This document shows, one piece after another, positions 1 through 64,000 of a DNA stretch of 64,000 nucleotides. Within the stretch, counting starts at the first letter, position 1; every line of letters starts with the position of its first letter. Made by a program: the position numbers and the translations under genes. This DNA comes from Eledone cirrhosa (lineage: Eukaryota). The notes beneath the pieces are model-generated. The model did no database searches. It was given only the letters and a program-made list of their open reading frames with translations, and was not told where the DNA came from. The stretch is taken from assembly GCA_964016885.1 (NCBI GenBank), contig OZ024745.1, positions 14,322,001-14,386,000 of the forward strand, given 5' to 3'.

Positions 1-286
1 ATATAAGGAACTGTTTCTTTGTTTTTATTCATTATATTTATTAATTTATATATATATATATATATATATCATATGTATATATATATTTATATAGAAAAAT
101 GTATGACCCCGACGGCAGAGCTCAAGCCATTTCGACGGCTATTTCTGGACTCCAGAAATAGCCGTCGAAACGGCTTGAGCTCTGCCGTCGGGGTCATACA
201 TTTTCCTATTACCCACTCTATTACCCTAAGTATTGAGTACTCTGGTGCGTTATGGTCCATCTGGTTCCTTACCACACCTCCTTCGT

Positions 287-325
<39 letters not shown>

Positions 326-329
326 CATA

Positions 330-362
<33 letters not shown>

Positions 363-570
363 GTATATATATATCATATGTATGTATATATATATATCAT
401 ATGTATATAATATATATATATCAATATCATATGTATATATATCATATGTATATATATCATATATATATATATATATATATATCATATGTATATATATATA
501 TCATATCACACACACGCACACACAGATATATATATATATATATATGTTTGTGTGTTCGTGTGTTCGTGTA
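1..570. repeat. Degenerate (TA)n/(CA)n microsatellite tracts flanking a fold-back element
   Basis: Dinucleotide repeats at about 48-90 and 288-545; the ORF calls here are IY-rich artefacts. Confidence 0.95.
91..287 (+). mobile_element. Fold-back remnant with 59-bp arms; probable Penelope-like pLTR fragment carrying the 3' half of a hammerhead ribozyme
   Basis: 91-149 is the reverse complement of 151-209 (2 mismatches, 1-nt loop at 150). The right arm reads GAAA-CGGC-ttgagctct-GCCG-TC-gggg, matching a hammerhead GAAA/stem III/UC. The element lies between (TA)n tracts. Confidence 0.6.
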
Positions 571-1424
571 TAATGACGAGAAAATGCTAGTGTTAAAAGA
601 AACATGTGAAACTCTCAGACGTTATTTGTATATAACATAATTAATTTTATAATAAAAGAACAAAAGGATATGAATTCTTGACAAACAACTTTTTCTAAAC
701 GTTCAGCTAACAAGCAAACTTTTAGAAAAGATAATTTCTTTCCTTAGTTATTGAAGTAATACGATAAGAAAAATAATTCATCATGAACAAACGTCTGTAT
801 CATTAAATAATTGGCTATTGATCTATTGTTTATCGTCGCAGTCAATGGTTATTTTTAGAGACTGCTTATATTGTCTCAAATGGCAGTGATGAAGTAGACT
901 TTTAATACTTATAAGCTACTCAATTTCTAACTATTTATACGAAATAAAAAAGAGAAAAAGAAGAAAACATTGCAGTAATTATTTGGAGGAGTGTGTAATA
1001 GAAAAAAAAATTAAAATATTATTTTTGTTCTGATATCAGTTTTATCTTGGCAACTCTTGTCTTTCGCTTCATTTCATAAAAATATAACAATAAAAATATA
1101 TTTCAAGCTAAATCTACTTTAATCCTTAGAAAAAGTGTTACACAAAAAAAGAAAAGAAACGCCGTACAAACAAATCTACATAAACACGAGTTCACATACA
1201 CACACATACACTCACACACAGGCATAAACATACATTAATACACACACGCACATGCACATTACACTTACCTTATACACACACATACAGAGCAGCGGATTTA
1301 ACTCCTCTTGATACTAAAACCCGAAAACGTCCCTGGTTCTAGGATAAAGTTTGTTTGAAAGTATATATAGACCTATCTAAAAACCCTCCATAATTCTACA
1401 AAAAATGTTCCAAACACAATATAT

Positions 1425-1575
1425 ATAATTGTCTCTATTTTAAGCACAAGGCCAGCAATTTGAAGTGGAGGGGAAAGTTGATTAAATCGACCCCAGTACA
1501 TTACTGGTACTTTATTTTATTGACCCCGTAAGGATGAAAGGCAAAATTAACTTCGGCTGGATTTGAACCGAGGTG
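1425..1575 (-). mobile_element. tRNA-derived SINE family 1, partial copy
   Basis: Shares gcacaaggccagcaatt...ccccagtacattactggtactttattttat...aaggatgaaaggcaaa with the full copies, e.g. 58058-58244. Confidence 0.85.
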
Positions 1576-1809
1576 AGCTTTGCTTTCTATATAATAAAAA
1601 CACCATCTATATAATGAAAATTATTAGTTATATTACTGAATACCTTCAAGTTCCTGATTATTTTAAAAACTATTTGAAAATCACAAGAAATTTGGTAATG
1701 AAAGGGTTTGACATACATTTAGTTTTACTTGGGTTTCTGTGTGTGGTGTGTATGGTGTGTATGGACGTACTTTCTAAATTATAGTGCTACAAGACCATTC
1801 TTTATTCAT

Positions 1810-1885
1810 GATCGAATCCACCGACAAGATCCCAGAGCTAATTCGCTTAATGAGTGGGGTGGAACTCATCAAACTGGACTACGGG
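1810..1885. repeat. Short dispersed repeat of about 75 bp, also at about 62088-62158 and 62931-62998
   Basis: cgaatc..cgacaa.atc....ct.attc.ctta..gagtggggtggaactc.tcaaa recurs three times. Confidence 0.7.
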
Positions 1886-2124
1886 GCAGTATCCGGACTG
1901 TTGTTTTTTTTGTTTGCTACCAGGTTGTATTTTAATATTAGGTGAAGGCGTTAATGGAGCTGCGGCTTAGTTTTGCTTGTATGTTTTCTATATTTGCCGT
2001 AGGAGTGTGTATATTATTAGTTAAGCTAAGTTGTGTCAGATGGCTGTTGTTAAATCTGGTGTCATTAATGCTGTCATGGTGTTGCAGTATGAGATTGATT
2101 TTACTGGAGTCATTTATGTAGTAA

Positions 2125-2200
2125 AGGCGCGTGGGTTAGTGATTAGAGAATTGGACTCGCAATCCTGAGGTTGCGAGTTCGATTCCGAGACCGATGAGGT
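2125..2200 (+). mobile_element. tRNA-derived SINE head (family 2)
   Basis: A-box-like tgggttagtg and B-box gagttcgattcc at tRNA-like spacing; similar to 10870-10940. Confidence 0.55.
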
Positions 2201-3535
2201 CTGGGATCGATTCGTTATGATACTGTTCATAGTGGTAAAGGATGTTAGGATGTTCTTATTTAATAAAAAATATATCATTAGGAATTTTAGTTTCAGCCTG
2301 GGTTTCATACATATAGAATTACCATATAATTAAAATTAATGCTGTTGCCCATGGATATAAAATAATTGATCTCAGAAATAGTTTAAGTGATTAGTGTTTT
2401 GCCTAAAATCCAAAAGGCGCCATCTTACAGAAATATTCATTGTTATAACCTTCTCAGAAATTGATATTTATTAAATACGATGCTCAATATCTAACAGAAG
2501 TCATTCTTTTACTAGAAAAAACTTGCTTGGTAATTCTGCGTTATGAATGCCCTTTGGTCATGGAACATGACAAGATATTTTATCATCGTTTGTTCTGATA
2601 ATTCTCTTAACAGAAATGTCAGCAGGCATCATATCTACTTGATTTTAGGTTCATGTTAGAAAATTATCACGGGGTTATTATGTTTTCACACAGGGGACTG
2701 AGAAATCCATTACATTGATTGAAGCATTTTAAAGGATTTAGAAACAGCGTTCTTTGTAATAACCAGCAACAAAATCTGCTGAATATATGATACTGATGGA
2801 TGACATTTGAAATGGCAGAAAATATTTATAAATCAGTGAGAAAGAACTCTCAGTATCAATTGTAACATTTATATACCGTTGTTTCATATGAATTTTTATA
2901 CGTGATCTTAGCTTGAGGCATCGTTGATACGACACAGTATCAAAATAACGCTGCTCTAGCGGTGATAAATATTGTGACGTGATAATACAGAATAATTACT
3001 CTGACAGCTCCTCTCTCATCGTGCCACCGTTTGGCAGCACTGATCGAAGACATTGTATTATGGAGGCCTGCTGTCGGATTGTATAAGGGTAATTTGAGTG
3101 CTTGACGCCACAGTAGGTTGCAATATTACTTGGTGCAAATCTATTTAATCTTTTTACTATAGTTTCTGACTTGTACTCCATTGGCTACTGAATTTGAGGA
3201 GGCCTCCCACCGCCATTGACGTTAAACTGTATTCGTAGACTTCAGTCCAACGTATATACTCTGACACATCTTACTAATACGGAAACCACACGAGGCAACG
3301 AAGTAACCTTGGCATCTCCTCATATTTCAGCCACATAAAACAAGGGAGGAAACATTAGCCAATGAAGCCTTAGACACTCATAAAAAGACAGGATGGTCAC
3401 GGCTGGATTATTTTGATCATAGGTTTGCTTGATATGTAACAACGTAAATTTCACATTCTATTTCCCTCTGTGCTACAATCTCTTTTCAAACATTGCTTTA
3501 AAAAGTGTTTGCTTTAAAAAGTGTTGTCACCACCA

Positions 3536-3627
3536 CATAAACTAGGATTTTAGGCAGGGATAGCATAAACTAGGATTTTAGGCAGGGATAGCATAAACTA
3601 GGATTTTAGGCAGGGATGGCATAAACT
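3536..3627. repeat. 28-bp tandem repeat, about 3.3 copies
   Basis: Unit cataaactaggattttaggcagggatag. Confidence 0.9.
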
Positions 3628-4200
3628 TTCCTTAAATATTTTACTTGCAGAAAGAGAAAGATTTTATACGTGAAAGTTTTAAAAAGACTAAGAAGTGTCT
3701 TTCATACAGTAAGAAATAATATCTTATATAATGGAAAACACCCATATTAGTGCCATCAAATAAATATTGACAACACTTATAAGATTTTAACTCATTTTTA
3801 TTCCATACAACCATCGCTGTATAGACTAAAACTGATTTTTTTAAAATTTAGAATTTTCTTTTCGGACAGTAATTATTGTTATTTTCTTTAGAGTAAAAAA
3901 ATACGATTGAGATAAATTATTGACAGCTTAAAGAGAAGCCTCACTAAAGTTTTGTATTGCTAGAGTTAGACGATATACTGCTCATGTCTATTGTCAAATT
4001 TACTTGCCAATTCTTTTAAACCACACAATTATTCAGAGTTAAGAAAATAATATAAATATTTTGGGGATCAGAGACATTGATGCTCTTAATAGAAAAATAA
4101 CTGTATTTGAATATTTAATCAATAAAAGTAAAACACATCAGGTATGTTTGTAAATCTGTACCATCAATTGTGAGCGAAAATGTTTCATGGTTAATATTTA

Positions 4201-6236
4201 TCTATATAAATAAAAGTCGAATGTCGTCCATTCGTGTGTCAGTCCACATGGAAGCGGGATGGTGAAAATTCTAAGGCGAAAAAAAAAATCAAACGGCGTT
4301 CCAACTTTTGCACAAAGCTCTGTGTGAGTATATGTGTGTATGTGCGTGAATGTATTTGTGTGTAAAAGGGAGGAAGGGGGATGGTGAATAAACTACGGCA
4401 AAAACAGACTTCCAAACTTTTCCATGCTCTGCGTGAGTGTATGTGTGTGTGTGTTTGTGTGAATGTATGTGTGTGTTTGTGTGAATGTATATATATATAT
4501 ATGTGTATGCGTGTGTATTTGCGCGAGTTTATGGGTGATTGTGGTTTTATATTTATACACACAAATATATATAATAACAACGATATTAATTCAAATGTAA
4601 TTACAGGTGTATATAACGATTCGAATGTAAATAATATATTCAATATGTTTGTATATATAAGAATATGTAATTATATATATATTCATTCTCTCAGCGAAGA
4701 GTTCACATTGATAACTGTGGAAATATGGACTGCAATTGTCAGTTTTGCTCAGGAAAACATTTTTCTGCAGAGAAGCCATCCGGTTGACGTTTTAATAATT
4801 GTTGTCACCAAGGCAACATTTTACGTCCTATCAGAAGAGAATTTCCACCATATTTAGTTTCATTGTTATTTGATCAAAATCATCCTCATTATAGGAATTT
4901 CAAAGAAAACATTTGGTCATATAATTCATCACTACCATTCGCTTCGATTGGTGCTCAAGGACAGAATCCACCAGGAAAAGGCCCATTTTGTTCCCGTATG
5001 CGTGGACAAATTTACCACAGAACTTCACATATTCATTCAGATGAAGACAAACGAAGACAATATGCTTAGCTTTATGTTGTAGACAGCGCCCAAGCAACAT
5101 AAATAAGAGCTCAAAATCACGCCAATTCAGGTTTCTTCCAAGAAATGCTCGATTATTTGGATAATATTATTCGTACAGATTATGTGTATACTCAATTAAA
5201 CACTTCGTGAATTTGAAGTACATGATGGACACCGTGCTCAAGAAGAAAACATTGATATGCCAAGCATCAACTTAGTATTCAACAGGTATTGTAATACCGA
5301 CAGAAGGAGATACAATTTGCCAACAGTCAATGAAATTGCTGTTGTATTTAGAAACGAAGAAGGCGAACCACCATTCGTAGAGATTTTATCCCAGGAAATC
5401 TGAGGTTCCTACTATAAATCTCAACATCTTGAGCCCAGATCCTGATCCAATGACATACGTATTGTTTTTCCCACACGGTGAACCAGGATGGCAACCAAAC
5501 ATGACTGGAAATCGTGATGACCAGCAACGACAAAACAGTTCAATGCTTCAAAATAAAATATCTTTAACTACTGTAAGAGATAATGAATTCAATCCCCTTT
5601 TGCACGAAGGAAAACCTTTTCAACAGTGAGTTGTAGATTCTCACTTACAAGTTGAAGCTAACAATTTAAATTACATACGAATCCAACAAAACAATCCGAA
5701 AGTGGAACAATAGCAAGGACTTGCTGACCATTTAGCCAATGCAGCAAATACTGAAGATGCTCGAATCGGACAGACAGTCATTCTACCATCATTCTACCAT
5801 CATCTTTCCAAGGATCACCAAGAAATATAAGAGAGCGATACCCAGGTACCAGCAATTGTAAGAAAATATGGTCCACCTGATATATTTCTTACAATTACAT
5901 GCAACCCTAATTGGCTCGAGATACAAAACAACCTTTTCCCGGGTCAAACAGCCTCCAGTAGGCCAGATTTAGTGGCTCGGGTGTTCAATATTAAGTTGCA
6001 GGAACTAATAATTGATGTAACAAAATGACATGTGATTGGCTGAATTATCACACATTGTTACACCATAGAATTTCAGGAAGGAAACAAGCAGATAAGGCAT
6101 GTTAGTTGCAGAGAGAATTTTCACAAAAAAATTTGTAATAAAAGAATTATTAAAATAAAAACTTTATAAAAACTAAAAACTTTATATATAGAATGCTACA
6201 ATTAGTCGTCATTTTTGAAGGCACGGGACCAGTTAG
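4201..6236 (+). mobile_element. Internally deleted Helitron with a Rep-domain pseudogene
   Basis: Broken frames give Helitron Rep/Hel motifs: YNSSLPFASIG, GPF..RGQIYH, DPMTYVLFFPHGEPGW, ILPSSFQGSPR, YGPPDIFLTITCNPNW, RPDLVARVF, YTIEFQ. Putative 5' end A|TCTATATAAATAAAA at 4201 and degenerate 3' end gcacgggaccagTTAG|T at 6236. The helicase domain is absent. Confidence 0.85.
4863..6075 (+). pseudogene. Helitron RepHel N-terminal/Rep fragment with many stops and frameshifts
   Basis: ORF fragments 4863-5069 and 5429-5629, plus motifs readable at 5780-6075. Confidence 0.85.
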
Positions 6237-6350
6237 TCTATACAAATAAAGATGGACTGACAAAGATAGTTGTAAAAGAAAGAATATTACCTTGCGTTGT
6301 ATAAAGCTGAGAATATAAATATTTTGGAGAGAACTTCTATTTAGATAATC

Positions 6351-8771
6351 CAGGGTCTCGGATACTGGAAGCTGAACGTGTCGTTGCCGGCACGTAAAGC
6401 TTACAGTGAACGGAAAAGTAGACTAGTCAAGCAACAGTTAACGGGAGCCATCGTCAACAATAGATGGTGGTACTCTCGCAAGAAAGCAATTAGAATAGAA
6501 TCGATAGGGTATAGCAGAGAGTTAGCCTTAGAGAAAAACAGAATAGAAAGAGAACTAGTAGCAAAGGTAGAGGAGGCACTTAGAAGTGACAACGCGCTAG
6601 AGTGTTAGCGTCGAGAACGGCACTGGACCAGTTCTTCGATGCGAAACACGAAGGCTGCGTGGTCAGAAGCAAAACACGTGCTCTAGGAAACGAAGGAGCG
6701 AAAGCTGTCAGCTGGGCCCGAGTGACGGAGGCAAAAAGTGGAAACAAGTCCACGATTCGGTCTTTGAAAGACCAAAACGGACGCGTGCTACTTGACTCCA
6801 AGCAAATGTGCCCGGCCTTTCAGCGGCACTTTGCGCGACTGTTTGAGCAGAACGACGGTGAGCCGAACGGGGCAATGGACTTTAGTTCATACCTCGACGT
6901 CCTGCCGCGTCTCTCGAACACGTCTCCGTGTTCAGAGGATGGATCGAGGCGATGCACACCAGCATCTGCTCGAGGGTCAAGGTGAACGGCTACCTATCGG
7001 AGCCGTTCGCAATCACGCGTTCCATTCGACAGGGGTGCCCTCTCTCCTCCATTCTGTATGTATTGACTCTAGAGTCACTACTGCGGAAATTGGAGCTGTT
7101 GCAGGGCATCCCTCTAGAACCGGGACTGCGCCAAGCGGCGCCGGCTTATGCCAACGACGTGACGGCAATGGTATCAAGCACCTCGGAATCGGGGTGATCG
7201 GCAACTTACTGAAAGAATACGAAACGCTGACGGGAGCAAAACTAAACCCGGACAAGTCTGTCGGTTTGCAACTCGGTACGTGGAGAGGCAAGCCGATGAC
7301 GTCCGGCAGCGTCGTTGGACGCTGGACGGACGGACCGATGAAATTGCTCGGGGTCTGGTTCGGTCCAGACCTCCAGGTGGAGAAAAGCTGGAACGAGGTC
7401 ACGGCCAAGGTATTTGCACTCAGCCAGAAGTGGGCAGAGTGCAAACTGTCCTTGAAAGGTCGAGCGGAGGTGGCGAACACTTTCATAACGTCCGTCATCT
7501 GCTACCGCTTGACTGTCGTGCCTTGTCCCCGTGAACACCTCGCCAAGATGGAACGCATGCTCTTCCAGTTTCTGTGGAAGAAGCAGGCTCCTCTGGTGAG
7601 GAGATCAGTCTGCTGTCAGAACCCTTCCAACGGAGGGCTGGGAATGCCGTGGCTGATGATGAGCAAACATGCGCTGAGGCTGCGGCATCTCCAGGTATTC
7701 CTCACCGACACCCAACCGGTGTGGGCACCGTTTGTGAGACAGGCTTTCCCACAGCTCGTCTCGCTGACGGAGCTGCAGTCCTGGGTGAAGAAAAGACCGA
7801 AAACGATGGGCGCCTGGCACATTGAATGCGCTCAACGCTCACATTCCTCTTGCAAGCGGGCGCAGAAATCAGTGGAGACTCCACTTCGACATTCTATAGA
7901 GGGATTGTACGTTACAAGGGCGACGACGTGCTCGGAGAGACAATGGGCGTCGAAGACAATGAGTTCACCAGTATGTTTGGTAGGACTTTCCGCCCGGGAC
8001 CTATGGACAACTTCCAGAGGTCCCTGGCCTGGCAGTGCTTCCGAGGAGCTCTACCGGTTTGTGACAAGATCTACAGGCACGGACGCCCCGGCAGGGATCC
8101 TTCCAAGAGGATGTGTCCAAGATGCGCGCAGGACATTGAAATAGTCTTGCACGCAATTGTACACTGCCCGGGCGTAACCGACCTGTGGAACTATGCAGAA
8201 CAACTGCTGTCGCGTATGGGACAAATCCAGTTGACTGCCGAGTCCATAGTAAGGATCAAACCGCCAGCCTCTTTCTAAAACGAAAGAGAGGCGGTTTTCC
8301 TCTGTACGGTGGCTATGGTGAAAGAAGTTATATGGTGGACGAGGTTGAGAGGACTGAGGACAGATGCCTTTCTCTCCGGACAACAATTGATTCCCTTCTT
8401 TAAGTATCACTTTAGAAGCAGAATCAGGGTGGAGAGAGAGGCACTGCACCCCAGTTAATTTACTGAAAGATGGGTGAATGAAGCGAAAATGGCCCGAGTG
8501 ATTGGGCCTTCTCTGTTTATAAGCCTGTAGGTTGAGGAAGATAGCAAAAGGAATAAGGAGCACTTGCACAGCACGCTCCTGGAGTTGAGGGTTGTTCTAT
8601 CGACGGGGTATTAAACAACCCATTTGTGGAGCCTCCCCCCTATTGGGGATTTCGATTGTTGTAATTGTTTGTTTTTATATTTTTTACACGACTAAATGTA
8701 AAATCCCCGGCATGTCTTTGTATTGTCCCCTTTTCTTGTGCGCCCTTGTGGCTAATAAAGAAATATATCTA
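6351..8771 (+). mobile_element. Tx1/L1-clade non-LTR retrotransposon copy A; 5'-truncated, with an internal RT deletion near 6920
   Basis: Motifs GYWKLN, RQGCPLS, AYANDV, GGLG and C-terminal CPRC..E...HAIVHC. ORF2 stop at 8528-8530; 3'UTR ends AATAAAGAAAtatatcta. Confidence 0.93.
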
Positions 8772-8824
8772 TGTATACCAAAGGAGATTATGTTCAATTA
8801 CAAAACAACAAACTATCGCATATA

Positions 8825-8985
8825 TACAAGGGTAGGCTGACCAAGATACTATCATGGAATAACCAAGTTTATTTTTTAACGTAGTCTCTGGAAAGAAACA
8901 ATGCAGAGTTGAAATTAATGCATGTAAGATTTCACAGCATCACTCCTTCATAGTCAGCCAATAAAGTTTTCGGCCGACCCTCGTA
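8825..8985. mobile_element. Tc1/mariner-type MITE remnant
   Basis: Imperfect TIRs TACAAGGGTAGGCTGA and TCGGCCGACCCTCGTA (reverse complement TACGAGGGTCGGCCGA), bounded by TA. Confidence 0.6.
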
Positions 8986-9347
8986 CATATATGTTTATTA
9001 AAGAGCATAAAGGTGTGTGAATATATTAATATCGAAAGAAACTTCTAAATGTTTGTTAAACTATTTGACCAATAGAATTTTGAAACATTTGTTTCAATTA
9101 TTAGAAAAAAGAATTTGCTGAGCACGTAGTTCCCCTAATGACACCGAGGAATTATATAGGATTAGTTAACGTAATAAATACAGTCAATTTGTTAAACATG
9201 TTATATATCAGACCACTTAATATTCTTAAATAACGAAATAGTGCTTTAATAATGTGAATATTATTAAATTAAAAGGTGTTAAAGTAATACTAAAGAGGGG
9301 GAAAAATAAACAATATTAGTTTTAATTTTAGTAACTAATATTACTAA

Positions 9348-10050
9348 CTACCAGATATTTTGTTTTAGTCTCATTCATTCTCATGAATAAGACTAATAAG
9401 ACGAATGAATGAGACTAAAACAAAATATCTGGTAGAGAATGTTGAGAAGCCAGAGGGGATCACTAAAGTAGGCGGGAAGCCGCCTGAATTGGTTGAGGGC
9501 TTCCTGTATTTGGGAGCAAAGATTGGGAATACGGAAGATGATGTGGTTGAGAGGAAGAGCAAGGCCTGGGCGGCGTGCCACAGCTTGAGATCGGTGTGGA
9601 AGTCGGACCTTCGTAGAGACCTGAAAATCCGCCTCTTCATTGCTGTAGTGGAGTCTGTGCTGCTGTATGGGTCTGAGACTTGGACACTGACCAATAAACT
9701 CACTCAGATGATGGATGGGTGCTACACGAGAATGCTGAGGATGGCTCTGAACATTAATCAGTATACACTGAGGATGAAAAACTCAGAGCTGTATGGGAGC
9801 ATCCCAAAAGTCAGCTCAAAAGTGACACAGAGGAGACTGAGGTTAGCTGGACATGCTCACCGACATCCAGAGTTGACATTGCACTGAGTGCTCCTTTGGG
9901 AGCCCCTACATGGACACACTAGAAGAGGAAGACCAAGGTTAACGTACGTTGATGCCCTAAGGACAGACACTGGTCTATTGGAGACGCAGGAAATGGCAGC
10001 GATAATGAGGGACAGAGACCGCTGGATCTCGGGAATTTTACCCGCCTTAG
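9348..10050 (+). mobile_element. RTE-type LINE 3' fragment (RT C-terminus) with an inverted duplication at the 5' junction
   Basis: ORF 9405-9887 has FLYLG, LLYGSETWTL and RRLRLAGH, continuing past a stop to RGRP and RDRW. atattactaacta is duplicated at 9338-9350 and about 10051-10063. Confidence 0.85.
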
Positions 10051-10867
10051 ATATTACTAACTAATAAGAGTAATATAGCAGCTACCGACACTGGAGATTT
10101 CTGTACAAAATTCTCCAAATGATAATAGACATTTTTATTTGTATTTATGTTTTTCTCGTCAGAAGATACTGTCATTGTATCGTCATCCGAAGATTAAGAA
10201 ATTCTTTACTTGTTTTAAATGCAGCTGCAAGGAAACTATTCTTAATATTTTCTGAACATAATTAATATATCTATTTAAATTAACACATGGAGAATGATCA
10301 AAACATAAATATAATTTAGTAGATCCATTATCGGGTATTTGAATATTTTCCCACAAATTCTGAGGAATTTAAAGAATTCCATAAGGACCAGTTGTAAAAA
10401 CTTTATTGATAGAAACTGACAAGTGGTTAAATTACCGGAAGCATATACGCTGCAGTATAACATAAAATGAAAGAAAACACGCAATACGTGTAATATAGAT
10501 CTATAAAAGATCTAGGTTTATAGAATAAATCCATAAAGATACGAATGAAGATAAGAGCTGCAATTCCTAAACTTGAAAATATGTGAGTATTTCAAGCATT
10601 CATTTATAGCAAACAGAAACTTTAATGAATATGTCATTGATATTGAGCACAATGATAAAACCTAGCACGGACATCATCAATTGAATGAAATATAAAATTC
10701 ACAGCTATTTCCTTTATAATTTTATTGCCAAAGAAAGATTCAGATTCATAACTGTAGAGCTTGGAAACTGGGAAAAAGTCAAAGGCCGGGAATATTCTAG
10801 ATATGAACAAAATCTCCTTATAGTTGGGGGTGATAGTTAATATAAATATAAGTTTAACATTATGAGG

Positions 10868-11165
10868 GTAGATTGTTTAGTGGTTAGAGTACTGGGCTCA
10901 CTATCATAAGATCATGAGTTTGATTTCTGGACTGAGTGGCATGTGTCCTTGAGACTGACACTTTGTTTACTTTGCTTCAATCTACAGAAAAAATACGAGT
11001 CGTTTATATAAATCAAAAGCAATTCTTGTGCCACACCAAATCTCTCTGAGAATTACACTATGGGTACACGTGGCTGTGAATGATCAGCCACTTGCATGTT
11101 AATTTTCTAAGTAGGTTGTTTTTGTTGTTCGAACAACTGGAACAGTCACCGTCGAAACTGACGGA
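10868..11165 (+). mobile_element. tRNA-derived SINE family 2 with a gtgtccttga..gacact core
   Basis: A box tttagtggttagag, degenerate B box gagtttgatttc, and a V-SINE-like core motif tgtgtccttgagactgacactt. Confidence 0.6.
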
Positions 11166-11392
11166 AGCTCATCAATTATAACGTCAACATTTTATTACTG
11201 AACAATTCTTGTAATAAATAGCGCTCTTATCTGCGGGTCGCAGCCACAACACCGCCACGCCCTAGACCTAGGGCCCCCTCATCTTTCTTCTGTGACCCGA
11301 AAGTCCTTGCTTTTCCTCTCCTTTATGGCCATCATAGTCCTTTCCTCTACTTTTCAATAGTATACTGTTATTTGTAAAACAGATCTGTTTTA

Positions 11393-11800
11393 ATAATGGT
11401 TTCTGATTTAGGCACAAGGCCAACAATTATGGGGAGGGGAAAGTCGATTATATCGACCCCAATGCATTACTGGTACTTTGTTTTATCGACTCTTTAAGGA
11501 TTAAAGGCAAAGCTAACCTCCATGTGATTTGAACCCAGAAGGGTCGTAACTCTATACCACGAAGCATGGTGTTCGACGCTCTACTATACTGTCAATCAGC
11601 CATGCTGGTCTCTCTTAATAATTATTTCTAATATAGACACGAGCGCAGCAATTTTGGCGGAGGGGAAAGTCGAGTAAATCGGCCCCAGTGCATTACTGGT
11701 GTTTTATTTTATTGACCCCTTAAGGGTGAAAGGCAAAGCTAACCTCGGCGGGATTTAAACTCTTTGCTGCGAAGCATGGAGTTCGACACTCTACCGATAC
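11393..11800 (-). mobile_element. Two adjacent SINE family 1 copies (about 11393-11605 and 11620-11800)
   Basis: Family consensus motifs present in both copies. Confidence 0.85.
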
Positions 11801-11885
11801 ACCCATTCTTTCTCCCCAGAATAGCAAATCTCTGGAACTTCCTTCCCATCAATATATTTCCTGTAATATCTGATTTAAAAACCCC
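11800..11885 (+). mobile_element. CR1/jockey-like LINE ORF2 C-terminal remnant, duplicated at 14042-14127
   Basis: FFLPRIANLWNFLPINIFPVISDLK resembles the FF.R...LWN.LP...FP terminal motif of LINE ORF2 proteins. Confidence 0.65.
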
Positions 11886-13770
11886 CGTTATATTGAGCAT
11901 AAACAGCAACCAACAACCCCGTTCTATTGAGCATAAGCAGCAACCAACAGCCCCTTTCTATTGAGCATAAACAGCAACCAACAACCCCGTTATATTGAGC
12001 ATAAGCAGCAACCAACAACCCCGTTATATTGAGCATAAACAGCAACCAACAACCCCGTTATATTGAGCATAAACAGCAACCAACAGCCCCGTTATATTGA
12101 GCATAAACAGCAACCAACAGCCCCTTTCTATTGAGCATAAACAGCAACCAACAACCCCGTTATATTGAGCATAAACAGCAACCAACAACCCCGTTATATT
12201 GAGCATAAACAGCAACCAACAATCTCGTTATATTGAGCATAAACAGCAACCAACAGCCCCTTTCTATTGAGCATAAACAGCAACCAACAATCTCGTTATA
12301 TTGAGCATAAGCAGCAACCAACAGCCCCTTTCTATTGAGCATAAACAGCAACCAACAACCCCGTTATATTGAGCATAAACAGCAACCAACAACCCCTTTC
12401 TATTGAGCATAAACAGCAACCAACAACCCCGTTATATTGAGCATAAACAGCAACCAACAACCCCGTTATATTGAGCATAAACAGCAACCAACAACCCCTT
12501 TCTATTGAGCATAAACAGCAACCAACAATCTCGTTATATTGAGCATAAACAGCAACCAACAACCCCGTTATATTGAGCATAAACAGCAACCAACAATCTC
12601 GTTATATTGAGCATAAGCAGCAACCAACAGCCCCTTTCTATTGAGCATAAACAGCAACCAACAACCCCTTTCTATTGAGCATAAACAGCAACCAACAACC
12701 CCGTTATATTGAGCATAAACAGCAACCAACAACCCCGTTATATTGAGCATAAACAGCAACCAACAACCCCGTTATATTGAGCATAAACAGCAACCAACAA
12801 TCTCGTTATATTGAGCATAAGCAGCAACCAACAGCCCCTTTCTATTGAGCATAAACAGCAACCAACAACCCCGTTATATTGAGCATAAACAGCAACCAAC
12901 AACCCCGTTATATTGAGCATAAACAGCAACCAACAGCCCCGTTATATTGAGCATAAACAGCAACCAACAACCACGCTATATTGAGCATAAACAGCAACCA
13001 ACAGCCCCGTTATATTGAGCATAAACAGCAACCAACAACCTCGTTATATTGAGCATAAACAGCAACCAACAACCCCGTTATATTGAGCATAAACAGCAAC
13101 CAACAGCCCCGTTCTATTGAGCATAAACAGCAACCAACAACCCCGTTATATTGAGCATAAACAGCAACCAACAGCCCCGTTCTATTGAGCATAAACAGCA
13201 ACCAACAGCCCCGTTCTATTGAGCATAAACAGCAACCAACAGCCCCGTTCTATTGAGCATAAACAGCAACCAACAACCCCATTATATTGAGCAAAAACAG
13301 CAACCAACAGCCCCGTTCTATTGAGCATAAATATCAACCAACAACCCCATTATATTGAGCATAAACAGCAACCAACAACCCCATTATATTGAGCATAAAC
13401 AGCAACCAACAGCCCCTTTCTATTGAGCATAAACAGCAACCAACAACCCCATTATATTGAGCATAAACAGCAACCAACAGCCCCTTTCTATTGAGCATAA
13501 ACAGCAACCAACAACCCCTTTCTATTGAGCATAAACAGCAACCAACAATCTCGTTATATTGAGCATAAACAGCAACCAACAACCCCGTTATATTGAGCAT
13601 AAACAGCAACCAACAATCTCGTTATATTGAGCATAAGCAGCAACCAACAGCCCCTTTCTATTGAGCATAAACAGCAACCAACAACCCCTTTCTATTGAGC
13701 ATAAACAGCAACCAACAACCCCGTTATATTGAGCATAAACAGCAACCAACAACCCCGTTATAAACAGCAA
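11882..13770. repeat. 34-bp minisatellite array 1 (about 55 units)
   Basis: Unit ttatattgagcataaacagcaaccaacaaccccg with a few recurrent variants; no unique spacers. Confidence 0.97.
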
Positions 13771-15750
13771 TTGAACCCAGAAGGGTCGTAACTCTATACC
13801 ACGAAGCATGGTGTTCGACGCTCTACTATACTGTCAATCAGCCATGCTGGTCTCTCTTAATAATTATTTCTAATATAGACACGAGCGCAGCAATTTTGGC
13901 GGAGGGGAAAGTCGAGTAAATCGGCCCCAGTGCATTACTGGTGTTTTATTTTATTGACCCCTTAAGGGTGAAAGGCAAAGCTAACCTCGGCGGGATTTAA
14001 ACTCTTTGCTGCGAAGCATGGAGTTCGACACTCTACCGATACACCCATTCTTTCTCCCCAGAATAGCAAATCTCTGGAACTTCCTTCCCATCAATATATT
14101 TCCTGTAATATCTGATTTAAAAACCCCCGTTATATTGAGCATAAACAGCAACCAACAACCCCGTTCTATTGAGCATAAGCAGCAACCAACAGCCCCTTTC
14201 TATTGAGCATAAACAGCAACCAACAACCCCGTTATATTGAGCATAAGCAGCAACCAACAACCCCGTTATATTGAGCATAAACAGCAACCAACAAACACGT
14301 TATATTGAGCATAAACAGCAACCAACAGCCGCGTTATATTGAGCATAAACAGCAACCAACAGCCCCTTTCTATTGAGCATAAACAGCAACCAACAACCCC
14401 GTTATATTGAGCATAAACAGCAACCAACAACCCCGTTATATTGAGCATAAACAGCAACCAACAATCTCGTTATATTGAGCATAAACAGCAACCAACAGCC
14501 CCTTTCTATTGAGCATAAACAGCAACCAACAATCTCGTTATATTGAGCATAAGCAGCAACCAACAGCCCCTTTCTATTGAGCATAAACAGCAACCAACAA
14601 CCCCGTTATATTGAGCATAAACAGCAACCAACAACCCCTTTCTATTGAGCATAAACAGCAACCAACAACCCCGTTATATTGAGCATAAACAGCAACCAAC
14701 AACCCCGTTATATTGAGCATAAACAGCAACCAACAACCCCTTTCTATTGAGCATAAACAGCAACCAACAATCTCGTTATATTGAGCATAAACAGCAACCA
14801 ACAACCCCGTTATATTGAGCATAAACAGCAACCAACAATCTCGTTATATTGAGCATAAGCAGCAACCAACAGCCCCTTTCTATTGAGCATAAACAGCAAC
14901 CAACAACCCCTTTCTATTGAGCATAAACAGCAACCAACAACCCCGTTATATTGAGCATAAACAGCAACCAACAACCCCGTTATATTGAGCATAAACAGCA
15001 ACCAACAACCCCGTTATATTGAGCATAAACAGCAACCAACAATCTCGTTATATTGAGCATAAGCAGCAACCAACAGCCCCTTTCTATTGAGCATAAACAG
15101 CAACCAACAACCCCGTTATATTGAGCATAAACAGCAACCAACAACCCCGTTATATTGAGCATAAACAGCAACCAACAGCCCCGTTATATTGAGCATAAAC
15201 AGCAACCAACAACCACGCTATATTGAGCATAAACAGCAACCAACAGCCCCGTTATATTGAGCATAAACAGCAACCAACAACCTCGTTATATTGAGCATAA
15301 ACAGCAACCAACAACCCCGTTATATTGAGCATAAACAGCAACCAACAGCCCCGTTCTATTGAGCATAAACAGCAACCAACAACCCCGTTATATTGAGCAT
15401 AAACAGCAACCAACAGCCCCGTTCTATTGAGCATAAACAGCAACCAACAGCCCCGTTCTATTGAGCATAAACAGCAACCAACAGCCCCGTTCTATTGAGC
15501 ATAAACAGCAACCAACAACCCCATTATATTGAGCAAAAACAGCAACCAACAGCCCCGTTCTATTGAGCATAAATATCAACCAACAACCCCATTATATTGA
15601 GCATAAACAGCAACCAACAACCCCATTATATTGAGCATAAACAGCAACCAACAGCCCCTTTCTATTGAGCATAAACAGCAACCAACAACCCCATTATATT
15701 GAGCATAAACAGCAACCAACAGCCCCTTTCTATTGAGCATAAACAGCAAC
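13771..15750. repeat. Second copy of a 2242-bp tandem duplication (first copy starts at 11529)
   Basis: SINE pieces, the LINE remnant and the minisatellite variant order all repeat at a constant offset of 2242 (ORFs 11764/14006 and 13010/15252). Confidence 0.92.
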
Positions 15751-15928
15751 CAACAACCCCGTTATATTGAGCATAAACAGCAACCAACAACCCCGTTATA
15801 TTGAGCATAAACAGCAACCAACAACCCCGTTATATTGAGCATAAACAGCAACCAACAGCCCCGTTCTATTGAGCATAAACAGCAACCAACAACCACGTTA
15901 TATTGAGCATAAACAGCAACCAACAGCA
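14124..15928. repeat. 34-bp minisatellite array 2 (about 53 units)
   Basis: Same unit as array 1. Confidence 0.97.
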
Positions 15929-16034
15929 ATGTCATTGTCACAGAGGGATAGCCAATGTCAAAGACACTGTTCCATCCCGTCAGTAATAATATTAAACAGA
16001 GACAATTAAAGGCTAATCAAGTATTATATCATAA

Positions 16035-16560
16035 TTGTTTCTACTTTAGGCACAAGGCCAGCAATTACCCAGTACATTACTGGTACTTTATTTTATCAAC
16101 CCCGTAAGGATGAAAGGCAAAGTTAACCTCGACGGGATTTCAACTCAGACCGTAATGGGACGTAACTATGCTAGAAAGCATGGCGTCCGACCCGATACTG
16201 CCAATTCACCGCCCTAACATAATACAACCATATTCTAGACTGGCTGTCACGTTTCTGGGGGTGTTTATAATCTTCCAACGAGAGAATTGTGACAAAACCC
16301 TCGAAAAGATTCCTTCAAACGTTAGCAATCTTGTATGTTGGAATAAGTAACGGTTTCTGGTTTAGGCCGACAATTGTGGGGGAGGGGGAAATCAATTTAA
16401 TCGACCCCAGTGCGTTACTGGTTCTTTATTTTATCGACCCCGTAAGGATGAAAGGCAAAGCTAACCTTGGCGGTATTTGAACTCAGAATATAAATGGCCG
16501 TAACTCTATGCTATGAAGCATGTTGTCCGACGCTCTACCAATTCTGCCAACCCACCGCTC
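16035..16560 (-). mobile_element. Two SINE family 1 copies (about 16035-16215 and 16350-16560)
   Basis: Family consensus, including reverse-strand A and B boxes (ctgccaa, tttgaactc). Confidence 0.88.
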
Positions 16561-18412
16561 CTTGGAATAAATAATAAAAAGTACGAATACATTTTACTGA
16601 TTTCTATTACCAAGAATCTAATGAATTTTGATGACAAATCCGGCATCAAATAGATATAATTCGATTTAAAGTTAATGCTAAATTTCGTTTCCATAATCTA
16701 AGGAAAATAACGAATGAATTATATTTCATATTTAATTTTGAAATATGTTTTGGTTGTTTAACGCAGAATGAAAGAAATATACGGACACAGAAAATCAGGC
16801 ATAATATTCTAAATACTTCCATGTTTTTCGCTGACAAAATATACAAGATAACTAAACAATTACTTTTACATGTTTGTTTTGAAAAGTTAATAAACTTTTA
16901 TGTCTGTTAGTCTTTTGCAAAACAAAAATAAAATGAAAAAAATAATAGTAAACAACATAAAGAACATTAATGAAATGTCAAAGGCAGATTTTGGAAATGG
17001 TGTGTGTAAATAAAAGATGAAAAAAAAACGTGTAATACTGATTAACATTTCCATGTAAACAATTACAAAATTATTATTTTTTAAAAAGACAGTGCCGTAT
17101 AACTTTCTATTCTCAAACTTCTTCGATTGATTTCAGAAATTTAAAATTCAATCAATATTTTATTTATTCCGCATTGATTTTCATTAAAAGCACAGCATTT
17201 CCAAATCTGTTGACATTAGTGTTCAATAAAAGCCACATCAATGTGCTTTTGAAATCTCTTCAACCGGTGTGTTACAGCAGATATTAATCCAAAATGAAAT
17301 ACCCTCTTGTTTAATTTTTCAATAGAAATGAGCTCACTATAAAATTTCATCTGTCTCTCTCTCTCTCTCTCCTCCACCATCGTCTTATATAGTTTTGTTT
17401 TTAGTCTTGAAATAACTATTTTCTGTGAAAATGTGTGAATACATACAATGTTACTATTTTTCTCCCCCGAAAGACTTATTCACACCCTAGGCAATAATCA
17501 TTATTAGTATTTAGTTTGGTTCTTGCTATTTTTATACCAATGTTTTGTCACTGAAGTACGTGAGAATAATATCAATATGAAATGAACTATTGATTAAATG
17601 CTCCCCAAAATATTGGAAAAGAAATAAGATGTAGAATTATTTTGCAAAAGATTATTTGTGCATTTTACTTTGCTTGATAGAATAATGGAAACAAAAAATG
17701 AATAGAATTGTAAAGCCATAAAAATGTTATATTATTATTGTTTCCGAGAAGTATTTTGGCTTTCAAATACAAAATAGGCATAAAAAGATGAAAGAAGAAA
17801 AAAATCATTAAAATCTTCATCCAGCTTCTTACACCTGCTGTACAATGCTGACGTATTTTCTTTTTTCCTAAAGGCTCTTCTTGGTTTTCATATTAAAATA
17901 ATAGTGTTAGTCGATAATGAAACTGAAATAATTGTTCAAGTTGAAAATTACTTCAGTTATTTCTATATCTTGAATCGAATCAGAAAAAGAAACAATTTAT
18001 TCAATCCCGCGTTTATCAGGTTTGTTTCTGAAATGAACAAATATCAATATTCCTGCCGGCATGTTAAGTAATCGAACATCATTATGAAGCAAAATATCTG
18101 CCAAGAGGAAGCCGGAAGTTCAAAGATCAAACTGTATGATTGATAGAATGTATTTCGAAATGTTACAGCTTATGTTATATTTATTGATTATTTTTGACAA
18201 CATTTTCATAACAGATATATCTTAAGGGTTACAGAGACTGAAAATAATTATAATGAAATCTGACGTTAATTTTGCTGATCTATATTTAAGGAAGTCTGGA
18301 TTGCTTGCAATGTAATAGCCTATTATATCCTACATTTAATGTAGTTTATCTGACTGAATGTAGGAGATTTATTCTCGAATGTTTATTATTATTATTATTA
18401 CATACTATTAGA

Positions 18413-18507
18413 AGGGTGGTGGATTGGCAGTATCGGTAGAGCGTCGCTTCGGACAACATGCTGTGCGGCGTATAACTACGTCCCTTTACGTTCTGAGTTC
18501 AAATCCC
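18413..18507 (+). mobile_element. SINE family 1 tRNA-like head only
   Basis: gggtggtggattggcagtatcggtagag...ctgagttcaaatcc. Confidence 0.8.
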
Positions 18508-19769
18508 TTTTTCTCGTACATGGGTGGCTCGAACATGACATTTCAGCGCTGCCAAGGACCTATGTTGCAGCGATAGAAAAAAGAAAAGGTTATGCTCACG
18601 CAACACATTTGAAAATCATGTAGATCAAGTGATGTTTATGCTTTAAGCTTTTTCAAGTGAAAAAAGGCCTTGCATTGGACCAATCCCACTCCCTGAACAA
18701 CGGCGACAGGTATCCAAAAAGTATAACCGGTCAACATCATTGGCCGCCATCGAGTCGCATGTTTTACATCAGAGGTTTTCTTCTCCTAGAATGATCTCCT
18801 ATCAAGAACTAGAGGTCTCTCATTCCCATGAGGCTAACGGAGTGCTTAGGCACCAAACCGAGTACTTACATTCATATATACATATATGTATATATACATA
18901 TCTTGGCTAGAAACATAGATCCATGTCTGGGACGTGGTGGGAGAGCAAAATAAACCCCTATTCTATATAAATATAATTTGCTTTATGTTTCACGTATCAT
19001 TACGTTTAAATGTCATTAGATACATTATTGTATTAAAAATTGAATTATTCTATTTCATTGATTCTTTTGCTGTACGTTTCAGGAATAAACGTACCTCACG
19101 CTCTCCCACTCTCGGCGCTTCTTTGTTGTGGAGAATGTTTTTATAGTTACTCAGTCGATGTTGTTGATATTTCCTGACTCTGCCTTTCTATGTTCTTGCT
19201 GAATTACTTGTCTCAGTATCAACACCAATATCTGCGGATGTTGGTTTGAACCACAAAGTCACTCTTGAATTCTTTCGCTGCTTACTGTTAAACTTTCCCA
19301 ACCTTGTTGATGTCAAAAGTGATATGCAGCAATAGCCTCTCCTTGGAATTCTTGCTTCCAATTCTTATGGTCTTCAGCAAGTTAGGCTAAATGTTAAATA
19401 AAGGCATGATCTATCTTCCTAATAAAATTACGAAATCCGTTCTTTGGTACACATCTAAGATGGTGTCCGCTAGGTAACGAGTAAAGGCTTTACACTAGGT
19501 AATATATTAAAACACGACCTTCTATAAATAGGCCTCACTGACGTACTGGTAAAAATAAATCGTGGATCCATACTCGGTGCTAGCAATCAATACAGATATG
19601 ATAGAGAACTTTTCAATCTACAACGACTTAAAACGAAAACAATATTCCTATAATTATGAACTGTGAGCTCCGATACACGGACAACAATGCAGTACTATTG
19701 TAACTGAATTCGATCTACAAACCACTTCTGACGGTAACGCATTTATTCGCGTCTGCGTATATGTATAAG

Positions 19770-19840
<71 letters not shown>

Positions 19841-19864
19841 CGAAAGAAACAAAGACAGTACTCA

Positions 19865-19898
<34 letters not shown>

Positions 19899-20584
19899 TG
19901 TATGTGTGTGTTTATAATATATATATATAACCTGCCTTCTTGACAATAAAGCTAATTAGTAAAGACATGTTTGATTTGATGTTCATTCAAGAAGATTTAA
20001 CAATGAAAATAACTGGAAATTGAATCGGACTGCTAATATCTAATATTATGTTTTAAACTCAAGTATTCCAGGTTTACTTTGCTGATTATAATGAATTTTC
20101 CTTCTTCGTATTTGTTATTTATTTACTTATTTTAATTTTGTGTATACTATCTATGGACGAGAATCTGTCAAAATAATTTTTAGTCTAATTCATCAGTGAA
20201 ATGTTTTAAAACCTTACCTTTTCTACTATATAATACTTTCTTCTGTAATTAATTCAGACAACACATTTCTATGTTTCATAAATTTGACTCAAAAGAAAAG
20301 GTTAAAGTAAAACATTTTATATTGGATGTGTTTGAATTACAGGCTACTAATTTAATGAATGCTCTATATTTTCCTTTTCATTTAGAGGTGAGATATGCAA
20401 GAATGGTGCAGTCGGATATGAGATAGTGGTTAAGAGGAGGAATTGGAGGTTAAGATGTAGGCTTGAGTAACAGATTTATGCTTTATATTATATAAATATA
20501 ACTAGAAAAATATACAACCGTCAGAATTGATTTCGTTAAGTCTATTCATCCCACCCACTGACCCGCCTACCCATCCATCCATGC

Positions 20585-20656
<72 letters not shown>

Positions 20657-20666
20657 GTCTATCTCT
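20585..20666. repeat. (TCTA)n microsatellite just upstream of Tx1 copy B
   Basis: About 20 ATCT units. Confidence 0.97.
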
Positions 20667-20903
20667 CCATAATCTAGCTGTTGTCTGTTCTACAGCGTAG
20701 ATGTAATTCACTTCGCGCAGAAGTTTTGTTCAAATTTATTGCGGAAATTTTGTAAGTTCAATTTTAATTTTGATACTATTGTGTAGCTTGACCCCCCGTC
20801 TGAACTATCAGGCGGTGGGTCAGCTCATCTTTACCCCTCCTAGGGGTGAAAAACCTGTTTTTAAAAATTTTGTGGCATAAAAAATTTCAATCGTCTGACA
20901 GGA

Positions 20904-22807
20904 ATGTTAAACGAAGCTAACGAAAATAGTGGTGGGGGGACAGCGGTAAGAGTTGTAAGCTCGCACGCTTTAGTCCCCCCTTCCTTCCCAACTAACGTCA
21001 TAGAGAAGGAAAGAAAAAATAAAATAAAAACAGAAGAATCTGCGGAGAAAAATGACGAAAACACAAATCTAGACATGGATTCCAACAACGAAAAAAAAAA
21101 ATTTGAAAAATTGCATGACAATATTAATACCACAAACAAAGACACGACAAACACAAAAATAACATTTGAAAACAACATCATAACAGAAAGCAAAGCAGAC
21201 GACAAAGTCAACACCAATAATATTTCGTTTGCACAAACAACAAAGAAATCTTTGACATATATACCTGAAAATATTTCAGATGTGGCACAAAGAATTGCAG
21301 ACGCCAAACAATACATAACTGAAGGAGAAAATGGTATTTTATCGGTAAAAATGCCTCAAGAACTCACCAAAGACATTGAAAGTCAAACGGTCGTTTTCCG
21401 CACCATCAACAACATTTCTAAAAAACCTGAACAGCCAACTCAAACAGAAATCAAAACAGTACTTACAGAAGTACTTAATGAAACCACTTTCATAAGAAAA
21501 GACAGACTGTATGGAAGCCTAGCGATTATTATGAAGAACGAATCGGCGGCAAAAAAATGTGCTTTGTCACCGATTCGTTCGAAATTTTTTACCTTTTATC
21601 CATCTTATATGGGTAAAAGAACTCAACGCATATGGCTGGATGCAATGATGCCAGATGTGGACTACTGCTGGCTCATAGCTGGCTTCATCGATCCAGCGAA
21701 TGACAACGTGATTTCCATTGGGAAAACCACAGGCAATGCGTTCAGTGGAACAGGTATAGAGCTTGTAGTGCAAATGAAGCCTGAACGCATCGACCAAATA
21801 CCCGACAGAATCCTATTAGAGGGCCACGGGTATATAAACATTAGCGTGGAGGGGAGAAGGCCGTCCTGTCATATCTGTACAGGCAGAGGGCACCTGAAGG
21901 CGGCTTGTCCCCAACTCAACAAAAAGAAAACCCTGCTACCAACACCAGCTCCACCACCACAACAGATAAACAAACAACAAAACTCAGTCCCACCCAACCC
22001 GTCTCTCAGTAAAACTACACCACCACCACAACACAAACAGTCACAACACATTACCCCAAAACAAAATACAGGCCCACCCAACCCCTCACTCAATAAAACA
22101 ACACAACCACCGCAGCCACAACACACAACACAGTCTAACATAGTGACATCCATCTCCCCCACAAAGAAAACCAACACGGAAACATTACCAGCAAACATAC
22201 CTCTTCCCTCCAACACTGAAGATAACCCAACGAATTCGGAGGAAGAAACGGAGTCCTTCAGACAGATTAATAGGAAAAAAAGAAAACATGTGCAAAACAC
22301 ACAAGGCCAAACAACCCCCACCCAAATGTCAACACAATCCAACAAAACACAAAACACCCCTCCAGCAACAAACAAAACAAACCTGCCCCTCCCCTCTTCG
22401 AAACACTCACACCATCCGAAAAAAAGACATTACACTATACTTACATCAACAGAAACAATAATAAATTAAATGAATTCATAAACAATAATCCTTCGGTACA
22501 AACCGAAGGTGTAAACTTTGTTTCTTCAGAAAACTACCCACATTTAAAATTAATAAAGATCCCAATGAACCTCTACCAAAAACTAAAAAAGGATTTTAAG
22601 GAGGACGTAGGACCACCCTCTGTCAAACCCATAAACCGCGTCCTACTAAAAAGCTTTCCCCCTCCCCTTCCCCTCCCCAACACAACTCCAAACACCCCAA
22701 CCCCACCACACACTGACGACCCCACACCACCACAAGACACCCCTTCACCCAACACCCCCGACCCCATGGAAGTCGTGCAACCCGAACCCCGGGAAGCAGA
22801 AAGGTAG
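20904..22807 (+). pseudogene. ORF1 (gag-like nucleic-acid-binding protein) of copy B; interrupted at 22467
   Basis: 521-aa ORF with CHICTGRGHLKAAC (CX2CX4HX4C) and a P/T/Q-rich tail. The C-terminal piece 22565-22807 is homologous to copy C 28448-28759. Confidence 0.88.
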
Positions 22808-22840
22808 GTCTCTACACTCTCCTTTCGCTTTGCCGCCCAC

Positions 22841-25800
22841 ATGGATGTGTTAAGAGTAGGATGTTTGAATGCAGGTGGCCTGGGCTCAACTTGGAAGCAA
22901 GCAAAGCTTCTAAATGACCTCAGGTCATGTGGTATAAATGTAATGGTTATCTGCGAGACTCGGATCAGCGTCGCGCGGCAGCTGGCCCCTACCTTCGATG
23001 ACTTTGAGGTGCATGCATCTCTCTGTCAACCTGGAGGTGGGGTGGGGTTGTCGTACTGCTGCAAAAACACCTGGGTCTTGCCGTACAGGTTGTTCACTCG
23101 GACCCGGAGGGTCGTTTGTTGGTGCTAGACGTTGGCAGTAGTGAAGGTGCGGCCTTGAGACTGGTCGCCGTCTACTCCCCTTTCGGAGCTGAACGGCCCG
23201 ACTTCTTCCAGCGTTTGGAGACTTTTCTGGGAACGTCGGGTTCCCTGCTTCTAGCGGGGGATTGGAATGACATCCTAGATGCACGTTGGGACTATGCGGG
23301 AGCATGTCCTAATAGAGGGGGGTGTAACAGCCTCAAGGGGTTACTCGACCGTTTTAACTTGATCGATAGATATCGACTAGATTTTCCAACTGTGCCTACC
23401 TGGACTTGGACGAACCATAGTGGTCAATCTAGATCGTAGTTAGATAGATTCTTAGTTAGAAGTAAGGATAGGGACATATTAAGCTGTCCAGAAATGCTCA
23501 CGGTTGGCTATACGGATCACAAATTAGTGACCTGCGTAGTCAATCTCGAGAAAACACATAAACAGGGTCCCGGTTACTGGAAACTTAATTTGTCTTTAAC
23601 GGCAAAAGAGACTTACAGAAACCGGATTAGCAGATTAGTTAAGGAGAGGTTGACGGGTGCAATCGTCAACAACCGATGGTGGGCATCTCTCAAAAGAGAG
23701 ATTAGAACAGAATCAATAAGTTATAGCAAGATGTTAGCTGCCGATAGGAATAGAAACGAGAAAGAATTAACAGGTAAATTAGAAGAGGCAATCAAGAGCG
23801 AAGATGTGGCGAGAGTACTGGCACCGAGGACGGCCTTGAACCAGTTTTTCGATGCAAAGCACGAAGGCTGCATCATTCGAAGTAAAATACGTGCTCTAGG
23901 TAATGAGGGGGCCAAAGCCGTTGGCTGGGCCCGCGTGACAGAAGCTAAGAGTGGAAATCGATCCACCATCCGGTCGTTGCAAGACGAGGATGGACGGGTG
24001 ATCCGGGAGCCTAAGCAGATGTGCGAGGCCTTTCAAAGGCACTTTGCCCAATTATTCGGGGGAGGCGAGGGTCCGGCCGGGGACGTGGATTTCGGTCCAT
24101 ACCTCGACGGCCTGCCGCGTCTCTCGAGCGAAGAGGCAGAGTCTTGCGAGGGACCAATCTCGTCTGATGAGATCGGGGATGCGCTGAGCCAATGCAGCAG
24201 ACGCAAATCTCCAGGTCTCGATGGTATACCTTACGAACTTTATTTAGCAATGCCGGTCTTCTTCTCCGAACTCCTCGAAGCGGTCTACTGCAATTGGCAG
24301 CAGAACGGGAGAATTCCTTGTTCTGTAGCCAAGGGCGTAGTCTCGCTGGTGAGGATGGACGAGAACAAGGGGGATAGTATAAATAATTTTCGGCCCAAAC
24401 CCTGCTAAACACAGAGTTAAAGATTTTGGCCAAGGTGTTAGCAAAGAGGTTGGCGCTTGTCGTGGGTAGCCTGGTGGGAGATGCGCAGACATGTGCTATC
24501 CCATCCAGGTCCATTCACGATAACCTCCACCTCATGCGATACATCATAGAGAGGGTTGGCAACAAACCCGGCTTCGGTGGGGGCCCTGATCAACTTGGAT
24601 CAGTCTAAGGCCTTCGATAGGGTCGACCATGGTTACCTGGATGCGGTGCTAGTGGCGGCTGGGTTCGGTCCTGTTTTCAGAGGCTGGATCACTGCCTTAC
24701 ATAGCAACCACATCTGTTCTAGGATCAAGGTGAACGGCTACCTTTCGAAGCCGTTCGAAATCACACGATCCATTCGACAGGGGTGCCCTCTCTCCTCCCT
24801 TCTGTACGTATTGACTCTCAAGCCTTTACTGAGGAAGTTGGAGTTGTTGCAGGGTATCCCCCTGGAACTAGGATTGAGCAAAGCGGTGTCGGCCTACGCC
24901 GATGACGTAACAGTAATGGTATCGACCGACTCGGAGATCGAGGCGATCGGTACCTTACTGGAGGATTACGAAAGGTTGTCAGGAGCGAAACTGAACCGGG
25001 AAAAATCCATCGGGCTGCAACTCGGAACGTGGAGAGGCAGACCGATGCCTCCCGACGGTGTCGTCGGACACTGGACGGAGGGCCCGGTAAAGTTGCTTGG
25101 GGTTTGGTTTGGACCGGACCTCCAGGTGAAAAAGAACTGGGACGAGGTTACGAACAAGGTGTTTGCACTAACCCAGAAATGGGCCAAGTGTAAGCTGTCC
25201 CTAAAAGGCCGGGCGGAGGTGGCGAACATTTACATAGCGTCCGTCACTTACTACCGCCTGACTGTCGTGCCTTGCCCTAAGGAAACACTCACCACCATGG
25301 AACGCATGCTCTTCCAATTTCTTTGGAAGAAGCGCCCTCCTATGGTGAGAAGATCCATCTTCTGCCAACAACCTTCGAAAGGAGGGCTGGGGATGCCGTG
25401 GTTGATGATGCGTAGGCACGCATTAAGGCTACGGCACCTACAGGTATTCCTCACTGGTCAACCGGTGTGGGCTCCGTTCGTGAAACGAGCCTTTCCGAGA
25501 CTCGTCTCGCTCGCCGAGCTGCAGTCCTGGGTCAAGCAAAGATCCGGAAAACTGGGAGACTCGCACACTGAGTGTGCTCAGGCGCTCAGGGCTCTCTGGC
25601 AAGCGGGCCAGGCCATCGGTGGAGAATCCACCTCATCATTCTATAGAGGGCTGGTGGCTAGCAGGGGCGATGACACCCTTGGAGAGTCGCTGGACATGGA
25701 GGAGGACGAACTGGCCAGCCTGTTCGGTAGGACTTTCGGCCCGGGACCAATGGACAACTTCCAGAAGTCACTAGCCTCGCAGTGCTACCGGGGGGCTCTA

Positions 25801-26277
25801 CCCGTTCGAGAGAGGCTCTACAGACACGGGCGCCCGGGCAGGGATCCCTCGAAAAAGATTTGCCCTAGATGCGTGCGTCACGAAGAAACCGTTGCGCACG
25901 CATTGGTGCAATGTCCGGGCGTGGCTGATCTGTGGGGCTACGCCGAACGACTGCTGTCGCGGGTGGCGCCGATTCGATTGACCGCCGAGTCCGTGATGAC
26001 AATCAAACCGCCTCCCCTCTTCACAAGGGAAGCAAAGGCGGTTTTTCTGTGCGTAATAGCCATGTTGAAAGAGGTTGTTTGGTGGACACGATTGAAAGGT
26101 CTGAGGTCAGGCAACTTCCTCTCTGGCCATAGTCTGGTCTACTTCTTCCGATATCACTTCGGAAGAAGGATAAGAATGGAGAGAGAGGTGCTTGGCCCCA
26201 GCCAGTTTTATGAAAGGTGGGTGATAGTGGCGAGAATGGCTCGTGTAAATGGGCCTTCTCTGTATACCATCCTGTAG
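22841..26277 (+). pseudogene. ORF2 (APE endonuclease, reverse transcriptase, zinc finger) of copy B
   Basis: Motifs LN..GL, ETR, GDWN, S*LDR, TDHK, KSPGLDG, DQSKAFDRV, RQGCPLS, YADD, CPRC..EETVAHALVQC. Frameshifts near 23040, 24400 and 24580; premature stop at 23437. Confidence 0.95.
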
Positions 26278-26504
26278 GTAAAGAAGTGAAGGAGAGGGGA
26301 GCACCTTCTCCCCGGGCAAAGGATTGCACACTTTTTCGGGGGTGTGTGCAACCTCCATCACGTCCCCTCCCTTTTGAGGTTGTTTTCGATTATTTTCATT
26401 TTATACCCTTTTTACTCGATTGTATGTAAACTCCCCCTTTGTATTTGTCCCTTCTTTTTATGCCTTTATGGTAAATAAAGAAATATATCTATCTGTCTAT
26501 CTCT

Positions 26505-29500
26505 CTTTGTAGCTGGACGCACACTGGTAAGTTTCTGTCAATTTATTTACAAAAAACAGAAATTCTTGTTTAAAAAAACACATTGTTTTGTAGATTAGCC
26601 CCCAGGCTGAAATGTCAGCTGGTTGGCAATCTCATTTTTCGCTCCCACAGTGGCGAAAATTTAATTTGAAATTAATTTGAAAACTGTTTAAAATTTTTTA
26701 ATATTTTGCCATCAGCTATAGCAAGCGTTCAAAGAACGCGAGCGAACGTTGAAGAAGGAAAAAGAAAAGAAGAAATAGACTTTAACGTTGCTAAAAACTT
26801 TGCCTGTATCGAGGTAGTTGACAACAAAGTTTTGTGTAACGAAAGTCAAGTAGACGACACAAACAAAATTGAATCGCACAGTGAACCACACAGTATACAA
26901 CACACACCAAAATCAACAGAAAAAACAATTGACTCAACTACAAACGGAAAAGCCGACAACAACAACAACAACAACATAATAACTTATACAGAAATAGTCA
27001 CAAGTAATAATAACGTTACTTCTAACTCCGCATGTATTGGCGTCACTATGGAAACCAATATGAACAACAAAAATAAAAACAAGATCGAACCACACATAGT
27101 ACAACAGACGGAAAAAACAACAGAAAATAAAACTATTGACACAACTACAAACGGAAAACCCGACAACCACAACAACAACAACAACACCAAAACAACTTTT
27201 GCACAAAAAGTCACCAAGACACAAGAATTCAAGGATTTCGATATCTCCAATGCGAAACAGATGCTCTCCTAAGCAAAGGAGTTTATCACTTTCGGTGAAA
27301 ACGGTGGATTTCAGATAAACTCACCCCAGAAATTCGTCTAGAAATATTTCGAAGGACAATTACCTTCAGAACTGTTTCAAATGAAACAAAACGACCAACA
27401 TTCCTCAGTCAAGGGGAGATTGAGGCAACCTTGAAAGAGATATTGCCAGACATTGACTTTATGCAGAGGGCCAAACAGTACGGGAGTATTTCGGTACTCC
27501 TCAAAAGCGAGGCCCTTGCACAAAGATATTCAGTGACGCCAATACTGTCACAAAAATACACCTTTTTCCCTACATACCCAGAAAAAGGACACAAAAAATT
27601 AGATTTTCAAACATACCACCACATATTAATATTTGGTGGATATTGGCAGGATTTTTAGAGGAGAGAAAAGACACTATTCTTTCCATCAAAAAGTCAACCA
27701 GACACACCTGGTCTGGTACAAATTTGGAGATTCTGGTGCAAATGAGCCCGGAAAGAATCTCCAAAATACCAGAAAAAGTGCTGGTGGACAACAACAGCCA
27801 CATAAACATTTCGGTAGCGGGCCAGAAACCTCATTGCTTTCGTTGCAATAGCACCACACACTTAAAGGCCTCCTGCCCTTCACAAACACATTCAACCAAA
27901 ACAATACAAAAGAAAACACTGTTACCAACACCAACACCAAAACAACCACTAAACAACAACAACAACAGACGAAACCAGCAAACACAACAAAACAAACAGC
28001 CACTCAACCAACAACAACAGAGAAAACACAGACAACACCCCTGAAGAACACAGCCCCACCCATCCCACTCCATCAAACACTACCACAAACACACACACCG
28101 AAACACCACCACCACACAACATACCCCTACCCCATACTCCTGACGATGATTATTCATCGACAGATGAGGCGGCTTCTCCTACTTCTTCACTTAAAGAAGG
28201 AGAGCCTCGGAAATCTAAAAAACAAAAAAAGAGACACCACAAAACCCCAAAAACTCCAATCACCAACACCAACACACAACCACAGACACAAACAACAACA
28301 CAAACAACACCACATTCAAACATCCCCCTACCAGCAAAACCAACACCAACACCACCCCAAACACAAATAAAAAGAAAACTCCCAGACGAACAACAATAAA
28401 AACACAAATAACAATACGCATACACCAACACAAACAACAAGAGTTTTATGGAGGTCATCTCCCAAAACCCCAAGGTGGAGACGGAGGGCAAAACTTTCGT
28501 CAAAGCAGAATTGTCTCCACACCTAAAACTAATAAGGGTTTCGATAGAAACCTATCACAAATTGAAAAAACAGTTTTCGTTGGATGTTGGCAACCCCTGT
28601 CAAAAACCTATTAACCGCATCCTATTAAACTGTTTCCCCACCCCACCCAACACCCCCACCAGAACTGAAATGGAGATTGAAGAACCTGATCTCCAGGAAA
28701 CGAAAAGTAAGTGGACCTTTTCGTCCTTTTCGCCAACTCTTCTCCACCAACATGGCTAGTTTTCGTGTTGGAAGCGTGAATGTGCGTGGCCAAGGGATGC
28801 CCTGGAAACAGGGCCAACTTTTAAACGACCTTAGCTCACACGGTATGGATGTGATAGCCATCACCGAGTCCAGGATCCACAACAAGCAGCAACTAAACCC
28901 CATCTTCGTCGACTTTGAGATCTACACATCTCTCTGTCAGCCAGGAGGTGGAGGGGGAGTGGCTGTCTTGTTTCGGAAGAACCTGGACGTCAAAGTACAG
29001 CAAGTACACTTGGACCCGGAGCGTAGACTGGTAGTCCTAAACATGAACAGTATTGGAGGTGGAGCCTTCAGACTGGTGGCCGTTTATGCCCGACCGGGCA
29101 ATCGCAATCACGGCCAGACTTCTTTAAGCGTCTAGAGTCTTTTCTGGGAACATCTCGGTCCTTACTTTTAGCGGGGGACTGGAATGGTATCCTAGATGCA
29201 CGATTGGACTATGTGGGAGCATGTCCCAGTAGAGGGGGTGCAACGGCCTCAAAACGTTAATCGGCCAATTCCAACTGGCCGACTGGATTTCCTGACTGCA
29301 CAGTGGACGTGGGCAAACCGCAGCGGGACATATAGATCGTATTTAGATAGGTTCTTCATTAGAGAAAGGGACAAGGAGATGTTAAGCTGAACACGGATGC
29401 GGAGAGCTGCGAAAGGCTGATCACAGCGGGCGAAATAGAAGATGCCCTAAGCTGCTGTGGGAAACGCAAATCACCCGGTTTATATGGTCTACCCTATGAG

Positions 29501-31775
29501 TTTTACATAAGCATGCCAGACTTGTTCTCTGGCGTCCTCGAATCGGTCTATTGCAACTAGCAGCAGAACGGGAGGAGTCCCAGTTCTGTAGGTAGAGGCG
29601 TTGTAACGTTGATCAGGAAAGATGAGAACAAGGGGGATGAGATAAACAATTTCAGGCCCATAACTCTGCTCAATACAGAGTTAAAGATTTTGGCCAAGGT
29701 GTTAGCAGCGAGGCTGGCGCTTGTCGTCGAGAATCTGGTAGGGGAAGCGCAAACGTGTGCAATCCCGACCAGGTCCATACACGACAACCTCCACCTCATG
29801 CGATACATCATAGAGAGCGTAGGGTGTAAACCCGGCTTCGGTGGGGCTCTGATCAATTTAGATCAGTCTAAGCCATTTGATAGGGTCGACCATCAATACT
29901 GGGAAGCGGTTCTCAAGGCAGCCGGCTTCGGTCCCGTCTTCAGAGCCTCGATCGCTGCCATGCACAACAGCATCTGCTCGGCAGTCAAGGTTAATGGCTA
30001 CCTATCCGAGCCATTCCAAATCATGCGTTCCATTCGTCAGGGGTGCCCATCTCCTCCATTCTGTATGTACTGCCTCTCGAGCCATTACTGCGGAAGCTGG
30101 AGCTGTTGCAAGGCATCCCGATCGAACCAGGACCACGGAAAGCAGCATCGCCTATGCCGACGACATAACCGTAATGGTGTCGAGCACCTCGGACATCGGA
30201 GTAATCGGCAACCTATTACAGGAATACGAAACGTTGACAGGAGCAAGACTAAACCCAAACAAGTCTGTCGGTTTGCAACCCGGCACATGGAGAAGCAAAC
30301 CCATGCCTTCCGACAGTGTCGTTGGACGTTGGACGGAAGGACCGGTGAAATTGCTCGGGGTCTGGTTTGGGCCAGACCTCCAGGTGGACAAGAACTGGAA
30401 CGAGGTCACCCAGAAGTAGGCTGAGTGCAAACTCTCCTTGAAAGGTCGAGCGGAGGTGGCGAACACTACACATAGCGTCCGCCATCTACCGCTTGACAGT
30501 CGTGCCTTGTCCCCGCGAATACCTCACCAAAATGGAACGCCTACTCTTCAAGTTCCTCTGGAAGAAACAGGCTCCATTAGTGAGGAGATCCATCTGCTGT
30601 CAACACCCTTCCAACAGAGGGCTTGGTATGCCGTGGCTGATGATGCGCTAACACGCACTGAGGCTACGCCATCTCCAGGTGTTCCTGACCGGCGAACCGG
30701 TGTGGCTGTCGTTTGTGAGACGAGCTGTTCCACAACTTGTCTCACTAACAGAGCTGCAGTCCTGGGTCAAGCGAAGACCGAAAATGGTCGCCTGGCACCT
30801 CGAGTGCCTTCAGGCGCTCGCATCCCTCTACCAAGCGGAAACGGCAATCAGCGGAGACTCCACTTCGACATTCTATAGGGGATTAGTGGAGGATAAGTGC
30901 GACGACGTTCTCGGGGAAACTCTAGGCACCGAGGACGACGAACTGACCAGTCTGTTCGGGAGGACTTTCCGTCCAGGGCCTATGGATAACTTCCAGAGGT
31001 CTCTGGCCTGGTAGTGCTACTGAGGAGCTCTACCAGTTCGAGACAAAATCTACAGGCACGGACGCCCTGGCAGAGATCCTGCCAAAAGGACCTATCCAAG
31101 ATGCGAGCAGGACATCGAAACCGTTCTGCCCCAATTATTCAGTGCCCAGGGGTGACCGACCTGTGGAATTATGTTGAACAGCTACTGTCACGTGTAGGGC
31201 GCATCCAGTTGTCAGCCGAGTCCATCGTGAGGATCACCCCGCCGCCTTCATTTATGAATGAAGGAGAGGCGGTCTTCCTCTGCCTGGTGGCTATGGCGAA
31301 AGTGGTAATATGGTGGACGAGGTTAAAAGGACTGAGGGCAAGCACTTTTCTCTCCGGACAACAACTCATCCCCTTCTTTAAGAATCACTTCAGAAGGAAG
31401 GTGTGAGTGGAGAGAGAGGTGCTATACCCCAGTAAATTCGCTGAACGGTGGGTGAATGTGGCAAAAATGGCCCGAGTGAATGGGCCTTCTCTGTATATAA
31501 ACCTGTAGGTTGAGGAAGATAAACAGAGGGAAGACAGGAACACCTACAAAACGTGTTCCTGGTGTTGAGGGTTGTTCTATCCACTAGGTGTAAAACAACA
31601 CCGCAGTAGCGTTACCCCCTCCCCCCTATTGGGGATTTCAATTGTTTTATTTTTATATAGTTTATTGTTATTTATCATTGTTAAAGATTTTATGTAAAAC
31701 CCCTGCCATCTTGTAATGTCCCATTTTTGTACGCCCCTGTGGCAAATAAAGAAAGATATCTATCTATCTATCTGT
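26505..31775 (+). mobile_element. Tx1/L1-clade copy C, head-to-tail after B; internal deletion near 29388 and many stops
   Basis: ORF1 pieces at 26706-28759 (CFRCNSTTHLKASC); ORF2 from ATG 28752 to TAG about 31508 (GDWN, YLDR, DQSKPFDRV, YADD); ends AATAAAGAAAGATATCTATCTATC. Confidence 0.93.
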
Positions 31776-31826
31776 CTGTCTATCTGTTTCTCAGATTGTG
31801 TTTAGCTCTTCCACATACATACTCAG

Positions 31827-31827
<1 letters not shown>

Positions 31828-31887
<60 letters not shown>

Positions 31888-31998
31888 CTTAACAATGGTT
31901 TTATGAAGAGTAACGGACCCCCCCCCCCATTCAAAATAAGGTACTCAATACCCATTTCAAACGTATGGAACAGTTTTGGTCATGTAGAAATCATTTAA

Positions 31999-32090
<92 letters not shown>
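31828..32090. repeat. (CA)n, (TC)n and (TA)n microsatellites
   Basis: Read directly from the sequence. Confidence 0.9.
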
Positions 32091-32091
<1 letters not shown>

Positions 32092-32704
32092 TTACATACA
32101 TATTTTTCATCTAGCGTGTAAGGGGTATAAAATGTGATATATAATGTATATGAGGTGTATAACGTATGTTGTCTATATGGTGAATATATGTTGCATGTTG
32201 TGTATGGAGTCATGTGACGTGCTATTGTTGTTGCTGCTGTTAATGCCGGTAAATAATGTGTTGTATTGTTTGTTGTATGTTATATGTTGAATATAAATGT
32301 TTATAAACGTTCTATGCTTCTTTATATACGTTTATCCTTCTGAAACTTTTTAGTTGTATCAAGCAGCAATATATGTAACTATGATTACAATAATAACAAC
32401 GAGAATATCAAATGGCATAGACTAGAATAGAATATCTCTTCGTATGTTAAGTAGGTATTGTCTTGTGCATAAATGTATTGTCTGTAGGATTTGCTGATCA
32501 TATCTGTTTAGGTTACATTTGATTGTGAAATAATATTATTAATAATTCATGAATATTGTGCAATCTAATCTAACCTTAGTGTCGTTTGTGTTGCAATCTG
32601 CTGCCAAAATTATATTTAATTTCAACAGGATAGGATAGTCGAGTGAAAATGTATTTTATTTGACAGGTAGGTTCAATACACAAAAAAGTAATTGATATAA
32701 AGAT

Positions 32705-32887
32705 AATTATTTCTACTTTTGGCACAAGACCAGCAATTATCCCAGTGCATTACTGGTACTTTATTTTATCGACCCCGTAAGGATGAAAGGCAAAGTTAAC
32801 CTCGGCGGGATTTGAACTCAGACCATAAAGGGCCGTAACTCTTTGCTGCAAATCATGGCTCTCCGACCCTCTACCGATACTGCCAAT
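32705..32887 (-). mobile_element. SINE family 1 copy
   Basis: Family consensus. Confidence 0.9.
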
Positions 32888-34699
32888 ACAAAAGGAAATG
32901 ATCATATCACACTTAGCTTGTAAGTCCAAAGAAAGAAAAACATAGTGTTATTAAGGACACAGTAATGATGGTGGAATGGTGCTCCCTGCTAACCCAAAAT
33001 CGTGGACCAGAAACTCAGTAGTACCAAGGAACGCTACGTTTGGTAGCATCAACGAGTTTACATGACTAAGCTTATTGAAACACTCGGCATAGTTTGTTTT
33101 ATCTTAGACTGTTGATATTAAATGTGAAGATGTACTACATGACAATACTCTCTCGATATAAGAGATCACACATTCTTATATCTTTTATACAAACTTTCTA
33201 CAAGGAATCATATATGTGTAAACAAAATGTTTCTTTGTTTTTTTAAGCTTTTACTATTCGTCCGATAAACAATGGTGAATTCTAATGTATGAATTTGACA
33301 CATTAATAAAACTCCAAGAAGCGAAATAATTTATGAACAACATTGGTACGTTATTGACAATTTCGGAAGAAAACATTCAACAGAAACTATAAGAAATTAA
33401 AAAAGAAGCAAACAAATGAAAAATCATGATTAATTAATTATCATTAACATGAGAGGTATATTATTGTTTTTAGACGTTTATACAAACCGACTAATTACCG
33501 GTCGTTCAGGGATAGGTTTATAATGAAAGCTGTAGCGGTGGAAACATATGGCGTCCTGAGACCCCAGACTACCTTCCTATTTACTGTGATTGGGATTTAA
33601 GATGGGTATACTCAAGCACCTGCTCTGCGAGGTGAGGCGTCTCTTTCGGCTCATTTCTCCTTCTATCGTCTGTCGTAACACAGTCACCATTCTGGCTGCC
33701 ACAATCTCGAAGCAACAACAAACGTAAACATATTTTTTACATACGTTTTGTTACATGCAAACGTTTCGGTCTCTCACATTATCTTATGAAATATCCTTTC
33801 CAATTAACCTATTTAATATTTATGAGTCACGGCTTAGCTCCACATACGTCTAAATCCACATACAACAATTACATTCATTATTCAAGAAGGTTTTGAATTC
33901 ATACTAAATTGTATTTACATTTTATATGTAGACATTTTACTTCAGGTTTGATATATAATTCTAATCACACGAACACATATGTTACCCTTAAATGTAGTAG
34001 AAAGTAATCACATACTGACACACACTCACTGACACCCGCCGCACGTACAAATATATACCCCCCTCCCAACGCACACAACATACACATATGTAAATTAACA
34101 CAAAAAGCATGCATTCATACTTTGATATATCAAATATTCTTTAGAGAAAGTTTAATCGTCTCTGATTAAATGCCTATACTAAAATACATTTCCCTGGTAC
34201 GGTGACACCCAAACCCACACTCACAAACACATACAACCCCAACACACTTTAACTAAAAGCTACGATGAAATCTCTTATCTCAGTTGAGGAAAATAAATAA
34301 ATATCACAATTCATTTTATAATTTTCCTCGTGAGAACAATTTTAATTATTTTCTGAAAAAAGAATTGCAAAGATATAGTCAAGTGAACGTAGACTAAGTG
34401 AATTTATGTGTAAAAATGTGGATCTCTGCGTATCTTATTTGTGATATGGACCGATAATATTTTGAGAGAAGACAATTCACAAACCACATAATTTCTATTC
34501 TGGCAGAGTCAAATGTTCATATCTATTTTGGGTGCTGAAATTATGTTCACTTCATGAAGCTTCACGTTGCAGGAGAGTTCACTATAAACATATATTTTAA
34601 AATAAGCTTCATTCACTATATCAAATATTTGATTATGCAATACACTTCTATAAGTGACATTGCCCCCCCCCACACACACACACGCACACGCACGCACCT

Positions 34700-38660
<3,961 letters not shown>

Positions 38661-39073
38661 ATATACACACATACGTACATACATATGTGTATATATAATA
38701 TATATACCGATGTGTATGCATAACGATAAATGTATTTCATTCACAGAGTTACATTCATTTGTTCAGTGTCACAGATTCTCTCAACGAGAGCAAGTTTCTA
38801 TATTCAATAATATTTCTATTTTCTATACTCTGTCCTGAAAACCCTGTGTCTACAATACACTGTAGAAGAATAATGAACGAACACTTATATGAAGAGATAA
38901 GGTTCTTGTTGCTAATACTCATTTGCATATAGGGAAACCTGACTGGCTAGAATAAATTAGCAGTAGCAAACATGTTATAGAGATAGCTGTGATCTAGTCA
39001 CATCTTAAAACACCAATAGTAATAAACATACCATATATATAATAAACATATGCCTTCATATAAACCCTATTAA

Positions 39074-39372
39074 GGAGGTGAATTGGCAGAGTCTTCAGAA
39101 GGTCGGATAGAATGCTTTATGGTATTCCTTCCGGCTCTCTGCTCTCCGAGTTCAAATCCCGCCGAGGTCAACTTTGCCTTTCATCATTTCGCGGTCGATA
39201 AAAAAAGTACCAGTCTAGTACTGGGGTCGATTCTTCCTCTATATCTCTTTCTTATTTTCCATCTTTCTCAAGAAGAAATCTGCTGAGGGATGGGCTCTGC
39301 CAGGCTTAAAATGGCAAAGAAACGCCGTATTTCAATCCAGCGCCTCTACGACTTTATCAGGAATTACGGAAT
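39074..39372 (+). mobile_element. SINE family 1 variant with an alternative, longer 3' tail
   Basis: tRNA-like head (ttggcagag...gagttcaaatcc) plus tail gaagaaatctg...gatgggctctgccaggcttaaaatg...aaacgcc, shared with 55482-55800 and 56640-56895 (-). Confidence 0.75.
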
Positions 39373-39973
39373 AAATGAAAAAAACAACACCCTATTATAA
39401 CCACTCTAAGTTAGAGCTACTGCTAATAAAATTGTATTTAATATTAAAAAACAACAACTTTAATTTAAAAATGAGTAAGCAACAAAATGCGGCAGATAAT
39501 TGTTATTATGAAAACAAATGTTTTCTCTCGCTGTATAAGGCACAGACACCAACGCAAAAGTCAGTTATCACCCAATAAATAATTTATGTCATTTGTAATT
39601 GAAAGGGTGGAGTGAAGGTTGGTGGGTAAGGACTAATGAAACAAAATAGAAACAGGTTAACTTACACTATTAGAACAAAGTAATTAATATTAATGGCAAT
39701 CAATATAATTAGATAGCTGACAATTACTACAGAGCGTCAGCAATATTTACCAACATCTTCAATTGTTCTCGTTTATTTAATTTTATTTATAGCCTCATTG
39801 TATTTTTAGCTGTTTATTTTTACTTAAAAGATACTTTATTCTTTTTTTAGTAATTCCTGTTCTTACATTAATGTCACTAATATGGGGATTGGAGACTTTG
39901 CAATACGTTTGAACATATATTTTAATTTGGGTGTGTCAGAAAACTGTTACTCATCTACTACTCATTCATTCCG

Positions 39974-45066
<5,093 letters not shown>

Positions 45067-45159
45067 CCTCCTCCTCTACTTCACTAATATTGGTCAACTG
45101 TAATGTATGAATAATTTCTGTCTCAATGGTTTGGGACAGAAATTATTGAGAGATCACAG

Positions 45160-45416
45160 CTCCGATATTATGGGCATGTGGTTAGAATGTCTTAGGAAAG
45201 AATCGTTGGACAGACTTTACGAGAAAAACCAACCAGCAGGAGACCCATGGATAACGTCCATGAGCTTGGCTGGTCTCGCTTGGCGATCTAGCTGGATCAG
45301 ATGGAGACGGCTGCTTCTGACAAGACCCACTGGAGGGAGTATTTGAGGACTCTGCCCTCACGCCTCTGAAGAAGACGAAGAAGAAGAAGAAGAAGAAGAA
45401 GAAGAAGAAGAAGAAG
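45160..45416 (+). mobile_element. RTE-like LINE 3' end with a (GAA)n tail
   Basis: Translates as RYYGHVVRM...LGWSRL...AASDKTHWREYL followed by (GAA)n; a related minus-strand copy lies at about 61370-61525. Confidence 0.65.
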
Positions 45417-46035
45417 CTTTTTCATGTTTCTTTTCATGTCCCGACAAAGATAGTTAAATCAAATATGTATAAAATCTGAAAAATTAAGTACTGAAGTTCA
45501 TTTGTTGGACCTCAAGGTAGTGCCCCAGCATGAGCGTAGTCTAATGATCAAAACTAGTAAAAGAAAAAAATAATAAACGAATAATAGAATAAAAGAATAA
45601 CTGTTTGGAATTATCATTAAGAAAGCTAGTATTACCTGAACAAGAGGATCTGAATATATCAGACAATGCCACTTCAATATAATCTATACAACCTTATGTG
45701 CCCCAAAGACAGACAAGAATGTTCAGTCTTTTCAAACTGCCAACAGAAACCTTCTAGCTGTCAATATTTCTTAGTTCGTTTGATTATTTCCTCAGGACTG
45801 TACACGCACCTGATTTAAATTATCTCACAGCTGAAGTTAAGAATCTAATCACTTTCCTCCAGGTTTTTAAATAACAACTCACGAAAACTGAATTAATTTG
45901 ACGTTTCCAGTGAACGCAGTTCCTCACAAACACTGTTTTGTCAGAATAAAATCATGCTAACAATGTCATAAAAGTTTGCTGATAAGGAGCGACTATAATT
46001 TATTTGATGAACTTTCAATTCCGTTTAGTATGTCT

Positions 46036-46380
46036 GTAATTATATCGGTGTGAAGTTTGATAGATATTTCATGAAAGTTTTTGTGAATGAACACTGACTA
46101 CTGAGGCTATGCAATAACTGGTATAAAAGTGAGATAAAAATCTAGTGAATTGGTGTTAGTTATAATTATTATATAGAAGCTGATACAGACAGCCACGAAA
46201 AAATGAAGTACGTCATTTTTTCGTGGCTGTCTGTATCAGCTTCTATATAATAATTATAACTAACACCAATTCACTAGATTTTATCTCACTTTTATACCAG
46301 TTATTGCATAGCCTCAGTAGTCAGTGTTCATTCACAAAAGCTTTGATGAAATATCTATCAAACTTCACACCGATATAATT

Positions 46381-46383
<3 letters not shown>
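46036..46383. repeat. Long palindrome (fold-back/MITE-like), about 170-bp arms with a 6-nt loop
   Basis: 46036-46206 is the reverse complement of 46213-46383 with few differences; the loop is agtacg. Confidence 0.92.
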
Positions 46384-47145
<762 letters not shown>

Positions 47146-47146
<1 letters not shown>

Positions 47147-47421
47147 TGATGAAACAAAGGCACCATAGTAAAAACTAATATATGGAACATTATATTATGT
47201 AACATTATTTTAATTTATATTCCTTTGAGTTCCGATGAGCCACTCTGTTTTTTTAAATATGTTAATTATTTTCAACTGAACCAGATCAATTATGATACAT
47301 AGTCATCTGATCCAGAAATATTATACGGAGTAGCGAAACAATTGTAAACGGGCATTAAAGTACCAGTAATGGACTGGGTAATTGATGACCTTGTGTCTAA
47401 AGTAGAAACAATTATTATTAA

Positions 47422-47486
<65 letters not shown>

Positions 47487-47582
47487 TCTACATTCCTTAC
47501 ATCAAACTAAATATGTTGACAATCTTTTAATAATGTCTTCCTTGTGAAATTTGTGGTCTTGTTTTGCCTAACTAATGAATAT
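47146..47582 (+). repeat. 5' pseudo-LTR containing a SINE-tail insertion (about 47358-47415) and expanded (ATT)n
   Basis: Identical by eye to 50597-50922 apart from the insertion and repeat length. Confidence 0.92.
47222..47352 (+). ncRNA. Type I hammerhead ribozyme candidate (pLTR copy 1)
   Basis: CCGATGA at 47232-38; stem II gccactctgt/acggagtagc; GAAA at 47335; stem III ACAATTGT; GUA cleavage triplet at 47344-46; weak stem I gtt/aac. Confidence 0.72.
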
Positions 47583-47808
47583 TTCCAGATTTGCGCACCT
47601 AACCTCTGCATGAACCCAGCCACCTAGCTGCTTTCTACTGCATATTGCACATTGAGCACATGCCTTTACGCTTTGGCTTCTAACTAACTCATCAATCTTT
47701 CCTCTCATATCTCCTCTACTATCTCAATCTCTCTCTTTAAGATTGATTACTCTTGAACTGTGTATACTTGAGCTCCCGTAGTTGAGCTATTTACTGTTAG
47801 AAGTCACC

Positions 47809-50314
47809 ATGTTGAGCAAACAGGAACTCAGAATATCACTTAAGTCCATACCTATTCCGGACAGAAAGACATACCTCAAACTATTAATACAGAGTGTCAA
47901 CTCTTTCATCCGAAGAATAAGATGGAAAGCGTACCACTTTGATCGTGCGGTTGCTGCTGACGCCGGAAGTACAGCAAATAGATATGGATTTGCCACATGC
48001 AAGAACCCCCCACACAACATCCTGCTGGATCCTTTTGAGAAAGATCTATTCAACTTCATCAGGAGCATTAAGTTCAAAAAGCATTATAGACACAGGAATA
48101 ACTTCCTCACTACATTAGCAACAACTATAAAAAAATTTAAGGATAGCAACCTCTTACATGTTATGTCTGACAAAACCAAAAAATCTATACACCATGACTC
48201 CTGAAATTTACAACTCTTTCCTTCTTAAAGAACTCAACAAAAACTATAAAAAAACTACACCCTCCAGTGTAAACGTACTTAACCGAAAAGCCCAGGCATT
48301 GGTTAAGGACTTGCATTTGGATAGATTTACCCACCCTTATGTACCAACAACCCCAAGGTTCTCTCTCAAGGACCACAAGCCAAACTTTATAGAGAACCCA
48401 TCCATTAGACTCATAGGCCCAACCACATCTGACCTGGGCCGCATCAGTAAGAACATCCTTGATAGGATAATCCCTGGGCTACGGGATGATACCACCTACA
48501 AGTTGTGGTCCAACACCGGCCAAGTCATCAGATGGTTCTCCGATCTAAGGTCCAAGCAATCTATGAGGTTCATCCAATTTGATATAGACAGCTATTACGC
48601 GTCAATAACCCCGGAACTGCTCAACAAAGCACTAGCCCTAGCAACCACCAACTCGGACATAACCAATAATGAGAATAACATCATACTCATGGCTAGGCAG
48701 ACTATCATTGAATTCAACGGAGCACTCTGGACTAGAAAAGATAGAACAGATAACTTTGACATTACGATGGGCTCAAGTGACTCCGCGCAAGTCACCGATT
48801 TAGTTGGGATTTACCTATTACGTAACATTAGAGCCGAAATCCAACCCATGCAAGGTGGAATATACAGGGACGACGCCCTATTTGCAGTCCACAATTGCAC
48901 TAATCGGGGAATCGATTTGCTTAAGAAACAATTTCATAGATTCTTCAAAAATAACGGTCTCCCTATCACCATCGAGCTGAACCATAAAGTAGTAAACTTC
49001 CTAGACGTCACCCTTGATCTCAACAAAAACCTTTATAACCCTTACCATAAACCAGGCAAAATACTCACATATATTAGCCCACACTCTAACCACCCACCGG
49101 CAGTCATCAGAGCAGTAATCAAATCTATCTCCTATAGGATCTCAATGCTATCAGCAAATGAAGAGATATTTATAAACCACGCACAATATTATAATAAGGC
49201 TCTCTCTGAATCTGGTTATAAACAATCAATTTATTACATACCAAAATGCCATAACACAGCAACTCACCATAATAAACATAACACTAGAACTAGAAATACC
49301 TTAGCATATAGCCAGATTCGCCGGAATTTTAGCAGTAACAGCACCTATACAGGGAACTTTAATGGTGGCAGCGGCCTGCTCCCCACTCCTAGTAGCAAAC
49401 TAAGAATCAACCCTAGAATAGGAATGAGAAATGGGATGACAAATAACAAACCCCCAGGTAATAATAACCCTAGGAAGGCCCCTACCAACTCCACTAGAAC
49501 CCCTAGAAGGAATAGGCCTAGAAATATCACCTGGCTTAACCCACCATTCTCATTTAATCTAGCCACTAATATCCCCAATCGCTTCGTCTCTATCCTATCC
49601 AAACACTTCCCCCCTAACTATAGATATTACAAACTCTTTAATAAAAACAACATTAAAATCTCATTCTCCACTACACCTAACCTAGCTAGCCACATCGCGT
49701 TCAGTAATCATCATAAGCTAAGACACTATAACTCCCACACCGCGGTACCACCACCCCTATCAAATACACCACACCACTACACCAATAATTACTCTAGTAG
49801 CACACCTCCCCCATCTAATCCTTCTAGCACGGACCAACTGCTTAGGTTAAATAACCCTACTCTCACTAACCGCAGAAGCAACTGCAACTGCCGGTACCCC
49901 AATGCATGCCCATTAAATGGACACTGCCTGACACCCAACATAGTCTATAGGTGCACAGTTGAGACTGCTTCGAATACCAGCTCTTATATCGGGTCTACCT
50001 CTAACCCTTTTAAGGTACGCTATAACGCGCACTCTTTTTCCTTCCGAGACCCTAGCAACAGATGTTCGACATCGCTAGCTAGGCTCATTAAAAACCTTAA
50101 ATTAAACAAAGTTCAACACTCACTAAAATGGGATATCGTAGCTAGGTCCCAACCGTTCAATGGACGAAGGAAATCTTGTGATCTCTGTGTTACGGAAGCA
50201 TATTACATAACTCTATCAAGACCTCTACCAATTAACGATAGAACAGAGGTAACCATTAGCTGTCAACAACGAAGGGCTAATTCCTTCGCCAATAGAGTTT
50301 TTGACCCAACTTAG
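47809..50314 (+). CDS. Penelope-like RT/GIY-YIG endonuclease polyprotein with a single +1 frameshift in the A6 run at 48178-48183
   Basis: Motifs SLKSIPIP, RRIRWKA, SDKT, LKDHK, FDIDSYYASI, MGSSDS, YRDD, FLDV, WLNPPFS, CNC..CPL.G.C, IVY..YIG, RY..H, CDLC..E. Removing one A joins ORF 47782 to ORF 48158 (DKT-KNLY). Confidence 0.9.
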
Positions 50315-50596
50315 TCATGTAGCCCCATCTCTAATTGTAGCTAATAAGTTAAATTGCTATGAACAACTCGATAATTATAAGTTACCTCCCCTACATTGTC
50401 TCAATTAAATAATTTAAATACTAGCACATAACTATAAAATACACACAATCTCTAATCTCTCGAGAAGTTACTTCCCCTGAATCCACCCTCTAATTAGTAA
50501 GGTAAATATGCCCTTTGGCAGCCATCTTGTTACCCATAGGCAGATCTCACACAATGCAGCCTCAAGCGATGAGTACTGCTTGATTATGGCTGACAG

Positions 50597-50922
50597 CTGA
50601 TGAAACAAAGGCACCATAGTAAAAACTAATATATGGAACATTATATTATGTAACATTATTTTAATTTATATTCCTTTGAGTTCCGATGAGCCACTCTGTT
50701 TTTTTAAATATGTTAATTATTTTCAACTGAACCAGATCAATTATGATACATAGTCATCTGATCCAGAAATATTATACGGAGTAGCGAAACAATTGTAAAC
50801 GGGCATTATTATTATTATTATTATTCTCTACATTCCTTACATCAAACTAAATATGTTGACAATCTTTTAATAATGTCTTCCTTGTGAAATTTGTGGTCTT
50901 GTTTTGCCTAACTAATGAATAT
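50597..50922 (+). repeat. 3' pseudo-LTR
   Basis: Direct repeat of the 5' pLTR (offset 3451 before the insertion). Confidence 0.92.
50673..50803 (+). ncRNA. Type I hammerhead ribozyme candidate (pLTR copy 2)
   Basis: Same sequence as 47222-47352; CCGATGA at 50683; predicted cleavage after 50797. Confidence 0.72.
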
Positions 50923-50930
50923 ATATATAC

Positions 50931-51008
<78 letters not shown>

Positions 51009-51220
51009 GATAACAAATTATCATTATAGGTAATACAGCTAGAGGTTGTGAGTACTCCGTATTGGGGATAGTTTTAACGTACGGCGTTGTTTGACTCAGC
51101 AAGAGGTTTCCTTAGTTAGGTGGCGAGTTCTCGGGAATTCCTATGCAGGTTAATCTTGGAGTAATAATAGTGAAAGAGTGAAGATTAACATGGTCAACAG
51201 TACAAAAAGGGTTCTATTTA

Positions 51221-51332
51221 CAGTATTAACAATTGTTTCATTGATTAGGGTGTCTAAAAATTGCTAATCACTTGAAGTTGTGTCACTCAATTTTAAATAC
51301 ATGTATGCCTAATCAAATCATCGGAATAACTG
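51221..51332 (-). ncRNA. Type I hammerhead ribozyme candidate (inverted arm of the second PLE)
   Basis: Reverse complement of 53431-53542 with an intact core. Confidence 0.7.
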
Positions 51333-51479
51333 ATTAAAATTATACACGGCGTTTGTAATATACTAGGAAAATTCAAACCACAATCTAAACTATAATAACA
51401 TAAGAAGCGCGGGACTGCGTACGGTTTATAATGTTTTATCCCCTTAGTAAAATAAGTTGGATTACTTTGAATAAATAAT

Positions 51480-51664
51480 TGTTTCTACTTTTGGCACAAG
51501 GCCAGCAATTACCCAGCAATTACTGGTGCTTTATTTTATCGACCCCGTAAGGATGAAAGGCAAAGTTAATCTCGGCGGGATTTGAACTCAGAATGGCAAA
51601 GGCCGTAACTCTATGCGTCAAAGCATGGCGTCCGACCCTCTACCGATACTGCCAATCTACCGCC
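51480..51664 (-). mobile_element. SINE family 1 full copy inside the Helitron, with TSD
   Basis: TSD ctttgaataaataat at 51465-51479 and 51665-51679. Confidence 0.93.
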
Positions 51665-51854
51665 CTTTGAATAAATAATGAATGAATATTACATAATTTA
51701 TCCACTAAATTTCGTGGCTGTTCATTAAATATATGTTATTACTTATTTAAAGATTCACTTCTTTAAAATTTTCAAATGTCAACACTTCCGGTTAGTGATC
51801 GTTTAAATAAATATTCATATATTTCTGTCACTAATTTTCTCCTAATACAGTTTA

Positions 51855-52214
51855 TATATAATATCGTCTTTTTTTTTAATGTATCATGGATTACGTTACT
51901 GATTACATAAGGCAGTGTAACACAGTCTTCGTTCAATTTCTGTGTATATTGTCAATTACGATTTTATTTGATCATATCTACATGCATATATACTTGCGTA
52001 TAATATCAATATACACACTACACATGCTAGCAGATATATAATATCGTCTTTTTTTTAAATTTATCATGGATTACGTTACTGATTACATAAGAGAGTGTAA
52101 CACAGTTTTCGTTCAATTTATGTGTATATTGTCAATTACGATTTTATTTGATGTATCATATCTACATGCATATATACTTGCGTATAATATCAATATACAC
52201 AATACACATGTTAG
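51855..52214. repeat. About 180-bp tandem duplication within the Helitron
   Basis: atatataatatcgtctttttttt...acacatg.tagc occurs twice. Confidence 0.85.
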
Positions 52215-52547
52215 CCGAAAACCACCCGAAGGGTGGTTTTTCTGCTAGTATCAGTAATAAAGAAAGAATAAGAAAAAAAGAAGAAAGAAAAAGAGAGAGA
52301 GAGAAAAAAAAGAAAAAAGAAAAAAAAGAAAAAAGAAAAAAGAAAAAAGAAAAAAGAAAAAAGAAAAAAGAAAAAAGAAAAAAGAAAAAAGAAAAAAGAA
52401 AAAAGAAAAAAGAAAAAAAAAACGAGAAAAAAAACAATAAATAAATAATAATAAATAAGTTAGAATGAAGATGATAAAAATAAGTAAAAAGAAACTATGT
52501 GTGAAAAAAAGTGAACATAATATGATTGTTGAAAATAGTTGTGAACT

Positions 52548-52797
52548 AATGAACACAACAACGCTCGCCAATAAAATCTGGCAGCTTAAGGATACAAACC
52601 AAAAATACGGGTTTAGCTGGTTGAAATTGTCGGGGGCAAAGGCCTACAAAAATGGAATGACCCACTGCGGACTTTGCAATATAGAGTTGCTGCATATTTT
52701 AAAGTATGACAAAATGCTGCTTAACAGCAAAACAGAACGGTCAATTTTCTGTAGGCATAAAGCAGCTACTAAATTCACAAATTACAAACCAACATGA
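52548..52797 (+). pseudogene. GIY-YIG C-terminal fragment of a Naiad-type PLE
   Basis: TTLANKIWQLK...W...Y......CGLCNIE...I....LLNSKTE....CRHK aligns by eye to the end of ORF 48158-50314 but is clearly divergent. Confidence 0.85.
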
Positions 52798-53430
52798 TTC
52801 GATCCAACAATCCCATAATTCAAACTGAACCACTTAGAGTCTATTATAATAACCCATTATTATTAACTGTCAATAAATCAACTAATCACTGAATCAACAT
52901 CATAACCTCCTAACCTTTCTTTCTTTCACTCTCTTTCCCTAAAACTATTTCACCTCTTCCATTATATCCTATCATGTTCTCTTCACCTCTCACATAACTT
53001 CCAATTTATTAATTTATCCTTTATTTATCACTGTACTATTTCTTCACAATATAACCCTTTGTAATTTAACCAATACATATGTGTTTATATTTAATATTTT
53101 CATATTTATATCAACACATCTTTACACTTACATGCCACTATAACTTTAACTACCACCACCACCACAACTATTTTCAACAATATGTTCACTTTCTTTCACA
53201 CATATATATATTTTTTTACTTATTTTTTATCAACTTCATTCTAACTTATTTATTATTATTTATTTATTATTTATTATTTTTTCTTTTTTCTTTTTTCTTT
53301 TTTTCTTTTTTTCTTTTTTTCTTTTTTTCTTTTTTCTTTCTCTCTCTCTCTTTTTCTTTTTCTTTCTTTATTACTGATGTTGTGATTTGAATTTTCCTAG
53401 TATATTACACACGCGGTGTATAATTTTAAT

Positions 53431-53542
53431 CAGTTATTCCGATGATTTGATTAGGTATACATGTATTTAAAATTGAGTGACACAACTTCAAGTGATTAGC
53501 AATTTTTAGACACCCTAATCAATGAAACAATTGTTAATACTG
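53431..53542 (+). ncRNA. Type I hammerhead ribozyme candidate (second PLE family)
   Basis: Stem I cag-t-tatt/aata-ctg; CCGATGA at 53439-45; stem II ttgattagg/cctaatcaa; GAAA at 53524; stem III ACAATTGT; GUU triplet at 53533-35. Confidence 0.72.
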
Positions 53543-53933
53543 TAAATAAAACCCTTTTTGTACTGTTGACCATGTTATTCTACACTCTTTCAGTATATAT
53601 ATATATATACATACTTATATATATTATATATAGATAGATATACACACATATTCGTATATATATATACACGCGCATATATATGTATAAATATGCGCGTATA
53701 TGTATATACTCATACATACATATATATAGAATTACAAAAGAAAGAGGCTGTGTCGTTACCAATAAATATTATTTAGAATACGTGGGGGAAAACACAAATA
53801 CAAGGACAATTCCCGCTCTTCTGTGGATCACTAAAGTTTCGATATATATATATATGGTCATGTATATACATGCATATATACATGCATATATACATACATA
53901 TACATACATGCACTCACACACACACACGCGCAC

Positions 53934-53969
<36 letters not shown>

Positions 53970-53977
53970 CCCCCCCC

Positions 53978-54015
<38 letters not shown>

Positions 54016-54106
54016 GTTCAAGAATAAACAAGACAAGCCCAGAAATGCAAAATGCAGCCTTATTATTTCACGCTTATATATACACATACACACACACATA
54101 TATATA

Positions 54107-54796
54107 CTAGCTGAGGTACCCGGTAATACCCAGGAGTGGGGGTATTCCCAGTTCCCATTAAAATGCCCAATGCCTCTCAGACCAAAATGAAATCAAAATA
54201 TAGGACAGATAATGAAAAGCGAAGACAAATTCATTTACGAAACAATACCAACAAATATTGTTTGCATTGGTCAGGGGAAAAAATGTTTGTCAGAGAAGTT
54301 GAGTGTTGCTATAAGGAAAAAAATAGAACCCCCATTAGGGTGTCTTAATATTATTGAAATTTGCTAAGGGCGGTGGATTGGCAGTATCGGTAGAGGGTCG
54401 GACGCCATGCTTTCCAGCATAGTTACGTCCCTTTACCATCTGAGTTCAAATCCCGCCGAGGTTGACTTTGCCTTTCATCCTTACGGGGTCGATAAAATAA
54501 AGTACCAGTAATGCACTGGTAATTGCTGGCCTTGTGCCTAAAGTAGAAACAATTATTGAAATTTGCTGAAATTTTGTGAATAGGCATCATATCTTGTCAT
54601 TTACTTATGGTTTAAATTTTATATAAATCGAAGGGTAAACATTTTCAGCGGGAGTTTTCTGCCCCCTGGGGAACCCTTTGATTAAGATGACACGTGTCAA
54701 GTTTCATCAAGATCGGTGTGGTAGTTTCTGAGTGTTAGGTTCACAAACAAATGCACAACACACAAACAGACAGAAATTGCCATTTATGTATAGAGA
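54107..54796 (-). mobile_element. Non-autonomous Helitron-like element
   Basis: The minus strand starts A|TCTCTATACATAAATGGCA and ends with a weak hairpin (cctgggtattaccgggtac) then CTAG|T. Confidence 0.7.
54368..54551 (+). mobile_element. SINE family 1 full copy with TSD
   Basis: A box tggcagtatcgg, B box gagttcaaatcc; TSD attattgaaatttgct at 54350 and 54552. Confidence 0.93.
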
Positions 54797-54885
54797 TAAA
54801 TCAAGGAATCAAAAAAAAAAAACGAACAAACAAGAGGAAGCAATATAATGAAGTATTAGTTTCACGCTTGGAAGAAGAAGAGTGA

Positions 54886-55002
<117 letters not shown>

Positions 55003-55481
55003 ATGTGTGTATATATAAGAAAAGGTGAGAGTGAGATAAAGGATTAGAGAAACAAAGAAAATGTTCACAAAACAACTGTCATTTGATATCTCACAACTCA
55101 TTATTTCACAACACATCCATGCAAGTTTGAGTTTATAACTGACGTCTAAAAGGTTGTTCAACAAAGCAAACCTATTAATAAACTGAACATGGTGAATAAG
55201 ACTTTTATTTATATAGTCCTTCTATCTTGGTAGAAGAATATGTTTCTGTCACGTTGAATTGATCATCTTTCTGTGTGATAAGGAAAATTTACTTCATTGC
55301 AATTGATTTCCTTTTAAGCATTAGTCAAATATTTACGGCTTCTCTTATCTTTCCTTTTAGGAGGGAGAATCGGACAGGCCAGAAAGTACGGCTTGTCGAG
55401 AAAGAAGAAAAATATACAACCAACGGAAATAGAAAGAATAGAAAAGGTAGTTTAAGTATTCAGTAATAAGACGTCTCATAA

Positions 55482-55800
55482 GCGGTGAATTGGCAGAGTC
55501 GTTAGCACGTTGGATAGAATACTTTATGTTATTCGTTTAAACTCTCTGTTTTCAAGGTTCAAATCCCACCGAGGGTCAATTTTGCCTTTCATCCTTTCGG
55601 GGTCGATAAAAAAAGTACTAGGCTAGTACTGGCTTCTATTCTTCCTCTGTATATCTTTATTTCTCCCATGTCTTCTTTCTCAGGAAGAAATCTGATTTTT
55701 CAGACGTGGGATGGGCTTCGCCAGGCCTAAAATGTGCTAGAAAAACGCCATTACGGCGCCCTACGACGCTATCAGACGTTACGGTACCATGCATGCATGA
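55482..55800 (+). mobile_element. SINE family 1 variant (long tail)
   Basis: Similar to 39074-39372. Confidence 0.75.
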
Positions 55801-56639
55801 AATATGACGTCTCAGTAACTACTTAAGAACTACGTTCTACGATTCGTTTTCCGCTTCCAGTATTGTCGTTTCGGCTACACCACGGACTCCACTGCCCGCA
55901 ACACAGATGAGAGAAAGATAGATAGATACCGGTACCCGATCGAACACTTCTTTGTTCGGGTCTCCTCTCATGCCCTTGGTCCCTGCACTGCTGATTTTTT
56001 CCATAAATACGGAAAGACAGCAGCCCGCTTGAGGAAGGAGCCCTGTGTACGTGGTGGCTGCCGGTGTCACTGACCATTCCCCCCAGTAATGCCTTGCTAT
56101 TTTGTACACGAGGCGCAGCTGAAACACCCCCCCGACGGGGGTGTAGGGTACCAATCTCCTCACTCTCCTTTTCTTAATTCCCTTTTCTCCTTTTCTTTTT
56201 TGCATTTCTGTTTTCGTCTGTTGTTCCCTTTAATAGAGGGATCTGTTTTTGTATAAACATCTTTGTAAAATAAAATAACGTGATTCACTTTAAAAGAGGG
56301 TAGATAAAATGAAGTTATATATGATATCCAAGAAGAAGATGGCGGCATCAAATACTGTTTCAGATACTAAATTATTTATTTTCAATTCCTAAAAACCCTA
56401 CCAGGAGGTACTTTTGAAAATTTAACACTCAATTTTCATTTGCATATTAAAATAAAAATTATACCTCAGAGATGTATTAAATTGGAGATTGTTCCCCGAA
56501 TAATATAATAAATGTTGCTACAGGCAAAATTGCAGTTACATACCACCAAAGTAGAGAATTCATTTAAATATCTGAGTTAAAAATTAGAAGATGATAAAAT
56601 GTGTAAATATAGAAAATGATATTTTGTATGGGTCCACAC

Positions 56640-56895
56640 ATACTGACATACGGCATTTCTAGGGCCTTTTTTAATCCCTGGCAGAGTCCATCTCCTCTTC
56701 AGGTCTGAATATTTCTTCCTGAGGATGTTAGAAAGAATGAGAGAAATGAAACGAGTAAGAGACTTAGAGAAAGAATTGACCCCCAGTACTAGACTGATAC
56801 TTTTTTATCGACCTCAAATGGATGAACGGTAAAAATTTGATCTCAAAGCTTAGATAGCCGAAATGATCACGTTGTAATGACTCTGCTAATTCACT
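56640..56895 (-). mobile_element. SINE family 1 variant (long tail), degenerate
   Basis: Reverse-complement similarity to 39074-39372. Confidence 0.65.
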
Positions 56896-58057
56896 GTCTA
56901 TAGCAAATAATAAAATATGTAAATATATAAAATTAACAATGAATTGTATAAGAGTCATTTTAGCAATTGATATGTCACGTACATCCTCTGCTATTTATAT
57001 CCCTGGCCATACAAGTGTAACTGGAAGTAATGAAAGCCATATAAGTTTACTCTTTATTCGTATACGAGTCAAAATTATTCCAAATATATTTTACTGAAAC
57101 TGTCTATAGAAATCCATAGTTATTTAGCTTGATAGATATGGAAATTGATTCGATGAAGTCAAGTAAAGAGTCAACCGAAGTAAATATTTAACCAAATGCT
57201 GCCTAGGAACAAGTAAAGATTAGAAATTAATGACATATCTTCTAATAAAGAAAACCATTTCATATAATGAGATTATATCAAAGAAGGAAATAAATATGCA
57301 GGACTACATTATATATTAATTAATGAAGAATATATTACGGATTTATTAACTTCCATTTTGACATTAATAAATGGTTTTATTCAATATGCCCATACAGTTA
57401 TTTGTACAACATAAAACCAAAATTTTTCATTAAATATTTTATACGACTACTTCATGAAAATTGAATATTATGTTCAAACAAATGTTATGTGATTATGTAG
57501 TTTGCTTCATTCCTAGTTCAAACAATTTCTCTGATTGTATGTATGGGAGAGCTTTTATCATACTGCAAATTAATATGGATTTTAAAATGTTTGCTAAATA
57601 ACCAATGTTGAGCGTAAGAGGTATTCATGTACACTACTTTCATTTATTTAATAAAGCAAGATTTCAAATGTGAATAAACGCAGCTGGGAATGATTTAGTA
57701 TGACCATTAACATCTACTCATCAGCGTTAATTCATTACCGAATCAACTCTTCACCCCAACAAACTTAATCTAAATTAGAAATTCATAATAATAGATCATC
57801 TGAAAACATTCCAGATTCTACAATACAAAGCTGCTTGTTTTTAAAGTGTTTATATTTATCCCAAACCATTCCATCATAGTTTCATGTAAGGATCTTTATT
57901 AAGTTATTTTACAAACATCAACGTAATAATTGAAAAAAATATTTATAATCTTATTTATTAAAAATAATTATACAGGTCGGCTAAAAAGCCGCTGGAATTA
58001 CAGATGTGTCTCTTTTAAACGAAAATGTAAAATATATTATTTCATACTTTAAATAAT

Positions 58058-58244
58058 TGTTTCTACTTTTGGCACAAGGCCAGAAATTACCCAGTGCATT
58101 ACTGGTAGTTTATTTCATCGACCCCGTGAGGATGAAAGGCAAAGTTAACCTCGGCGGGATTTGAACTCAGAATGGAAAGGGCCGTAATTCTATGCGTCAA
58201 AGCATGGCGTCCGATTCTCTACCGATACTGCCAATTCACCGCCC
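58058..58244 (-). mobile_element. SINE family 1 full copy with an 18-bp TSD
   Basis: TSD tttcatactttaaataat at 58040-58057 and 58245-58262. Confidence 0.95.
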
Positions 58245-61200
58245 TTTCATACTTTAAATAATGAAATTAAAACAGTCAATCATACAGAAGTGCTAAACCG
58301 AAGGCTCTATAATGAATTAGAAATAGATAATACAGTAAGTTGGAAGTTTCACCAATACACCGACATCTTCAAAAAGGTCGAGACACCTACTTAAAGCCGT
58401 TCGTAGCTATCAATATATTAACAGCTAAATTGAAGGAATACCATGACACTGATGATCAAATTCTCATAATATTCTAAAATGTTGCTCAAATAAATCTTAT
58501 TGGGAAGTTCCAATAAATTAAAATACACCTTTTCCTTTTCAAATTTTAACTTTATGATAATATTTCAGAATTTTAATTTTTATCTTATTATTTTGAATTG
58601 AGGTGTTTTTTAATGCTCCATTCCATAACTGTTATGTATTCCAATTGTTAGAGTAGTCTAAGAGTTGGTCTGGCGAGGATTTGGTCTGAGATGAGCTGTT
58701 TCAGCATTGAATTGACGGTGATTAATAAGGTCAACGCTGAATTGGTGGCAATGAATAAGGTCATCTCCTAATTGTCAGCTCTGAATAGACGGCAATGAGC
58801 CAGGTTTAAAATGTTGAAGAAACGCCGTATGTCAATACGATGCCACAACGACTCCATCAGGTGTTACCAGACCTTACTATGTATAATACTATATCTCCTT
58901 AGATGTTAATAATATTGGTAAAAGTAAGGACTTCTCTGATTTATAATGCCTTGACACAATCTTTAGCAGTACGGCAGCGAATCTAAGCATACACACAAAA
59001 TAAATCTTAATAAATCTTATAAGAAATTGAAAGAGAGTATGTGGTAAAATAAATATAGATGATGGATCCTTCATCGGTTTAGACGTTGAAGGATCAATCA
59101 CCAATTGTTTGATAAACTTAAAATCAAGCTCATAAATAAATCTGTAAGTGTAGCTTTAAATCGAATCAGTGTAATACAATATGTGACAAATCTGGACCTT
59201 TGAATTACAGGCGTATCCATTTGATGGGTCAATGCTAAGTTATGGCAACGATATTTACCCAAGATGTCATGCAGTAGGATCGAACTCAAGACCTTCTAAT
59301 TGCAAAGCGAATAAGTACATTGAATGCAGATATCTCCAATAAAGTCTCAATATCTTAGTCCTTGACTTTGATTAATTCAATTGAAGATGATAAGCTGTTT
59401 CAAATATATTCCCACACAGGTCCTAAAACACCAAGTATTCAAAACAAAAAAGAAATCCAAAAAATTACTACTTTCTACCTTCCTGGTCGTGATCTATCAC
59501 TTGCGGAAGTAATCTAGGCGTTGTCAACGATATAGCGATGTCATATAACCTTTTCATTCAGTATCACCATGAAATACACTGAAATAATTCGCAAGTATCG
59601 AAGTAACTTCCAATACATTATCAATCATTGTGGTATGTCATGTGATTCAGGAAGTAAAACTATACTCTTTCTACACAATATCCTCTTTTATACAAATCTC
59701 AAAATATGTAAGTGGTTATCTATAGATCTTATATTTACATCATGTACAGAAGGAAAAAATGCATATAAATATATCAGAAAGTTAAATATATTTCTCATAT
59801 GATAGGTTATTGGGATTTAAAACTATCGATCTGCTTTCTACCTATGAAAAAGTATAGGTCCCCGTAGAAAAGTGACAGTATAACGAAAAATGATTTTACT
59901 AAGAATGATAATATTTGTAATAATAAATGATATGGTGGAGGTTTATAAAGAGAATGTCTATGTGAAATACCTAGCCATATACTTAGAATAACAATGTGTG
60001 GAGTGGTAAGTTAGAAACTAAATAGAGTTGTATATACCGGTGGAAATGTGGATAAAGAGAGAAATATGAAAGACATATTAGAGGGATGAAGAGAAAGAAA
60101 GATAAAGAGAGAAAAAGAGGAGAGAAAGAGAAGGAGAGAAAAAGGGGAGAGAGAAAGAGAAGGAGAGAGAAAGAGATAGAGTGAAGTGATAAATGATGGA
60201 AAGAAGAGAAGAGATATTTTGTGGAAGCCATAGAATAAAGAAAGGAAAAGTAATAAGATTGATAGAAAATCTTATAACTTAACCCGACTTTTATTGATTT
60301 TCTGTTTGCGGCAAATGCTAGAGAAAACACAGACTACAACGTGCAAGGCAGTGTTATGGAGAATTGTACAAGTCTTTAAAGCTCGCATTTGTTAGTATCA
60401 ACATTGTAACTATGTATATTTGCTATTTTTAAGTTTTATTGACAGTTTTTATTTAATGTAAATATCTTACATTACATCCCAACTTTTCCAATATGTATAT
60501 CTGCTCGTCCTTTTCGACGTAATATACGACTTGCTTCTGTTTCCCCAATGTTGTTTCAACACATAACTTGGCGGAGTTTAATGTTACACTTGTACAGACG
60601 ATATGACTAGTTGTATTAGTTACGGTTTAATAAAATTATCAAACAGTGTTTTAAATTGATATTTGCATATCATTGCGTTGTTTTGGCCACTATCCAGTAA
60701 TTGACAATAGCTCATTTTGTATTATTCAACATCTAAATCATTTCTAGACATAAGGTGATAAAATATAAAGATATGTGTATTTACTTATAAAATATTGTTG
60801 TTTATCATGTTTTCTTTGCTTTTTAACACAAGTTTAGATATACTATAGTCGATTTAAAGTAACAAAAAAAGACCCCAAAGTTTCAACAAGAATAATATTG
60901 AACATAACTGTATGTGACATATGCGAGATAGTTGATTAATGAAGTTTCAATTTATTCAGGTTAAAATATAGAATTTCCTTTAAAGGCACTAACTGTTAAT
61001 TGATAATCCATAACGAAGCTGGAAATTTCTTTTCAATTATAATTTTAAATTTCATTAGTTTTCAACAAAATATTGTTAGGAATTTTAGGTGTTATGCGAG
61101 GCTAATACACGCAAAAACCATTCATTAATAGACATGAGCCATAGTTTGCTTTTGAGAAATTAAAAATTTGCATAACCAGTGATGTGATCGGGATTGGCAG

Positions 61201-61369
61201 CGTCCCCTTACTTTTCAGGGTGGGTGAGTGTCTTATAGCATCAAGCCTCCCTCTCTTCATCTCGGTTTCTCTGATTTTAGACTACCCTAAGTTCCTAAAG
61301 CTTATTCCCATCACAATGCACAACAACATCAATAACAATCATAAAATAAACAATAAAACATCAACAACC

Positions 61370-61525
61370 ACATCATCATCGCCTTCAATCAATCTGGCTG
61401 GATCCCCAAGCATGACCAGCCGAGCTCTTGGATGTTATTCAACTATTTAGCTCGGGTCTACCGCTGGGTCTCATGTCAGTTAGTTCTGCCCGTAAAGTGA
61501 GACATCCTAACCACATGCCATATCA
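61370..61525 (-). mobile_element. RTE-like LINE 3' fragment related to 45160-45416
   Basis: The minus strand reads gatatggcatgtggttaggatg...aacatccaagagctcggctggtc...gatgatgatg. Confidence 0.55.
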
Positions 61526-62561
61526 AAACATCTAAAATTTGACTTGGAAGTTCTGTTGATCTTAAATCATAACTTTCAATGCTGCAATGAAATTTATCGA
61601 GTTGGAATATTTCATTTATCATTCATTCACCATAAAGATTATATTTATCAGCATCTTTATTCTAACTATTTTGTTCCGAGTGGGAGTTTAAGCGAAAACT
61701 ACGCCACATTTCTATGATACATGTTTTTTAATTTTCTTCTAATAAATATTTCTCGATTTATCATTCGAAATCTCGCGATATTGTCAGGTAACGTGTGATT
61801 TTCCTGCTACTATTGTTCACTAAGCTGGAGAAAAATGAGTTACTACATCAATGATGCCAAACTTTTCCATTCGACAACATCGGTGTCGTGCAGAAAGGAA
61901 ACATGCATGCATTGGCGACTACTAGTCTCCCACAAAACAATGAGCTCAGGTTTGTGTTTAGGAGATGTGGGGGGAAAACCCACGAACAGTCATGATCGAA
62001 GGGGACAGTTTCGTTTTCATTTCCTACATAAACCGAACGCAAATGATAAACAATTACTGACTAGAAGTTAGAAATCGATCGATAGATCGAATCGATCGAC
62101 AAAATCCGAAACCTCATTCACTTATTGAGTGGGGTGGAACTCGTCAAATCGAACCATGGAAACAATGTTATTATCTGAAATTGAAAGGGGCATTATTAGA
62201 AACAAATTGGAGATTTCTAAAAAAATTGCCAAAATCCTCAAACAATTCAATTCAATGTAATTTAATGTTAATATAATGCTTTCTTTATTAACCACAATGT
62301 TAATATAATACAATGTGGAAGTACTCCATTTAGTGTTCTCATACAAACTCATATGATTGAGTAAAACGTCACAACAAACAATTAAATTTGGATCATAATT
62401 GATAATTGTTAGAATTCTAATTAATTTCAGAACCCAAGAAAAACAGGTGTGACAAACCAACATTGTAATTAGACAGAAATAAAAGACAAAAAAAAATATT
62501 TTCTTGATGAATTTGTTCAGAATATGAAAGGTGCAATGTGATCATTATTATTAAAGTTGGG

Positions 62562-62918
62562 TTATTGGTAGAGGGTCGGACGCCATGCTTTGACGTACAG
62601 AGCTACGGCCCTTGCCATTCTGAGTTCAAATCCCGCCAAGGTTAACTTTGCCTTTCGGGTCGATAAAATAAAGTACCAGTAATGCACTGGGTAATTGCTG
62701 GCCTTGTGCCAAATGTAGAAACAATTATTATTAAAGTTGGGTGTGGAAGGTGGTAGAGAGTTGAACAAAATATTTTGCGGCGTTTCTTCAAGCTCTTTAC
62801 TCTCTTGGTTCAAATCCTATCGGGATAAACTATACCTTTCATCCTTCCAGAGTCGATAAAATAAATAACTGTTCAAGTACTGGTGTCGATTTAATCGATT
62901 TTCCCCTCTCCCAAATTA
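62562..62918 (+). mobile_element. Two consecutive SINE family 1 copies
   Basis: The first copy (62562-62722) is flanked by duplicated attattattaaagttgggt; a second, more diverged copy follows. Confidence 0.85.
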
Positions 62919-63000
62919 TTGAAATTTCGGCCGAATCAATCGACAAGATCAAAACTCATTCACTTACCAAGTGGGACGGAACTCGCCAAATCGGACCAAG

Positions 63001-63186
<186 letters not shown>

Positions 63187-63674
63187 AAGGTAAATAGAAA
63201 TAACAACATAAACGGTACAGAATATGGAAGGGATATATTAGTTTAACGCTTGAAATAGCAGGAAGAAAGTATTAACGTTTCGGACGCCAGTCTTTCATCA
63301 GAATATACACATATATAAACATAATATAGATAAACATCAAATAGCTATTATTCTGATACTATATCACATCTTTCTCCGCCTATTTTATGCAGTCATGCAC
63401 ATTCTTTGTCTTACTTTCCAAATCATCTAAACAAGAAGTAGAATCCAGTAATGAACAAACTAGCTGACGAATCATAGTTTGGACTGATCCATAGCAACAG
63501 AAAAAGGATTCCTCATTAAATCCACATTTATTTTGGGCTTTCTAGTTAGGGAAAAATTAACGCGGAGTCAAGACATTTTCACTCGTTCCAAGTTGATAAC
63601 TTTCGACAGGTGCAACTTCAAGCACGGCATTTCTACGATATTGACTAGTCTTTCCTTTCATCATATTCAAATGA

Positions 63675-64000
63675 GTAGTGTTGGAATGGCAGAATCAGTA
63701 GAGCGTCGGAAAACATGCTTTGCAGAATATAGTCACGCCCCTTCACGTTCTGAGTTCAAATGGCACCGGTGTTAGCTTTGCCTTTTATCCTTAAGGAGTC
63801 GATAAAATAAAGTACCAGTAACGTACTGGTGTCGATTAATAGACTTTCCCCTCCCTCAAAATTGTTGGCCTTGTACCTAAATCAGAAACCATTATTCTAA
63901 ATAAGTAGGGTGGTGGATTGGCAGTATCGGTAGAGCGTCGGGCAACATGCTTTGCGACATATAGTTACGTCTCTTTATGGTCTGAGTTCACATCCCACCA
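63675..64000 (+). mobile_element. Two tandem SINE family 1 copies (about 63675-63895 and 63908 to the window end)
   Basis: A/B boxes and family body present. Confidence 0.88.

Follow-up and report, generated by a model that had tools for sequence, protein, structure and literature searches.

Hammerhead motifs with a long stem II arm in two families of Penelope-like elements of Eledone cirrhosa

Hammerheads described in Penelope-like elements

The hammerheads of Hydra-clade Penelope-like elements (PLEs) are of type I, lie in the 3' pLTR and have a short palindromic stem III (Craig et al., 2021; PMC8557442). In the 26 Hydra rows listed in its File S2, the core is always CUGA and loop 2 has 3-10 nt, while the first stem II pair is U-U in 14 of the 26. 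The minimal hammerheads (min-HHRs) of metazoan PLEs are described as having a helix II of 7-8 bp, longer than usual, together with a short helix I and a palindromic helix III for which dimer cleavage was proposed; they vary greatly within a genome, and their monomers are inactive and their dimers weakly active (Cervera and De la Pena, 2014; PMC4209133). The descriptor published there combines a fixed ^cuganga core with a stem II of 3-7 bp and a loop 2 of 3-10 nt. Longer spacers are given for PLE-X1 from Selaginella, with a 9-bp stem II and a loop of ~35 nt and flagged as deviating, and for the "HHR_half_core" of eight Naiads, with half cores 35-50 nt apart (PMC8557442). U4C and U10.1-U11.1 are natural variants, described as rare in that study, and U4C lowers in vitro activity while supporting viroid infectivity (Perreault et al., 2011; PMC3088659). 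In PAc, a Poseidon element, the hammerhead depends on the protein encoded by the element, and insertion in vitro proceeds without it (PMC11167929).

Host elements and motifs in the window

The window, i.e., the whole stretch of 64,000 nt analysed, holds four hammerhead motifs, two in each of two Penelope-like families (Table 1). All four copies claimed by the preliminary description, with their coordinates and cut sites, were recovered, and the view of them as type I hammerheads with a palindromic stem III in PLE pLTRs is supported.

Table 1. Penelope-like features and hammerhead motifs of the window
Feature	Position	Strand	CCGATGA start	GAAACAATTG start	Predicted cut after	Remarks
Family 1 upstream pLTR	47146..47582	+				5'-truncated copy beside (TA)n
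Family 1 hammerhead copy 1	47222..47352	+	47232	47335	47346 (GUA)	core CCGAUGA 47232-47238; stem II arm 96 nt, 47239-47334
Family 1 copy 1, 3' part	47335-47346	+			47346	GAA-ACAAUUGU-A
Hydra-clade RT + C-terminal GIY-YIG ORF	47809..50314	+				one frameshift near 48180-48200
Family 1 downstream pLTR	50597..50922	+				ends in (TA)n
Family 1 hammerhead copy 2	50673..50803	+	50683	50786	50797 (GUA)	
Family 2 inverted 5'-truncated copy (pLTR)	51167..51407	-				241-nt inverted repeat with 53356-53596, 92%
Family 2 hammerhead	51221..51332	-	51324	51239	51228 (GUU)	core 51324-51318; arm 78 nt
Family 2 remnant, C-terminal endonuclease	52459..52797	+				CGLC, LNxxxE, CRH
Family 2 hammerhead	53431..53542	+	53439	53524	53535 (GUU)	core 53439-53445; arm 78 nt, 53446-53523
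Family-2 arm, conserved inner domain	53463..53511	+				GUAUU ... UAGAC internal loop closing two-part hairpin

The pLTRs of family 1 form direct repeats of 100% identity (47146-47357/50597-50808 and 47465-47582/50805-50922), the upstream one being broken at ~47356-47423 by a piece of a dispersed SINE-like repeat. The ORF between them has 107 homologues, and its translation carries RWK (RRIRWKAYHFD), DKT (MSDKTKK, not DKG), YRDD and VYRC..YIG, a CxCX5C linker (CNCRYPNAC) without CCHH, and CDLC as the CxxC near the conserved E. Compared with the Hydra-clade motifs as defined in section 11 of PMC8557442, family 1 has CQQ in place of the expected CxH, and family 2 has both CGLC and CRH. The endonuclease remnant shows an identity of 81-85% to family-2 loci and of 29-34% to the family 1 type. 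Since Pfam gave no match at E<=0.1, the assignment of reverse transcriptase and endonuclease is based on motifs and homologues. Insertion at (TA)n, a pLTR and an inverted truncated copy, as expected of the Hydra clade, were all found and, judged by sequence, both window families are Hydra-clade PLEs. Naiad identity is ruled out, the endonuclease being C-terminal here whereas the Naiad GIY-YIG is N-terminal; because the elements belong to the Hydra clade, the Naiad hammerheads proposed earlier for comparison are from the wrong group.

Elsewhere in the genome, one locus (L204) has an intact 760-aa frame, 39% identical, flanked by two motifs with 90-nt arms, and a sense Hydra-type ORF lies upstream of 18/37 family-1 and 10/23 family-2 motifs (1.5-kb flanks). 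Among the loci screened, the groups with 58-62-nt and 71-82-nt spacers (L152-L154, L220) and the L151-type group could not be linked to a PLE ORF; endonuclease matches occur there in L189 and L262 only, neither directly upstream in sense. A FastTree phylogeny of reverse transcriptases, built from genome copies and database homologues only, places family 1 weakly with a clade having a 20-nt stem II and families 1 and 2 on separate branches. The inserts of the two families have no evident sequence in common.

The second family 1 motif is identical to the first and lies 3,451 nt downstream on the same strand. GAAACAATTG occurs just four times in the whole window, once per motif, and ACAAUUGU, the short palindrome of stem III, has a self-duplex energy of -6.4 kcal/mol with no monomer hairpin predicted. 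Stem II of family 1 (spacer 96 nt) has 10 positions, with a C-A mismatch as third pair and one U-G, while that of family 2 (spacer 78 nt) starts with U-U followed by 9 bp; the complementarity claimed for each family thus holds for family 2 after the U-U and fails at the C-A mismatch of family 1. This U-U, standing in place of the G10.1-C11.1 pair present in family 1, had been described, as had the weak stem I of family 1 (GUU/AAC and a bulged UCC/GGG); both were found. Stem I of family 2 consists of CAGU/ACUG and AUU/AAU. None of the 122 matches to Rfam in the window (E<=5) belongs to a hammerhead model. The core and loop limits of the published descriptor exclude the window copies, in line with the expectation that standard motif searches miss the long variant.

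The window motifs share clade, type, pLTR position and short palindromic stem III with the published Hydra hammerheads, and those of family 2 also the U-U pair that part of these have; they differ by an arm of 78-96 nt with inner helices and by C4, with U9 occurring in sublineages. Compared with min-HHRs, the consensus G10.1-C11.1 is mostly missing in the long motifs of this genome, and an internal stem II domain is not described in the parts of PMC4209133 considered. PLE-X1 and the Naiad cases are the nearest precedent for a long spacer; they belong to other clades and are shorter, and spacer structure and covariation are not given in the sections of PMC8557442 cited. GAAACAATTG was not found in the supplement text of PMC8557442, where FASTA line breaks might mask a match. 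A long structured stem II (58-97 nt vs published Hydra loops of 3-10 nt) was not found in the literature, and its novelty is provisional.

Core and arm variation across the genome

The long architecture has 1,962 CCGAUGA matches in the genome vs 3 for the reversed pattern, and 2,463 CUGAUGA matches vs 3 for the control; the window copies depart from the canonical CUGANGA core by U4C, whereas these 2,463 relatives are canonical. The most numerous relatives (14,361 matches) have a short stem II of 11-20 nt, and the success of the clade therefore does not depend on the arm. On the same stem III, spacers fall into classes of 11-12, 20, 58-62, 71-72, 78-90 and 94-97 nt, arm length is closely kept inside each clade, and the few inserts of 99-129 nt (338 matches) are a heterogeneous set. 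Some copies are young and near-identical, one with an intact ORF. Of 30 loci chosen solely for having the inner motif, 23 carry an exact copy of the 3' box GAAACAATTGTH, and a broken palindrome recurs in 3. Related loci were not found in metagenome contigs.

U4C had been proposed as a defining, selected feature, a proposal not supported here, CUGAUGA outnumbering CCGAUGA in the same long architecture. As a hallmark of the long variant it is also rejected, C4 being equally common where stem II is short: 53 copies have it among the first 100 short-stem copies listed. Within lineages, C4 alternates with U4, as it would at a tolerated position that switches repeatedly; an origin of CUGAUGA by CpG decay of CCGAUGA is rejected, the mirror product CCAATGA having merely 140 copies. 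An A9U core (CUGAUGU) is amplified in sublineages of family 2, with 49 cases among the first 100 matches out of 2,101 (~1,000 copies by extrapolation). These sublineages keep stems I-III, often with G10.1-C11.1. An A6G master lineage, hinted at by 3/30 loci, is rejected genome-wide; the 178 copies are few and scattered, as expected from dead copies decaying. C3, G5, A6, G8, GAAA and the UH site are constant across lineages whose proteins are 36-55% identical, lineage-level switching being seen only at positions 4, 7 and 9, while position 10.1-11.1 is mostly non-canonical (U-U, A-A, A-G, C-A). Compared with the portion of PMC3088659 consulted, C4 is present here in thousands of copies of several lineages, and A9U is not named there.

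Compensatory change keeps stems I and II across lineages, for stem II as the proposed covariation check anticipated. Over 41 clusters (165 long-insert motifs), stem II pairs at 6.66/8 positions with its own partner vs 4.83 across clusters and stem I at 3.51/4 vs 2.05, values reached by 0/20,000 permutations in a control that ignores kinship between clusters. These are anchored counts, used because RNAalifold on a MAFFT alignment (A1) missed both stems, the arms being out of register. The inner hairpin of the family-2 clade is paired in 90.4% of 542 cells vs 81.6% when shuffled, with two-sided changes in 69 cells vs 23 (0/500 shuffles reach this, kinship being ignored), and the inner motif with its GUA/UAGAC internal loop has 6,488 genome copies vs 25 in the control. 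This loop (NGUA/GAC in family 2) is near-invariant in the clade while the inner helices covary; a loop E / bulged-G motif, 5'-AGUA/GAA-3' with non-canonical pairs, is one conceivable identity for it. A SECIS or k-turn is rejected for the arm, where no AUGA/GA quartet, bulge-GA strand or Rfam match was seen. The family 1 arm does not exceed shuffles in stability (z = +0.08), its alignment of 18 copies has two-sided change in just 1/25 pairs, and in its consensus fold the core CCG pairs with a 3' CGG, replacing stem I. The suggestion that the insert may be a functional domain finds support in the family-2 insert, which resembles a conserved, structured domain. Folding at z < -2 is seen in 11/24 cluster medoids, and for the window copies the predicted minimum is 0.8-5.4 kcal/mol lower than the core-open fold. 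The arms of separate lineages (58-62, 71-72, 78-90 and 94-97 nt) appear unrelated in sequence.

Cleavage, RNA handle or passive loop

With their position, architecture, copy number and compensatory pairing established, the motifs may best be read, at a probability of roughly 0.55, as minimal type I hammerheads with an arm-extended stem II that likely cleave weakly and only as dimers or with the element protein, the arm likely being a folding or protein-docking module. In a read-through transcript with tandem copies, the ACAAUUGU palindromes of two copies would form a common helix III of 8 bp; both cores would thereby be complete and be cut after GUH, freeing unit-length RNA. Minimal hammerheads have no loop 1-loop 2 contact, in place of which the long arm would steady the three-way junction, and the invariant GUA/UAGAC internal loop of the family-2 clade would be a putative binding site. 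Slow or regulated cleavage is likely, given that the integrated RNA was uncut at the GUH site: all copies listed of the five largest clusters extend beyond it, by 60-125 nt in integrated copies. As in PAc, the hammerhead lies upstream of the element's 3' end and integrated copies stem from uncut RNA; PAc is of the Poseidon clade, where protein assistance was tested, whereas here we infer it. In a rather doubtful extension of the hammerhead reading, stem II has repeatedly been made an RNA-domain platform, and the family-2 arm gates cleavage as a conserved module, either allosteric or binding a protein.

Selection for catalysis is not supported, given the amplified A9U core and the copies extending beyond the cut site. 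The same two observations, the non-canonical 10.1-11.1 pairs and the in vitro insertion of the PAc element, unaffected by hammerhead mutants (PMC11167929), would fit a rather unlikely alternative in which catalysis is largely lost and the fold persists because the RT/EN protein of the element uses it as an RNA handle, for packaging or for positioning the internal site, 60-125 nt downstream, at which reverse transcription starts; U4C and A9U would then accumulate because cutting is not needed. Against it stand the fixed core positions despite protein divergence, the restriction of lineage-level switches to positions 4, 7 and 9, and the retention of stems I-III, often with G10.1-C11.1, in A9U lineages. 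It is distinctly unlikely that these are ordinary Hydra min-hammerheads whose loop 2 passively accreted sequence, only stem II closure being selected: unrelated arms between lineages, the unremarkable stability of the family 1 arm, the more numerous short-stem relatives and the weak grouping of family 1 with the 20-nt clade would agree with accretion, while the covarying inner helices and near-invariant loop of the family-2 clade, the tight arm lengths with few 99-129-nt inserts and the medoids at z < -2 argue against it. Coincidental matches of short motifs or an error of assembly, to which the missing Rfam match and the false matches from an unrelated SINE-like repeat with a GAAACAATTGT-like tail (38 of 100 listed, one loose pattern) could point, are excluded by the genome counts, with stem covariation across clusters and public-run contigs covering the family-1 pLTR (one sample, possibly the source) on the same side.

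One genome thus offers a graded series from 11-12 to 94-97 nt of stem II, with U4, C4 and U9 cores on the same stem III; with young copies and an intact ORF, it makes selection for cleavage, protein binding or fold directly testable. PLE hammerheads are undercounted by descriptors limiting loop 2 to 10 nt, a point of relevance to statements that hammerheads are absent from some PLE groups. The gating module, if true, would mean that an animal transposon has a naturally regulated hammerhead and that short-loop descriptors have missed a sizeable class of PLE ribozymes.

Hammerheads and their host elements

The four hammerheads placed in the window by the preliminary description are all present: at each, a CCGATGA core is followed by GAAACAATTG, which occurs nowhere else in the window and is separated from the core by a spacer of 96 nt in both family 1 copies and 78 nt in both family 2 copies. 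Comparison with Rfam gave 122 window matches at E ≤ 5, with hammerhead models not among them.

Features in the window discussed in the text
Feature	Position	Strand	Remark
Family 1 CCGATGA core starts	47232, 50683	+	
Family 2 CCGATGA core start	53439	+	
Family 2 CCGATGA core start	51324	-	
Family 1 upstream truncated copy	47146-47582		
Family 1 ORF	47809-50314		one frameshift
Family 1 downstream pLTR	50597-50922		identical to upstream pLTR
Family 2 endonuclease remnant	52459-52797		
Inverted duplication in family 2 element	52336-52543, 53163-53368		
Family 2 alternative hairpin	53410-53462		predicted
Region of second CUGAUGA of family 1	50520-50612, 47146-47153		
SINE-like repeat	47356-47423, 51472-51682		many other places
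Long open frames	6768-8144, 20865-31406, 40395-45110		probably other retroelements

Family 1 is a near-complete Penelope-like element (PLE) with (TA)n tracts on both sides. Judged from its sequence (RWK, DKT, CxCX5C linker, C-terminal GIY-YIG endonuclease), it fits the Hydra clade by the defining features in section 11 of PMC8557442, whereas an N-terminal endonuclease marks the Naiads, which the preliminary description had mistakenly taken as the comparison group. Because a Pfam search of the two family 1 frames returned zero domains, the assignment rests on these motifs and on 107 homologues, some with annotated sources in octopods, sea cucumber and anemone. What is left of family 2 is a truncated element, in which an inverted duplication lies around the remnant of an endonuclease, and an inverted copy; its hammerheads are unable to share one transcript because they are located on opposite strands.

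Several further features were observed. An abundant SINE-like repeat with a 3' tail like GAAACAATT has a fragment inserted just 3' of the predicted family 1 cut site and generates false matches to loose hammerhead patterns. A second canonical CUGAUGA lies 86 nt upstream of the family 1 core in a possible hairpin (CAGCCAU/AUGGCUG), and the 20-nt family likewise has CUGAAGA about 45 nt upstream (loci L190 and L199); a second hammerhead could not be drawn around either. In family 2, an upstream stretch could pair with the core and the stem II 5' arm; this predicted alternative fold would prevent the hammerhead from forming and is not evidently conserved in other subfamilies. Several long open frames also occur in the window.

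Pairing and folding of the long arm

The long-arm hammerhead is a real, selected RNA structure, of known kind. Stem II has 10 positions in family 1, the third being a C-A mismatch, and in family 2 a first U-U followed by 9 bp, so that the pairing claimed earlier holds in both families and the full complementarity does not in family 1. The 8-nt palindrome ACAAUUGU forms the stem III region.

Among 187 motifs in the loci sampled, the 165 with spacers of at least 55 nt fell into 41 clusters, each represented by one medoid. With the best of four registers permitted in both arms of the permutation test, own-partner pairing reached 6.66 of 8 in stem II vs 4.83 across clusters, and 3.51 of 4 in stem I vs 2.05; 0 of 20,000 permutations reached either value, a figure that is not a strict probability because the clusters are kin. 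The outcome was the same with 24 coarser clusters.

Regarding the interior of the arm, the family 2 group has an inner two-part hairpin in which, with the structure derived from the same 34-row alignment, 90.4% of cells are paired vs 81.6% when shuffled (0/500), 69 two-sided changes occur vs 23 (0/500), and 8 of 16 pairs show such a change, a number attained by 35 of 500 shuffles. The anchored pair count in 12 representatives (two mis-anchored ones included) was 6.08 vs 5.33 (8/20,000). GUA and UAGAC on either side of this hairpin are near-invariant, and the inner motif on its own has 6,488 genome matches vs 25 for the control. Covariation support is weaker for family 1, where two-sided change is found in 1 of 25 pairs (18 copies, 91% identity) and the predicted stability of the arm does not exceed that of shuffled sequence (z +0.08), as against z -3.2 for family 2; 11 of 24 medoids fold at z below -2. 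The structured insert once proposed for both families is supported for the family 2 group and less so for family 1.

Core letters and spacer lengths across the genome

Genome counts are whole counts of exact patterns with the reversed pattern as control, and the spacer ranges overlap, so they are not summable. CCGATGA-N60-90-GAAACAATTG gave 1,962 matches vs 3, its CTGATGA version 2,463 vs 3, and the family 1-type pattern 1,573 vs 1. Canonical CUGAUGA copies as decayed CCGAUGA copies are ruled out, since CCAATGA, the mirror product of CpG decay, counts 140 vs 2 only. Spacers of 6-36 nt with the same stem III (mostly 11-12 and 20 nt) gave 14,361 matches vs 13, with C at position 4 of the core in 53 of 100 among the matches listed (counted by eye); spacers of 37-66 nt, with 58-62-nt families predominating, gave 3,198 vs 13, and those of 99-129 nt, a heterogeneous set, 338 vs 22. 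Because both cores occur across long and short spacers, the U4C substitution is neither specific to nor required by the long arm, and can no longer be regarded as the mark of a long variant.

Of 30 loci picked by the inner motif only, a set that includes some duplicates and inverted pairs, 23 have an exact 3' box. Their 5' core reads CYGANGA in 15 loci when scored by script and in one more that falls beyond the spacing window; five loci have CUGAUGU, three CCGGUGA, and six a core that is truncated or altered in another way. Across the genome, A6G copies are few (178) and scattered. The A9U (CUGAUGU) sublineage is real: the copies inspected retain stems I-III and often G10.1-C11.1, and among the first 100 of 2,101 pattern matches, classed by eye, the family 2 group accounts for 49, an unrelated SINE-like repeat for 38 and other sequences for 13. 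Amplified copies with intact stems are seen at L253, L254, L258 and L259. Another repeat (L255-L257) has CYGAUGU, an 89-nt spacer and GAAACAAUUGUC without clear stem II, and its hammerhead status is doubtful.

Lineages and proposed role of the arm

In a FastTree phylogeny (599 columns, with partial rows) built from 15 copies in the genome together with 15 homologues, none of them a named Hydra reference, the 78-90-nt families, including L204 (50-55% protein identity), form one clade (support 0.999) in which both cores are mixed. Family 1 lies apart (36-45% identity to that clade) and groups weakly with the 20-nt short-stem clade (0.84); arms that grew independently and an arm lost from a long ancestor would both be compatible with this. 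The architecture recurs in the groups with 58-62-nt and 71-72-nt spacers, and no firm PLE ORF link to them was found in the loci screened.

Three sets of loci may be mentioned. L204:747-3029 (minus strand; G000:C1:121326500-121331700) is a full-length Hydra-type element whose open 760-aa frame has a CUGAUGA hammerhead with a 90-nt arm on either side, and is a handy assay model. L183-L202 and L260-L264 represent families in which stem III is unchanged and the structured spacers measure 58-62 nt; these frequently form short inverted pairs without a nearby ORF and are possibly non-autonomous partners. L153/L220 (G000:C1:114593700-114598700), with zero Hydra ORF matches, has two same-strand hammerheads 1.25 kb apart with strongly paired 72-nt arms, and this pair is possibly retrozyme-like.

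Architecture, pairing and position are demonstrated, and integrated copies run past the predicted cut site by about 60 nt in family 2 and 125 nt in family 1. Minimal PLE hammerheads are described as inactive alone and weak as dimers (PMC4209133). The ACAAUUGU duplex is predicted at -6.4 kcal/mol, with no monomer hairpin; dimers would form through it, cutting after GUH would be slow or gated, and the arm would serve a stabilising or docking role, a joint reading to which we give a probability of roughly 0.55. One PLE hammerhead is reported to be protein-assisted and, for insertion in vitro, dispensable (PMC11167929), and a catalytically relaxed motif kept as a protein handle is a less probable second account. 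Passive accretion of the arm is somewhat less probable still.

As for published hammerheads, File S2 of PMC8557442 lists 26 Hydra rows, each with a CUGA core; 14 of them open stem II with U-U, and their loops span 3-10 nt, unlike the 78-96-nt arms of the Eledone cirrhosa families; the longest loop in that table, about 35 nt, belongs to a plant PLE-X element. Under the min-HHR descriptor loop 2 may be no longer than 10 nt (PMC4209133), and both U4C and U-U are listed as natural variants (PMC3088659). A structured stem II of 60-96 nt in PLE hammerheads is unreported in the portions of the literature searched, and the long extension is apparently undescribed; Lunse 2017 and Arkhipova 2017 are places where precedent could be found. 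What is apparently new is the long arm with its conserved internal motif, and not the odd core letters.
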